A DNA stretch of 45,580 nucleotides from Thermoplasmata archaeon (GTDB lineage Archaea > Thermoplasmatota > Thermoplasmata > Thermoplasmatales > ARK-15): the NCBI GenBank assembly GCA_049967595.1, contig JBMFSK010000002.1, positions 1 to 45,580 on the forward strand, given 5' to 3'. Positions 1 to 45,580 of the stretch are shown here, piece after piece. Made by a program: the position numbers and the translations under genes. Below the pieces are notes generated by a model. The model made no database searches and was not told where the DNA came from. It saw nothing but the letters and a program-made list of their open reading frames with translations. Numbering within the stretch: position 1 is the first letter of the stretch; every line of letters begins with the position of its first letter.

Positions 1-7
1 TTATATT

Positions 8-199
8 ATGAAAAAAGAAGAGAATATGAATGAGGAAGAGAACTATTTTATAGAAAGAGGTCTCTGGCTTATGTTATTAAATATGTACATATCATATTAT
101 AAAATAAATCCAAAACATGATGTTATGAATAAAATAAATGAAACTGCAAAAAAAATGGGAATAGAATTTGAAAATTTATCTCTTCTGTTAAAAAAGTGA
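8..199 (+). CDS. hypothetical small protein (63 aa)
   Basis: ORF-track ORF only. It is Asn/Glu/Lys-rich with no recognisable motif, and may be a chance ORF in AT-rich DNA at the window edge. Confidence 0.25.
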   Translation: MKKEENMNEEENYFIERGLWLMLLNMYISYYKINPKHDVMNKINETAKKMGIEFENLSLLLKK

Positions 200-202
200 T
201 TT

Positions 203-1129
203 TTAAACTGGTTCTGGCTTTTTTTCTGCCTCTTTCTTTATTGATTTAATTTCAAAATAGCTTTTTACCATGCTCCAAGCACCTATGATTCCAACTACGG
301 TGATAACAAGAAGAAATCCCACATCTATAGCATTTAGGTTTGGAACAGAAACACCAGTGGATATGGCAAAATTATCTATAGATGGTAATAGAATGATTAC
401 CATACCTATCAATGCAAATGCAAGCCCTCCATAATAGAGAGTTCTTCCAGCAGTAGATTTACCAATGTATTTAATGTCATTATCATTCATCTTCATTTTC
501 CTCAGGAGAGTTCCGAAAACTGCACCTATTATAATCTGCATTACCATCGTACCTAGTCCAAACATAAGACCTGGCAATGGGGAATATATTACACTTGGAA
601 CCTGTGGTGCAAGTACAAACGTGATTATTGTGGCATATGCCCCAAATCCAAATCCTGCAATTAATCCATGTAAAATGGTCATTTTTAAAGGTATTTCCTT
701 TGGATGAACTTCTCTTGGAGATAATCTTGTGGCATTTTCTGTATGATGTGCCTTTCCACCTAACAGTTTATCAAAAGGAAGATGGAAATATTTGCCCCTT
801 AGAACATAGGATCCTGCTATGGCCATTACTATGCCAACGATCAAGTATACTGGTCCATCAAGATTATATGTCTTGTAAATATATGCAAGACCTATAAAAC
901 CAAGAAATGTTAAAAACGCCCTCTGTATTGTGAATCCTAATGAAAAGAGAAAACCTGCTTTCATTCCTCCTTTTGTACTGTAAGAACCCACTGCATAGCT
1001 AAAAGTAATCGGCCAGGTATGTTCATCCGGTGTTATTCCATGCAGAATGCCAAGTATGAATGATATAACAAGAATTTCCCACAAAACCAGATTATTGGGA
1101 GGACTAAGAAGAAAGGATAGAAAATCCAT
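203..1129 (-). CDS. polytopic membrane protein, putative metal-ion transporter
   Basis: 308 aa with about 8 hydrophobic segments, an HGITPDEHTW motif in the first TM region and a His-rich loop (GGKAHHTENA..HPKE). It lies 6 nt downstream of a DtxR/MntR-type regulator gene on the same strand. The metal substrate is inferred, not shown. Confidence 0.55.
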   Translation of the reverse strand: MDFLSFLLSPPNNLVLWEILVISFILGILHGITPDEHTWPITFSYAVGSYSTKGGMKAGFLFSLGFTIQRAFLTFLGFIGLAYIYKTYNLDGPVYLIVGIVMAIAGSYVLRGKYFHLPFDKLLGGKAHHTENATRLSPREVHPKEIPLKMTILHGLIAGFGFGAYATIITFVLAPQVPSVIYSPLPGLMFGLGTMVMQIIIGAVFGTLLRKMKMNDNDIKYIGKSTAGRTLYYGGLAFALIGMVIILLPSIDNFAISTGVSVPNLNAIDVGFLLVITVVGIIGAWSMVKSYFEIKSIKKEAEKKPEPV

Positions 1130-1135
1130 TTTTTA

Positions 1136-1594
1136 TCACCCCTTTAAAACTAGTTCCATTTTACCTGATTCCTTGCTTATTTTTTCATGCGGAATTTCTT
1201 TACCATGTGGGCAATAGTTAGGATGACCAAGAAGCTGGCAGACTGAATTTATAAATTCCTCCGTAACGTGATATTCCATCATTCTTGCATTTTTACAGGA
1301 ATTTTCTAAATCCATACCTAACTTATAAAGAAAAGTTTCAACTATCCTGTGATTCCTTTTTATTGTTCTTACGACTTGCTCACCTTTTTCAAGCAATTTA
1401 ATATTTCCATTTCTTTTTAAAATGTAACCTTTTTCCCGAAGATTGTCTAAATATTCTTCAGAAGTTGATGGCCTAACATTGAGATTTCTTGAAATTTCTG
1501 ATACATTTGGCTGCCATCCTTCCTGTGATAAATCGTAAATTGCCTGAAGGAAATCCAATTCTCTTTCGGTTAAACCTAAATTATTTAGATCCAT
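1136..1594 (-). CDS. DtxR/MntR-family metal-dependent transcriptional regulator
   Basis: N-terminal wHTH (LTERELDFLQAIYDL..ISRNLNVRPSTSEEYLDNLREKGYI). This is followed by the metal-binding/dimerisation region (RNHRIVETFL..LG..MEYHVTEE..LGHP..CPHG) typical of iron/manganese-dependent repressors. Confidence 0.85.
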   Translation of the reverse strand: MDLNNLGLTERELDFLQAIYDLSQEGWQPNVSEISRNLNVRPSTSEEYLDNLREKGYILKRNGNIKLLEKGEQVVRTIKRNHRIVETFLYKLGMDLENSCKNARMMEYHVTEEFINSVCQLLGHPNYCPHGKEIPHEKISKESGKMELVLKG

Positions 1595-1678
1595 ACGAAA
1601 TTGAAATAAAAACTGTTATTTAAATCTTGCTGATGAATTAAAAATAAAGTTAATATAAAAAAAAGAATTGTTTAAATT

Positions 1679-2743
1679 ATGAAAATTAAAGAAATAAGGA
1701 CCCAAGAATTAAAAATACCTCTTAAAAGGATATTTATAATTGCGTCTGGATCATCAGAATATTCCAATAATGTAATATTGAAAATAATTACTGATTCATC
1801 GACAGGATATGGAGAAGCTTCACCATCTATACACGTTTTAGGGGAAAACGCAGGAACAGTACAATCAATTGTACCAGTGTTATTTAACAAAATTAAGGAT
1901 TTCGAAGCGGGGGATGTACGTGACATATCAAAAGTATTAAAAAAAATACCTAATAACCAAAGTGCAAAAGCTGGATTGGACATTGCACTTCATGACCTTC
2001 TCGCCAAAGAATACAATGCACCGTTAAATAGATTATTAGGTACATCAAAAATTGCTATGGATACTGATATCACTATTGGAATAATGGATGAACAGGATGC
2101 TATAAATCTGGCAAGAGAATACATAAAGGAGGGTTTCAAATCAATAAAAATAAAGGTAGGAACAAATTTAAAGAAAGATATTGAAAGGGTGAAAAATATA
2201 AGATCTGCTGTAGGAGACAAAATAGAACTTAGAGTTGATGCGAATCAAGGCTATAATTATAACGAAGCAAGGGATTTTATAGATGAAACAAAGAAACTTG
2301 ACATAGAATTCCTAGAACAGCCTATGCCATATTATATGCTGGAAAAAATGGCTGAACTGAGAAAGTATTCACAGATTCCCATAATGCTCGATGAAAGTCT
2401 TAAAGATATCAGGGACCTTTATGAAATAATAAACAAAAAGGCAGCTGATATGATCAACATAAAATTGATGAAAACGTCTGGAATCACTGATGCACTTTCC
2501 ATTGCAGATTTGGCAAAATCATACGATTTAAAAATAATGGTAGGATGCATGGCGGAAACATCTTTGGGTATTGCAGCCTCAATGCATTTCGCATTGGCCA
2601 TTGATGCTGATTACATAGACCTTGATTCACACTTTAATTTGCAATACGATATTGCAAAAAATCCGATTAAAAATCTAAAGGGTAAAAATTATATTAACAA
2701 TGACTTTGGTTTGGGAATAAATCTTAAGGATGATTACATATGA
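1679..2743 (+). CDS. enolase-superfamily enzyme, MLE subgroup (dipeptide epimerase / OSBS-like)
   Basis: KxK motif (SIKIKVG), metal ligands in RVDANQGY, LEQP and MLDES, and a second catalytic Lys in NIKLMKTSG. At 354 aa the length fits L-Ala-D/L-Glu epimerase-like proteins. Confidence 0.85.
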   Translation: MKIKEIRTQELKIPLKRIFIIASGSSEYSNNVILKIITDSSTGYGEASPSIHVLGENAGTVQSIVPVLFNKIKDFEAGDVRDISKVLKKIPNNQSAKAGLDIALHDLLAKEYNAPLNRLLGTSKIAMDTDITIGIMDEQDAINLAREYIKEGFKSIKIKVGTNLKKDIERVKNIRSAVGDKIELRVDANQGYNYNEARDFIDETKKLDIEFLEQPMPYYMLEKMAELRKYSQIPIMLDESLKDIRDLYEIINKKAADMINIKLMKTSGITDALSIADLAKSYDLKIMVGCMAETSLGIAASMHFALAIDADYIDLDSHFNLQYDIAKNPIKNLKGKNYINNDFGLGINLKDDYI

Positions 2744-3291
2744 AAATAATAATTGGAATAACTGGTGCATCAGGAATCATTTATGCAACAACTTTAATAG
2801 ATCGGTTAAGAGAAGAGATATATTTAATTATTACAGAGAATGCGAAAAGAATAATGATATTTGAAACAAAAATGGACTATAAGACCCTTGAAAAAAAGGT
2901 AAATAAAATATATAACGACAGTGATTTATTTGCTTCAGTAGCATCTGGAAGCACAAAGTTTGATGCATTTGTTGTAATTCCTGCTTCTATGAACACCATT
3001 GCAAAATTTGCTAATGGTATTGCAGATACTCTAATAACAAGGGTCTTTTCCGTTTCGCTTAAGGAGAAAAGAAAGATCATTGTAGTTCCAAGAGAAACAC
3101 CATTGAATTCAATAAATCTTGAAAACATGAAAAAACTTTCTGATTTGGGAGTGGTGGTTATGCCAGCATCTCCAGGTTTTTATTTCAAGCCTAAGACAGT
3201 GGAAGATCTTGTTGATTTTATAGTTTATAGGGTCCTTGATCATCTGGGAATAGAGGGGGACTACCCAAGATGGGAAAAAAATACATTCTAG
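2740..3291 (+). CDS. ubiX: flavin prenyltransferase UbiX/Pad1
   Basis: MKIIIGITGASG N-terminus, then VIPASMNTIAKFANGIADTLITR and VVPRETPLN..MPASPGFY motifs. The start overlaps the upstream stop (ATGA). Confidence 0.9.
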   Translation: MKIIIGITGASGIIYATTLIDRLREEIYLIITENAKRIMIFETKMDYKTLEKKVNKIYNDSDLFASVASGSTKFDAFVVIPASMNTIAKFANGIADTLITRVFSVSLKEKRKIIVVPRETPLNSINLENMKKLSDLGVVVMPASPGFYFKPKTVEDLVDFIVYRVLDHLGIEGDYPRWEKNTF

Positions 3292-3737
3292 ACACATCCG
3301 TATTTTTATCTGGAAAATCCGTACCCATGGACATAGAAATAATAATACCTTACAGCGTGATAAATGAACTGAAAAATCAAAATAAATATTCATTTCTTCT
3401 TGAAAGATCAAAAATAGTAAGCCCATCTGAAATAAGTTTAAGAATTGCACAGGAAGCAGCAAAAAAAACAGGTGATATAAACAAGCTTTCAGAAACTGAC
3501 TTGGATATAATTGCTCTTTCACAGGAATTTGATGCTACTGTAATGACAGATGATTATGCGATACAGAACGTTTTAAAATTCCTAAACGTGCCTTACACAG
3601 GAATGGCAATGAAAGAAATAAAGGAAAATTTTAAATGGGTTTATAGGTGCACTGGCTGCAAAAGGTACTTTGATAAATATTACGAATCCTGTCCTGTGTG
3701 CGGTTCACCATTAAAATTAATAAAAAAGAAGCTTTAA
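3270..3737 (+). CDS. nob1: Nob1-like endonuclease (PIN domain plus C-terminal zinc ribbon)
   Basis: PIN-like N-terminus (YILDTSVF..DLDIIAL..MTDDYAIQN) plus a CxxC..CxxC ribbon (CTGCKRYF..CPVCGSP). Overlaps ubiX by 22 nt. Confidence 0.8.
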   Translation: MGKKYILDTSVFLSGKSVPMDIEIIIPYSVINELKNQNKYSFLLERSKIVSPSEISLRIAQEAAKKTGDINKLSETDLDIIALSQEFDATVMTDDYAIQNVLKFLNVPYTGMAMKEIKENFKWVYRCTGCKRYFDKYYESCPVCGSPLKLIKKKL

Positions 3738-3763
3738 ATAACATCTTTTAATTTGAGTAAAAA

Positions 3764-3835
3764 GGGTAGGTGGCAGAGTGGTGATGCGCGAGACTGCAGA
3801 TCTCGTTTAATGGGGTTCGATTCCCCACCTACCCT
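3764..3835 (+). tRNA. tRNA-Cys(GCA)
   Basis: Cloverleaf folded by hand. Acceptor GGGTAGG/CCTACCC, anticodon stem CGAGA/TCTCG with loop CTGCAGA, T-arm TGGGG-TTCGATT-CCCCA, discriminator T, no intron. Confidence 0.9.
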
Positions 3836-4562
3836 CTGCTATTTTTGATATTTCTCCGTACAGAAAAGAGAGAGACCGTAATGTCCAGTAATATTCGTAA
3901 AAACTTTTAGATGTTTTCAGATAATTAAATTCAAATCCATAAGACACATCCATCAATAAAAGATTCTCAGCTGGAACGTTAAATTTGCTCCCCTCAGTGA
4001 ATGGATTCCCTTTTCCATATGCTAGAAATCCTACGATACGTCGTACCATGTTCCACAGAAAGCTCTGACCCCAAATATCTATCACGATAAGATCATGATC
4101 TTTTTCTATCTCTATATTACTTATTTTTCTTAAAGTGTTTCTGTCATCCTTTCTTGAAAAAAGAGAGAAATCATGTTCTCCGATAAATAATTCTGCTTTT
4201 TTTTTCATATCATCCAGATTGAAATTTTGGTCTAAGAGAAAGTATCTGTACCATCTTTCCAAAGCATGCCTAGGTTTGAATCTATCATCAACAACCGTAT
4301 ATGAATAAAAAAGCATGAATGGCAATTTTGAATTTAAAATTCCTGCAATCTTTTTTATTTCATCTTTTGATATCAATCCTATAACATTACCAAGTGCACT
4401 AACATTTCTATCAGTTCTACTTGAAATGTATATCCTGTCTGAAATATTGAATGCCCTTGTTACTTTTAAAATTTCACCTTCAACCGTTTTTCTGTTTTTT
4501 TCCATAGAAAATGCGTCAAACTTCGTTCCATCGTAAGCAAATTTTATCAAATACACGGTCAT
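3807..4562 (-). CDS. truA: tRNA pseudouridine(38-40) synthase TruA/Pus
   Basis: FAYDGTKF N-terminal motif and catalytic-Asp motif SSRTDRNVSALGNV. The 3' end runs 29 nt into the convergent tRNA-Cys gene. Confidence 0.85.
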   Translation of the reverse strand: MTVYLIKFAYDGTKFDAFSMEKNRKTVEGEILKVTRAFNISDRIYISSRTDRNVSALGNVIGLISKDEIKKIAGILNSKLPFMLFYSYTVVDDRFKPRHALERWYRYFLLDQNFNLDDMKKKAELFIGEHDFSLFSRKDDRNTLRKISNIEIEKDHDLIVIDIWGQSFLWNMVRRIVGFLAYGKGNPFTEGSKFNVPAENLLLMDVSYGFEFNYLKTSKSFYEYYWTLRSLSFLYGEISKIAEGRWGIEPH

Positions 4563-4598
4563 GAAATCTTTTTATAGTATTTAAGCATTGATTATTTA

Positions 4599-5051
4599 AT
4601 GAAATATAAAATTCCTGATAAAAAGCTAATCTCTTTTATTATTAAAAAAATAATTAGGGAAAAAAAGGTAATTAAATCGCAGAAAAATTTTCTTGAATAT
4701 GTTTTAAGCGAACTAAAAAGCTCTGGTATAGATTACAGACTTGACGGAAAAAGATTGAGAAGCATTGCCATTAACAATTCTAGATTGAAAATAGAAATAA
4801 AATATAGGGAAAGCGACGAGGAATCAAAAAATTTAAAAACTTGCCCTGTATGCGGTAATAAATTAATAGACATAAAAAATTCCACTCTTTACGGAGAAAC
4901 CGTATTTTCTGGAAAGAAATGTACAAAATGTCCTTATTGGACTGGCCCGAAAAAAAAGATACCAAGGAGATATATATTCTATGGAGATGAAAATTATGAT
5001 AAGCAAAAGATTTGGAAATATGATAATAGCAAAGCTGGAAAAAAACGATGA
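4599..5051 (+). CDS. hypothetical zinc-ribbon protein
   Basis: 150-aa basic protein with CPVCG..(25 aa)..CTKCP (a four-Cys ribbon). No family recognised. Confidence 0.5.
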   Translation: MKYKIPDKKLISFIIKKIIREKKVIKSQKNFLEYVLSELKSSGIDYRLDGKRLRSIAINNSRLKIEIKYRESDEESKNLKTCPVCGNKLIDIKNSTLYGETVFSGKKCTKCPYWTGPKKKIPRRYIFYGDENYDKQKIWKYDNSKAGKKR

Positions 5052-5406
5052 TGTATTTGAAAGCATCGAAAATCTCATTGATGAATACATTATAAAAGGT
5101 GGAATCATAGTTTCTGGCGTGGGAATGTTAAAAAATTTTGAAATAGGCTACTGGAATGGAAAAGAATACGAAAAAAAGGTTATTGAAAAAAACCACGAAC
5201 TTGTTTCAATGCATGGAAGTATAGCAGAAAATGATCCAAAGATACATATTCACGTTGGCCTTGCAGGGCCAGATCATTTTCTTATTGGAGGACACCTTAT
5301 AAGTGCAAAAGCCGATCCAATGGTAGAATTGACAATTCTAGAAACAGGCCTTCCAATACAAAGGGTTTTCAATGAAAAAACTTCATTAAAAGAAATGAGT
5401 TTTTAA
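4981..5406 (+). CDS. PPC/DUF296-domain protein
   Basis: IAKLEKNDDV..L..GGIIVSGVGML...HGSIA...IHIHVGLAGPDH.LIGGHL pattern typical of the PPC (DUF296) fold. The start is uncertain: in-frame ATGs at 4981/4987/4996/5020 all overlap the upstream ORF. Confidence 0.7.
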   Translation: MEMKIMISKRFGNMIIAKLEKNDDVFESIENLIDEYIIKGGIIVSGVGMLKNFEIGYWNGKEYEKKVIEKNHELVSMHGSIAENDPKIHIHVGLAGPDHFLIGGHLISAKADPMVELTILETGLPIQRVFNEKTSLKEMSF

Positions 5407-5409
5407 ACT

Positions 5410-6090
5410 ATGTTCATTTTATATTTAATTTTGTTTCTATTGACTTTATTTTTTTTATCTTATTTCCTAAAGATACTTGATTTAAAAGGATCTATATTTG
5501 CGTTCATTATTGGTTTCACCGTTTCATATTTAGGATCCTTGTATTTCTTGATTCTTTTGATTATTTTTGTTGCTTTATCATTTATTGCTACAAAATACAA
5601 GCATTCAAAAAAGGAGAACATTAAAGGCTTTGAAAATACAAGGTCTTGGAAAAGTGTTCTATCAAAAGGCGTAATACCTTTTATTTTGGTATTTTTACCT
5701 GTAAATTTTATTTACAAGGAGGTAATATTTTCTGTTGCAGTTGCTGCAGCTACATCTGATACAATTTCAGGAGAATTTGGGGTTCTTTCCCAGAATGCAT
5801 ACTATATAACAAATTTAAAAAAGGCTAGACCAGGTGAAAACGGAGCTGTTTCACCTATAGGAGAGATATGGGCGCTCATAGGCTCACTTATTATAGCTAT
5901 TTTCTCTTTAATATTTTTTGATATTAGCATTTATGGATTTTTACTAATTTTAGTTTTTGGTTTTTTAGGAAGCCAGTTTGACAGCACCCTAGGGTCCTTT
6001 TTTGAAAATAAGGGTAAAATAAAAAAATTTACGGTAAATCTCGTTGCAATAGGGTTAAGTATAGTTTTTGCATATGTCTGTTTGCTATGA
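5410..6090 (+). CDS. DUF92/TMEM19-family integral membrane protein
   Basis: Six to seven TM segments and a central AAATSDTISGEFG motif resembling the DUF92 signature. Confidence 0.65.
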   Translation: MFILYLILFLLTLFFLSYFLKILDLKGSIFAFIIGFTVSYLGSLYFLILLIIFVALSFIATKYKHSKKENIKGFENTRSWKSVLSKGVIPFILVFLPVNFIYKEVIFSVAVAAATSDTISGEFGVLSQNAYYITNLKKARPGENGAVSPIGEIWALIGSLIIAIFSLIFFDISIYGFLLILVFGFLGSQFDSTLGSFFENKGKIKKFTVNLVAIGLSIVFAYVCLL

Positions 6091-7301
6091 AAAAAATTTT
6101 GCTCATAATTCTGGATGGTCTAGGAGATAGACCTTCTCCTGATTTAGGAGACAAAACACCTCTTCAGGCAGCAAACAAAAAAAATATAAATGCTCTGGCA
6201 TCTAAAGGTATGGTTGGCCTTTTTGAACCTATCTCACCTGGCATAAGACCTGGGAGTGATACAGCACACTTATCTATTTTGGGATATGATCCATACAAAA
6301 CATATACTGGAAGAGGCCCATTTGAAGCAATGGGTCTTGGAATGGATTTAAAACCTGGGGACATTGCCTTTAGAGGAAATTTTGCTACGGTTGACAGTAA
6401 TTTTAAAGTCATAGATAGAAGGGCAGGCAGAATAGACAAAGGAACCGAGGTATTGGCAAAATCTCTTAATATAAAAATTGATGATACTGAAATATTTGTC
6501 AAGGAAGGCGTAGAACATAGGGCTGGAGTTGTATTCAGGGGAAAAGACCTTTCCCCAGACGTGACCGATGTTGATCCTCATCAAGAGAATTCAACTGTCC
6601 ACGAATCAAAACCATTAACAGATAAAGCAAAAAAGACTGCGGAACTCATTAACAAATTCACAAGGAAGAGCTATGAGATTCTAGATCAGCATAAAATAAA
6701 CATGGAAAGAAAGATGCAGGGCAAATTTCCTGCAAATGTTCTTCTTGTTAGGGGAGCTGGTATTGTCCCTGATCTAGAGAATTTCGGTAAAAAGTACAAT
6801 CTGAAAAGTGCTTGCATCGTTGGTGTCCCATTGATTTCTGGTATATGCAGACTTGCTGGAATTACACCAATAAAAGTACCAGGGGCTACAGGAACTGTAA
6901 ATACAAACATGGATAACAAGATCAATTATGCTATAGAAAATCTCAAGACGTACGATTTTATTCTTATGAACATTAAAGCAACTGATATTGCCGGACACGA
7001 TGGTAATGCTAAACTTAAAAAAGAAATGATAGAAAAGGCGGACAGGGCTTTTCAACCTTTACTCTCTCACCTTGATGAGTATACAATCATGATAACGGGG
7101 GATCATTCCACTCCTTGTACTGTTAAAGACCATACAGGTGATCCTTTGCCTGTATTGATCTCCACATCAGGTATAAGGTCAGATGGCATAGATGAATGGA
7201 ACGAAGTTTCTGTATCAAAAGGATCGCTGCGCATTACGGGCATGGATGTAATGAATGTATTGTTAAATTACAGTGACAGAGCGGAGAAATTTGGTGCATG
7301 A
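6087..7301 (+). CDS. apgM: cofactor-independent phosphoglycerate mutase, archaeal type
   Basis: N-terminus ILLIILDGLGDRP, metal-binding regions (PGSDTAHLS, DIAGHDGN, ITGDHSTP) and 404 aa length are typical of ApgM. Confidence 0.9.
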   Translation: MKKILLIILDGLGDRPSPDLGDKTPLQAANKKNINALASKGMVGLFEPISPGIRPGSDTAHLSILGYDPYKTYTGRGPFEAMGLGMDLKPGDIAFRGNFATVDSNFKVIDRRAGRIDKGTEVLAKSLNIKIDDTEIFVKEGVEHRAGVVFRGKDLSPDVTDVDPHQENSTVHESKPLTDKAKKTAELINKFTRKSYEILDQHKINMERKMQGKFPANVLLVRGAGIVPDLENFGKKYNLKSACIVGVPLISGICRLAGITPIKVPGATGTVNTNMDNKINYAIENLKTYDFILMNIKATDIAGHDGNAKLKKEMIEKADRAFQPLLSHLDEYTIMITGDHSTPCTVKDHTGDPLPVLISTSGIRSDGIDEWNEVSVSKGSLRITGMDVMNVLLNYSDRAEKFGA

Positions 7302-8125
7302 TAGAATACATAATATTTGCATTAATTATCTTTATTATTTTTTATTCTTACTATAAAAATAAACATGCTGTGTTTTATATTGTTTTAGCAAATCTTATAA
7401 TCTTTGCAGTTGAAATGTTTTATTTGTACGAAAATGTGAATATTTTTGCCATTCTTGGTTACAGTACTCAAAATATCTTTTCAATACAGCTTTTGACTGG
7501 CATATTCACACATTATGATTACATTCACATTCTTTCAAATATGGTTGTCTTACTTTTTGTTGGATTTCCATTTGAAATGAAAATTAATTCAAGAAAATTC
7601 ATAATTATTTATCTAGTAACAGGTATAATTGCTGAGATAATTTACGCGCTTTTCCATTTGAATGAAAATTATATATTATTAGGTGCTTCTGGCTCAATAT
7701 TCGGTATTATGGGTGCATATCTTAGACTATTTCCAAACGATGAAATATCCATGTTCCTGGGATTTATATTCTTTCCAAAAATCAAGGTAAAGTATGCTGT
7801 ATTTTTCGCCGCAATAATAGAATTTCTTGCAATGCTTCTTTCTTATGAGGACAATGTTGCACACCTTGTACATATTTCAGCTTTTGTAATTGGACTCCTT
7901 ATAGCACCATTATTCTTGAAAACAGGTGTTAAAGAATTCTCTGTTGAAGATCTGGAACCACTTGCGAATGATAGTAAGTCAAAGGAAATGCTTTCAAAAA
8001 TAAAAAATGAAAAAATAGAGATTGTTAAAAAAGTCCTTATTGATGAATACTTAAAATATGTATGCAAGGAATATAGAAAGAAAAATGATAATGTTTACTG
8101 CAATGGAAAAAAATTTAAGTTATGA
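7298..8125 (+). CDS. rhomboid-family intramembrane serine protease
   Basis: GASGSIFGIMGAY (GxSG catalytic Ser), a downstream His in AHLVHISAFVIG, and a multi-TM architecture. Confidence 0.85.
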   Translation: MIEYIIFALIIFIIFYSYYKNKHAVFYIVLANLIIFAVEMFYLYENVNIFAILGYSTQNIFSIQLLTGIFTHYDYIHILSNMVVLLFVGFPFEMKINSRKFIIIYLVTGIIAEIIYALFHLNENYILLGASGSIFGIMGAYLRLFPNDEISMFLGFIFFPKIKVKYAVFFAAIIEFLAMLLSYEDNVAHLVHISAFVIGLLIAPLFLKTGVKEFSVEDLEPLANDSKSKEMLSKIKNEKIEIVKKVLIDEYLKYVCKEYRKKNDNVYCNGKKFKL

Positions 8126-10855
8126 TTTCCAGAATTTTTTATTTTTTGCAAAGTTCAGTTCTGCCTCTGCTATATCCCTTATGAGATAAAGCTCTTCAGA
8201 ATGTGGCGTTTTAAGAATCCGTAGAGCTGTTTCATATCCTACTCCTCTACCCGCTAGGGATATTATAGCATCCTTCTTATAAGTTCTAATCAATACTGAA
8301 ATATCCTGGGCCTTTTTGTAAAATTCTTTTTCTTCCTTTGTTCTAGGCCCATTTTTTATTATGCTCACTTTTTCCCTCTCATACTTTCTTAAGACTGTCA
8401 CCCTTACTGACCCACAATATATGCACCTTGTATCAGAAACTTCTGATATTTTCCTTGTCCAGGAACTCTTGCAATCTAGGCAAACAAATATCATCTCCTG
8501 GCTCAATAATCGATTTTTTATGGCATTTAAAACTGTTGGCGTTAGTCTTGTTCTCCCTGATTTATTTTCTATGTATGTCAAATAGGAATCCATTGTTTTA
8601 TCAAAACTCACTATATCGATAGTAATAGTTCCCGCCCTGATATCATTAAGGAGATGTTTTGAATTTTCAATGTCTAGATAATCCCATGTTGCCTTTTTTA
8701 TAGCCTCTTCGAATATTATAGTATCGCGGTATAGATCAAGAAGTTTTTCTACTTTTAAAGAAGAAAAATCCGCACCCTTTGATATTATTCCAAACTTTTT
8801 GCCAGTATAGATAAATACCCTTGTGAAAAACCTTGAATTTGGCATTGCATTGTATATGTCCCTGTCAATGTCAAAACCTGATAAAAGTATCTCCTTTATA
8901 GTTTTTTCATCAATAGGCAAACCATCTGTGGAAAAAAGAATTGTGTAGGGAGTAATGCTCAAACTAACATTGTAACCTTTTTCCTTGAGTATTGTTAAAA
9001 TCATTAGCCCTATCGTTTCATTCACCTTTGTACCGAACCAGTCTTCTATTATTGTATCCTGGCCTTTCCTTGATATTCTTATCCTGTTTAAGGATGAATG
9101 ATCCTGGTTCCACCATGTTAATAATTTATTCTTAGCTGATTCATTTAAATATTCAGGTAATACTCTTTTTCCCCTAATTGAAACAACGTTCCTGGCCACA
9201 TCATACGGTACAGGAATGTCTTCACCAACCCACTTTGGAGGTGTAGCTATTTCTTCCACAAAATCCACAAGAATAGTATCATCCTTAATGTCAATTACCC
9301 TCCATGTAATACCTTTCATAACAAAAGTCTGTCCTTCGGAAATCTCCTGTGAAACAAAACTTTCATCCAATACACCTATAAATTTTTTATTTGAAAAATC
9401 TATCACACGGTAAATTTTTTCATCTGGAATCATTGAAAGATTATCATAAAAATATTCTAATGATTTAGAACCCCTATGTATGTATTCACCGTCAAATCTT
9501 ATCATTCTAATTTCTGTCATAAAATTTAGAAAATTTGTGAACTCTTCATTTGTTAAATCTTTAAAAGCATAAGACCTTTTTACAGTTTCAAATGCTAAGT
9601 TAAATTTTATAGAACCTCCGGTGTACACCCATGATGTTATCTGGTTCGCAAGCACAACATATGGATTTTTTCTCACCGTTAGTTTTTCAATAATCCCCCT
9701 TTTTGAAAGATCTACAATGCTTGCAGCCTCTTCAATTTCAACAGGATCTCCTGAAATTATCGCCCCTTTAGAAACATAACCTAATCTGTGACCTGAGCGT
9801 CCAATACGCTGCAACAACCTGTATACCTGCCTTGGTGAATTGAACTGAGCAACAAAATCCGCTCCTCCTATATCTATCCCTAATTCAAGGGATGATGTGC
9901 ATATGAGTGCTTTGAGTTTCCCATCTTTAAAAAGCTGTTCATTTTGGGTCCTGATTTCTTTTGAAAGAGAGCCATGATGAACACCTATTTTATCATCCAT
10001 CTTTATTTTATTCAATCTCATTGCTATATCTTCAGCTGTAAACCTGGTGTTTACAAAAATTAAGGACTGGTTGTAACTGTTAACTAAATTTACAGTGTGC
10101 ATTATAGCGGAACCATAGTCAAGATCGCACATCATTTCTTCACTTTCTTTTTCGTAATTACGATCTGGGGATTCAATACTAACGGAAAATTCTTTTAATA
10201 TTGAACTCTTAATTTTTTTGACATCTCCATTAGGAGATAAAAATTTTGATATTTCATCATCATTACCTACCGTAGCGGATAGACCTATCCTCTGAACTTT
10301 ACCGGAATAATTAACAAGCCTTTCTATTGCAATTGAGAGCTGCCATCCCCTCTCATCCTGAACAAGCTCGTGTATTTCATCTATTATAATCGTTGAAATA
10401 TTTTTTAAATGCTCTCTTAACTTTTTACCGGAAAATAATATCTGAAGTGTTTCAGGGGTAGTAATTAATAAATCTGGAGGATTTTCACTCACTACCCTTC
10501 TTTCTGACTCTGAAGAATCACCGTGCCTAATGTTAATTGCCACACCTAAAGCCTCTCCGTATCTTTTTATTCTGTCAAAAAGATCTCTGTTCAGTGCTCT
10601 AAGAGGAGTTATGTATATAGCATGTATTTTTCTTGGCTTTTCATTTGCAATTCTGGCAAGAATTGGTATTATAGCAGCTTCAGTTTTACCACTTCCAGTT
10701 GGTGCAATCAAAAGGACATTTTCTCCAGCGTAAATGGAATCATAGACATCACGCTGATCTTGAGTAAGTTCATTTATTCCGGCATTTTTCAGTATGGATA
10801 GAATATTATCGTCAATCACAGAAAGGTTAAAGTTTTGCATTATAAAAAATTTCAC
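8120..10855 (-). CDS. lhr: Lhr-type large ATP-dependent helicase (SF2, DEAD/DEAH)
   Basis: Walker A APTGSGKTEAA, DEIH box, SAT (LSATVGN) and motif VI QRIGRSGHR. There is a long C-terminal extension with a CxxC..CxxC ribbon; 911 aa. Confidence 0.9.
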   Translation of the reverse strand: MKFFIMQNFNLSVIDDNILSILKNAGINELTQDQRDVYDSIYAGENVLLIAPTGSGKTEAAIIPILARIANEKPRKIHAIYITPLRALNRDLFDRIKRYGEALGVAINIRHGDSSESERRVVSENPPDLLITTPETLQILFSGKKLREHLKNISTIIIDEIHELVQDERGWQLSIAIERLVNYSGKVQRIGLSATVGNDDEISKFLSPNGDVKKIKSSILKEFSVSIESPDRNYEKESEEMMCDLDYGSAIMHTVNLVNSYNQSLIFVNTRFTAEDIAMRLNKIKMDDKIGVHHGSLSKEIRTQNEQLFKDGKLKALICTSSLELGIDIGGADFVAQFNSPRQVYRLLQRIGRSGHRLGYVSKGAIISGDPVEIEEAASIVDLSKRGIIEKLTVRKNPYVVLANQITSWVYTGGSIKFNLAFETVKRSYAFKDLTNEEFTNFLNFMTEIRMIRFDGEYIHRGSKSLEYFYDNLSMIPDEKIYRVIDFSNKKFIGVLDESFVSQEISEGQTFVMKGITWRVIDIKDDTILVDFVEEIATPPKWVGEDIPVPYDVARNVVSIRGKRVLPEYLNESAKNKLLTWWNQDHSSLNRIRISRKGQDTIIEDWFGTKVNETIGLMILTILKEKGYNVSLSITPYTILFSTDGLPIDEKTIKEILLSGFDIDRDIYNAMPNSRFFTRVFIYTGKKFGIISKGADFSSLKVEKLLDLYRDTIIFEEAIKKATWDYLDIENSKHLLNDIRAGTITIDIVSFDKTMDSYLTYIENKSGRTRLTPTVLNAIKNRLLSQEMIFVCLDCKSSWTRKISEVSDTRCIYCGSVRVTVLRKYEREKVSIIKNGPRTKEEKEFYKKAQDISVLIRTYKKDAIISLAGRGVGYETALRILKTPHSEELYLIRDIAEAELNFAKNKKFWKS

Positions 10856-12516
10856 ATTTTCTTATTACTGTATGTTTTGTAAAATAGGTAATATTCTATT
10901 AACAAAATTACTAAAAATGTTAGGATTGTATATACCATCAAAAACATCACAAAATGATATTCAATTATCATAACAAACAGAAAAAGGAATATGCCGAAAA
11001 CTGTGAAATTTACATGGTTGGTAATCTTAGCATTTAATTTAACACCTGTAACTGAATAAGGATTAACGTTTACTTTGTAAGAGATAAAATTTTTCAATAA
11101 TTTATAGGAAATAATTAAAAAAATTGCAGTAAGAATGATAAAATAATAATTCATATAAAATATGTTCAAGAGAAGAAATATCGAATATATTGAAAGAAAT
11201 ATACCTGGCATATAGTGTTTTTCATTTATGGGTATTGTTCTATAAAAAAATATTGATCTTAGAGTTCTAGATATAACACTTGCAGAAAACTTCAGATAAT
11301 CAGGCAACAGATTCGTAATAAGTTTTGTAAGTTTTGCTGAAGTTTTTAATAAAAATGGTGTTATAAGAGTTGTAATTATAACAATTGCTCCTGTTATACT
11401 GAACAATACCCCTGAATAAGGCAGTACGGAATGGTTAGTTTCCTCTGATATTCCATTGGCGATGTTGGCAAAAATCAACGAATCCTCATTTCTCGGCACT
11501 AAACCTGAGCTAATGAAAATTGACCCTTTACCAGAAAAGCCTACAAGATAAGTGATCGTTGACATGACAAAAATTTCACCTAAAATTATCACAATAACTG
11601 AAATCAGGATTAAATATGCATAATTGGCAAATGCATTTAAATCAACATCTATACCGTAAGTAACAAAGAATAATGCAGCAAACGCATACTTAAAACCACT
11701 CAATTTTGATTCTATCTCCTTTGAAACATCAGTTTCTGAGAATAGCATGCCGGCAAAAAATGCACCTATTGCAGGTGTTATATTAAATATTTCAAGTAAT
11801 GCGCTTACAAGAAATATTACCATCAACACAAATATAACAAACAATTCCTCATTCTTTTTTGAAAAGATTCTTTTCTTTATTGCTGGCATAAATATCCTGG
11901 TAATTACAATTATGAAAATAATGAATGAGCTCAAGCCTATATACTCTACGTTTATCAACTCCGGTATTTTCACATTTGTGACCAAAAACCCAGAAAAGAT
12001 TACTATCATAAATATTGAAATTATATCTTCCATGATAAGCATATTCAGAAGTGCTTCAGCCTCAACTGCTGAAAGCTTTCTTAGATCATCTACACTCTTC
12101 GCTGTAACCACTACACTACTTGCAGATACCACAAAAGCTAGAAAAATAGAATCAAAAAGGTCCCAACGAAATAGTAAGCCGACCAATAAACCAAGGGAAA
12201 ACATAATAGAAATGTCCACTATACCAAGAACTGTTGCAACGAGAGTTGTTTTTTTGAATTTTTGCGGTGCAATATTTAATCCTATAAAGAATAGAATGAT
12301 AACGAGTCCAAGCTGGGAGAATATTGATGGGACCTGACTATTCTGCATAATGCTTGAATAATGAAAGCCGAAGATTGTAAATGAGATCGAAGGGCTCAAT
12401 ACTAGACCTAAAATCAGATAACCTATCATGGTCGTCTGTTTCAATTTTGTGGAAATTATTCCACCTATTAAAGCAACAAAGAATAAAATGCCTAGGTCCA
12501 GAAAAAGAAAATCCAT
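10852..12516 (-). CDS. CPA2-family cation:proton antiporter (KhtU/YhaU-like) with extra C-terminal TM region
   Basis: About 390-aa Na+/H+-exchanger-like core with many TM helices, followed by additional hydrophobic helices. It sits directly downstream of a KhtT-like gene. Confidence 0.8.
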   Translation of the reverse strand: MDFLFLDLGILFFVALIGGIISTKLKQTTMIGYLILGLVLSPSISFTIFGFHYSSIMQNSQVPSIFSQLGLVIILFFIGLNIAPQKFKKTTLVATVLGIVDISIMFSLGLLVGLLFRWDLFDSIFLAFVVSASSVVVTAKSVDDLRKLSAVEAEALLNMLIMEDIISIFMIVIFSGFLVTNVKIPELINVEYIGLSSFIIFIIVITRIFMPAIKKRIFSKKNEELFVIFVLMVIFLVSALLEIFNITPAIGAFFAGMLFSETDVSKEIESKLSGFKYAFAALFFVTYGIDVDLNAFANYAYLILISVIVIILGEIFVMSTITYLVGFSGKGSIFISSGLVPRNEDSLIFANIANGISEETNHSVLPYSGVLFSITGAIVIITTLITPFLLKTSAKLTKLITNLLPDYLKFSASVISRTLRSIFFYRTIPINEKHYMPGIFLSIYSIFLLLNIFYMNYYFIILTAIFLIISYKLLKNFISYKVNVNPYSVTGVKLNAKITNHVNFTVFGIFLFLFVMIIEYHFVMFLMVYTILTFLVILLIEYYLFYKTYSNKKM

Positions 12517-12520
12517 TGTT

Positions 12521-12910
12521 TTATTCTCCTGACAATATTATATCTCCAGCTTTTGCTAAATCATTTAAATTTTTTTCGATTTTACCATTTCTGATAAATA
12601 TTATTGAGTTCTTTTCTACTTTAAATATTGGTTCGTTCTTGTCCTCTTTTACAAATACCCATTTTAATATAGACTTTCCTAAATTCAATGTGCTTTCACC
12701 CTGTTTAAAATTTACGGATGTTTCAAGCAAAAGCATGGATAAAACTTTAGCATCCTCTTCAGATAATGGTATCACCAAAAAATTGGAATCTTCTGCATAA
12801 TAAATTTCCTTGAATCCATCAGATTTTATCACTACAGATATCTGACCGTTGACGCTCTGAAATGTATATTTCATACCTATTCCAGGCATAAGCGATTCTG
12901 TTATATCCAT
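12521..12910 (-). CDS. KhtT-like antiporter regulatory subunit (TrkA-C type)
   Basis: The N-terminus (LMPGIGMKYTF..VVIKSDGFKEIYY) and the C-terminal GDIILSGE closely mirror Bacillus KhtT (LPGIGKKFE..IIIHDDGRREIYY..DTLVLSGE), as recalled from memory. Confidence 0.75.
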   Translation of the reverse strand: MDITESLMPGIGMKYTFQSVNGQISVVIKSDGFKEIYYAEDSNFLVIPLSEEDAKVLSMLLLETSVNFKQGESTLNLGKSILKWVFVKEDKNEPIFKVEKNSIIFIRNGKIEKNLNDLAKAGDIILSGE

Positions 12911-12998
12911 AGGATTATGGTATGCCTTTCATTTTATTAAGTTTTTTAATACCACAAAAAGAGAAAAAATGAAATAAATTATCATATTATTAGATACC

Positions 12999-15488
12999 AT
13001 GAAAACAGATATTGATGAAGAACATAGGTCCTTCCCTTTTCCAGACTACAAAAGAATTTATGAGAGAGATAAACAGTTCAAACAGCTTCACATAAAAGCT
13101 GAGATATTTCCAAACTTTGAAATAAAGGAATTTTCAGCCATAGAAGAGATATTTCTTGAAGCATTGTACAGTGATCTGAAAGAGATAGAAATCGATGCAA
13201 GGGAAATAAATATAATAAAAATTGAGTTTGATGAAAAAGTTTTAAAATACAGCTATAACGGTGAAAAAATCAAAATCATTTTTGAAGATCCTATAAAAAG
13301 GGGTGAAAGTTTTAAATTAAAGCTTGACTATGAATCAAAACCAAGAAGAGGCATATTTTTTGTTTCACCTGATGAGTATTATCCGAATAAGCCATACGAG
13401 CTTTGGACACAGGGCGAAGATGAGGATACAAGATTCTGGCTACCATCTTATGATTATCCTAATGAAAGAACCACTACCGAAATAATCGTTCATGTGCCAA
13501 AAGAATTTTATGTTGTATCGAATGGAAAACTTGTATCAAAAGAAGATAATGGAACTATTGTAACATACCATTACTTAGAAGATTTTCCTCATGCTATTTA
13601 CCTTACATCTATAGCAGCAGGAAGATTTTTTATTTACGATGATGAGATCGATGGTGTAAAATTAGAGTACGTTGTACCTTATGAAATGAAGGATTCTATC
13701 AAAAAAAGCTTTCTAAATACGCCTGATATGATCAGGCACTTTTCAAGGCTTTTTAACTTTAAATATCCATATTCCAAGTATTCACAAGTGGTTGTAAAAG
13801 ATTTCATATTTGGTGGAATGGAAAATATAAATGCGACTACTTTAACGGAATACACGCTCCATGATGATATGGCGCACAATGACTATATAAGTGAAGGATT
13901 AATATCACATGAGCTTGCTCACCAGTGGTTTGGAGATTTTATAACTTGCAGGGACTGGTCACATGCCTGGTTGAACGAGGGCTTTGCTACATACCTTAAT
14001 TCCATTTATTTTGAGCATTTTCTCGGCTACGATGATTTTCTGTATCAGCTTTATGAAGATGAACAATCTTATAAAAGAGAGGACTCAAAAGATTACAGAA
14101 GGGCAATAGTAACAAATATTTACAAGTTTCCAGGAGAACTTTTTGATAGGCATTTATATGAAAAGGCATCCAGGGTATTACACATGCTTAGAAATGAACT
14201 CGGTGACGAATCATTCTGGAATTTCATTGAAAATTACCTGGAAATAAATGGAGGAAAGAGCATTGATACCTATGACCTGATAAAAGTTTTACAGAATCTT
14301 ACTGGCAAATCTTGGGAACAATTCTTTGATCAGTGGATCTTCCACGCAGGTCATCCTGAATTTAATGTTAGCTATTCTTACGAAGAAAATAAGGTAAAGA
14401 TTAAATTTGAGCAGAAACAAAAAGGAAATGATACACCAGAAGCTTTTTCCCTGCCACTGGATATTGCATTTTATGTAAAAAATGAAAGGATCGTTAAAAA
14501 AGTTAGGATAAATGAAAAAATAGATCAGTTCATATTCGATATAGAGGAACCTGATGCTATTTCCATAGATCCTGAAAATACAATTCTTAAAGATATCTTT
14601 TTTGAAAGACCCAAGAAAATGATAATAAACCAGCTGATAATGGGAAAAGGAATTATGGAGAAAATTGACGCAATAAAAGATCTAAAAAAACAATCAGGTC
14701 AGGATGTTATAGAAGCACTTAAAAATGCTGTATTACAGGAGAATTTCTACGGTGTTAAGATTGAAGCTTTGTATGCACTCGAGGAAATAGGTACTAAAAA
14801 TGCATTAAACGCTCTTAAAGAAATAGGAAATAAGATCATAGGAAATCCTGATGTCGATTCAAAGGTAAGGTCTGCTTTCGCAGACAGCCTAGGAAAATTC
14901 TATAAGGATACTGATGCATTGAATATGCTGGAAAAAATATTGAAAATTGAGAGAAAATATATGCCTATTTCTAAAGCGCTTGAAAGCATAGGAGAAATAA
15001 AGCATGAAAAGAGCTTTGAGCTTTTATCTAGTGCAAAACTCAAAACATCATGGTCAGAAATTATTAGGAGAGGCATCCTCTCCGGTTTTGGTAATTTAAA
15101 AGATAAACGTGGACAGGAAATCGCTATTGAATTTACAAGCTTGGGGTACGATCAGAGATTGAGAGCCTCGGCTATAACTGCGCTGGGTAACATTGCTGAA
15201 CATGATAAAAGTATTTTACCGCTTTTGTTTAAAGCTCTAAGGGACGAATACTTTCAGGTTAGGAGCGCAGCTGTCCAAGCAATAAAGAATGTCGGTGAAG
15301 TGGATGCCATTTCTGAACTAGAAATTACATATGATATGGAACTTGATGCTCACATAAAAAGATCAATCAGAAATGCAATTTTATCTATACAGAAGGGTAA
15401 GAAGGAAAATGATGAACTAAGGAACTTGAGAGAAGAGATTGAAGAATTAAAAAGGAATTATAAAGAATTGAAAGAGAAAATAAAATGA
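12999..15488 (+). CDS. M1-family zinc aminopeptidase (tricorn-interacting-factor-like) with C-terminal HEAT-like repeats
   Basis: GGMEN exopeptidase motif, HELAHQWFGD (HExxH) and WLNEGFA glutamate motif. The C-terminal 250 aa carries repeated A..ALG.IG / VR.AA..A helical repeats and a terminal coiled coil. Confidence 0.9.
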   Translation: MKTDIDEEHRSFPFPDYKRIYERDKQFKQLHIKAEIFPNFEIKEFSAIEEIFLEALYSDLKEIEIDAREINIIKIEFDEKVLKYSYNGEKIKIIFEDPIKRGESFKLKLDYESKPRRGIFFVSPDEYYPNKPYELWTQGEDEDTRFWLPSYDYPNERTTTEIIVHVPKEFYVVSNGKLVSKEDNGTIVTYHYLEDFPHAIYLTSIAAGRFFIYDDEIDGVKLEYVVPYEMKDSIKKSFLNTPDMIRHFSRLFNFKYPYSKYSQVVVKDFIFGGMENINATTLTEYTLHDDMAHNDYISEGLISHELAHQWFGDFITCRDWSHAWLNEGFATYLNSIYFEHFLGYDDFLYQLYEDEQSYKREDSKDYRRAIVTNIYKFPGELFDRHLYEKASRVLHMLRNELGDESFWNFIENYLEINGGKSIDTYDLIKVLQNLTGKSWEQFFDQWIFHAGHPEFNVSYSYEENKVKIKFEQKQKGNDTPEAFSLPLDIAFYVKNERIVKKVRINEKIDQFIFDIEEPDAISIDPENTILKDIFFERPKKMIINQLIMGKGIMEKIDAIKDLKKQSGQDVIEALKNAVLQENFYGVKIEALYALEEIGTKNALNALKEIGNKIIGNPDVDSKVRSAFADSLGKFYKDTDALNMLEKILKIERKYMPISKALESIGEIKHEKSFELLSSAKLKTSWSEIIRRGILSGFGNLKDKRGQEIAIEFTSLGYDQRLRASAITALGNIAEHDKSILPLLFKALRDEYFQVRSAAVQAIKNVGEVDAISELEITYDMELDAHIKRSIRNAILSIQKGKKENDELRNLREEIEELKRNYKELKEKIK

Positions 15489-16489
15489 TAGACAGAATTT
15501 TACAATTAAGAAAATCTGTTTCAAGGGATGACAGGCCTGAGGATTACGTATCTTTATGGTTTGAAGATGAACCTTTTAAAGGTGGGAGGGAGAGGTCTAT
15601 GGTTCTGGTTCTCAGAACCATGGGCTGTTTCTGGTTCTACAAATCGGGATGTACTATGTGCGGATATTACAACGATACAAATCCCACAAAAGTAAATGAT
15701 CATCAACTCATGGAACAGGTTGAAAAAGCTAAAAAGAAATATAAAGGCGAGAAGATTGTAAAAATATATAATTCAGGAAGCTTTTTTGATAGCAACGAAA
15801 TATCAGAGGAAGCACAGAATAATATCCTTAAAAGTTTCTCTGAATCTGAAAGAATTATTGTAGAGACAAGACCGGAGTTTGTAAATGCAAAATTGATTGA
15901 AAGAATGTCAGAATTTAAGGAAAAACTTATGGTAGCAATTGGCCTGGAAAGCTCGAATGATGAGGTTCTAGAATACTCCATAAACAAGGGCTTCAAATCA
16001 AGCACATACGAAAGGGCTGCAGAATTACTATTTGAAAATAATTTTAGTTTAAAAACGTACATAATTTTAAAGCCACCTTTCCTATCGGAAAAAAAATCTA
16101 TAGAGGATGCTGTTAAATCAATAGAATTTGCATCAAAATATTCTGAGATAATTTCATTGAACCCGGTGAATGTTCAGACTAATACAATTGTTGAAGAACT
16201 CTGGAAAAAAGGATACTACAGACCACCTTGGTTATGGTCTGTTGTTGAAGTTTTAAAAAGAACTGCATATCTTAAAAAAGTGGTCTCGTTTCCAACAGCT
16301 CCTGGAACCAGAAGAGGTGCACATAACTGCGACAAATGCGATGATGAGATAATCCGTGCAATAGAGGATTTCTCATTCTCACAGGATATTAATGTTTTAA
16401 ATAGTATAAATGATTGCAATTGCAAGATTGATTGGAAAAAAATTTTGGAAATTGAGGATCTCACTTTTTCAACAATTGGAGATCAGTGA
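15485..16489 (+). CDS. radical SAM protein, RaSEA (archaeosine biosynthesis, TIGR01210-like)
   Basis: LRTMGCFWFYKSGCTMCGY cluster motif near the N-terminus and about 330 aa length resemble the archaeal TIGR01210/RaSEA family. The call is from memory of the family pattern. Confidence 0.65.
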   Translation: MIDRILQLRKSVSRDDRPEDYVSLWFEDEPFKGGRERSMVLVLRTMGCFWFYKSGCTMCGYYNDTNPTKVNDHQLMEQVEKAKKKYKGEKIVKIYNSGSFFDSNEISEEAQNNILKSFSESERIIVETRPEFVNAKLIERMSEFKEKLMVAIGLESSNDEVLEYSINKGFKSSTYERAAELLFENNFSLKTYIILKPPFLSEKKSIEDAVKSIEFASKYSEIISLNPVNVQTNTIVEELWKKGYYRPPWLWSVVEVLKRTAYLKKVVSFPTAPGTRRGAHNCDKCDDEIIRAIEDFSFSQDINVLNSINDCNCKIDWKKILEIEDLTFSTIGDQ

Positions 16490-18345
16490 CCTGCACCGAT
16501 CTCATTTGCAATTTCTTCAAGCTCAAGTTCGAAAAGCTTTACCTTGGTAGGTATGCCCTCACTGCTCCATCCTCTTGTTTGATAGTATTCATCAAGCATG
16601 CTTTCCAATTCCTCCTTTTTAACATAAGAACCTTTTGAAACACCCTTTGGTATCGGTTCCTCCATGACACGTCTAGGCAGGTAATCATCTTTTCTTGAAA
16701 AACCTTCCCTAACATTAAAAGCTCTTTCAACATTGTATATTCTTTCTCCAGCGTAAGCGAGTTCTCCTAGCATCATATTGAAACCTGTGTAAGCCTGAAT
16801 TATATCTATGAAACCTTCCAGGAAAAACATATGCCTTGAGAACTTGCACACACCTAGGGCATCGTAAATACTCATCAAATCTTCATGAACCTTTACCTCA
16901 AATCCTTTTCCCTTTGCACTCAACCGGTCAACGCCTTCAAATTTCCACCATTTACCAACAAGTTCTGTACCGTAAACACCGGCAGTTAAATGGCAGGCAC
17001 CTCTAACAGAAACTGCTTCAGCAAGTGCCATCCCTTTTATGCCTCTAATATCGTAAGCAGGAGGTTCTAGTCCTTTAATTTCCATTGCAAATTCCTGACC
17101 TTTCCCTAAAGTTAAATATGCATTCTTTACACCATCGGAAAGTAAACTTCCAAGCTTACCTTCTCTGAATGCCATTTCCTTGATTACCTTAGCAACTCCA
17201 TCTGGATCTCCAAACTTCAAGTAACCTTCTAACAAATTTTTTTCTATTGCCTCCATGGCCCAGGATATTGTAACACCTGCAGATATTGTATCCAGACCAT
17301 ATAAATCGCATAGCATGCTCAGGTATCCTACAGCTTCAGGATCATCTATTTCGAGATTCCCACCAAGAGAATACATTGTCTCATATTCCAGGCCGTCTAC
17401 ATATGTGCCTGCATATTTTCCATTTTTCACTTCAAAAATATGACCGCAGGGTTTTGTACAGTTCGGACAAGAATGATAGCCTGTTATATATTTATTTGCC
17501 CAGTTATAAGGGTCAATGCCTGAAAATTGACCTTCTTTAAGATTATCAAATACCTTCTGAAAATACCCCTGTTGCCAATTTCTTGATGGAAAAGTTCCTT
17601 TTTGAGTGTTCATCCAAGCATAAAATTCACCCGTTCCGTATTTCATATCATCCCTTGAAGCTGGATGGTCTTTTAAAATATTTACCCATTTTTTGATCAA
17701 TTCTACCATTTTCTTACCATCGAACTCAGGAACTTTCTTGTTTCCCCTCACAGCCAGGGCTTTTAATTTTTTGGATCCCATAACAGCTCCAAGACCCGTA
17801 CGGGCTGCTTGGCGCTCCTCACAATCTATTATTGAAATTTTTGATAAATTTTCTCCCGCAGGACCAATGGCTGCTGTTGAAAATCCAGGGTATTTTTCCT
17901 TAAGACACTTTTGTGTTTCTCTCGTATCTAGCCCCCATAGATCGGTTTTTTCAATTTTTACATTTTCGTTATCTATTACTATTACTGAAGGTGATTCAGC
18001 TTTGCCTTTTATAATTACCATATCGTATCCAGCTTTTTTAATCTCTGGGCCAATGCTTGCACCTGCTACTGCCCTGCCAAATGCCCCAGTAAGAGGAGAT
18101 TTTGATACAAATGTAGTTTTTGATGCAGTAGGTATGCCGCTCGATACGAGAAGACCTGGTGATATGATCAGCAAATTATTATCACCTAGCGGGTCCGTAT
18201 TTTTAGGAACTTCATTATAAAGATAATAAGCAGCAAGACCCACACCACCAAGAAATTTTCTCATTATCGATTCATCGATGCCTTTAATCTCATAATCCAT
18301 TTTTGAGAGATCGACTTCCAATATTTTTCCCCAAAACCCGTTCAT
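16483..18345 (-). CDS. aor: aldehyde:ferredoxin oxidoreductase (tungstopterin AOR family)
   Basis: The characteristic N-terminus (GFWGKILEVDLS), 620 aa length and conserved AOR-family blocks throughout (e.g. GLGAVMGSKKLKA, CxxC region). Confidence 0.9.
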   Translation of the reverse strand: MNGFWGKILEVDLSKMDYEIKGIDESIMRKFLGGVGLAAYYLYNEVPKNTDPLGDNNLLIISPGLLVSSGIPTASKTTFVSKSPLTGAFGRAVAGASIGPEIKKAGYDMVIIKGKAESPSVIVIDNENVKIEKTDLWGLDTRETQKCLKEKYPGFSTAAIGPAGENLSKISIIDCEERQAARTGLGAVMGSKKLKALAVRGNKKVPEFDGKKMVELIKKWVNILKDHPASRDDMKYGTGEFYAWMNTQKGTFPSRNWQQGYFQKVFDNLKEGQFSGIDPYNWANKYITGYHSCPNCTKPCGHIFEVKNGKYAGTYVDGLEYETMYSLGGNLEIDDPEAVGYLSMLCDLYGLDTISAGVTISWAMEAIEKNLLEGYLKFGDPDGVAKVIKEMAFREGKLGSLLSDGVKNAYLTLGKGQEFAMEIKGLEPPAYDIRGIKGMALAEAVSVRGACHLTAGVYGTELVGKWWKFEGVDRLSAKGKGFEVKVHEDLMSIYDALGVCKFSRHMFFLEGFIDIIQAYTGFNMMLGELAYAGERIYNVERAFNVREGFSRKDDYLPRRVMEEPIPKGVSKGSYVKKEELESMLDEYYQTRGWSSEGIPTKVKLFELELEEIANEIGAGH

Positions 18346-18398
18346 ATCATCTATAAATAATAAGATTTTATAAATTTAGTTATGCAAAGTATAACATA

Positions 18399-19652
18399 TT
18401 AAGGACTGACATCAAAGAATAACCTGGATTGCTTCGTGTATGAATAATTTCTCAATTTTATCAAATTTTCGTCCTCCAATATTATCTTCTTTGCTTCAGC
18501 AGTGTTTATTGATAAATCAATTATTTTTGTTCTTCCGTATCTGCCCATAGATTTTACATTGGCTGTGACCATACCCATCATATCAAGATCGGAGAGCATG
18601 TCTGTTATTCTTCTTAGGGTGAGTGTAGGAAGACCTGCGCTACCCGTTAGATTTTTGTATGCTTCAAATACGTCACTAGTTGTAGCTTGAATTGCACCAG
18701 ATTCTTTCAGAAGTGCAATTGATAGCAATAGAACTTTAGTCTGCAAGGGCATTGTTCTAAGAGTCTCTGCTACTGCGTCGTATTCAATTTTGCTTTTTGC
18801 TACAAATACATGCCTTTCTTCAACACTGTTTTCTTTGTTTGAAATTGCAATCTGTATGGATCCTTTAAGGAGTTCTATGGCTTTTCTCGCATCTCCGTTT
18901 TCCTGTGATGCTATTGTAGATATTAGTCTCAGTGCTCCTTCGTTAACAAAATTATTTGCGTTTGATAGCTTCAATCTATCTGTAAGGATATCATAAATAT
19001 CTTCAACTGAGTAAGGTGAAAAAACTATTTTTTCCTCATTTAATCTGCTTTTAACCCTTGAGTCCAGAAATTCTGAAAATCTTAGATCGTTAGTTATTCC
19101 AACGACCGTTATAGAAGAGTTTTGAAGTTCAGAATTCATTAACATTAACTGATAAAGAAGATCATCGCCATTCTTTATCACAAATCTGTCTACCTCATCA
19201 AGAACAACTATCACATTTCCGTTCCATTTATCAATGTTATTTTTTGTTGTATTATAGACCCTATCCATGGACCAACCCGTGAAAGGTATTTGATCTCCAC
19301 CTATGGAATTTCCAATTGACTCGATTATCGAATATGCATTGTCTTTTACCTGGCAGTTTAGATAAATAAATTCTACGTTTCTCTTCCCCTTTGAAATTTC
19401 CTTCAGTTCCCTGCCTATGAACTTTATTACAGCAGTTTTCCCTGTACCGGATTTCCCATAAATGATCTCATTCTTTGGACTTGACCCTATAAACATTTTA
19501 CCAAAATTATCAGCAATCGCATTCATTTCCCTTTCCCTATGTGGCATTCTCATCGGAACGAAATTTGGTTCGAAGACCTTCATGTCAAACGCGTTAAATT
19601 CCGTCCGGTCAATGTATTTATTGAATATATTTTCCATATCTGGTCCCTGCAA
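18399..19652 (-). CDS. cdc6: Orc1/Cdc6 replication initiator
   Basis: PHREREM N-terminal motif, Walker A GKSGTGKTA, Walker B VVLDEVD and a C-terminal winged-helix region. The start may be the ATG at 19637 (MENIF..). Confidence 0.9.
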   Translation of the reverse strand: MQGPDMENIFNKYIDRTEFNAFDMKVFEPNFVPMRMPHREREMNAIADNFGKMFIGSSPKNEIIYGKSGTGKTAVIKFIGRELKEISKGKRNVEFIYLNCQVKDNAYSIIESIGNSIGGDQIPFTGWSMDRVYNTTKNNIDKWNGNVIVVLDEVDRFVIKNGDDLLYQLMLMNSELQNSSITVVGITNDLRFSEFLDSRVKSRLNEEKIVFSPYSVEDIYDILTDRLKLSNANNFVNEGALRLISTIASQENGDARKAIELLKGSIQIAISNKENSVEERHVFVAKSKIEYDAVAETLRTMPLQTKVLLLSIALLKESGAIQATTSDVFEAYKNLTGSAGLPTLTLRRITDMLSDLDMMGMVTANVKSMGRYGRTKIIDLSINTAEAKKIILEDENLIKLRNYSYTKQSRLFFDVSP

Positions 19653-19742
19653 CTTAGGATATATTGCAGTCTGTTAAAAAAGATTTCTTTATCTGGTTTT
19701 TTATCAAAAACTTTATACTATTTCAAAAAGCATTTGTAAATT

Positions 19743-20963
19743 TTAATCATTTAATAATTGAATTAATTTTCTTATCTCTCCTGAAAATCTTGAGTTTATT
19801 TTAAAAACAATATTTATTTTGTTTCCCTGTTCCAATTTTTCAAGTTCACCATATTCATAAATGAATGATAACAAGGGCATATAATCTCTTTCTGCTGAAA
19901 TAGTAACGTTGAATTCCCTATCATATTTTAATGAATTAACTATTTTTTCTATCAACTTATCCATACCTTCCCCTGTTTTTGCTGATATTTTCAATGGCTC
20001 CGATAACTCATCTTTTACATAATTAAATTTCTTTTCAATATCATCTATCTGCAAATCTATTTTGTTTAGAACGGGGAGAATATTCGATCTTGATTCCCTT
20101 TTCAAAATATCAAGGGATGTAATAAATTTCTCTTTAAAATTTTCGAAGTCATCGTGAGCATCTATCAGAAGTATTATTAAATCTGAATAAAAAACATCCT
20201 CAAGAGTTGCATAAAATGCTTCAATGATCCATGGTGGTAGATTCCTTATGAATCCAACCGTATCTGTGATTAGTATTTTCTTTTTAATCCCCTGGATCCT
20301 GGATATCTTAGACACCAATGTTGAAAACATCCTGTTTTCTACAACAACATCTTCACCTGAGATAGTTCGCATCAATTGACTTTTACCGCTGTTTGTGTAA
20401 CCTGCGATGCTTACGAGATAAAAACCATTTCTTATTCTTATTTTCCTCCTTTCGTTCCTCTCCTTTTTTATTTTCTCCAGTTCCTTCTTTATATTTTTTA
20501 TTCTTTTCTGAACAAGAAAATAGTATTGATCTATATCATACTCGCCTCCAGCCATAAAACCCGGATGCTCCCCTTTCCTTGACCTGTGTATCCATTCTTT
20601 CAAAAGAGGAATTTGATAGTTAAGTTTTGACAGTTCAACTTCGAGGGATGCTTCTTTGCTTTTAGCCCTGTCTGAAAAAACTTCTAGTATGAGCATTATT
20701 CTGTCATAAACACCAGTTTTCAACATCTTTTCTAAATTGTACCATTGTACAGATTTTAAAACACCATTAAGTAAAATTTTTTCAACTGGATTTTCTTCAA
20801 GAAATGAAATTATTTCTCTTAATTTTCCTTCACCAATGAAATACCTTGAAGAATAGTGCCTGAAATAAAATACATTGACTATTTCGTAATTTAGTGACTC
20901 AGCAAGCTGCAAGAATTCCTCATCATCTTTGGGTGTAATTATTATTACCTTTTCTTGAACCAT
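19743..20963 (-). CDS. hflX: GTPase HflX
   Basis: HflX N-terminal domain plus G1 GYTNSGKSQL, G3 DTVGFI and G4 NKID. Confidence 0.9.
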   Translation of the reverse strand: MVQEKVIIITPKDDEEFLQLAESLNYEIVNVFYFRHYSSRYFIGEGKLREIISFLEENPVEKILLNGVLKSVQWYNLEKMLKTGVYDRIMLILEVFSDRAKSKEASLEVELSKLNYQIPLLKEWIHRSRKGEHPGFMAGGEYDIDQYYFLVQKRIKNIKKELEKIKKERNERRKIRIRNGFYLVSIAGYTNSGKSQLMRTISGEDVVVENRMFSTLVSKISRIQGIKKKILITDTVGFIRNLPPWIIEAFYATLEDVFYSDLIILLIDAHDDFENFKEKFITSLDILKRESRSNILPVLNKIDLQIDDIEKKFNYVKDELSEPLKISAKTGEGMDKLIEKIVNSLKYDREFNVTISAERDYMPLLSFIYEYGELEKLEQGNKINIVFKINSRFSGEIRKLIQLLND

Positions 20964-22186
20964 TCTTCAAATTCACCTAACAAATACAATGATCCTGTAA
21001 TTATTACAAAATTAGATCTTTCTAACGCGCTTTCAAATGCTTTGTTTGAATCTCTTTGAACTTCTACATTTTCTATGAACATCCTTGCTTCTTGGCCAAG
21101 TATTTCTGCATCTTTTCTTCTCTCGTCCTTTACTTCTGTAACAATAATGTGGTCGGTTATCATGCTTAACTTTCTGAAAAATTCTACAGAGTTTTTATCC
21201 TTAAGCTGTGTAGCTACCACTAGAGGCTTTTTTGTAAACAGGTCCTTTACTGTCTTTACAAGACTTTCTGCAGCTTCAGGATTATGCGCTGCATCAATTA
21301 TTATTAAAGGATTTTCAGACTTTATTTCAAACCTGCCCGAAAATTTCACATTCGAAATTGTTCTGTAATCAAGACTATTATCAAATAATTCTGACATTGT
21401 AATCGCAACAAGGGCGTTCTTAACCTGATGTTTCCCTATAAGTGGAATTTTCACATCATATATTTTATCATCTCTTTTTGCTATGAACCTGGTTCCTTTG
21501 AGGTCAACTTCAATATTTTTTATTTCATAAATGTCGTTAATATTGAAATAGGGTGCATTTCTTTCCTGAGCGATTTCTTCAAGAACCTTTCTAGGTTCAC
21601 CCTTATTTTCACCCACAACCACAGGTGTGTTTCTTTTAATTATCCCTCCTTTTTCAAAAGCTATTTGAGATAACGTATTCCCTAATCTTTCCGTATGTTC
21701 AAGAGATATCGTTACTATGCCGCTCACTGATGATCTTATAATGTTGGTTGCGTCCAACCTACCCCCCATACCTACCTCAATTACCCCGGCTTCAACACCT
21801 TTGTATCTGAAATAATCAAAAGCCATAGCTGTAGTTACTTCAAAAAATGTAGGTTGATTACCTTTTCTACCCATATCTTCTATTATATTTCTTTTTTCAC
21901 CAATCCATTTTTCTATGTATGCATCTTCAATTTCATTATCGAGGGCAATTATTCTTTCATTGAATTTTTCAATATGCGGACTGGTATACAATCCTGCTCT
22001 GTATTTTGATTTAAGTATTGTATAAAGCATTGCACTTGTGGATCCCTTTCCGTTGGTGCCAGTAATGTGCAATGATTTAAAATAATTCTGAGGATTGCCA
22101 ATCCTGGATGAAAACTCCTGCATTATATCCAAACCTAATTTTACACCAAATCTGGAAAGTGAATAGAGATACTCCAGCTCATCCAT
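20945..22186 (-). CDS. folC: folylpolyglutamate synthase/dihydrofolate synthase (Mur ligase family)
   Basis: ITGTNGKGST P-loop, YTSPH motif and Mur-ligase middle and C-terminal domains. Overlaps hflX by 19 nt. Confidence 0.85.
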   Translation of the reverse strand: MDELEYLYSLSRFGVKLGLDIMQEFSSRIGNPQNYFKSLHITGTNGKGSTSAMLYTILKSKYRAGLYTSPHIEKFNERIIALDNEIEDAYIEKWIGEKRNIIEDMGRKGNQPTFFEVTTAMAFDYFRYKGVEAGVIEVGMGGRLDATNIIRSSVSGIVTISLEHTERLGNTLSQIAFEKGGIIKRNTPVVVGENKGEPRKVLEEIAQERNAPYFNINDIYEIKNIEVDLKGTRFIAKRDDKIYDVKIPLIGKHQVKNALVAITMSELFDNSLDYRTISNVKFSGRFEIKSENPLIIIDAAHNPEAAESLVKTVKDLFTKKPLVVATQLKDKNSVEFFRKLSMITDHIIVTEVKDERRKDAEILGQEARMFIENVEVQRDSNKAFESALERSNFVIITGSLYLLGEFEEWFKKR

Positions 22187-22194
22187 TTTATCAC

Positions 22195-23568
22195 CTAAAT
22201 TCTATACCATATCTGGCCTTCGGATGTATCTTCAACTTTAATACCATTCTCATTTAATTTTTTTCTTACGTAATCCGAGATTTCAAATAATCGTTTTTCC
22301 TTTGAAACATTCCTTACATCTAGAAGAATTTCAATGAATTTTTCCGATGATAAACCATTTTTTGGAATTATTTTCATTATTCTATCAATATCATCAAAAA
22401 GTGAAAGAGCCATTTCTTTATCAATTGAAGAAAAATTATTCAAGTTCTTGTTTATAAATGCCGTAAATGCTTGTATAACTGATATAGCAAGTGGCGTGTT
22501 CATATCATCATCCATAGCATTTTCAAAATCTTCTCTGAATTTTTTAATTTCTTCAAGATAATTTTGGTCTGATTCTTTTGCTTTTAGATTACTAAGTTTT
22601 GAATAAGAGATTGTTATCCTTTCCCAGCTCTGTTTTGAAAGTTCTAGAGATTCCTGGGAATAATCTATTGGAGACCTGTAATGTGATGAAAGTAAAAAGA
22701 ATCTTAGCAATTCTGGTCTTACATTTCTAAGTATTTCTCTTATGTTTATCACATTACCCATGGATTTTCCCATTCTTTCTTGCCTTACTGTAAGAAGACC
22801 AGTATGAAGCCAATAATTCACCATCGGCTTTTTTCCACTTACGCTTTCCATTTGAGCTATTTCACATTCATGATGAGGAAATATTAAATCTGATCCACCA
22901 CCATGAACATCATACTGAGGTCCGAAATGGTATTCTGTAATGGCCGTATCTTCTATGTGCCAACCTGGCCGCCCTTCCCCCCATGGGGATTGCCAATAAG
23001 GTTCACCCGGTTTTTTCTTTTTCCAAAGGGCAAAATCTGCTGGATTTTTTTTGTTTTCGTTTATTTCTACTCTTGCTCCAGATTTTATGGATTCAACAGA
23101 CTGATGAGAAAGTTTTCCATAATCTGGAAATTTGGATATATCAAAATAAATACCATCATCAGTTTCGTAGGCAAAACCCTTTTCCATTAATCTCTTGATC
23201 TGCCCAATGATTTCATTAATGTAAAATGTGGCTGGAGCATAAAGATTTACACCATTTATCCTTAGCTTTATCATATCCTCTATATATTCTCTATAATATT
23301 TTTTTGATATTTCAGATGCAGTCAAACCTAGCTCGTTAGCCTTCTTTATTATCTTATCATCTATGTCCGTTATATTCTGTAAATAAAATACCTCATAACC
23401 TCGATACCTGAGGTATTCTGAAAATGTGTCGAAAAAAATGTAGGTTCTTGCATGCCCTATGTGTGAATAATCATAAACTGTAGGTCCACATACAAAAAGG
23501 TTTACCCTTTTACCGTTTATCGGCTTGAATTTCTTTTTACTTCTACTCAATGTATCATACAACTTCAT
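22195..23568 (-). CDS. cysS: cysteine--tRNA ligase
   Basis: CGPTVYDYSHIGHARTY (HIGH), the WHIE zinc-site region and RMGKSMGN (KMSKS). Confidence 0.95.
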   Translation of the reverse strand: MKLYDTLSRSKKKFKPINGKRVNLFVCGPTVYDYSHIGHARTYIFFDTFSEYLRYRGYEVFYLQNITDIDDKIIKKANELGLTASEISKKYYREYIEDMIKLRINGVNLYAPATFYINEIIGQIKRLMEKGFAYETDDGIYFDISKFPDYGKLSHQSVESIKSGARVEINENKKNPADFALWKKKKPGEPYWQSPWGEGRPGWHIEDTAITEYHFGPQYDVHGGGSDLIFPHHECEIAQMESVSGKKPMVNYWLHTGLLTVRQERMGKSMGNVINIREILRNVRPELLRFFLLSSHYRSPIDYSQESLELSKQSWERITISYSKLSNLKAKESDQNYLEEIKKFREDFENAMDDDMNTPLAISVIQAFTAFINKNLNNFSSIDKEMALSLFDDIDRIMKIIPKNGLSSEKFIEILLDVRNVSKEKRLFEISDYVRKKLNENGIKVEDTSEGQIWYRI

Positions 23569-23654
23569 GTTTAAATGATAAATTTTTTGGGTATATAATG
23601 ATTAATGAAAAACATAAAGATAAAATTTACATATACTTAAGTTTTCTAATAATT

Positions 23655-24119
23655 GTGAAATTTATTGCTGATAATATGCTTGGCAAACTGGCCAAATACC
23701 TGAGATTTATGGGATATGATACGTACTATACAAACAGATACATGAGTGATGATGACATAATCAATATAGCAAATAAAGATGAAAGGATTCTGATTACGAG
23801 AGATAAGGAACTCGCAACCAGATATAAAAATTCCATATTAATTGAATCTACAGACAGTATTGATCAGCTAAGACAAGTCATAAGAGCATTCGGCCTTAAC
23901 GATGAAAAAATGCTTACCAGATGCAGCATATGTAATGTTATTTTAATTAAAACGAGCAAAGAGGATGTAAAGGGAAAGGTCCCGGAAAATGTTTACAAGA
24001 ACTTTAACGATTTTTTTGTGTGCCCCTCTTGTGGAAGGTATTATTGGTACGGCACGCATGCTAGAAATATAGAAGAAACAGTAAAAGCGGTGGAAAAAAA
24101 TGAAAATTCTAGATATTGA
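23655..24119 (+). CDS. Mut7-C (DUF82) PIN-like RNase-domain protein with zinc ribbon
   Basis: FIADNMLGKLAKYLRFMGYD and ILITRD motifs plus CSICN..CPSCG ribbon. The ORF track starts at 23550 (inside cysS). I prefer the in-frame GTG at 23655, which gives the typical family N-terminus; ATGs at 23598 and 23676 are alternatives. Confidence 0.8.
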   Translation: MKFIADNMLGKLAKYLRFMGYDTYYTNRYMSDDDIINIANKDERILITRDKELATRYKNSILIESTDSIDQLRQVIRAFGLNDEKMLTRCSICNVILIKTSKEDVKGKVPENVYKNFNDFFVCPSCGRYYWYGTHARNIEETVKAVEKNENSRY

Positions 24120-25140
24120 TGAAAAACTAAAAAAAATATCGCTGAAAATTACAAATATTGATGATTTATGGTTCCTTAACAATTTCCTTGAAAAAGGAGA
24201 TATAATATTTGGTCTAATATTCAGGAAAGAAGAAGAAAGACAGGATACCGTAAGATCAAAAAAAACAGAAAGGATAAGAATAAGGGTTGGCATAGAAATA
24301 GATTACACGGAATTTCAGGATTTTTCAAACAGGCTCAGAGTTCATGGTATAATTAAAATTGGTCCTGAAGACTTTATTGGATTTCATCAGAGTCTAAACA
24401 TTGAAACAAACTATGATGTTGAAATTATAAAAAAAGAATGGAAGAAATTTTACATCGAAGAATTAAAAAAAGCGGAAGATTCTGGTCAGGTATCACTCTT
24501 CATATCAATGGATGATGAAAATGCCACCATAGCCTTGCTAAGGGATTATGCAATACAGATACTTGCAGAAATAAAATTAAAAAAGAAATCTAAGGATATT
24601 GAAAGCAAGGAAGAAGAAATTAATTACTCTGAAATAATGGGCAAATTGAAACAGTACTGGGAAGAAAATATGCCCGTTATATTGGCCGGCCCTGGATTTT
24701 TCAAAGAAAATTTCTTTAATTTTATACCTGAAAGCGAAATTTTAAAAAAGCATATTGTCTTGGTAAATACATCTTATGCAGGAGAGAGAGGCATATATGA
24801 AGCATTAAAATCCGGTACACTTGATAATATACTCAAAAAACAGAGACTTATGAAAGAATTTTCACTAGTTAACGAGCTTCTTGAAGAGATAGGAAAAAAT
24901 GGAAAATATGCTTATGGTATGGACGAGGTTAAAAAAGCCATTGAGTATGGAGCTGTTGAAAAATTGCTTGTAACGGATATTAAAATTAAGGATGAAAATA
25001 TATTGGAATTGATGAAGGAGGCAGAAAGTCAGAATGCACAAGTGCACATAATAAGCTCTCACCATGAGTATGGTAGAATTTTGCAGAACCTGGGTGGTAT
25101 TGGTGCATTACTCAGGTATCCCTTGCCTAACCGTCCCTGA
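24100..25140 (+). CDS. pelA: Pelota/Dom34 mRNA surveillance factor
   Basis: N-terminal Sm-like domain ([18 protein letters not shown]), central domain and eRF1-like C-terminal domain. The start overlaps the Mut7-C gene by 20 nt. Confidence 0.9.
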
Positions 25141-26083
25141 CACCATCTGAATTTATTACCACCACGACCTCTCCCTCAGGATACGCTGGAGAATCGATTA
25201 ACCTTGCTATTCTTTTGTCACCTTTTGATTTTCTTAAAGATATTCTAAATGTGGCTGTGTGTCCTACAATATTTCCGCCAATGGGTTGATTTGGATCACC
25301 AAAAAATACATCTGGCCTTGAAGAAACCTGATTTGTTACAGCAACAACGGCATTGTATATGTCTGCGAATCTTAAAAGATCATGCATGTGCCTGTTAAGC
25401 ATCTGCTGCCTTTCCGCGAGTGCTCCTCTACCAGAGTATTCTACCCTGAAATGAGCTGTGAGTGAATCAACTGCTATTAACCTGATTGGATACTCCTTTG
25501 CTGTTTCAAACGCTTTCTCCACTAAAAGCATTTGATGGCTTGAGTTGTAGGCCCTGGCGACGTGTATCTTTTTCAAAACATCCTGAGGGTCTAGATCAAG
25601 GGCAGCTGCCATCTGTGCTATTCTTTCTGGCCTGAACGTATTTTCTGTATCTATTAAAAGTGCCTCTCCATTAAGACCTTTTTTTTCCTCTGGAAGGGTA
25701 ACATTCACCATTAGTTGATGTATGATCTGAGTTTTGCCTGACCCAAAGGGTCCGAAAAATTCTGTAATGGCTTGTGTTTCAAGACCGCCTCCCAGAAGGT
25801 TGTCAAAATTCGGAGATCCGGTGGTTAGCTTAGAAATATGCTGCCTTCTTTCAAGGACTACATCACCTGTTACAAAATTCCCAACATCAGCAAATTTTCT
25901 TGCTCCTTCAACGATCTTTTTTGCCTGTGCCTCACTTATCTCAGCGGCTACAGCTATATCAGCTGGGGGCGTTACTGCAATTGTTATCAGATCCGTAAAA
26001 CCTGCCTCTCTCAATTTCTCAGCTATAGCAGGTCCAACACCCGGTATGTCTTCCAAACTATCTACTTTTTTATCTTTTGCCAA
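25127..26083 (-). CDS. radA: DNA repair and recombination protein RadA
   Basis: HhH N-terminal domain ([15 protein letters not shown]), Walker [10 protein letters not shown] and Walker B LIAVDS. Confidence 0.95.
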
Positions 26084-26095
26084 TTTTAAACACCA

Positions 26096-27103
26096 TCATA
26101 TTCCTTTTGAGTACATATATTCAATCAAATCTACTACCCTGCATGCATAACCGTACTCATTATCATACCATGCTATCACTTTAATTAAATTTTCTCCCTG
26201 TACCTGGGTTAATTCTGCATCAACCACACTGGAATAATTTGTACCTTTAAAGTCCATTGAAACCAATGGCTCATAAGAAATTCCTAATATGCCTTTCATT
26301 CTTCCGCTGGCATATTTCTCAAATGCCTTATTCACTTCCTCTTTCGTAGCAGATTTTTTTACAAGAGCAACAAAATCAACAACACTTACTGTTGATGTTG
26401 GAACCCTCATAGACAATGCTTCAAATTTTCCTTTCATTTCAGGTATTACAACTGATACTGATTTAGCCGCACCTGTGGACGTAGGTATTATAGATTGTCC
26501 TGCAGCTCTAGCCCTCCTAAGATCTTTGTGCGGTGCATCCTGAAGCCTTTGATCCATAGTAACAGAATGTACAGTATTCATGAAAGATTTTTCAATACCA
26601 AATTCATCATTAATCACCTTTACTATTGGCGTGATGCAATTTGTTGTGCATGATCCATTGGATATTATTTTATGTTTTTCTGGATCGTATTTTTCTTCAT
26701 TTACTCCTAGTACAACTGTAAAATCTTCGTTTTTTGCTGGAGCAGAAATTATTACCTTCTTCGCACCAGCGTTTATGTGAGCTATTGCTTTTTGACCGTC
26801 TGTAAATACACCTGTAGATTCAACCACTATGTCTATGTTCAAATCCCTCCAAGGAAGCTTTGAAGGATCTTTCTCATTAAATGTCAATATTTTTTTACCG
26901 TCCAACTCTATAAAATTTTCTCCAGCCTTAACGTTTGCATTTAAAATTCCATAGTTGCTATCATACTTTAAGAGATGTGCTAGGGTCTTGGCATCAACTA
27001 GGTCATTTATCGCAACGAGATCAATATCATTACGCTCAAGTGCAATCCTAAATGTCAACCTTCCGATCCTTCCAAAACCATTAATTGCAACACGAACAAC
27101 CAT
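26096..27103 (-). CDS. gap: glyceraldehyde-3-phosphate dehydrogenase, class I (bacterial/eukaryotic type)
   Basis: [14 protein letters not shown]-binding motif, catalytic SNGSCTTNC and C-terminal AWYDNEYGY. These are class I hallmarks, not the archaeal class II enzyme. Confidence 0.95.
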
Positions 27104-27166
27104 TTTAGCACCTTCCTTAATATAGATATAACAAAAGATTATAAAATATTTATTGAAAAATTTTAA

Positions 27167-27817
27167 TTAATAATATTTTTCATTAAAACCGTATTTTCCT
27201 ATTAGAGGAACAAAAGCTACAGGCCCCTCATCCACTTTTTCAATACCATCTTCCTTTTTCCTTATTAAATAGAGTTCTTGAAAATAATTTCCACCTATTG
27301 GAATTACCATTATTCCATTAATTTTTAATTGATCTAACAATGGGGGTGGTATATCAGGTGCACCGCAGGTTACTACTACGCGGTCATAAGGTGAATATTC
27401 TGCCAGACCTACAGAACCATCACCTTCAAAAATCTCAATATTTTCAGCATAGGAGCAATTTCGAATGTTTGCTTTTGCAATCAAATAAAGGGATCTGTTC
27501 TTTTCAACCGTATATATTTTTCCTGGATAATTAAGATAGCCCATTAAGCAGGCATTATATCCTGAACCCGAGCCTATTTCCAAAATTTTTATTCCTCTTT
27601 CTATGTTTATAAGTTCTAACATAATAGCAACCATATGCGGCGCTGATATTGTTTGATTTTCACCTATAGGTAATGGCTCATCTATATAAGCTTCTTTTCT
27701 ATATGCATAAGGAACAAATTCTTTTCTGTCAACGGCTAAAAATGCTTCCTCTACGTTTTTAGATTTAATGTATCCCTCCATTTTCAAGTTCCTGACGAGT
27801 TGTTCAAGGGAGCTCAT
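27167..27817 (-). CDS. pcm: protein-L-isoaspartate O-methyltransferase
   Basis: QTISAPHMVA motif, SAM-binding LEIGSGSGYNA and about 216 aa length. Confidence 0.9.
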   Translation of the reverse strand: MSSLEQLVRNLKMEGYIKSKNVEEAFLAVDRKEFVPYAYRKEAYIDEPLPIGENQTISAPHMVAIMLELINIERGIKILEIGSGSGYNACLMGYLNYPGKIYTVEKNRSLYLIAKANIRNCSYAENIEIFEGDGSVGLAEYSPYDRVVVTCGAPDIPPPLLDQLKINGIMVIPIGGNYFQELYLIRKKEDGIEKVDEGPVAFVPLIGKYGFNEKYY

Positions 27818-28319
27818 CAGTGCACCTCCATATCAAATAGGCGTATATGCTATGAAATGCAAATTTTTTCTCTTTTAAAAGCTTGAAACAAAAATTTTCA
27901 AATTTGTCTTTTAAGTAATTCAAGTCATTGAAGGAGCTTAGGATCATAAATATTCTCCCATTTTTTTCAAGATGAACATCTACCTGTTCCAGAAATTTTT
28001 CCAATACCTCTTGACCATTTTTACCACCAAAAATAGTAATGTCATCTTCAATTTTTCCTGGCAAATAGGGAGGATTAAATATTATTGTATCAAATTTACC
28101 ATGAACATCTGAAAAAAGGTCAGAAACAACTGCTCTAATGCCTTGATCAAAAATTTTTTTTACAGCCTCATTATCAATATCAACAGCAAGAACTTCAAAA
28201 CCTTTGTTCTTAAGTTCAATTGATATATACCCTGACCCAGCACCCATTTCTAATATCCTGCCTTTTGGTTCAACGTTGTCGAGAAGAAACAATGTATCTT
28301 CATCCGGAGCATATATCAT
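27804..28319 (-). CDS. HemK/Mtq2-like N5-glutamine methyltransferase
   Basis: MIYAPDEDT start, SAM motif ILEMGAGSGYIS and catalytic FNPPYLP. The ORF-track start (28436) adds 39 implausible residues that collide with the divergent gene, so I use the ATG at 28319. Confidence 0.8.
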   Translation of the reverse strand: MIYAPDEDTLFLLDNVEPKGRILEMGAGSGYISIELKNKGFEVLAVDIDNEAVKKIFDQGIRAVVSDLFSDVHGKFDTIIFNPPYLPGKIEDDITIFGGKNGQEVLEKFLEQVDVHLEKNGRIFMILSSFNDLNYLKDKFENFCFKLLKEKKFAFHSIYAYLIWRCTDELP

Positions 28320-28364
28320 AAAATTTAAATAACAACCATAATTATTTATATTTTGTGACCAAAT

Positions 28365-29009
28365 ATGTATATAAAATATCATGGCCATGCATGTTTTGAA
28401 ATAGGCGACAGTAAAAAATTTGTTTTTGACCCTCACGATGGAACAAGTATTGGTTTACCGAGACCAGAACCTATGGGAGAAGTGGTTTTTATAACACATG
28501 AGCATTTCGATCATAATGCAACGCAGGTAGTAAAAGGAAATTTTACAACTGTAAGGGAAGCAAAATCTGGAACTGTGAGTGGAATAAAATATGAATCAAT
28601 TATTCAGTACCATGATGATATGAAAGGAAAAAAGAGAGGAGAAATTCGAATATACAAGGTATTTCTGGATGGTATTTCTTTTACTCACTTAAGCGACCTT
28701 GGCCATATACCTGAGAAGAATGCCTTAGAGTTTTTAAAGGGAACAGATTTCCTTTTCATTCCAGTAGGATCTATATACACTATTAATGGTGATCAAGCTG
28801 CCGATATAGTAAGCATGATCAAACCAAAAGTGGCAATACCGATGCATTTTTATATACAGGGAAGTCAGCTCAAATTGGATAAAGTTGATAAATTTCTCTC
28901 ACACTTTGAAAAAAATAAAATAAAAAGTGTTGGCAAAATCAAGGATTTTAATAAAAATGATTTGCCTTCAAACACTGATATATGGCTATTTTCAGTTTCA
29001 AATCCCTAA
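28365..29009 (+). CDS. metallo-beta-lactamase-fold hydrolase (UPF0173-like)
   Basis: YHGHACFEI N-terminus and ITHEHFDHN metal-binding motif. Confidence 0.8.
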   Translation: MYIKYHGHACFEIGDSKKFVFDPHDGTSIGLPRPEPMGEVVFITHEHFDHNATQVVKGNFTTVREAKSGTVSGIKYESIIQYHDDMKGKKRGEIRIYKVFLDGISFTHLSDLGHIPEKNALEFLKGTDFLFIPVGSIYTINGDQAADIVSMIKPKVAIPMHFYIQGSQLKLDKVDKFLSHFEKNKIKSVGKIKDFNKNDLPSNTDIWLFSVSNP

Positions 29010-29654
29010 GGCCTCTTCAATTTGAAGAACTTCTACAGTAGTGCTAATGTCTCCAATATAGGCACCTTTTGAATTTGCAATCATAGATGCGCCTATGTAA
29101 AGAGAACCAAAGTTTGCAGTTACAACATAAACTGGAACCTTGAAAATTTCCTTTAGCTTTTCCATTTCATCTTCATTTACTTGCGGATTTACTAAAAGTA
29201 CTTTTTTTGTTAATAATGCAGAGGACCCCACTGTTGAAATACCTCCCAGTTCCATTTTTATTACCTCTATGTCAAGTACATCGCTTATTAATTTTATCGT
29301 TTCTTTGTCAAAACCTGGATGTACAATTGCGGCTTTTTCGCCAGCCAATATGTCATTTCCCACTGCATTAATTTTATCATTTACAAATAAAATGTTATAA
29401 CTATTCTTTAAAAAAGAAACATCATCAATATCAGCAAAGTCTGTGATTACAGCGCCATGAGAATTTATTACCATGAGGCTACCAATTAAAGGTGATCCGC
29501 CAAGCAAGGTTTTGTGTATTTCAACATTCATGCATTTTTTAATTGATTCTTCCTCTTCCTTTGCAATATCCATCGGAACAATTGCAATATCGTCGTTGGA
29601 TGCTGAAAATACTCCAATATATGGGCTATTATGTATCCTTCCCTTTAAAAGCAT
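28998..29654 (-). CDS. eif6: translation initiation factor 6 (aIF6)
   Basis: NSPYIGVF and repeated GS.L.G../N...A pentein repeats; 218 aa. Sits in the conserved S19e-L39e-L31e-aIF6 cluster. Confidence 0.9.
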   Translation of the reverse strand: MLLKGRIHNSPYIGVFSASNDDIAIVPMDIAKEEEESIKKCMNVEIHKTLLGGSPLIGSLMVINSHGAVITDFADIDDVSFLKNSYNILFVNDKINAVGNDILAGEKAAIVHPGFDKETIKLISDVLDIEVIKMELGGISTVGSSALLTKKVLLVNPQVNEDEMEKLKEIFKVPVYVVTANFGSLYIGASMIANSKGAYIGDISTTVEVLQIEEALGI

Positions 29655-29664
29655 TTTTCATTAC

Positions 29665-29925
29665 CTATGGATTATAAACTTCCACAGAATTCTCCTCAGC
29701 AAATTTTACTACTTTTACTGAAACATTTGATGGTGGCTTCTCTATACCCCTTTTCCATATGCTTTCATTCAGCTTTGGATCTATCCATACATTTTCAACT
29801 GGAACTTTAAATTTCCTTGATACATGAATTTCAATAAATTTTATTGCTGCATCAGCCCTTCTTCTTCTTGATATCAATTTTAACCTTCTAAGTGGTATAT
29901 TTACTATCTGTTCATTATCAGCCAT
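29665..29925 (-). CDS. rpl31e: 50S ribosomal protein L31e
   Basis: IPLRRL..RRRRADAAIKFI..VWIDPKLNESIWKRG pattern. Confidence 0.9.
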   Translation of the reverse strand: MADNEQIVNIPLRRLKLISRRRRADAAIKFIEIHVSRKFKVPVENVWIDPKLNESIWKRGIEKPPSNVSVKVVKFAEENSVEVYNP

Positions 29926-29935
29926 AAAGAATCAC

Positions 29936-30091
29936 CTACACCTTCAAATGTGATCTTCTCCAATTTCTTCTATGAGGATGATTTGTAAATTTCCTAGATG
30001 TCCTCATCATCACCCAAGCCGGAACTCTTCTGTTAGATTTTACTTTTTTTAGTAATCTTATTTTTCTAGAGACATGCTTATTTCTTGCCAT
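29936..30091 (-). CDS. rpl39e: 50S ribosomal protein L39e (51 aa, absent from the ORF track)
   Basis: Hand translation of the minus strand gives [51 protein letters not shown]. This is classic L39e, between the PDCD5-like and L31e genes. Confidence 0.85.
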
Positions 30092-30093
30092 TT

Positions 30094-30429
30094 TTATCTC
30101 CTCTCTATCTTAATTTCATGCCTGTCTTGATTTAATCTAGCAAGCAATGACTTTAACTCTTCATCTGAGATAATCCTATTTAGCCTTCCTGTTTGCGCAA
30201 GGTAAATAATCTGATTTTCAACAGCTTCAGCCAGATCTGGTTTTACCAGCTTAACATTGGTTAACCTTACCCTTGCCTCAGATGAAAGATATTTTCTTAA
30301 TATTTTAGCTCTCTCTTCCTGATATTCTTTTTCTTTTTCCTCTTCCTGTTCTCCTGCGGACTGCTGAGCTAGGAGTTGAGCCATCTTCCTTTTTCGAATT
30401 TCCTCCAGCTCCTTATCCTCCTCAGCCAT
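30094..30429 (-). CDS. PDCD5/TFAR19-like DNA-binding protein
   Basis: Acidic N-terminus, then [41 protein letters not shown], typical of the archaeal PDCD5 family (MTH1615-like). Confidence 0.85.
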
Positions 30430-30440
30430 ATTAATTCACC

Positions 30441-30866
30441 TCATTTCTTATTCAATAATTCATCTGATAGTTTATCAAGATAAGATCTTCCTTTTGGTGT
30501 TATTACTCTACCTTTTTTTCCATGCTCTACATATCCTAAATGCTCCAATTGTTGTAAGCATTTTCTTACTATTGATCTGCTACCTTTTCTTGCATGGTAT
30601 GGTTTTGTTCCCATATCTGCTTTTCCACTGTATTCATCTGAAAGCCTTGATGTACCTATTGGGCCCTTAATATATATCTTTCTGAAAACACTTGCCAATC
30701 TTAGATACCACCATTCTTCCTGAGATGGAGCTTTTTCTCTATGAACTCCGGTTTTTACCCATTTTGCCCATTCTGGAACAGTTACATCTTCATTTTTCAG
30801 TCTCTCAGCTAATTCATGTAAAAGCACGTCCGGGTCAACATCATAAACGGTAGCCATATTAATCAA
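30441..30866 (-). CDS. rps19e: 30S ribosomal protein S19e
   Basis: VYDV..PEWAKWVKTGVHREKAP..WWYLRLASVFRKIY..GPIG pattern. Confidence 0.9.
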   Translation of the reverse strand: MINMATVYDVDPDVLLHELAERLKNEDVTVPEWAKWVKTGVHREKAPSQEEWWYLRLASVFRKIYIKGPIGTSRLSDEYSGKADMGTKPYHARKGSRSIVRKCLQQLEHLGYVEHGKKGRVITPKGRSYLDKLSDELLNKK

Positions 30867-30966
30867 CCTAATCGATTCTATTTTACTTGAAACTCAATAC
30901 ACATCTTATATATGATTGTTTCGGAAAATTTTTTTAAAATTTATAAATTTTACTTAAAATCATCAG

Positions 30967-31052
30967 CGCCGGGGGGGAGATTTGAACTCCCGCTCCCCTT
31001 TCGGAGAACAGGCTCTCCAGGCCTGCGCCTTGGCCAGCTCGGCTACCCCGGC
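30967..31052 (-). tRNA. tRNA-Ser(GGA)
   Basis: The reverse complement folds as acceptor GCCGGGG/CCCCGGC, anticodon stem CAGGC/GCCTG with loop CTGGAGA, a long variable arm (TTCTCCGAAAGGGGAGC) and T-arm GGGAG-TTCAAAT-CTCCC. Confidence 0.9.
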
Positions 31053-31077
31053 TTTATACCTTTAAGGTAAAAGGCAC

Positions 31078-31083
31078 ATATAA
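31078..31083 (-). promoter_or_regulatory. putative TATA box for tRNA-Ser(GGA)
   Basis: TTATAT on the minus strand, centred about 28 nt upstream of tRNA position 1 (31052), which is the expected archaeal spacing. Confidence 0.45.
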
Positions 31084-31107
31084 TCTTTCCTTTTGACCCT
31101 TTTTTGC

Positions 31108-31178
31108 ATACAAAATATTACAAATTTTCCATTAAGTATTACAATATTCTTTTGAATAGAATACAACATGTATTACAA
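31108..31178 (+). repeat. five phased ATTACAA/ATACAA direct repeats (candidate operator or centromere-like iterons)
   Basis: ATACAA at 31108 and 31161; ATTACAA at 31117, 31138 and 31172. The ACAA cores are spaced 10, 21, 22 and 12 bp apart, roughly integral helical turns. Confidence 0.4.
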
Positions 31179-31277
31179 AGTATGGCAATAAATTTTAAAA
31201 ATTTTTTATCAAAATATTTAAAATAAACATATTAAAGAATAATTTTATAATAAAATAAAGAAGTAATAATAATTAAT

Positions 31278-31293
31278 TTTTGGTATTTTGGTA
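31278..31293 (+). repeat. tandem TTTTGGTA x2 abutting the putative promoter
   Basis: A perfect 8-nt tandem duplication (31278-31285, 31286-31293), 4 nt upstream of the TATA-like element. Confidence 0.35.
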
Positions 31294-31297
31294 GAAA

Positions 31298-31310
31298 TTT
31301 TTATATATTA
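31298..31310 (+). promoter_or_regulatory. putative TATA box of the RHH/FtsZ-like operon
   Basis: TTTTTATATATTA lies about 60 nt upstream of the ATG at 31366. A strong Shine-Dalgarno AGGAGG sits at 31351-31356, 9 nt before the start. Confidence 0.4.
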
Positions 31311-31365
31311 AAAAAAGCATAACTTCTGTTAGAGCCACTGGTCCTATCCCAGGAGGATATATAAA

Positions 31366-31797
31366 ATGAAAACAGACACAAAGATATCTTTAAGAATCAG
31401 TCAAGTAGAATTGGATAACATAGATGATTTCCTAGTAAGACATCAGGAATTCAAAACAAGATCAGATTTTATCAGATATGCAACAATGAAACAACTTGAA
31501 TTAATGGAAAAGGGTCAACAGTTAGATGAAGAGATTGTTCCAATAAAAATAAATAAAAAGTTTAAGTTAATATTTAGTGATCTTGTAGATATTAATCTAT
31601 TCTCAAGCATTGATGAAGCAGTTAACTTTTTCCTTGAAAGATCAGTTCAGACAAACAAGATGAATGAGGAATTATCAACTTTGATGCAAGGATTTGTATC
31701 ATTGGATAAACTGGTAGATAACTACAAAATTTACCAAGAGGATAGGGCAACCAGCCGGATAAAAAAGGAAAAAGGTGATTTTCGTGATAGAAAATGA
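31366..31797 (+). CDS. ribbon-helix-helix (CopG/CdrS-like) DNA-binding protein with a probable second RHH repeat and a charged tail
   Basis: Residues 5-48 (KISLRISQVELDNIDDFLVRHQEFKTRSDFIRYATMKQLE) fit the strand-helix-(T/S)RS-helix RHH pattern. Residues 57-95 (VPIKINKKFKLIFSDLVDINLFSSIDEAVNFFLERSV) repeat the pattern. The C-terminus is Lys/Asp/Arg-rich. Confidence 0.7.
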   Translation: MKTDTKISLRISQVELDNIDDFLVRHQEFKTRSDFIRYATMKQLELMEKGQQLDEEIVPIKINKKFKLIFSDLVDINLFSSIDEAVNFFLERSVQTNKMNEELSTLMQGFVSLDKLVDNYKIYQEDRATSRIKKEKGDFRDRK

Positions 31798-32587
31798 TAA
31801 AGAAACAATTTTCAAAGGAATGATGAAAGAATGGCTAGATCCGCCTTACATACCAGTGATTGCATTTGGAGGTGCTGGAGCCCATTTCCTGAAATCTTTC
31901 GAAAGATTACTTTCAATATACAAAAATGAAAATGATCCCGAAGATTTCTCAAATATATTTACTATGTATGTCAATACCAAGCAAGAAACATCGATGGATA
32001 CATTTCCATTTTCAAAGACCGTATTGATTACAAATTCTGTTTTAGGTTTACACAGTGATACTAATGGATATGTAGAAGTTGGAGAAAAGATAGTTGAGGA
32101 TAACTTTGATGATATATTCAACACTTATTCTGGAAAAATATCTATTAACCTGAGAAAGGCAGATGCAGTAGTATTAGTGGCAGCTTTTGGTGGTGGAATG
32201 GGAACAGGTGGTATTAAAGAGGCTATAAAATTGATAAGTTTAGATTTCCCATCTTTGCCAATATTTCCCGTGATTGTAATGCCTTTTTCATTCGAAAACA
32301 GAGGTATAAATTTAAAGGATGAAATTGAAGAAGTGTTGAAAGTAGATAAAAAACCAACAGTTATTAAAAATTCAGAATTTTTACATCTTGAAGAAAACAA
32401 AAAAATGAAATTTTCTGATTTACTGGAGGAAATAAATTACAATGTTGCTAAAAAGATTATAGACATAATACTCCATGTAAAAAATGAGAAAGAGAATGTT
32501 TTTAAAGAATTGTATGGAAAAATATTCGAAGAAGAATTCCAAGAGGCGGTATCAAGCCAGTACATAAAAGAAATAAAAACATTTTAA
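31775..32587 (+). CDS. FtsZ/tubulin-superfamily GTPase-domain-only protein (no T7 loop or C-terminal domain)
   Basis: IPVIAFGGAGAHF (G-box 1; compare FtsZ VGxGGxGxN) and VLVAAFGGGMGTGGIKEA (tubulin signature GGGTGTG, nt 32189-32212). Also VIVMPFSFENRG (FtsZ T5 PFxFEG) and a helix H7-like FSDLLEEINYNVAKKIIDIILHV. The protein ends about 35 aa later. The start is ambiguous: GTG 31775 or 31784, ATG 31820 or 31823. Confidence 0.75.
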   Translation: MIFVIENDKETIFKGMMKEWLDPPYIPVIAFGGAGAHFLKSFERLLSIYKNENDPEDFSNIFTMYVNTKQETSMDTFPFSKTVLITNSVLGLHSDTNGYVEVGEKIVEDNFDDIFNTYSGKISINLRKADAVVLVAAFGGGMGTGGIKEAIKLISLDFPSLPIFPVIVMPFSFENRGINLKDEIEEVLKVDKKPTVIKNSEFLHLEENKKMKFSDLLEEINYNVAKKIIDIILHVKNEKENVFKELYGKIFEEEFQEAVSSQYIKEIKTF

Positions 32588-32613
32588 ATTTTATTTTCTT
32601 TTTTGAACCTATT

Positions 32614-33378
32614 ATGAAAATAAATGATCTTGATTTAAACAACTGGAAATCATATGATGATATTTTAACTGATTCTCTATGGATATTTCCAAACAGAGAA
32701 AAGGGGTATACAAGAAATGGTGAATACCACGGAAATTTCATACCACAAATACCAAAACAGGCAATCTTAAGATTCACTAAAAAGGGTGAATGTGTTCTTG
32801 ATACTTTTGCCGGTCTAGGTACATCATTAATTGAGGCAAAGCTGTTATTCCGAGATTCAATAGGTATTGAAATTTCAAAAGAAAATATATTAAAAATTGA
32901 AGAGGTTATTAAAAATACACCAGGGGGAGGTAACCATAGAGTTATCCTTGGAAATGCAATGGATCGTGCTTTATACGGAGGGATGCAAAAAATACAGCTA
33001 GCAATTTTACATCCCCCATATTGGAATGCAATAAAATTCACCGACGATGAAAATGATCTATCAAATGCTAAAGATATAAATGATTTCTTAAATATGTTCT
33101 CTAAAATAGTAGAAAATGTATCATTAGTACTTGAATCGAAAAGATATTTAGTTCTTGTAATAGGGGACATATTCAGAAAAGGAAACATCGTACCTTTAGG
33201 ATTTCTAACAATGAATGAGGTTTTGAAAAAAAATTATACTTTGAAAGGAATTGTTGTAAAAAATATTGAGGAAAACAGAGGAAAAAGAGGAAAATATTCA
33301 TTGTGGCGTTATAGAGCTCTACTTAATGGTTTTTATATATTCAAACATGAATACGTATTCTTTTTCAGAAAAAAATAA
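32614..33378 (+). CDS. SAM-dependent N6-adenine/N4-cytosine-type methyltransferase, motif order I then IV, no adjacent restriction gene
   Basis: HGNFIPQIPKQAILRFTKKGECVLDTFAGLGTSLIEA matches the AdoMet-binding half of the beta-class N4/N6 methylases (H.A.FP..L....I....GD.VLDPF.GSGTT). The catalytic motif LAILHPPYW (nt 33010-33021) follows rather than precedes it. Confidence 0.7.
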   Translation: MKINDLDLNNWKSYDDILTDSLWIFPNREKGYTRNGEYHGNFIPQIPKQAILRFTKKGECVLDTFAGLGTSLIEAKLLFRDSIGIEISKENILKIEEVIKNTPGGGNHRVILGNAMDRALYGGMQKIQLAILHPPYWNAIKFTDDENDLSNAKDINDFLNMFSKIVENVSLVLESKRYLVLVIGDIFRKGNIVPLGFLTMNEVLKKNYTLKGIVVKNIEENRGKRGKYSLWRYRALLNGFYIFKHEYVFFFRKK

Positions 33379-33404
33379 TATGAAAAACAGCATATATCAA
33401 ATTA

Positions 33405-34409
33405 ATGATGGAAGATTATTTTGAAATAGATTGGAAAAAAATAAAAGATGAATTGAAAAGCAAAAACATCAATACACTTTTTATTGAATTACCCGAAGGT
33501 TTGAAACAATTTATTCCAGAAATAGACGAAAAATTGAAGAATTTTTGTTTAATCTATTCGGGGGAAAATGTTTATGGATCCTGTGATACAGATATTTTCA
33601 TAAAGACAAATGGGATTTTACATTTCGGCCATGCGCCAATACCAAATCTGAAATACAGGGAAAATACTTTTTTCGCTGAATTAAAAAGAAAAATTGAGAT
33701 AAATGAAAATTTATTGAAAAGCATTCTAGATTTAAAGTGCAAAAACATAGGACTACTTGCTACTGTTCAGTATATTTCTTTGTTAGACAGTCTATCAGAT
33801 CTATTAAGGCACTACGATATTAAAGTATACATATCCAAAGGTGATGATCGTCTTTTTTATCCTGGTCAAGTATTGGGCTGTGATTTTAGTTCAGCTGAAA
33901 AAATAAAGGATCTTGTTGATTGTTTTTTGGTACTTGCCGATGGAACTTTTCATGCGAATGGAATTTTTATGTCTACTAACAAGAACACATATGCTGCTGA
34001 ACCTATCACAGGCAAAATCTCTAAAATAGAGAATGATAGATTTTTGAGGGAAAGATATCTCCAGATGGAAAGAGCTAGATCGGCAATGAAAATAGGAATT
34101 CTTGTATCCACAAAAATAGGTCAGTACAGAATAAACATTGCCAAAAAAATTAAAGATGAAATAATAAAAAATGGTAAAAAAGGATATATTGTTGTGTTGA
34201 ACGAAATAACATCAAATAAGTTACAAAACTTAAATTTTGATGCTTTCGTAAATACAGCATGCCCGAGAATAACATTGGATGATGTATCCCTGTATGATAA
34301 ACCAATTTTAACACCTATGGAGATGGAAATGGCCTTGGGAATAATTCCGAATAATAATTACATCATAGACAGGATCAATTATGTGGATAATATTGGAAAA
34401 ATTTTATAG
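33405..34409 (+). CDS. dph2: diphthamide biosynthesis enzyme Dph2
   Basis: Collinear with archaeal Dph2 as remembered for Pyrococcus: ELPEGLK, YGSCD, FGH, PGQVLGCDFS, ACPRITLDD, KPILTPMEMEMALG. Confidence 0.85.
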   Translation: MMEDYFEIDWKKIKDELKSKNINTLFIELPEGLKQFIPEIDEKLKNFCLIYSGENVYGSCDTDIFIKTNGILHFGHAPIPNLKYRENTFFAELKRKIEINENLLKSILDLKCKNIGLLATVQYISLLDSLSDLLRHYDIKVYISKGDDRLFYPGQVLGCDFSSAEKIKDLVDCFLVLADGTFHANGIFMSTNKNTYAAEPITGKISKIENDRFLRERYLQMERARSAMKIGILVSTKIGQYRINIAKKIKDEIIKNGKKGYIVVLNEITSNKLQNLNFDAFVNTACPRITLDDVSLYDKPILTPMEMEMALGIIPNNNYIIDRINYVDNIGKIL

Positions 34410-34429
34410 GCATAATTATTTCCTTAATT

Positions 34430-35053
34430 ATGAATATTGGAGTTCTTGTATCTGGAAGGGGAACAAATTTGCAATCCATTATAGATGCCAGCAAAAATGG
34501 AGATATTAGATCAAAGGTTGTGGTTGTAATTTCTAACAAAAAAGATGCTTATGCTATAGAAAGGGCAAAAATCAACAATATACCTGGAATTTTTATATCC
34601 TCAAAGAACAAAGAACCAGAATCTTACGATGCCGAAGTATTAAAGATTTTAAAAGTATATCATGTTGATCTTGTTGTTCTAGCTGGATATTTGAAGATAC
34701 TAACTAAAAAATTCATAGAAAGTTTTCCTGACAGAATAATAAACATACATCCTGCTCTATTGCCATGTTTTGGTGGAAAAGGCTTTTATGGTGAGCACGT
34801 TCATAAAGCTGCAATAGATGCTGGCTGTAAAATTTCTGGATGCACAGTTCATTTTGTTAGACCAGAGGTTGATCATGGTCCCATTATTGTACAGAAGTGT
34901 GTTCAAATACTAGACGAAGATACCCCAGAAACGCTTGCAGAAAGGATACTTCCATACGAGCATCAGTCACTTGTAGAAGCCATAAAAATAATAGAAAATG
35001 GTAGTTATAAAATAGAAGGAATGAGAGTGATAATTTCAAGGGGGTACAACTAA
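34430..35053 (+). CDS. purN: phosphoribosylglycinamide formyltransferase
   Basis: IGVLVSGRGTNLQSIID, NIHPALLP and a catalytic HxV..E.D.GPII pattern. Confidence 0.9.
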   Translation: MNIGVLVSGRGTNLQSIIDASKNGDIRSKVVVVISNKKDAYAIERAKINNIPGIFISSKNKEPESYDAEVLKILKVYHVDLVVLAGYLKILTKKFIESFPDRIINIHPALLPCFGGKGFYGEHVHKAAIDAGCKISGCTVHFVRPEVDHGPIIVQKCVQILDEDTPETLAERILPYEHQSLVEAIKIIENGSYKIEGMRVIISRGYN

Positions 35054-35458
35054 AACAGGAATATTACTCTCTACAATTAAGGCCTGACTGACGCTGCCTA
35101 GAATGAGCTTTTCAAAGCCTTTTAATTTCCTTGTTCCTGTTACAATCATTTCAAAACCGTTCTCCTTTACAAAATTTAACACTACCCTGGGAATATTGTT
35201 CTTATCATCAAATTTGTAAGCAAATTTAAAATTTTTATTCTCAAAAATGGCCTTAAAAAGGTCTCTTAAATAAAAAATAAAATTTTCAACGTTATCGAAT
35301 GTCCTTGTACCTTCAAATAGATCCACCTTAATAGGTTCATCTGCATTTGTCAAAACAAAAAGCCCAGTTACCTCATCCCCTTCTTTAATAATTTTTTTAA
35401 CAAATTCGGCAGCAGCTACTGCTCCTGAAGACCCATCAAATGCAAGTAAAATTTTCAT
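35036..35458 (-). CDS. universal stress protein (UspA family)
   Basis: MKILLAFDGS N-terminus and C-terminal VTGTRKLKGFEKLILGSVSQALIVESNIPVLVV. Confidence 0.85.
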   Translation of the reverse strand: MKILLAFDGSSGAVAAAEFVKKIIKEGDEVTGLFVLTNADEPIKVDLFEGTRTFDNVENFIFYLRDLFKAIFENKNFKFAYKFDDKNNIPRVVLNFVKENGFEMIVTGTRKLKGFEKLILGSVSQALIVESNIPVLVVPP

Positions 35459-35685
35459 AGTTCAATAAATTAAATCCTGTTTTATTAAATTTTCTGATAT
35501 TAATGTTTGAAGAACAGGTCCAGATTCTTTGACTTTTCACTTCTTTAGAAATGCTCATATTGAAATGGGCTTTCTCCCATTTAAGAAAAAGCATTTTAAA
35601 CCATACAACAGAGCAATAATTTCACAAAAGTTAAATAATAAAAATATATGAGGTTAAAGGTAATAAAAATTAAAGGTGAAATAAA

Positions 35686-35970
35686 ATGAAAATGCCTAAC
35701 AAAGTAAAAAGGTATTGCCCTTACTGTAAAAGGCATACTATTCATGAAGTAGAAAGGGTCAAGAAAAGGAAAGCAAGCGAATTAAAATGGGGTCAGAGAA
35801 GGTTCAGAAGAGTTACTTCTGGTTATGGTGGCTTTCCAAGACCAAAATTTGAGGGAAGAGAAAAACCAACAAAGAGAATAAATATAAGATATAGATGCAC
35901 TGTTTGTCATAAGGCTCATACTGTACCAACTTGGAGAGCTAAAAAATTTGAGCTTATAGAGGTCGAATAA
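35686..35970 (+). CDS. rpl44e: 50S ribosomal protein L44e
   Basis: [14 protein letters not shown]...GYGG...[11 protein letters not shown] zinc-ribbon pattern. Confidence 0.9.
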
Positions 35971-35971
35971 A

Positions 35972-36175
35972 ATGGTGAATGATAAGAAATTTTTTAAGCC
36001 TGATAAAATAGATAAAAAATTTATAAAAATAAAGTGCCCGGACTGCGGTAATGAGGAAATAACTTATGTAAGAGGTAGCACCGAAATAAGATGCAGCGTT
36101 TGTGGAGCAACACTTGCTGTGCCTACAGGTGGAAAAATTCTATTAAAGGGAGAAATAACCGGTACTTTTGAATGA
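35972..36175 (+). CDS. rps27e: 30S ribosomal protein S27e
   Basis: IKCPDCGNEE...IRCSVCGATLAVPTGGK. Confidence 0.9.
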   Translation: MVNDKKFFKPDKIDKKFIKIKCPDCGNEEITYVRGSTEIRCSVCGATLAVPTGGKILLKGEITGTFE

Positions 36176-36936
36176 AAAAAGATTATCCTGATGTTGGAGA
36201 TTTCGTTATTGGGACTGTTGAAACAGTAAAGGATTATGGGGCTTTTGTAGATCTTGATGAATATCCAAATAAAAAGGGTTTCATCCATGTCAGTGAAATC
36301 GCATCTGGATGGATAAAATACATTAGGGATTATGTAAGAGAAGGTCAAAAGGTAGTTTGCCAGGTTATAGATATTAACAGGGAGAAAGGTCATATAGATT
36401 TATCATTGAAAAGGGTGAATGAACATCAAAGGAGAGAAAAAGTTCAAGAATGGAAAAATGAACAGAGGTCCAAAAAACTTCTTGAAATTGTTAAGGAAAG
36501 GTGTAAATCAGATCTAAACTTTGATGAGATAGCTGAGGAGCTAGAATCAAAATATGGCACACTATTTTCTGCTTTTGAAAATGCAGCAATGGATAGAGAG
36601 AACTTTGAAAAGGAGAACAAGGGAGAATGGGTAAAGACGTTCTTAGATGTTTCAGGAGAAAACATTGAACAATCACGTGTAAAAATATCAGGGTTTGTAG
36701 AATTAACATCCAATGAAAGAAATGCAATTGACAGTATAAAGGGTGCTTTGTTAAAAATACACAGACCTGAAGAGGGTGTGGTTGTCCAGTATACAGGGGC
36801 ACCAAGGTATAGAATTGTAGTTGAATCAACAGATTATAAAACTGCAGAAGATAAATTGAAAGAAGCGGCAGAAGAGGCAATAGAATACATGAAAAAAAAT
36901 GGCGGAAATGGTGAATTTTTCAGGAAGGTAGAATAA
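36172..36936 (+). CDS. eif2a: translation initiation factor 2 alpha subunit (aIF2-alpha)
   Basis: S1 domain YPDVGDFVIGTV..YGAFVDLDEY..GFIHVSEIASGWI followed by helical and alpha-beta domains. The start overlaps the S27e stop (ATGA). Confidence 0.9.
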   Translation: MKKDYPDVGDFVIGTVETVKDYGAFVDLDEYPNKKGFIHVSEIASGWIKYIRDYVREGQKVVCQVIDINREKGHIDLSLKRVNEHQRREKVQEWKNEQRSKKLLEIVKERCKSDLNFDEIAEELESKYGTLFSAFENAAMDRENFEKENKGEWVKTFLDVSGENIEQSRVKISGFVELTSNERNAIDSIKGALLKIHRPEEGVVVQYTGAPRYRIVVESTDYKTAEDKLKEAAEEAIEYMKKNGGNGEFFRKVE

Positions 36937-36937
36937 A

Positions 36938-37111
36938 TTGAAAACAAAGATTAAAAGGTGTAATTATTGCAAAATATACACATTGAAGGATTACTGTCCA
37001 AAATGTGGTAGACCAACTTCTACAATTTCTCCACCGCATTTCTCACCTGAGGATAAGTATGGTAAGTATAGGAGAGAATTTAAAAAAATGGAGGCAGAAA
37101 AAAATGGATAA
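36938..37111 (+). CDS. nop10: H/ACA RNP protein Nop10 (57 aa, absent from the ORF track)
   Basis: Hand translation from TTG 36938 gives (M)KTKIKRCNYCKIYTLKDYCPKCGRPTSTISPPHFSPEDKYGKYRREFKKMEAEKNG*. This shows the Nop10 zinc ribbon plus the PP.FSP.D.Y..YR motif. The start codon itself is uncertain. Confidence 0.8.
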   Translation: MKTKIKRCNYCKIYTLKDYCPKCGRPTSTISPPHFSPEDKYGKYRREFKKMEAEKNG

Positions 37112-37859
37112 CATTTTAGTAAAAATTTACAAGAAACCTAAACTTAAAAATCCAATTTTCATAGAAGGTTTACCGGGAGTAGGAAATGTAGGAAAAGTAG
37201 CTGCTGAGTATTTGCTTTCAAAATTAGAGGCAATAAAACTTGCAGATATATATTCAAAGTATTTCCCGCCTCAGATACTCATTAATGATGATGGAACAAT
37301 ATATCTTGTAAAGAATGAGCTATATTATGTAAAAACGAAAGGTAATAATGATTTAATATTTCTTGTTGGGGATTATCAGGGCATGTCAAATGAAGGACAG
37401 TTCGAATTATCATATAAGGCATTGGAAATAGTAAAATCTTTCAATGTGAAACTCATTTACACACTTGGAGGTTTTGGAACTGGACAGCTTTCAGAAAAAC
37501 CTAGAGTATTCGGAGCTGCAACTAACGCTAAACTTGTGGAAGAGCTAAAGAAATATGATGTTTTATTTTCTTCTGGAGAACCAAGCAATGGAATAGTCGG
37601 TGCAGCGGGCCTTTTGCTGGGCATTGGAATGAATTTCTTTGACATGGAAGGAGCATGTCTTATGGGAGAAACATCAGGCTATTTCACGGATCCCAAAGGA
37701 GCAATGGCTGTATTGAAAGTCTTGGTAAGCATTTTAAACATTGAAATAGATTTCAAAGATCTAGATTCAAAAATACAAGCATTAAACGAACTTACACAGA
37801 AAATGCAGGAACAGGTAGAGCAAAAAATTAAAAAGGAAGATCTAGGTTATATTGGTTAA
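37104..37859 (+). CDS. PAC2-family proteasome assembly chaperone (PbaA/B-like)
   Basis: FIEGLPGVGNVGKVAAEYL motif. I place the start at ATG 37104 (MDNILVK), overlapping the Nop10 stop. The ORF-track start at 37005 is an out-of-frame read through nop10. Confidence 0.8.
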   Translation: MDNILVKIYKKPKLKNPIFIEGLPGVGNVGKVAAEYLLSKLEAIKLADIYSKYFPPQILINDDGTIYLVKNELYYVKTKGNNDLIFLVGDYQGMSNEGQFELSYKALEIVKSFNVKLIYTLGGFGTGQLSEKPRVFGAATNAKLVEELKKYDVLFSSGEPSNGIVGAAGLLLGIGMNFFDMEGACLMGETSGYFTDPKGAMAVLKVLVSILNIEIDFKDLDSKIQALNELTQKMQEQVEQKIKKEDLGYIG

Positions 37860-37935
37860 TTTCATTTATAACCAATTTTTTTAAATAAAACATCTTAAAA
37901 AAATTTTTTTAAAATTTATTACTTTTGAAAATGAG

Positions 37936-38017
37936 CGCGGGGAGAGGGATTCGAACCCTCGCATCCTTTCGGATAACGGCTTAGCAGGCCGTCGCCATAC
38001 CGCTAGGCTATCCCCGC
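37936..38017 (-). tRNA. tRNA-Ser(GCU)
   Basis: The reverse complement folds as acceptor GCGGGGA/TCCCCGC, anticodon stem ACGGC/GCCGT with loop CTGCTAA, a long variable arm (TATCCGAAAGGATGC) and T-arm GAGGG-TTCGAAT-CCCTC. Confidence 0.9.
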
Positions 38018-38042
38018 TTTTCAAGTATGAAAAACGTAATAT

Positions 38043-38050
38043 TGTATAAA
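38043..38050 (-). promoter_or_regulatory. putative TATA box for tRNA-Ser(GCU), possibly shared with the divergent radical SAM gene
   Basis: TTTATACA on the minus strand, centred about 30 nt upstream of tRNA position 1. The same AT-rich element reads TGTATAAA on the plus strand, 15-20 nt before ATG 38065. Confidence 0.4.
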
Positions 38051-38064
38051 TTATTTTTCTTTCG

Positions 38065-39114
38065 ATGCTTTATTTGTTAACTACTACGGGAAAATGCAAT
38101 CTAAAATGCAGATACTGTGGAGGATCATTTCCTGAAGAGCTTGTACCGTATAAAATCAAATATAACATAGATTCATTGATAAAAATGATAAACAGCGACA
38201 GTGATGCTACAGTTGTTTATTATGGTGGAGAACCTTTGATGAACTCAAAATTTATTCAAGAAATTAATTCAAGACTCAAAATTAAAAGAATCGGAATACA
38301 AACGAATGGTACACTTGTTAAGAATTTTGATAAAAATTTCTGGAGACCTTTTTCATTTGCATTGCTTTCTCTGGACGGCGATGAATCATTAACAGACAAA
38401 AATAGAGGTAAAGATGTTTATAAAGGGGTAATTGATTCCTCTTTATATTTGAAGAATCTTGGCAAAGAACTGATTGCTAGGATGACTGTTACAAAGGATT
38501 CAAATATATACGAGGATGTTATACATATTCTAGATCTATCAATTTTTGATAAAGTTCATTGGCAACTTGATGTTATTTGGGATGAAAAATGGGACATTAT
38601 TAAATTTGCAGATGATGTATATTTACCTGGCCTTGAAAAATTGATGGACCTGTTCGTTGAAAATGTTAGATCTGGAAAAATCTTGAAGATTATTCCTTTT
38701 ATAGGTATACTATCTGCCTATTATTTCAGAAGATTTGATTATTATCCCTGTGGTGCTGGAAAAAATTCAATTACAATAAACCCTGATGGTAGAATTCTTG
38801 CTTGCCCTATTGCTGTAAGTGAAAAATGGAATGATCTTGGACACATTGATAATGGCTTTAAATTAATAGATTCTCCATTTGAATGCAAAAATTGTAAATA
38901 TTTCAGTTATTGTGGAGGCCGCTGCCTTTTTGCATTCAAGGAAAGATACTGGGGAGACAATGGTTTCAAAGATGTTTGTTACATGACAAAAAGAACAATT
39001 GATATAATTCTTTCTAGAGTTGGAGAATTGGATGAAATAATAAAACAGGACATTATAGATAAAAATTCTTTATTTTACGATCCAATTAAAGATTCCACAG
39101 AAATTATACCTTAA
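38065..39114 (+). CDS. radical SAM enzyme with C-terminal SPASM domain (peptide/protein-modifying maturase type)
   Basis: TGKCNLKCRYCGG (CxxxCxxC) nine residues from the N-terminus and a GGEP motif. C-terminal SPASM pattern: PCGAGKNSITINPDGRILACP...CKNCKYFSYCGGRC. Confidence 0.85.
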   Translation: MLYLLTTTGKCNLKCRYCGGSFPEELVPYKIKYNIDSLIKMINSDSDATVVYYGGEPLMNSKFIQEINSRLKIKRIGIQTNGTLVKNFDKNFWRPFSFALLSLDGDESLTDKNRGKDVYKGVIDSSLYLKNLGKELIARMTVTKDSNIYEDVIHILDLSIFDKVHWQLDVIWDEKWDIIKFADDVYLPGLEKLMDLFVENVRSGKILKIIPFIGILSAYYFRRFDYYPCGAGKNSITINPDGRILACPIAVSEKWNDLGHIDNGFKLIDSPFECKNCKYFSYCGGRCLFAFKERYWGDNGFKDVCYMTKRTIDIILSRVGELDEIIKQDIIDKNSLFYDPIKDSTEIIP

Positions 39115-39119
39115 AAAAA

Positions 39120-39653
39120 ATGGAATATTTAAATAACAGCTTTTTATTATTTATTGTGTTTATGGATGATAACGAATTAAAAAATAAGATATTAAATGCT
39201 TACAAGGTTGAAAAATACGCCGAATTGTCATTATTATTGTTATTTCTGGAAGATGAAAAATATGATTTCAGACCTATTGCTGCAAAGTTAGTTCTTGAAT
39301 CTGATGTTCATAAGGAAGTTATGGAAAATATTTTAAAAAAGATGAGACTAGAGGATAAGGGTAATGCTGAAATAAAAAGAACAAAAGAGGATATAGATAG
39401 AATGGATTACAGATCTTTATTGAAACTTCTCGTAAGCAATGAGATTCTAGCAATGAATAATTACCTTGAACTTTATTTATTCACTGATAAAGATATTGTG
39501 AAAAAATATTTTGAGGATCCTGAAGATTATTATTCCTCACTTAAAGAACTTGCCTACGAAGAATTAAATCATACAAAAAGAATTATAGATTTCATTTATA
39601 ACATAGGAGATAAAATACACCAAAGAAGTTTTCAAATAGTAAATCAGATATAA
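39120..39653 (+). CDS. hypothetical all-helical protein, possibly a ferritin-like four-helix bundle
   Basis: Predicted long amphipathic helices with Glu/His pairs (LESDVHKEVMENI; AYEELNHTKRI = ExxH). The family is not securely recognised. A start at ATG 39162 (MDDNELK) is equally plausible. Confidence 0.45.
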   Translation: MEYLNNSFLLFIVFMDDNELKNKILNAYKVEKYAELSLLLLFLEDEKYDFRPIAAKLVLESDVHKEVMENILKKMRLEDKGNAEIKRTKEDIDRMDYRSLLKLLVSNEILAMNNYLELYLFTDKDIVKKYFEDPEDYYSSLKELAYEELNHTKRIIDFIYNIGDKIHQRSFQIVNQI

Positions 39654-39661
39654 GGTAGTGG

Positions 39662-40870
39662 ATGTACAAATACGGCTTTTCAGGGTTGGATAGAAGAATC
39701 TGGTATTTAGGTCTTACAAGATTTATAAGGTCAATGGGTAGGGTATCTTCATTCATATTTTTGCCTTTGATTTTTGTTTTAATTTACAACGTTTCTTTTC
39801 TAATTACAGGAATTTTTCTAGGAATCGCAACATTAATTATGAGCATTGTACAGTACTATTCAGGAAGATCGACGGACAAAATAGGCAGACGCTTGTTTTT
39901 AATAATTATACCATTCCCTGTAGCATTCGTCTATTTCCTAATGTTTTATTTTATATTTTTAAAAATAAATTTCATTTTTGTTGTTTTAGTGTGGTATGCA
40001 AGCATAATAATCAATGCAATACAGTATCCTGCAATACAGGCCTCTGTTGCTGACCTAACATCTGAGTACGAAAGACTATCAGCCTATACTATGATAAGAA
40101 TAATGACAAATGTAGGTGCAGCAGTTGGACCATTAGTGGGAGCTTTTCTAGCCCAATTCAGCTTTTCATACGTTTTTCTTTTTGCATCAATTGCATCCGT
40201 TATAGAGGGAATAATTCTTTTGAAATATTTTAAAGAAACTTATTTCCCTGGAAAAGAGGAGAAAATAAGTTTTTCTATGCGTATTTTAAAATATGATAAA
40301 TTCTTTTTCTTTTTCATAATAATAGGAATTGTGCTTGGATTTGCTCTAAGGCAAAATGGTCCTGCACTGACCCTTTATGCGTTTGACTTAAAAAATTTGC
40401 CAGTTATCGATATCGGTTATATATATTCTCTTAATGGCATACTTGTCATTGCCTTGCAGATGCCTTTTCTTAAATTAATGTCAAAATTTAATACACCGGT
40501 ATTTTGGCGTGGAATATCATCGCTTGTGTATTCACTAGGATTTTTCATACTTGCATTTTCAACAAACCTCCTTTCTATACTTTTTGTAATGGGTGTATTT
40601 ACGGTGGGTGAAGATTTTATGGCCCCTACAACTCAAACAATAATAACGATGATTTCTCCTAGCAATCTCAGGGGAACTTACATAGGAACGTATAATCTAT
40701 TCACAAGCATAGGAAGATTTTTTGGTTCAATAATTGGTCTATATTATCTATATATATTGAAATCAATACCTTTGATTTTCTGGATTTACATTGCCCTAGT
40801 AACTGTAATTTCAGGATCATTTTATTTCTTACTCAATTTAATTTTCAAAAAAAGAAAAAAAATTGATTAG
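39662..40870 (+). CDS. MFS transporter
   Basis: About 12 TM helices and MFS motif A between TM2 and TM3 (GRSTDKIGRR). Confidence 0.85.
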   Translation: MYKYGFSGLDRRIWYLGLTRFIRSMGRVSSFIFLPLIFVLIYNVSFLITGIFLGIATLIMSIVQYYSGRSTDKIGRRLFLIIIPFPVAFVYFLMFYFIFLKINFIFVVLVWYASIIINAIQYPAIQASVADLTSEYERLSAYTMIRIMTNVGAAVGPLVGAFLAQFSFSYVFLFASIASVIEGIILLKYFKETYFPGKEEKISFSMRILKYDKFFFFFIIIGIVLGFALRQNGPALTLYAFDLKNLPVIDIGYIYSLNGILVIALQMPFLKLMSKFNTPVFWRGISSLVYSLGFFILAFSTNLLSILFVMGVFTVGEDFMAPTTQTIITMISPSNLRGTYIGTYNLFTSIGRFFGSIIGLYYLYILKSIPLIFWIYIALVTVISGSFYFLLNLIFKKRKKID

Positions 40871-41058
40871 TAAATTTTTTTATCTGTTTCTGAGCCTCAT
40901 GTTTCAATGAACATTTTCTTTTGATTTAATTTTTATTGAAATTATGAATAGAAAATTTTTTGGTTGTTGAATTTTGTTCAAATAATATTAATTTTAATTA
41001 CTTAAATTAAAGATTTTTTCTTATTTTAGCTCACTGATTATTTCAGCATAAATTCAGG

Positions 41059-41073
41059 ATTTTCTGAGAAAAT
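41059..41073. promoter_or_regulatory. perfect 15-bp palindrome ATTTTCTGAGAAAAT upstream of the MBL-fold gene
   Basis: Verified base by base. It lies 58 nt upstream of ATG 41131. Function unknown. Confidence 0.25.
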
Positions 41074-41130
41074 ATTATTCTTAAAAAGTTATTAAAAAGT
41101 GTTAAATACATTTTTAATATCTCGATCAGG

Positions 41131-42150
41131 ATGATTTTCAAAAATGGTAACATTTCTGAAGTTTTTCCATCCGTATTCAGGATAAAAATAAATTTGCCGA
41201 ATAATCCATTAAAATTTATAAATTCTTATCTAATTATAGGAAATGAACGATCCTTGCTTATAGATACTGCTTTCAATTTAGATTCTTGCTATAAAGAATT
41301 ATCAGATGCTCTTGAAGAATTAAATGTAAATAGGAAAAATTTGGATCTTTTCATAACGCATATTCATGCTGATCATATTGGTCTTGTTGATAGGTTTATA
41401 AAATATTCAAACATTTACATGAGCAATATTGAATATGATATAGTGATCCAAGCAATAAATCAACCTGATTACTGGCACTCCATGAATAATTTTCTTTTTA
41501 AAAATGGCATGCCAAAGAAAATTTTGGAAGGTGCTTTGAAGGATCTCGATCTCGTATATATGCAGACTTACCCATATATGAAAAATGATATTTTAATCAA
41601 CTTCAAATATATCAATAATGGAGAAATATTGAAATACGGTGATTTTGAATTACAGGGCATAATTACACCTGGCCATTCACCAGGGCACATGTGCCTTTAT
41701 GAAAAAAAGAAAAAGATACTTTTTTCTGGTGATCATATTCTTTTTGATATTACCCCAAATATTTCATGGTGGCCAAATTTATACAACCCACTAAGAAACT
41801 ATTTTGAAAGTCTAGACAGAATTTATGATCTAGACATTGAAATAACATTTCCAGGGCATGGTGAACCTGGCAAAAATATAAAACAAAGAATTGAAAATAT
41901 TAAAAAGCACCATCAAAAAAGGTTTGAGGAAATAATGGATATACTTCAGTCAGGATCTAGAACTGCCTATCAAATTGCTTCAGAAATAAAATGGAATATC
42001 AAATATGATGCTTGGGAAACCTTTCCAAGGACTCAAAAATATTTCGCACTCGGTGAAACCATCAGCCATCTAATTTATTTGGAGGAAAATAAAAAGATTA
42101 TTTCAAAAGAAAAAGGAGATATAATAACATACAAAAAAAAAGAATTTTAA
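41131..42150 (+). CDS. metallo-beta-lactamase-fold hydrolase with a C-terminal winged-helix-like extension
   Basis: ITHIHADHIG (HxHxDH), GHSPGH and PGHG motifs. The C-terminal about 80 aa (FEEIMDIL..RTAYQIASEI...LGETISHLIYLEE) looks like a wHTH. Confidence 0.85.
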   Translation: MIFKNGNISEVFPSVFRIKINLPNNPLKFINSYLIIGNERSLLIDTAFNLDSCYKELSDALEELNVNRKNLDLFITHIHADHIGLVDRFIKYSNIYMSNIEYDIVIQAINQPDYWHSMNNFLFKNGMPKKILEGALKDLDLVYMQTYPYMKNDILINFKYINNGEILKYGDFELQGIITPGHSPGHMCLYEKKKKILFSGDHILFDITPNISWWPNLYNPLRNYFESLDRIYDLDIEITFPGHGEPGKNIKQRIENIKKHHQKRFEEIMDILQSGSRTAYQIASEIKWNIKYDAWETFPRTQKYFALGETISHLIYLEENKKIISKEKGDIITYKKKEF

Positions 42151-42174
42151 ATATTCAGTTGCATTAATTCAACC

Positions 42175-43128
42175 ATGATTGAGTTCGAAACTGGGCAATG
42201 GATTTTATCACATCATGGAAAATACAATCTTTTTCAAAGCGGGATGTCTGGGAGGATAAATCTAGACAAACATTTCAGAAATTGTGGCATGGGTGATGAA
42301 AATCAATTAAAGGAAACAATTTCTTTATTGAACGATGAACCTAAAGAGAATATTGTAATAACTCATGGTGCCACAGAAGCTCTATTTTTAACACTTTTCC
42401 ATTTAAAAGAAAAAAGAAAAAAGTATTTTAAAACTTATAAGCCTGAATATGAACCATTAATTAAAGACCCTCCTGCAATAGGATTCATGGAAAATGAAAG
42501 TGAAGTAATGATCTTTAGCAATACTAACAACCCTACTGGAACAGAAGCTCAAATAAAAAAGAATTTTGATACATATATAGTGGATGACACATTTTTACAG
42601 TTTATTATGGATCTTAGTTCAGCAAGATATCCTGAAAATACATACAGGATAAATACATTTACAAAGTTTTATGGTGGGGATGAGGTGCGCGTAGGATATA
42701 TCATTGCACCATCTAAAACAGATGCGGAACAAATAAATGCTTTGAAGGGTATATTCACTGAACAAGTTTCAAAATACAACATATGTGTTGCAAATTCTAT
42801 ATTAAAAGATAATGATGAAATAAAAAATTTTGTAAGAAATGAAATGGCAAAAAATCTTACATACTTAAAAAATAATATTGGTAAGTTAAGATTTTATAAT
42901 GATATGGAACCAAAAGTTGGTACAGTTACATTTTTGGACTATTCATCTTATTCGAAAATGGATTCAGTGGCCATGGCTGAATATCTGTACAAAAATCAGA
43001 TTTCAACGGTTCCAGGGACTCTTTTTGGCGTTAAAGGGCCATATATAAGGGTTTGTTACACAAGAGAAAATTTTAAAGAATCTTTTGAATCATTAATTAA
43101 GGCTCTGGAGAAGGCTGGAGACATATGA
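42175..43128 (+). CDS. PLP-dependent aminotransferase, class I/II fold (short form)
   Basis: ITHGATEAL, SNTNNPTG, VDDTF and the PLP-lysine motif FTKFYGGDEVRVGY. Confidence 0.75.
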   Translation: MIEFETGQWILSHHGKYNLFQSGMSGRINLDKHFRNCGMGDENQLKETISLLNDEPKENIVITHGATEALFLTLFHLKEKRKKYFKTYKPEYEPLIKDPPAIGFMENESEVMIFSNTNNPTGTEAQIKKNFDTYIVDDTFLQFIMDLSSARYPENTYRINTFTKFYGGDEVRVGYIIAPSKTDAEQINALKGIFTEQVSKYNICVANSILKDNDEIKNFVRNEMAKNLTYLKNNIGKLRFYNDMEPKVGTVTFLDYSSYSKMDSVAMAEYLYKNQISTVPGTLFGVKGPYIRVCYTRENFKESFESLIKALEKAGDI

Positions 43129-43937
43129 AAGCTGTAATTGACATCGGTGGCACCAAAACTTTTATAGGTACAACAGATGGATATGACATTTTTGAATTTA
43201 TATCTTTTAAAACTCCAAAAAGATTGTCAGAGTTTCTGGAAATTTTTGAAAAGGTAAATACACTATCAAAGTTTTCAGATACATTGAACATTGCTATCCC
43301 TGGTCGTGCTGACTCAGATGGATGGATTACTTTTTTGCCAAACGTAAATTTAAAAAATTTTAACATTATCGATCCATTCAGGAAATATTTTAATAGCATA
43401 AATGTTCAAAATGATGTTTTCTGCGGTGCATTGAATTTAATATACAAAGAAAAAGCAAGAAATTCTTTACTGATCAACTGGGGATCAGGCATAGGAGGTG
43501 CCATTATAATCAATGGGGCAATATACACTGGAAATGGTAATGCTGGTGAAATAGGGCATATATCTTTTGGAAAAAAAGACATTGAAAAATATATTGGCGG
43601 TTTATTTTTAAAAGATAACTATGGATATACAGGTTATGAATTTCACACAATGGCAGAGAATGGAGATAAAAAAGCACTGGAAAATTTTAAAAAAATCGGT
43701 GCAAAGTTCGGATATTTCTTGAGATCAATGATTTATATTTTGGATCCGGATTCCATTTATCTTTTTGGAAGCTTTTTAAATTCATGGCCATTTATGGAAG
43801 AATCGGTCAAAAGAATCTTAGAAACATATGATAGAAAAGTTAGAATAAGTATAATAAAAGATAAATATTATGTACTTAAAGGGTGCTATTTCCTGGATGA
43901 TTTTTTAAAAAATAAAAAATCAGAGCATTTTTCTTAG
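43125..43937 (+). CDS. ROK-family sugar kinase-like protein (lacks the Cys zinc motif)
   Basis: MKAVIDIGGTKT ATP-binding start and GSGIGGAIIINGAIYTGNGNAGEIGHI ROK signature. No CxCGxxGC motif follows. Confidence 0.8.
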   Translation: MKAVIDIGGTKTFIGTTDGYDIFEFISFKTPKRLSEFLEIFEKVNTLSKFSDTLNIAIPGRADSDGWITFLPNVNLKNFNIIDPFRKYFNSINVQNDVFCGALNLIYKEKARNSLLINWGSGIGGAIIINGAIYTGNGNAGEIGHISFGKKDIEKYIGGLFLKDNYGYTGYEFHTMAENGDKKALENFKKIGAKFGYFLRSMIYILDPDSIYLFGSFLNSWPFMEESVKRILETYDRKVRISIIKDKYYVLKGCYFLDDFLKNKKSEHFS

Positions 43938-45521
43938 CTCTTTTTTATCTATTTTGTTAGTGCTTGTTTTGGGCATTGTATCAACAAAGATAATATCATC
44001 GGGTATCCACCATTTCTGTATTCTTCCTGTATCCACAAACTTGTAGAGTTCATCAAATATCTTTTCTTTGTTAGATTTTGCTTTTAAAGAAATAAAAGCT
44101 ACAGGCCTTTCACCCCATTTTGGATCGGGTTTTCCTATTATTGCAACTTCACCTACTTCTGGTATTTCTGAAATTATGTTTTCCAAAATTAATGAAGGTA
44201 TAAATTCTCCACCACTCTTAACAGCGTCCTTTTCCCTGTCAACTATGTGAATATAACCTTTTGAATCAACAACAGCAAGATCACCAGTATGTAACCAGTC
44301 ATCCTTCCATAATTCTTTTGTTTTTTCCGGATCTTTATAATATTCATCGGTAAGCCATGGAGCCCTTACAGTGATTTCACCAATGGTTTTATTATCCCAT
44401 GGCACATCCTTATTATTTGAATCAACTATTCTCATGTTTACAAGAATGGCAGGTCTTCCAGTGCTGATCATATAATCGAATTTTTCTTCATCCTGCATAT
44501 CCTGGGTATCTCCGGTAAACAATGCAGCGGTGAGTAAAGGGCAAGTTTCTGACATGCCATATGCTCCAACTGTTGTTATTCCGAATGATTTTGCCATTTT
44601 GGCTAATCCTTTAGGCAGTGCAGCTCCTCCTATAATCACTTTCCATCCATTCAGGTATTTCGCGTATTGTTCAATTTCTGGATATGTTAGTATCATGTAA
44701 AGTATTGATGGAACCATGTGTGAAAATGTAACATGCTCATTTTTTATCATTTCAAGAATTTTTTTTACATCATACCTTCCAGGGAGAACGTACTTTTTAC
44801 CAGTCATTATCGCAAGATATGGCACTCCCCAAGAATGAACGTGAAACATAGGAACCAGTCCCAAGAATATATCTTTTTCTGTAATGTTCAGTGGAGAATA
44901 ACCTATACTCATAGCTAGTGCTTGTGCATGTAAAATGAGTTTTCTATGAGAAAACGTGACACCTTTAGGCAAACCCGTCGTTCCTGATGTATAAAATATT
45001 GTTGCTATAGTTCTTTCATCAATATCCGGAGGATCTATAGGTTCTGATGAATCAAGAATTCTTTCATAGTTATAATAAGGGTTAAGGGTGGTCTTTACTT
45101 CTTCATCTGTATCTGAATACACAATCCATCCTTTCACAAAATCAAATAGGGACGCTGCTCTTTCCACCATTGGTAAAAATTCGTCCCTGATTATCACAAA
45201 TTTATCCCCAGCGTGATTCATTGTATAAAATATTATTTCTGGTGGATATCTAATGTTCACCGTATGCAACACTGCACCTATCATTGGAACAGCATAGTAA
45301 CTTTCAAGGTAATGATAAGTATCCCAGTCAAGAACTGCTACCTTGTCACCCTCCTTTATGCCTAGGTTAACTAATCCATTGGCTAGTCTTTTTACTCTAT
45401 CATAAAATTCCTTGTATGTGTATCTTTTCAAATCTTGGTATACAATTTCCTGATCTCCAAATGTCCAGATCGAAGATGGAAATATGCTTTTTATGTTCAA
45501 TTGAAAATCTTTAGATGTCAT
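43920..45521 (-). CDS. AMP-dependent acyl-CoA synthetase/ligase (fatty-acid--CoA ligase type)
   Basis: AMP-binding motif IFYTSGTTGLPKGV, plus YGMSE, TGD and a C-terminal K (STNKIDKK). Confidence 0.9.
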   Translation of the reverse strand: MTSKDFQLNIKSIFPSSIWTFGDQEIVYQDLKRYTYKEFYDRVKRLANGLVNLGIKEGDKVAVLDWDTYHYLESYYAVPMIGAVLHTVNIRYPPEIIFYTMNHAGDKFVIIRDEFLPMVERAASLFDFVKGWIVYSDTDEEVKTTLNPYYNYERILDSSEPIDPPDIDERTIATIFYTSGTTGLPKGVTFSHRKLILHAQALAMSIGYSPLNITEKDIFLGLVPMFHVHSWGVPYLAIMTGKKYVLPGRYDVKKILEMIKNEHVTFSHMVPSILYMILTYPEIEQYAKYLNGWKVIIGGAALPKGLAKMAKSFGITTVGAYGMSETCPLLTAALFTGDTQDMQDEEKFDYMISTGRPAILVNMRIVDSNNKDVPWDNKTIGEITVRAPWLTDEYYKDPEKTKELWKDDWLHTGDLAVVDSKGYIHIVDREKDAVKSGGEFIPSLILENIISEIPEVGEVAIIGKPDPKWGERPVAFISLKAKSNKEKIFDELYKFVDTGRIQKWWIPDDIIFVDTMPKTSTNKIDKKELRKML

Positions 45522-45580
45522 AATAGCTCATGAGTTTCATATATAAAAATGTTTTTTATGGCCATTTTTCTAAATCCTGT

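Follow-up and report, generated by a model that had tools for sequence, protein, structure and literature searches.

Question raised by the locus

What is a gene for a short FtsZ-like protein, overlapped by a gene for an RHH protein and followed by a DNA methyltransferase gene, doing beside a tRNA-Ser gene in an ARK-15 archaeon? A preliminary description of the window (the whole 45,580-nt stretch of DNA that was analysed) had taken these three genes as one module, for which it considered a division-control locus, a plasmid-type partition system and mobile-element cargo. Comparison of the window with homologous loci (numbered L below) revealed that what is inherited vertically, across the heat-loving Thermoplasmata, is an operon of two genes. 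The pair is an apparently undescribed archaeal unit that joins a DNA-binding protein with the GTP-binding half of FtsZ; the preliminary description had named no system with this exact RHH plus half-FtsZ architecture, and our literature search likewise found no published description of one. The elements of the locus are as follows.

30966 to 31052, minus strand: tRNA-Ser(GGA), called by ARAGORN and Rfam; divergent neighbour, outside the operon
31076 to 31095, minus strand: conserved block ACATATAATCTTTCCTTTTG, shared by the window, L001 and L004 immediately before the 5' end of the tRNA; probable promoter region of the tRNA-Ser gene
31108 to 31189, plus strand: distal cluster of ~10-nt units (ATACAA, TATTACAA three times, TATGGCAA); candidate operator or iteron array
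31278 to 31293, plus strand: exact tandem of TTTTGGTA, directly upstream of the BRE/TATA; candidate proximal operator
31294 to 31307, plus strand: putative archaeal BRE/TATA-like element AGAAAT TTTATATA, with AAATxTTTAWATAT in all ARK-15 upstream regions
31318 to 31327, plus strand: conserved block CATAACTTC(T), located at the predicted transcription start or slightly before it
31352 to 31356, plus strand: Shine-Dalgarno GGAGG of the RHH gene, a sequence reading, in all ARK-15 loci
31366 to 31797, plus strand: gene for a probable tandem-RHH DNA-binding protein of 143 aa (Pfam RHH_8, AF2 secondary structure, L054 homology, hhalign)
31784 to 32587, plus strand: gene for a short FtsZ paralogue of 267 aa, GTPase domain only (Pfam, TIGRFAM, PDB profile, AF2/Foldseek, motif alignment)
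32588 to 32613, plus strand: T-rich spacer ATTTTATTTTCTTTTTTGAACC..., 26 nt, as read from the letters
32614 to 33378, plus strand: gene for an orphan type II-like DNA methyltransferase of the N6/N4 class (Pfam, PADLOC, PDB)

A two-gene core in conserved surroundings

The core consists of the RHH gene and, directly after it, the half-FtsZ gene, which share 14 nt when the latter is taken to start at 31784, such that the initially noted overlap of the RHH stop with the start region of its neighbour was borne out. The end first given for the FtsZ-like gene (32587) also stands, and its start is moved from 31775 to GTG 31784 as the likeliest position because homologues all begin with MIE or MID there and the Shine-Dalgarno sequence GGTGA (31774-31778) lies 5 nt upstream. 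Both genes are present, adjoining and in constant order in every locus recovered by either gene, at distances from overlapping to 178 nt, with the single exception of L036, which has no complete pair because the locus ends at a contig edge. Among the carriers are ARK-15, DHVE2/Aciduliprofundum MAGs and other Thermoplasmata, along with taxonomically unassigned metagenome contigs, and the pairing is kept down to ~20% FtsZ-like identity, extending to the distant members P0034, P0035, P0058 and P0062. This neighbourhood census, which had been suggested at the outset, thus shows an RHH gene and a short FtsZ-like gene recurring together in related archaea with the methylase optional.

The pair occurs as one syntenic copy per locus, in at least seven differing flanking contexts, and its surroundings are housekeeping genes in conserved synteny; across ARK-15 the order of tRNA, pair and dph2 is kept. 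Both genes are under strong purifying selection, with dN/dS of ~0.05 for the RHH gene and 0.05-0.12 for the half-FtsZ gene, values comparable to that of dph2. An identical tRNA sequence stands upstream of the RHH gene in L001, L004, L006, L011, L012, L017, L018, L020, L021 and L035. The tRNA-Ser gene is a conserved neighbour in most ARK-15 loci and not an integration scar, which removes the hint of a mobile element that had been drawn from its adjacency.

The methyltransferase, 26 nt downstream, is as first described: it matches N6_N4_Mtase in Pfam (E 6e-19), MTase_II in PADLOC (E 6e-98) and 2zie in the PDB (E 1.6e-10), and no nuclease gene lies beside it, its neighbours being the FtsZ-like gene and dph2. 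It is present in two ARK-15 sublineages (the window with L001-3, and L008-10/L025-27), between which its identity is 64%, and absent from three (L004-5, L006-7 and L011-13) and from all DHVE2-type loci. The three genes therefore do not form one module, and the methylase is an accessory neighbour outside the conserved pair. The T-rich spacer may serve the pair as an oligo-T terminator or the methylase as a TATA, or do both; a scan for bacterial-type terminators found nothing there.

The second gene encodes half of FtsZ

Profile and structure searches both placed the second gene product in the tubulin/FtsZ fold, as had been proposed. Pfam Tubulin (PF00091) matches it at 34.0 bits (gathering score 33), with less diverged family members reaching 56-127 bits on this GTPase-domain profile, and TIGR00065 (ftsZ) gives 28 bits against a cut-off of 295, aligning model positions 18-206 of 353. 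FtsZ_C (PF12327) has no match in the protein even at E<=1. A profile of the half-FtsZ family searched against the PDB matched FtsZ and CetZ (best E 3.4e-7), and did not favor any one of FtsZ, CetZ and Asgard tubulin (33-24 bits). The AF2 model (pLDDT 75, pTM 0.77) finds FtsZ and CetZ2 as its best Foldseek matches in the PDB (E ~1e-8, probability 1.0, TM 0.56-0.60 over ~210 columns), all of the top 50 being FtsZ or CetZ (E 7e-9 to 1e-7), and the remainder of the model is a single helix, 210-266. Viral tubulins fit the model less well than cellular FtsZ does.

Members of the family, 240-290 aa long, keep the nucleotide pocket T1-T6, which is their best conserved part, and helix H7. The motifs GGAG (T1, reading FGGAGA in the window protein), NTKQ (T2), GGGMGTGG (T4), PFSFE..R and N are all kept, and G29/G30 (T1), N64, G95, G136-G140 (T4), P167, F168 and E171 vary little or not at all in 20 aligned members. 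These 20 share the same truncated architecture, and in none of them is the T7 synergy loop NxDxxD found. After H7 the AF2 model continues as an unbroken helix, such that one long helix takes the place of the entire C-terminal domain and the catalytic T7 loop; the C-terminal half that had been described as stripped away is indeed missing. In archaeal FtsZ the GID motif of the C-terminal peptide binds SepF (PMC8178401); half-FtsZ has neither a linker nor this motif and ends in ...SSQYIKEIKTF. Its last helix carries a conserved acidic stretch (IFEEEF here, VEEEY in DHVE2), which might substitute for T7, and in that case half-FtsZ could polymerise after all.

The first gene probably encodes two RHH units in one chain

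The RHH protein is laid out as unit 1 (aa 4-48), unit 2 (aa 57-95), helices (aa 99-136) and a conserved tail, KGDxxDR. Across the family the first-gene products have 130-180 aa, a helical region after the RHH units and a short, conserved, charged tail. For the window protein, aa 4-47 match Pfam RHH_8 (PF17723) at E 9e-4, under the gathering score, and unit 1 by itself matches at E 2e-4; all nine aligned homologues match the same profile, the best at E 1.3e-5. Unit 2 of the window protein has no direct RHH_8 match. The homologue L054 aligns across both units (E 5.5e-14) and its own unit 2 matches RHH_8 over gathering (E 5.6e-6), and hhalign sets unit 1 against unit 2 in register (E 0.046). The AF2 model is of low confidence (pTM 0.33) and displays the helix pattern with no beta-ribbon or paired strands. 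We conclude that the protein probably holds two RHH units in one chain; the single-chain double RHH first suggested gains indirect support, through unit 2 of the L054 homologue and hhalign.

Upstream repeats and promoter elements

The spacer between the tRNA-Ser gene and the RHH start (31053-31365) is 313 nt long, as previously given, and that it is the longest of the window is plausible because two other large gaps that we examined are both filled by ORFs. Its five phased ATACAA/ATTACAA repeats were found where they had been described, starting at 31108, 31117, 31138, 31161 and 31172, with a sixth related unit, ATGGCAA, at 31182, and the spacings between unit ends (10, 21, 22, 12 and 10 nt) are roughly helical. 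The 8-mer TATTACAA has its three exact copies within 63 nt and occurs 8 times in the 45.6-kb window on both strands, where 4.5 are expected; the units are enriched at 18 observed against ~3 expected, for a pattern chosen post hoc. Related units, GTATGACA and GTATGGCAA, are tandemly placed in L001 and L004, near -190, and in DHVE2-type loci, between -95 and -76, and two ARK-15 sublineages, the L008 and L011 groups, lack the distal units.

Closer to the gene, the first TTGGTA of the TTTTGGTA tandem is conserved beside the BRE/TATA in all ARK-15 loci, and the second copy is degenerate (TTGATG or TAATGA) in other ARK-15 sublineages, such that the promoter tandem of the preliminary description holds in the window and is exact only in its closest relatives. 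Further downstream, CATAACTTYA is unchanged between ARK-15 sublineages that share no more than 40-55% identity in their coding sequences.

What the pair may do

The structural and evolutionary description of the pair is much firmer than any functional reading. The pair probably belongs to cell-division control, and we favor, at a little under even confidence, the reading that it derives from the archaeal RHH(CdrS)-ftsZ2 locus as an offshoot specific to the lineage, combining an autoregulating DNA binder with a modulating or capping half-FtsZ. Archaeal ftsZ2 usually adjoins an RHH_1/ParD-like gene (PMC9871819, PMC8178401), and in haloarchaea CdrS shares a transcript with ftsZ2 and governs division (PMC7439475); the cdrS-ftsZ2 locus of Euryarchaeota is also treated in PMC8406309. 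In the mechanism we propose, the RHH protein would bind the repeated sites in its own promoter region and would set the expression of the pair, possibly also of other genes. Half-FtsZ would bind GTP, presenting the 'top' (nucleotide) face of an FtsZ subunit with the 'bottom' (T7) face presumably missing, and a protein with no bottom face would not propagate a normal head-to-tail filament. It may instead be a GTP-dependent partner that adds to canonical FtsZ filaments and caps or modulates them, or alternatively act in complex with the RHH protein. Published tabulated counts give 2 FtsZ and 2 SepF matches for the ARK-15 MAG and 5 FtsZ-family matches for Aciduliprofundum sp. MAR08-339, and one of the tabulated FtsZ matches could be half-FtsZ itself.

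A different reading, unlikely but not strikingly so, is a non-cytoskeletal, GTP-sensing transcription switch in which half-FtsZ would alter the DNA binding of the tandem-RHH protein according to GTP level. Such a switch would fit a protein whose nucleotide pocket is best conserved and whose filament-forming half is lost, and strict translational coupling suggests a stoichiometric complex; precedent is wanting, however, as we know of no tubulin-fold domain that acts as a transcription co-factor.

Unlikely, too, is a chromosomal DNA-segregation module of the TubZRC/ParMRC type, with the RHH protein as centromere adaptor on the repeats and the GTPase as motor. The order of repeats, adaptor and NTPase matches the tubC-tubR-tubZ order of TubZRC, tandem ~10-nt units do lie upstream, and the conserved tail of the RHH protein recalls ParR-type adaptors, which are RHH proteins with a partner-binding C-terminal tail. 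Against these likenesses, half-FtsZ has lost the C-terminal domain and T7 loop, on which head-to-tail polymerisation and GTP turnover depend, the repeats number only 2-6 and are missing from the L008 and L011 groups, and phage, plasmid and IMG/VR collections yielded no relatives. The plasmid-type partition reading made earlier is weak, the NTPase missing the half that provides one of two filament contacts.

We consider it quite unlikely that the pair is a TA-like division inhibitor, in which half-FtsZ would be a 'toxin' acting on FtsZ rings under stress and the RHH protein an antitoxin or autorepressor that neutralises it. An RHH gene placed first, an overlapping second gene and promoter repeats make up the classic type II layout, the best PDB sequence match of the RHH protein is the HicB3 RHH, and RHH unit 1 comes structurally near ParD antitoxins, although at E ~7, which is not significant. 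Type II TA systems are patchy, multi-copy and mobile, whereas the pair is single-copy, syntenic and vertical across the whole class, is held by purifying selection as strong as that on dph2, was never found on mobile elements (phage, plasmid and IMG/VR collections) and yielded nothing beyond noise in PADLOC for either protein.

Improbable to a similar degree is a spatial regulator of the Z-ring, in which a chromosome-bound tandem RHH protein would hold or release a half-FtsZ that caps canonical FtsZ filaments through its intact GTP face. To our knowledge no Z-ring regulator of such an RHH plus half-FtsZ kind exists in any domain; if true, a truncated copy of the filament protein itself would here serve as a nucleoid-occlusion-like or division-timing device.

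Very improbable is that the pair came in as cargo of a mobile element at the tRNA-Ser gene, on an island that includes the methylase. For this one can cite the adjoining tRNA, the integrase island that L011 and L013 carry at it, and orphan methylases and RHH proteins being common cargo; the synteny data contradict it, in that the island lies on the opposite side of the tRNA and is absent from L012 with an identical pair, and tRNA, pair and dph2 are syntenic across ARK-15. The cargo proposal made earlier thus fails on housekeeping synteny, purifying selection and a search of phage, plasmid and IMG/VR collections that found no relatives. That half-FtsZ is a decaying pseudogene of full-length ftsZ, as its ~100 residues fewer than FtsZ might suggest, is barely credible and is contradicted by a length and end point that over 25 distinct sequences of several orders share, by its low dN/dS, and by the methylase or dph2 following directly with no remnant of a C-terminal domain downstream.

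Comparison with known systems

Among plasmid systems, TubZRC (type III) and ParMRC (type II) resemble the locus in that one small operon brings together a repeat array, an adaptor that binds DNA and an NTPase of cytoskeletal fold. They differ in being plasmid- or phage-borne with complete polymerising NTPases, whereas the locus is chromosomal with half a fold, and the TubZRC adaptor, TubR, is a winged-helix protein where ours is RHH. TraY of F-like plasmids, a relaxosome accessory protein on conjugative plasmids, is a natural tandem RHH with two units in one polypeptide, as the RHH protein here probably is; beyond the RHH fold we saw no sequence relationship to it, and the nearest family is RHH_8, on which our RHH family scores weakly to moderately.

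Several proteins, namely MciZ, SulA and engineered one-face FtsZ mutants, are known to cap FtsZ ends or inhibit FtsZ, and SlmA and Noc are DNA-bound FtsZ antagonists. Like the former, a protein in which just one longitudinal face is functional should cap a filament, and, as with the latter, a DNA-binding partner could localise such an activity; none of MciZ, SulA, SlmA and Noc is known to be a natural half-FtsZ or to be encoded with an RHH protein.

Half-FtsZ is a divergent tubulin-superfamily member, as are the FtsZl1 and FtsZl2 families (Makarova and Koonin 2010, PMC2875224). The T6-H7 region of FtsZl1 proteins is unrecognisable, as is their canonical C-terminal domain; the founding one is 1051 aa long, and a coiled coil plus a different C-terminal domain is found in most. 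FtsZl2 proteins have ~300 aa in their C-terminal region, and the operons of both hold vWA, GTPase and OmpA genes (PMC2875224). The half-FtsZ family differs from both in its small size, in keeping H7 and in being paired with an RHH gene, and the half-FtsZ gene of the window has the RHH gene, methylase and dph2 as neighbours.

The remaining comparison bears on the division-control reading. CdrS is a 'short' single-RHH regulator of ~55-60 aa, set apart by this description from the 143-aa protein here with its two RHH-like units and ~45-aa helical region, and the FtsZ2 beside it is full-length, whereas half-FtsZ is without the C-terminal domain, T7 loop and SepF-binding tail. The cdrS-ftsZ2 parallel drawn in the preliminary description nevertheless stands as the closest known arrangement: in both, the FtsZ-family gene is directly preceded by an RHH gene on its own strand, the two genes are probably co-transcribed (a prediction here), and the locus is archaeal, chromosomal and vertically inherited.

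A ribbon-helix-helix gene and a short FtsZ gene form the conserved unit

The locus is part of an AT-rich run of archaeal housekeeping genes, organized as follows.

upstream of the pair, minus strand: eIF6, L31e, L39e, a small DNA-binding-like protein and S19e
30966-31052, minus strand: tRNA-Ser(GGA), upstream of the spacer
between tRNA-Ser(GGA) and the three plus-strand genes: spacer of 313 nt
31366-31797, plus strand: 143-aa protein with an N-terminal ribbon-helix-helix (RHH)
31784-32587, plus strand: tubulin/FtsZ-like gene of 267 codons, start GTG 31784, overlapping the RHH gene by 14 nt
32614-33378, plus strand: N6/N4-type DNA methyltransferase of 254 aa, 26 nt past the FtsZ-like gene
downstream of the three plus-strand genes: dph2 and purN

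An Rfam scan of the window returned tRNAs only, a bacterial-type promoter and terminator scan was uninformative, the host being archaeal, and no second FtsZ-family open reading frame was present within the window. Source labels for the pair were 'hypothetical protein' and 'ribbon-helix-helix domain-containing protein', and the source-named homologues come from 'Thermoplasmata archaeon' MAGs, one with the isolate name ARK-15.

Genomic contexts fetched for orthologues of either gene revealed that an RHH gene (123-178 aa) lies immediately 5' of a short FtsZ gene, on the same strand and usually with a 10-20 nt overlap, in every locus except one (L036), which stops at a contig edge. Flanking genes vary both upstream (tRNA-Ser/S19e, Fe-ADH, TGT, a pterin-binding enzyme, DNA ligase, SCP2) and downstream (dph2, aEF-1beta, DCD and others). 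The pairing persists for distant short FtsZ homologues, namely P0034 in DHVE2-type contigs (RHH 36% identical), P0035 and P0058 (RHH profile E 4e-26 and 2e-15) and P0062. GenBank loci with the pair are Thermoplasmata according to their record titles (ARK-15, DHVE2/Aciduliprofundum MAGs and others), while the metagenome contigs among the loci carry no taxonomy. Thus, where the preliminary description had proposed a three-gene module, the conserved unit is the RHH and short FtsZ pair, with the methylase as an accessory. The gene dph2 lies 1-3 genes 3' of the pair in ARK-15 loci and likewise in a very distant locus (L049, 4888-8578), where a PLP decarboxylase and Kae1-Bud32 are also downstream, and this linkage is probably old synteny.

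The short FtsZ protein is a GTPase domain without its C-terminal partner

All short FtsZ homologues begin with MIE or MID, and the equivalent codon in the window is GTG 31784, with GGTGA 5 nt 5' of it; because the homologue starts point to this codon, the gene is read as 267 codons with the 14-nt overlap. Among family models, Pfam Tubulin scored barely over its cut-off (34.0 vs 33), the NCBIfam FtsZ model aligned over only the first 206 of its 353 positions at 28 bits (cut-off 295), and FtsZ_C gave no match. A seven-orthologue profile compared against PDB matched FtsZ, CetZ and Asgard tubulin only (best E 3e-7), with no preference among the three. The AlphaFold2 model (pLDDT 75, pTM 0.77) has an FtsZ N-domain followed by a single helix at residues 210-266, and its best 50 Foldseek matches in PDB were all FtsZ or CetZ (E about 1e-8, about 210 aligned columns), with viral tubulins (PhuZ, phage FtsZ) matching more poorly than these cellular proteins.

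Nucleotide-pocket motifs are kept across the family (GGAG, NTKQ, the T3-like LGxHxDTxGxxEVGE, GGGMGTGG, PFSFE..R and, in the T6 region, N), while the T7 loop NxDxxD and the entire C-terminal beta domain are missing from every member aligned. Together, the Pfam, PDB profile, Foldseek and motif evidence bears out the central observation of the preliminary description, a GTPase-domain-only FtsZ/tubulin homologue. The terminal helix carries a conserved acidic patch (IFEEEF in the window, VEEEY in DHVE2), which could stand in for T7, in which case self-assembly would be possible. The least diverged member, P0062, lacks the beta domain, yet its proline-rich linker and final peptide (...SNGFINLG) recall the C-terminal tail of FtsZ, which suggests stepwise loss within the family.

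When 1.84 billion representatives were searched exhaustively with the profile, 358 matched, with E below 1e-30 for three only and other short (230-290 aa) FtsZ-like proteins as the next tier; 20 short FtsZ sequences aligned end to end with the same architecture. The highest Pfam Tubulin score in the family is 127 bits, for P0062, and the lowest 22 bits, for P0035; judged from these sequences the window protein belongs to a fast-evolving branch of a graded family. Comparison of the window gene with its two closest relatives gave pN 0.12-0.17, pS 0.66-0.76 and dN/dS 0.05-0.12, and the RHH gene is under tighter constraint still (pN 0.07-0.12; dph2, for comparison, 0.20-0.23). A pseudogene is excluded because the architecture is conserved family-wide and the gene is under purifying selection. 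Membership of the FtsZl1/FtsZl2 groups was rejected on their description (PMC2875224). Matches of a broad-profile protein search were dominated by bacterial FtsZ and included no named cultured organism, and a genome scan for the pair in cultured Aciduliprofundum boonei by exact peptide patterns gave MAGs only, which, with so pattern-dependent a scan, does not show that the pair is absent there.

Two atypical proteins also appeared among the homologues. In a metagenome protein of 826 aa (P0041), a Q/P-rich linker connects two complete tandem FtsZ units that both have T4 and T7 motifs, and a 357-aa protein (P0038) joins the C-terminal part of a DHVE2-type short FtsZ to an unrelated N-terminal region of ~170 aa with an HD-like motif, which may be a true fusion or an assembly or gene-call artefact.

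The RHH protein is likely a single-chain double RHH

Residues 4-48 (unit 1) are the most conserved part of the RHH protein, and 28 columns are invariant across nine sequences with overall identity down to 34%. Pfam RHH_8 matches isolated unit 1 of the window protein (E 2e-4) and all nine aligned members (best E 1.3e-5). By sequence, the closest PDB entry is the HicB3 RHH. The AlphaFold2 monomer is weak (pLDDT 66, pTM 0.33), with extended-helix-helix units at 4-48 and 57-95 followed by helices at 99-136, and Foldseek of this model returned ParD matches only, all non-significant. The protein ends in a C-terminal tail (KGDxxDR and variants) that ARK-15 members and some distant ones have in common.

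For the second unit, Pfam found no match in the C-terminal 89 aa of the window protein, and hhalign with close homologues alone was uninformative. A homologue from locus L054 aligned to the family profile over both units (E 5.5e-14), and its unit 2 matched RHH_8 above gathering (E 5.6e-6) and RHH_1 weakly. Profile-profile comparison of the units from 19 diverse homologues placed strand on strand and helix on helix over 41 columns, with a weak E of 0.046. The double RHH previously proposed is therefore likely, not proven: the L054 match and the shared register argue for it, and unit 2 of the window protein has no direct family match of its own.

The upstream region holds repeated units and an invariant proximal block

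The spacer repeats listed in the preliminary description are present, as six units (three TATTACAA, two ATACAA and one TATGGCAA) with end spacings of 10, 21, 22, 12 and 10 nt; the three copies of TATTACAA fall within 63 nt of spacer, against 8 in the whole window on both strands. Enrichment of the units is 18 vs about 3 expected, for a pattern picked after inspection. The two closest relatives have related tandem units (AATACAAAATGTAATACAATGTATGACAC, GTATTCCAATGTATGACAT) at the same place, about -190 from the start codon. In DHVE2-type loci, units of TATGACAA or TATGGCAA lie at -95 to -76 and are often arranged in tandem or as palindromes, while two ARK-15 sublineages lack the units; such conservation is suggestive as footprinting only and is not proof. 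The promoter tandem TTTTGGTA, also reported earlier, does occur in the window, with its only other exact copy in L001.

The gene-proximal part of the upstream region has four elements common to all ARK-15 loci, in this order: TTGGTA(W)TT, a BRE/TATA-like AAATxTTTAWATAT, CATAACTTYA at the expected transcript start, and a leader with terminal GGAGG. Putative target blocks of the RHH protein in 31100-31330 are TATTACAA, TTGGTA and CATAACTT. Within 31318-31356, the 10-nt CATAACTTYA is invariant between the TATA box and predicted start, and the leader (GGxCCTRTCC...GGAGG) is conserved in all ARK-15 loci, although their coding sequences are only 40-55% identical. This stretch may serve as an operator, or it may form a leader structure masking the ribosome-binding site.

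The methylase is accessory and the pair is resident

In two ARK-15 sublineages (window/L001-3 and L008-10/L025-27) the methylase is found at the same position, after the pair and before dph2. Three others (L004-5, L006-7, L011-13) lack it, as do all DHVE2-type loci. Its copies in the two sublineages are 64% identical, vs 40% for the flanking short FtsZ and 52% for dph2, a pattern that fits an ancestral yet dispensable gene. The protein fits the type II methylase model of PADLOC (E 6e-98), and no nuclease gene adjoins it. Compared with TTHA0409 and with 2zie, its best PDB relative, the order of its motifs is permuted. In this orphan methylase the SAM-binding motif FAGLGT (about aa 65) precedes the catalytic motif, which is HPPY (aa 133-136), not the usual D/N/SPPY.

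A mobile-element origin of the pair, suggested earlier partly from its position beside a tRNA, was rejected: among 50,697 phage and 72,556 plasmid records tblastn detected no match to the short FtsZ, two IMG/VR pattern scans for both families were likewise negative, and in most ARK-15 loci the divergent tRNA-Ser(GGA) is a conserved neighbour too. Two of these loci (L011 and L013, 1-5619) carry an integrase island of ~5.6 kb at the tRNA, on the far side from the pair; it encodes a tyrosine integrase and an AAA_10 ATPase as well as a very large ORF, and it is missing from L012, whose pair is identical. An unrelated element uses the tRNA as its integration site, and the pair is resident. A 66-aa Cas12f1-like TNB fragment past dph2 in L026 (7378-7578) and a DDE transposase fragment close to the pair in L004 (9178-9415) look like remnants of transposition in the vicinity of the conserved block.

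Possible working and relation to cdrS-ftsZ2

In an FtsZ filament, the nucleotide face of one subunit contacts the T7 loop of the next. Because the half-FtsZ keeps the nucleotide face and is missing the T7 loop, it should be unable to extend a filament. Most likely it binds GTP, and the conserved promoter blocks are the most likely target of the RHH protein, which would thereby regulate its own expression. The half-FtsZ could dock on the end of canonical FtsZ or act in a complex with its RHH partner.

The family is misannotated, and surveys of genomes may include its members in their FtsZ counts, which can distort presence-absence maps of FtsZ1 and FtsZ2. In a published table, the ARK-15 MAG has two FtsZ and two SepF matches and Aciduliprofundum sp. 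MAR08-339 has five FtsZ-family matches, and the short protein may be among them in both cases. A strictly paired, strongly constrained half-FtsZ kept across an archaeal class represents a natural experiment on what a lone FtsZ N-domain might do (capping, sensing or heteropolymerising) and a data point on the remodelling of tubulin-superfamily proteins, and the pair is a candidate new division regulator.

Regulation of FtsZ-based division in archaea is poorly understood, with CdrS-FtsZ2 among the few regulatory links known. Surveys show that an RHH_1/ParD-like gene usually adjoins archaeal ftsZ2 (PMC9871819; PMC8178401), and haloarchaeal cdrS, which encodes a short RHH regulator, is co-transcribed with ftsZ2 and required for division (PMC7439475). 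Full-text searches and the main archaeal tubulin-superfamily surveys contained no mention of a GTPase-domain-only FtsZ with an RHH protein in Thermoplasmata. The pair resembles cdrS-ftsZ2 in gene order and is likewise chromosomal and vertically inherited, and because of this match we consider it most likely a Thermoplasmata offshoot of the RHH(CdrS)-ftsZ2 arrangement.

Follow-up and report, generated by a model that had tools for sequence, protein, structure and literature searches.

The window analysed here is a 45,580 nt stretch of the genome of a Thermoplasmata archaeon. It contains, on the + strand, an operon of two genes, the second of which codes for a shortened member of the FtsZ family. 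The first gene (31366..31797), recognized by its match to Pfam RHH_8, by hhalign and by synteny, codes for a 143-aa ‘long RHH’ protein; this partner gene had been overlooked in the preliminary description of the locus. The second gene (31784..32587) overlaps the first by 14 nt and codes for a 267-aa single-domain protein, here named short FtsZ, as delimited from its ORF, profile matches, a structural model and dN/dS values. The preliminary description had placed this ORF at 31775-32587. The ORF does exist, but its start is more probably the second GTG, at 31784, because all homologues begin with MI(E/D/N) at the equivalent position and an AGGTGA lies 7 nt upstream; the GTG at 31775 is an alternative that would yield 270 aa. 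The stop at 32587 is separated by 26 nt from the next ATG (32614), as the same description had stated, and the gene that follows codes for an intact methyltransferase. Read directly from the sequence, the oligo-T-rich 26-nt spacer (ATTTTATTTTCTTTTTTGAA; 32588..32613, + strand) is likely to be a terminator, archaeal transcription ending at oligo-T, in which case the operon would comprise just two genes. Besides the RHH gene, the neighbours of short FtsZ include methylase and Dph2 genes.

A block conserved in both position and sequence (TTGGTATTTTGGTAGAAATTTTTATATATT...GCATAACTTC; 31281..31330, + strand) precedes the operon and probably acts as its promoter. It includes a TATA-like box (31299-31308) and is followed by a 5′ leader with a GGAGG at about 31352-31356. 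The block is near-identical in three divergent clades (loci L001/L019, L004/L024/L026/L027 and L006/L009/L021/L022). Motif enrichment across loci also pointed to three TGTCATAC-like 8-mers on the reverse strand (31136..31187) as candidate RHH operators: GTATTACA at 31136-31143 and at 31170-31177, and GTATGGCA at 31180-31187, these last two copies being 10 nt apart. When 32 distinct upstream regions were scanned for 7-mers without bias, TATGACA/TGTCATA turned up 27 times, versus 1.5 expected, and GTATGAC 18 times, versus 0.81 expected. With one mismatch at most, TGTCATAC was found at 6.7 copies per kb upstream and 0.82 per kb elsewhere, a difference of about eightfold. Loci carried two to five copies, often in pairs 10 nt apart, and one clade had none. 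When the window was considered alone the signal was weak (three matches versus 0.7 expected, a figure equalled in 5 of 100 shuffles), and repeat finding in its upstream region alone gave pairs at chance level only. The motif is convincing only across loci, not from the window alone.

An FtsZ-family GTPase domain lacking the C-terminal half

The product of 31784-32587 was confirmed to be an FtsZ-family GTPase domain. Pfam Tubulin (PF00091) matched residues 26-188 with an E value of 4.5e-8 (34 bits; cut-off 33). A profile of the short-FtsZ family matched FtsZ proteins in the PDB (E 2.7e-23; 1.8e-22 for M. jannaschii FtsZ1), followed by CetZ (1e-16 to 1e-13), RepX (6e-15) and tubulins (1e-7). AlphaFold2, run with a 78-sequence alignment, returned a model with pLDDT 91.3 and pTM 0.88; a single-sequence prediction reached a pLDDT of 48 and was discarded. 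Foldseek aligned the model with the N-terminal domains of FtsZ and CetZ in the PDB (E ∼2e-10, probability 1.0, ∼210 aligned columns), CetZ2 being among the top structural matches. The score against TIGR00065, the canonical FtsZ equivalog, was 28.2 bits (curated cut-off 295), and a search of BFVD found only full-length phage FtsZ and PhuZ, with weaker scores. The protein has the Rossmann-type GTPase domain, the T1-T6 loops and the G-rich signature of FtsZ/tubulin superfamily members, and the best explanation for the ORF, judging from its sequence, is that it would encode a functional single-domain FtsZ paralogue.

The most conserved columns of the family, in an alignment of 34 sequences, are those of the nucleotide-binding loops. 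T1/G-box 1 (GGAG, residues 29-32; 31868..31879) keeps G29 in 100% of the sequences and G30 in 94%. The T3-like loop LGLHSDTNG (32042..32068) follows the consensus LGxHxDTxG, where FtsZ has GLGAGxNP (L87 94%, G88 88%, H90 82%, D92 94%, T93 88%, G95 91%); not every member has its His and Asp, which the L016/L041/L043 and L029 types lack. In the T4 signature GGGMGTGG (32189..32212), Met replaces the canonical Thr, and the core clade shows no variation in this motif; its glycines are 88-100% conserved family-wide, and the canonical GGGTGTG is kept in some DHVE2-type members and in more distant short FtsZs. The T5/S5-H5 motif PFSFENR (32282..32302) is similarly constrained (P167 100%, F168 94%, E171 100%, R173 88%). 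On or near the top face, the clade of the window has altered residues besides those of T3: NTD to NTK in T2 (Asp to Lys), Thr to Met in T4, and Asp to Tyr in H7, where the FtsZ Asp contacts guanine. The column aligned with E. coli FtsZ L178, which we take to be a top-interface residue, is hydrophobic in 100% of the members. E. coli FtsZ with the L178E substitution has been crystallised in complex with GTP (PDB 6unx). E. coli and M. jannaschii FtsZ served as reference sequences, the latter agreeing with a PDB alignment fragment.

The similarity to FtsZ stops at about residue 230-233, and every match of the family profile to the PDB breaks off where H7 finishes (position 222-228 of the 261 in the profile). 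In the model, residues 210-266 (∼57 residues; 32411..32581) form one continuous helix with pLDDT 84-98, comprising H7 to about residue 232 and then a tail; the helix runs on through the place taken by RPGLxNxDFAD in FtsZ. The tail, of 30-35 residues, is amphipathic, rich in acidic and aromatic residues (F240-x-E-L-Y...I-F-E-E-E-F252), with F240 85% conserved and positions 236, 240, 243/244, 247/248, 252 and 255/256 forming a hydrophobic stripe. The NxDFAD T7 loop was found in none of 36 aligned family sequences, FtsZ_C (PF12327) did not match at E values up to 1, and CetZ_C (PF21011) was not matched in the Pfam search. Nor did the tail contain a GID motif, the SepF-binding peptide at the C-terminus of archaeal FtsZ (PMC8178401). 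The architecture is an N-terminal helix, a complete Rossmann-type GTP-binding domain and a prolonged H7, and the T7 loop and the GTPase-activating C-terminal domain are absent by design.

These results bear out what the preliminary description saw in the protein, and its interpretation in part. The motifs it quoted (VIAFGGAG, GGGMGTGG, MPFSFENRG and GLHSDTNGY) are all present in the translated ORF, and the likeness to FtsZ that it saw in them is upheld by the structure prediction, by Foldseek and by the match to PF00091. The divergence it noted in the T3 loop and at the signature Thr was recovered in the alignments. It had the protein ending about 35 residues past H7, with neither T7 nor C-terminal subdomain, which agrees with the modelled helix and with the FtsZ_C and NxDFAD searches. 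Its structural premise, that the top face is kept while T7 and the C-terminal domain are gone, holds family-wide according to the model, Foldseek and the 36-sequence alignment.

Distribution of the family and pairing with an RHH gene

About 35 homologues of short FtsZ were found in some 28 Thermoplasmatota species, distant members having 23-28% identity. A third homologue search, with a broad alignment, was dominated by canonical bacterial FtsZ and added no members. A literature search found no published description of the family. Most members are 236-290 aa long, and all end at the same point. The cassette occurs as a single copy in a conserved housekeeping neighbourhood (Dph2 and translation genes) in deeply diverged lineages, and tblastn found none in plasmid and phage collections. 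The Pfam score, just 1 bit over threshold, and the divergent signature Thr and T3 loop might suggest a non-functional ftsZ remnant, or an assembly or frameshift artefact. However, over 30 independent assemblies show this architecture, the dN/dS of short FtsZ is 0.06-0.12 (dS being saturated), the fold is predicted with confidence, and the methyltransferase gene 26 nt downstream is intact. We regard this possibility, already discounted in the preliminary description as regards a recent frameshift, as ruled out for practical purposes.

In the long RHH protein, an N-terminal RHH domain (residues ∼4-47) is combined with a C-terminal domain, helical and conserved, and with a tail of basic character (KKEKGDFRDRK). 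Pfam RHH_8 matched eight of nine members of its family (best E 1.2e-5; E 9.4e-4 for the protein in the window), and the RHH domain of HicB3 matched at E 0.017. Its similarity to the CdrS-type RHH protein of the Archaeoglobaceae ftsZ locus (hhalign E 2.7e-4, probability 42%, 30% identity over 46 aa) seems to go no further than what RHH domains share in general. The family is present in 28 species genomes, with a dN/dS of about 0.05. When loci were located through the RHH protein, short FtsZ lay directly downstream in all 27 testable species loci. The RHH gene is also found beside the distant short FtsZ members, and it accompanies all three testable less diverged short FtsZs with the canonical GGGTGTG; in a clade of 38% short-FtsZ identity, no other neighbour is conserved. 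Between clades, the RHH protein retains 56% identity versus 38% for short FtsZ. To judge by gene order and overlap, the pairing is obligate and the two genes are translationally coupled. The idea that a possible DxxD motif in the C-terminal domain of long RHH mimics T7 was dropped, since the partners of short FtsZs with canonical motifs lack it.

Possible functions of the RHH/short-FtsZ pair

The conservation of half an FtsZ with a constant DNA-binding partner points to an undescribed division regulator rather than a filament builder. The explanation that we tentatively place first, at somewhat less than an even chance, is that the pair serves cell-division control, either as a regulated terminator of FtsZ assembly or as a negative regulator of it, the operon probably deriving from the archaeal RHH(cdrS)-ftsZ2 arrangement. 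The RHH protein would bind the TGTCATAC-like sites 5′ of the operon, and perhaps others elsewhere, and would form a complex with short FtsZ, as suggested by the translational coupling and by an acidic tail facing a basic one. Short FtsZ would bind GTP and present only its top (nucleotide) face; with only this face on offer, it could attach to a canonical FtsZ filament at the growing end, where T7 is exposed; there it would take no further subunit and activate no hydrolysis in its neighbour. Such capping fits the published polarity of FtsZ: the incoming subunit docks via its GTP-bound top face on the growing, T7-exposing end, and bottom-interface mutants are toxic (PMC8936486; PMC9897490), so that a top-only subunit would be a plus-end blocker. 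The uniformly hydrophobic column aligned with E. coli L178 and the conserved nucleotide-binding loops also speak for capping. Against it, the altered top-face residues (T2, T3, T4 and H7) could cause a misfit to the FtsZ bottom face or a loss of specific GTP binding, and a free capper, as first proposed for this protein, would not obviously need a DNA-binding partner; given the coupled RHH protein, a regulatory module bound to its partner is no less plausible. Also counting against capping, the division machinery of Thermoplasmatota is unusually variable, some members lacking SepF, PRC-barrel proteins and even FtsZ (PMC10936438).

The obligate pairing, the translational coupling and the conserved operator-like sites are in keeping with a partner-bound GTP switch, in which short FtsZ never contacts FtsZ filaments and instead tunes DNA binding or transcriptional control by the RHH protein, for example at division or cell-cycle genes. 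We hold this doubtful, although nearly as likely as capping. Its hydrolysis might be intrinsic, through the T3 His and Asp, or stimulated by the partner; LGxHxDTxG places these residues near the γ-phosphate, where FtsZ has Gly-Ala-Gly. The RHH protein, moreover, has a conserved domain besides the RHH, and its sequence has diverged less than that of the GTPase. We know of no tubulin/FtsZ-fold protein that works as a monomeric switch, however, and both the T3 His and Asp are missing in the L016/L041/L043 and L029 types. The less diverged relatives retain fully canonical FtsZ loops, which retained FtsZ-FtsZ contacts would explain better. The role of CdrS as a transcription factor acting on division genes (PMC7439475) speaks again for the switch. 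A more specific version, which we think unlikely, is that the pair would be either a self-contained DNA-bound GTP switch that does not polymerise or a chromosome-tethered blocker of the FtsZ plus end, with catalysis through the T3 His/Asp or the partner. As a DNA-bound switch, it would be a tubulin/FtsZ-fold nucleotide sensor acting on an RHH cell-cycle regulator, the T3 His/Asp in cis, or the partner, doing away with the need for the T7 loop of a neighbouring subunit; as a tethered blocker, it would be an archaeal counterpart of nucleoid occlusion.

Two further readings take the RHH gene, first in the operon, as an antitoxin or as a DNA adaptor, and to both we give a slim chance. In a toxin-antitoxin-like division brake, the RHH protein would autoregulate the operon and restrain an FtsZ-derived inhibitor until its release under stress, the N-terminus binding DNA and the C-terminal domain neutralising short FtsZ. 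The overlapping reading frames, the resemblance of the RHH domain to the DNA-binding domain of the HicB3 antitoxin, the operator-like repeats in the operon's own promoter and the ParD-type annotations in use for ftsZ2 neighbours (PMC8178401) would all suit such a brake. But a single-copy cassette with a vertical, chromosomal distribution in a housekeeping neighbourhood, the lack of plasmid or phage copies in the tblastn search, and strong purifying selection on both genes, the ‘antitoxin’ being the more conserved partner, are atypical of mobile type II modules. The chance is slimmer still for a DNA segregation module of the TubR-TubZ or ParR-ParM kind, with the RHH protein as centromere-binding adaptor and the GTPase as motor. 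Adaptor-first gene order, a tubulin-fold NTPase, upstream 8-mers with 10-nt phasing and the fact that RHH adaptors are typical of partition systems speak for it. Set against these are the profile, nearer FtsZ than RepX/TubZ, the few sites per locus (none in one clade), and a chromosomal cassette absent from the plasmid and phage collections. Without T7 and the C-terminal domain, moreover, TubZ- or FtsZ-type cytomotive filaments would be impossible.

Relation to known FtsZ and tubulin systems

All the characterised FtsZ/tubulin proteins that we know of form polymers in which the next subunit completes the active site. A conserved natural paralogue with the nucleotide face only would be a ready-made test of filament-end control and, being short and confidently modelled, may lend itself, as an appealing minimal scaffold, to studies of how the FtsZ fold binds nucleotide. 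Negative FtsZ regulators are, to our knowledge, barely known in Archaea; if capping is correct, short FtsZ would be the first candidate for a protein-encoded FtsZ end-regulator there. The constant RHH coupling would further tie it to the CdrS-FtsZ2 division-control circuit, the only one we know of in Archaea.

The closest parallel is cdrS-ftsZ2, whose two genes are transcribed together and occur in a wide range of Archaea as a conserved pair (PMC7439475), ftsZ2 usually lying beside an RHH/parD gene (PMC8178401; PMC9871819). In both arrangements a co-oriented RHH gene directly precedes an FtsZ-family gene, the long RHH protein matches RHH_8/RHH_1, the same Pfam families as an authentic ftsZ-linked RHH protein, and the short-FtsZ profile is closest to FtsZ proper. 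However, CdrS has 55-78 aa and consists of the RHH domain only, whereas long RHH has about 125-185 aa and an extra conserved domain; the full-length FtsZ2 possesses T7, FtsZ_C and a C-terminal tail, all three of which short FtsZ lacks. In the Archaeoglobaceae locus, a 78-aa RHH_8/RHH_1 gene lies 20 nt upstream of a full-length FtsZ gene, whereas the genes studied here overlap. HMM scores (100.4 bits for M. jannaschii FtsZ1 versus 98.0 for the FtsZ2-type P0191) do not separate an FtsZ1 from an FtsZ2 origin.

FtsZl1 is likewise a divergent FtsZ-superfamily GTPase without an FtsZ-like C-terminal domain: the region after H5-H7 and the C-terminal domain are unlike FtsZ, the C-terminal part is helical or coiled-coil, and polymerisation has been doubted (PMC2875224). 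Short FtsZ, however, has clear H6, H7 and T6, is much shorter, does not match the Tubulin_2 profile (PF13809) of FtsZl1 at E values up to 1, and neighbours an RHH gene rather than vWA, OmpA or kinase genes. TubZ and CetZ are also tubulin-superfamily GTPases, and in tubRZ too the gene for a DNA-binding adaptor comes first. Both, in contrast, polymerise and have kept T7 as well as the C-terminal domain; TubR belongs to the winged-helix and not to the RHH proteins, and the short-FtsZ profile is nearer FtsZ than CetZ, with no CetZ_C match. TubZRC is borne by plasmids or phages and has a centromere array, whereas the short-FtsZ cassette is chromosomal with two to five short sites only.

In function, the proposed capping would resemble that of bottom-interface mutants, MciZ, SulA, MipZ and ARC3, which halt elongation by occupying the growing (T7) end or by having no usable bottom face (PMC8936486; PMC9897490). 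The inhibitory part of ARC3 is FtsZ-derived, but ARC3 is a eukaryotic multidomain chloroplast inhibitor; MciZ, SulA and MipZ are unrelated small proteins, and the others are point mutants. Short FtsZ, known from its sequence and a model, would instead be a natural prokaryotic paralogue, reduced to the top half of FtsZ and coupled to a DNA-binding protein.

A single-domain FtsZ ending at helix H7

The short FtsZ gene lies in a genuine ORF at 31775–32587 (+), which starts with two in-frame GTG codons 9 nt apart (31775 and 31784). The first, the expected choice of ORF callers, gives 270 aa; the second is where all homologues begin, with MI(E/D/N), and has an AGGTGA sequence 7 nt to its 5′ side. 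Since the homologue starts and the Shine-Dalgarno spacing both fit the second GTG, the product is most likely a 267-aa protein starting at 31784. A 26-nt oligo-T spacer separates the stop at 32587 from the ATG that opens the next gene (32614); the gap reported in the preliminary description was therefore correct, and all motifs quoted there were found in the ORF.

The Pfam Tubulin/FtsZ GTPase domain matched residues 26–188 (E = 4.5e-8; 34 bits, cut-off 33), while the score with the NCBIfam ftsZ model stayed at 28 bits, far below its cut-off of 295. The FtsZ_C, CetZ_C and Tubulin_2 profiles had no match in the protein. Compared with solved structures, the profile of the short FtsZ family matched FtsZ (E = 2.7e-23 for Aquifex, 1.8e-22 for M. 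jannaschii FtsZ1), CetZ (1e-16 to 1e-13), RepX/TubZ (6e-15) and tubulins (∼1e-7), all matches ending at profile position 222–228 of 261, which is the end of H7. AlphaFold2 run on the single sequence was uninformative (pLDDT 48); a 78-sequence alignment yielded a confident model (pLDDT 91.3, pTM 0.88) composed of an N-terminal helix, a Rossmann-type GTPase domain with strands S1–S6, and a single unbroken helix (residues 210–266). Foldseek comparison of this model with the PDB returned FtsZ and CetZ (∼210 columns, E ∼2e-10, query-normalised TM 0.56–0.62), the aligned region being the N-terminal domain and H7 only; viral tubulins and PhuZ were weaker matches. Pfam, the family profile, AlphaFold2 and Foldseek agree with the earlier assignment to an FtsZ-like nucleotide-binding domain reaching through H7, and the lack of an FtsZ_C match and the continuous helix of the model agree with the absence of the T7 (synergy) loop and C-terminal domain. 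The predicted structure confirms an FtsZ cut down to its nucleotide-binding domain, in which a prolonged H7 takes the place of the T7 loop and the C-terminal domain.

Eight relatives came out of a word-indexed search of 5.8 billion proteins: seven have 258–267 aa, and the eighth, a 207-aa entry, contains an internal gap. When 1.84 billion cluster representatives were searched exhaustively with a profile, only 12 matches fell below 1e-10, all of 236–290 aa save one of 207 aa, a possible chimera of 357 aa and a multidomain protein of 826 aa. When 36 family sequences (33 distinct ones from the loci plus three representatives) were aligned by MAFFT with the E. coli, Bacillus and Archaeoglobaceae FtsZs, all 36 parted from FtsZ exactly at the start of the T7 loop (RPGLxNxDFAD). 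The dN/dS values against two relatives (0.06 and 0.12, with dS saturated) indicate purifying selection. These ratios, the common end point and the independent relatives of like size show that the gene is not a recent truncation.

Columns conserved in at least 80% of members were nearly all nucleotide-loop residues: G29/G30 (T1), N64 (T2), G136–G143 (T4) and P167/F168/E171/R173 (T5). Also conserved were a family-specific T3-like motif (L87-G-x-H90-x-D92-T93-x-G95) and F240 in the C-terminal tail. The tail forms an amphipathic helix whose conserved hydrophobic stripe is bordered by acidic residues (F-x-E-L-Y...I-F-E-E-E-F). In the window's clade the T2 Asp is changed to Lys, the T4 Thr to Met and the H7 Asp, a guanine contact in FtsZ, to Tyr. 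The divergence noted before in the T3 loop and the signature Thr corresponds to the T3-like motif and the T4 change.

In two longer cluster representatives, P0041 (826 aa) and P0072 (731 aa), a GTPase domain like that of the short FtsZ scores 165 and 135 bits, respectively, with the family HMM, and 525–595 more residues of unassigned nature come after it. In another, P0038 (357 aa), ∼170 N-terminal residues with an HD-like motif (YYHDIGK) are fused to a DHVE2-type short FtsZ of which the C-terminal two thirds are present; the entry is possibly a chimeric assembly or mis-called gene.

An obligate, co-encoded RHH partner

Upstream of the short FtsZ gene, and overlapping it by 14 nt, lies a gene (31366–31797, +) that the preliminary description missed. 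It encodes a long RHH protein (143 aa) in which a conserved helical region and then a basic tail come after the N-terminal RHH domain. Pfam RHH_8 was found in eight of nine family members (best E = 1.2e-5), and the HicB3 RHH domain also matched (E = 0.017). In a clade whose short FtsZ is 38% identical, the long RHH gene is the sole conserved neighbour and is itself 56% identical. Used as bait in 185,579 species genomes, the long RHH identified 28 loci, all in Thermoplasmata, Thermoplasmatales or Thermoplasmatota, DHVE2-group or Aciduliprofundum MAGs apart from two labelled Methanobacteriota archaeon by NCBI. Of these loci, 27 have room for a next gene, and in all 27 it is a short FtsZ gene, overlapping the RHH gene or less than 45 nt away; the paired ORFs encode 213–290 aa, the two shortest being interrupted by the end of a contig or by a run of N. 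In some MAG contigs either gene is broken by N or X runs (L015, 1–461; L022, ∼4410–4440; L042, ∼1990–2090); these loci were counted for presence or absence, and the short FtsZs with X runs (L022, L042) were left out of conservation counts.

Members at 23–28% identity carry the same pair. Second-tier short FtsZs (255–292 aa) have fully canonical GGGTGTG loops and strong Tubulin scores, and lack FtsZ_C. Scoring 106–154 bits on the family HMM, they exceed every FtsZ_C-bearing FtsZ (M. jannaschii FtsZ1, 100; an FtsZ2-type protein, 98; E. coli FtsZ, 85.5), and a homologous long RHH gene lies just 5′ of them in three of three testable cases. The named members of two second-tier clusters, called ‘hypothetical protein’ by NCBI and ‘cell division protein FtsZ’ by JGI, are also Thermoplasmatota. 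The RHH protein is an obligate, co-encoded partner of the short FtsZ.

The cassette formed by the two genes is chromosomal: its neighbourhood comprises eIF6, L31e, L39e, S19e, tRNA-Ser, Dph2, PurN, L44e, S27e and eIF2-alpha, GC content around it is flat (∼0.30), Dph2 remains close to it even in distant clades (L016/L017), and tblastn searches of plasmid and phage collections found no cassette. An N6_N4 DNA-methylase-like gene (32614–33378, +; PF01555, E = 5.7e-19) lies 3′ of the cassette in the window's clade and the L006 clade, and is absent from that position in the L004 and L009 clades; no restriction enzyme was present among the annotated neighbours. Directly upstream is the tRNA-Ser(GGA) gene (30966–31052, −), and the equivalent upstream position in two related genomes (L009/L011, 3390–4619) holds a gene for a phage-type integrase; this side of the cassette may be a hotspot of integration.

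Upstream of the RHH gene, a putative promoter block (31281–31330) with a TATA-like element (31299–31308) is conserved across three clades. This block and the leader (31281–31356) read GGTATTT..AAATTTTTATATAT..CATAACTTC, continue into a GC-rich leader with GGAGG, and are nearly base-for-base the same in three divergent clades, an unusually strong non-coding conservation at 30% GC. Unbiased 7-mer enrichment in 32 distinct upstream regions picked TGTCATA(C) (27 observed against 1.5 expected; 18 against 0.8). With one mismatch allowed, the 8-mer has a density of 6.7 per kb in the upstream regions and 0.82 per kb in other sequence, with 2–5 copies per locus and pairs often spaced 10 nt; one clade has no upstream copies. 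The three copies in the window (31136, 31170 and 31180) are not significant in the window alone. We read these sites as candidate operators of the RHH protein.

Possible functions of the cassette

FtsZ filaments grow at the T7-exposing end, where incoming subunits dock via their GTP-bound top face, and bottom-interface mutants are toxic (PMC8936486); capping the C-terminal interface amounts to capping the plus end (PMC9897490). A subunit with only a top face, its bottom being a protruding helix, would add once and end growth. The column aligned with E. coli L178, a top-interface residue, is hydrophobic in all family members, which is compatible with a protein interface being retained there. 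A complex of the two proteins is suggested by their translational coupling and by their tails, acidic and aromatic in the short FtsZ and basic in the long RHH; regulation or tethering of the short FtsZ by its DNA-binding partner would therefore belong to the mechanism. The capper role first proposed is partly supported: it agrees with the architecture and the literature, but took no account of this partner. The leading, tentative reading of the cassette is a regulated terminator of FtsZ assembly. Parts or all of the FtsZ machinery are missing in some Thermoplasmata (PMC10936438).

The main rival, nearly as probable, is a GTP switch that stays bound to its partner and has no contact with filaments. 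Pointing to it are an RHH protein more conserved than the GTPase, the new T3 motif, and the replacement of the T2 Asp, T4 Thr and H7 Asp in the window's clade by Lys, Met and Tyr. Both the regulated terminator and the switch rank above the other explanations: a toxin-antitoxin-like brake is improbable, a segregation module slightly more so, and a remnant or artefact highly improbable.

Relation to known systems

Full-text literature searches turned up no account of a short FtsZ paired with a long RHH; this single-domain FtsZ-superfamily architecture with an obligate RHH partner is undescribed, and so far confined to Thermoplasmatota. FtsZl1 likewise lacks the FtsZ-like C-terminal half, but it matches Tubulin_2, has no recognisable T6–H7 and adjoins vWA genes (PMC2875224). 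The short FtsZ is therefore not FtsZl1.

An RHH gene before archaeal ftsZ2 is typical according to three papers: the 55-aa CdrS shares a transcript with ftsZ2 and has control of division (PMC7439475), ftsZ2 occurs ‘frequently with parD’ (PMC8178401), and an RHH_1 gene is usual in ftsZ2 contexts (PMC9871819). On an Archaeoglobaceae contig, a 78-aa RHH_8/RHH_1 protein is encoded 20 nt upstream of a full-length FtsZ, and aligns to the N-terminus of the long RHH (30% identity over 46 aa; hhalign E = 2.7e-4, probability 42%). Family HMM scores do not separate an FtsZ1 from an FtsZ2 origin (100 versus 98 bits). Because ftsZ2 has an upstream RHH gene and the Archaeoglobaceae RHH aligns to the partner, the cassette looks like a derived relative of the RHH-ftsZ2 arrangement.
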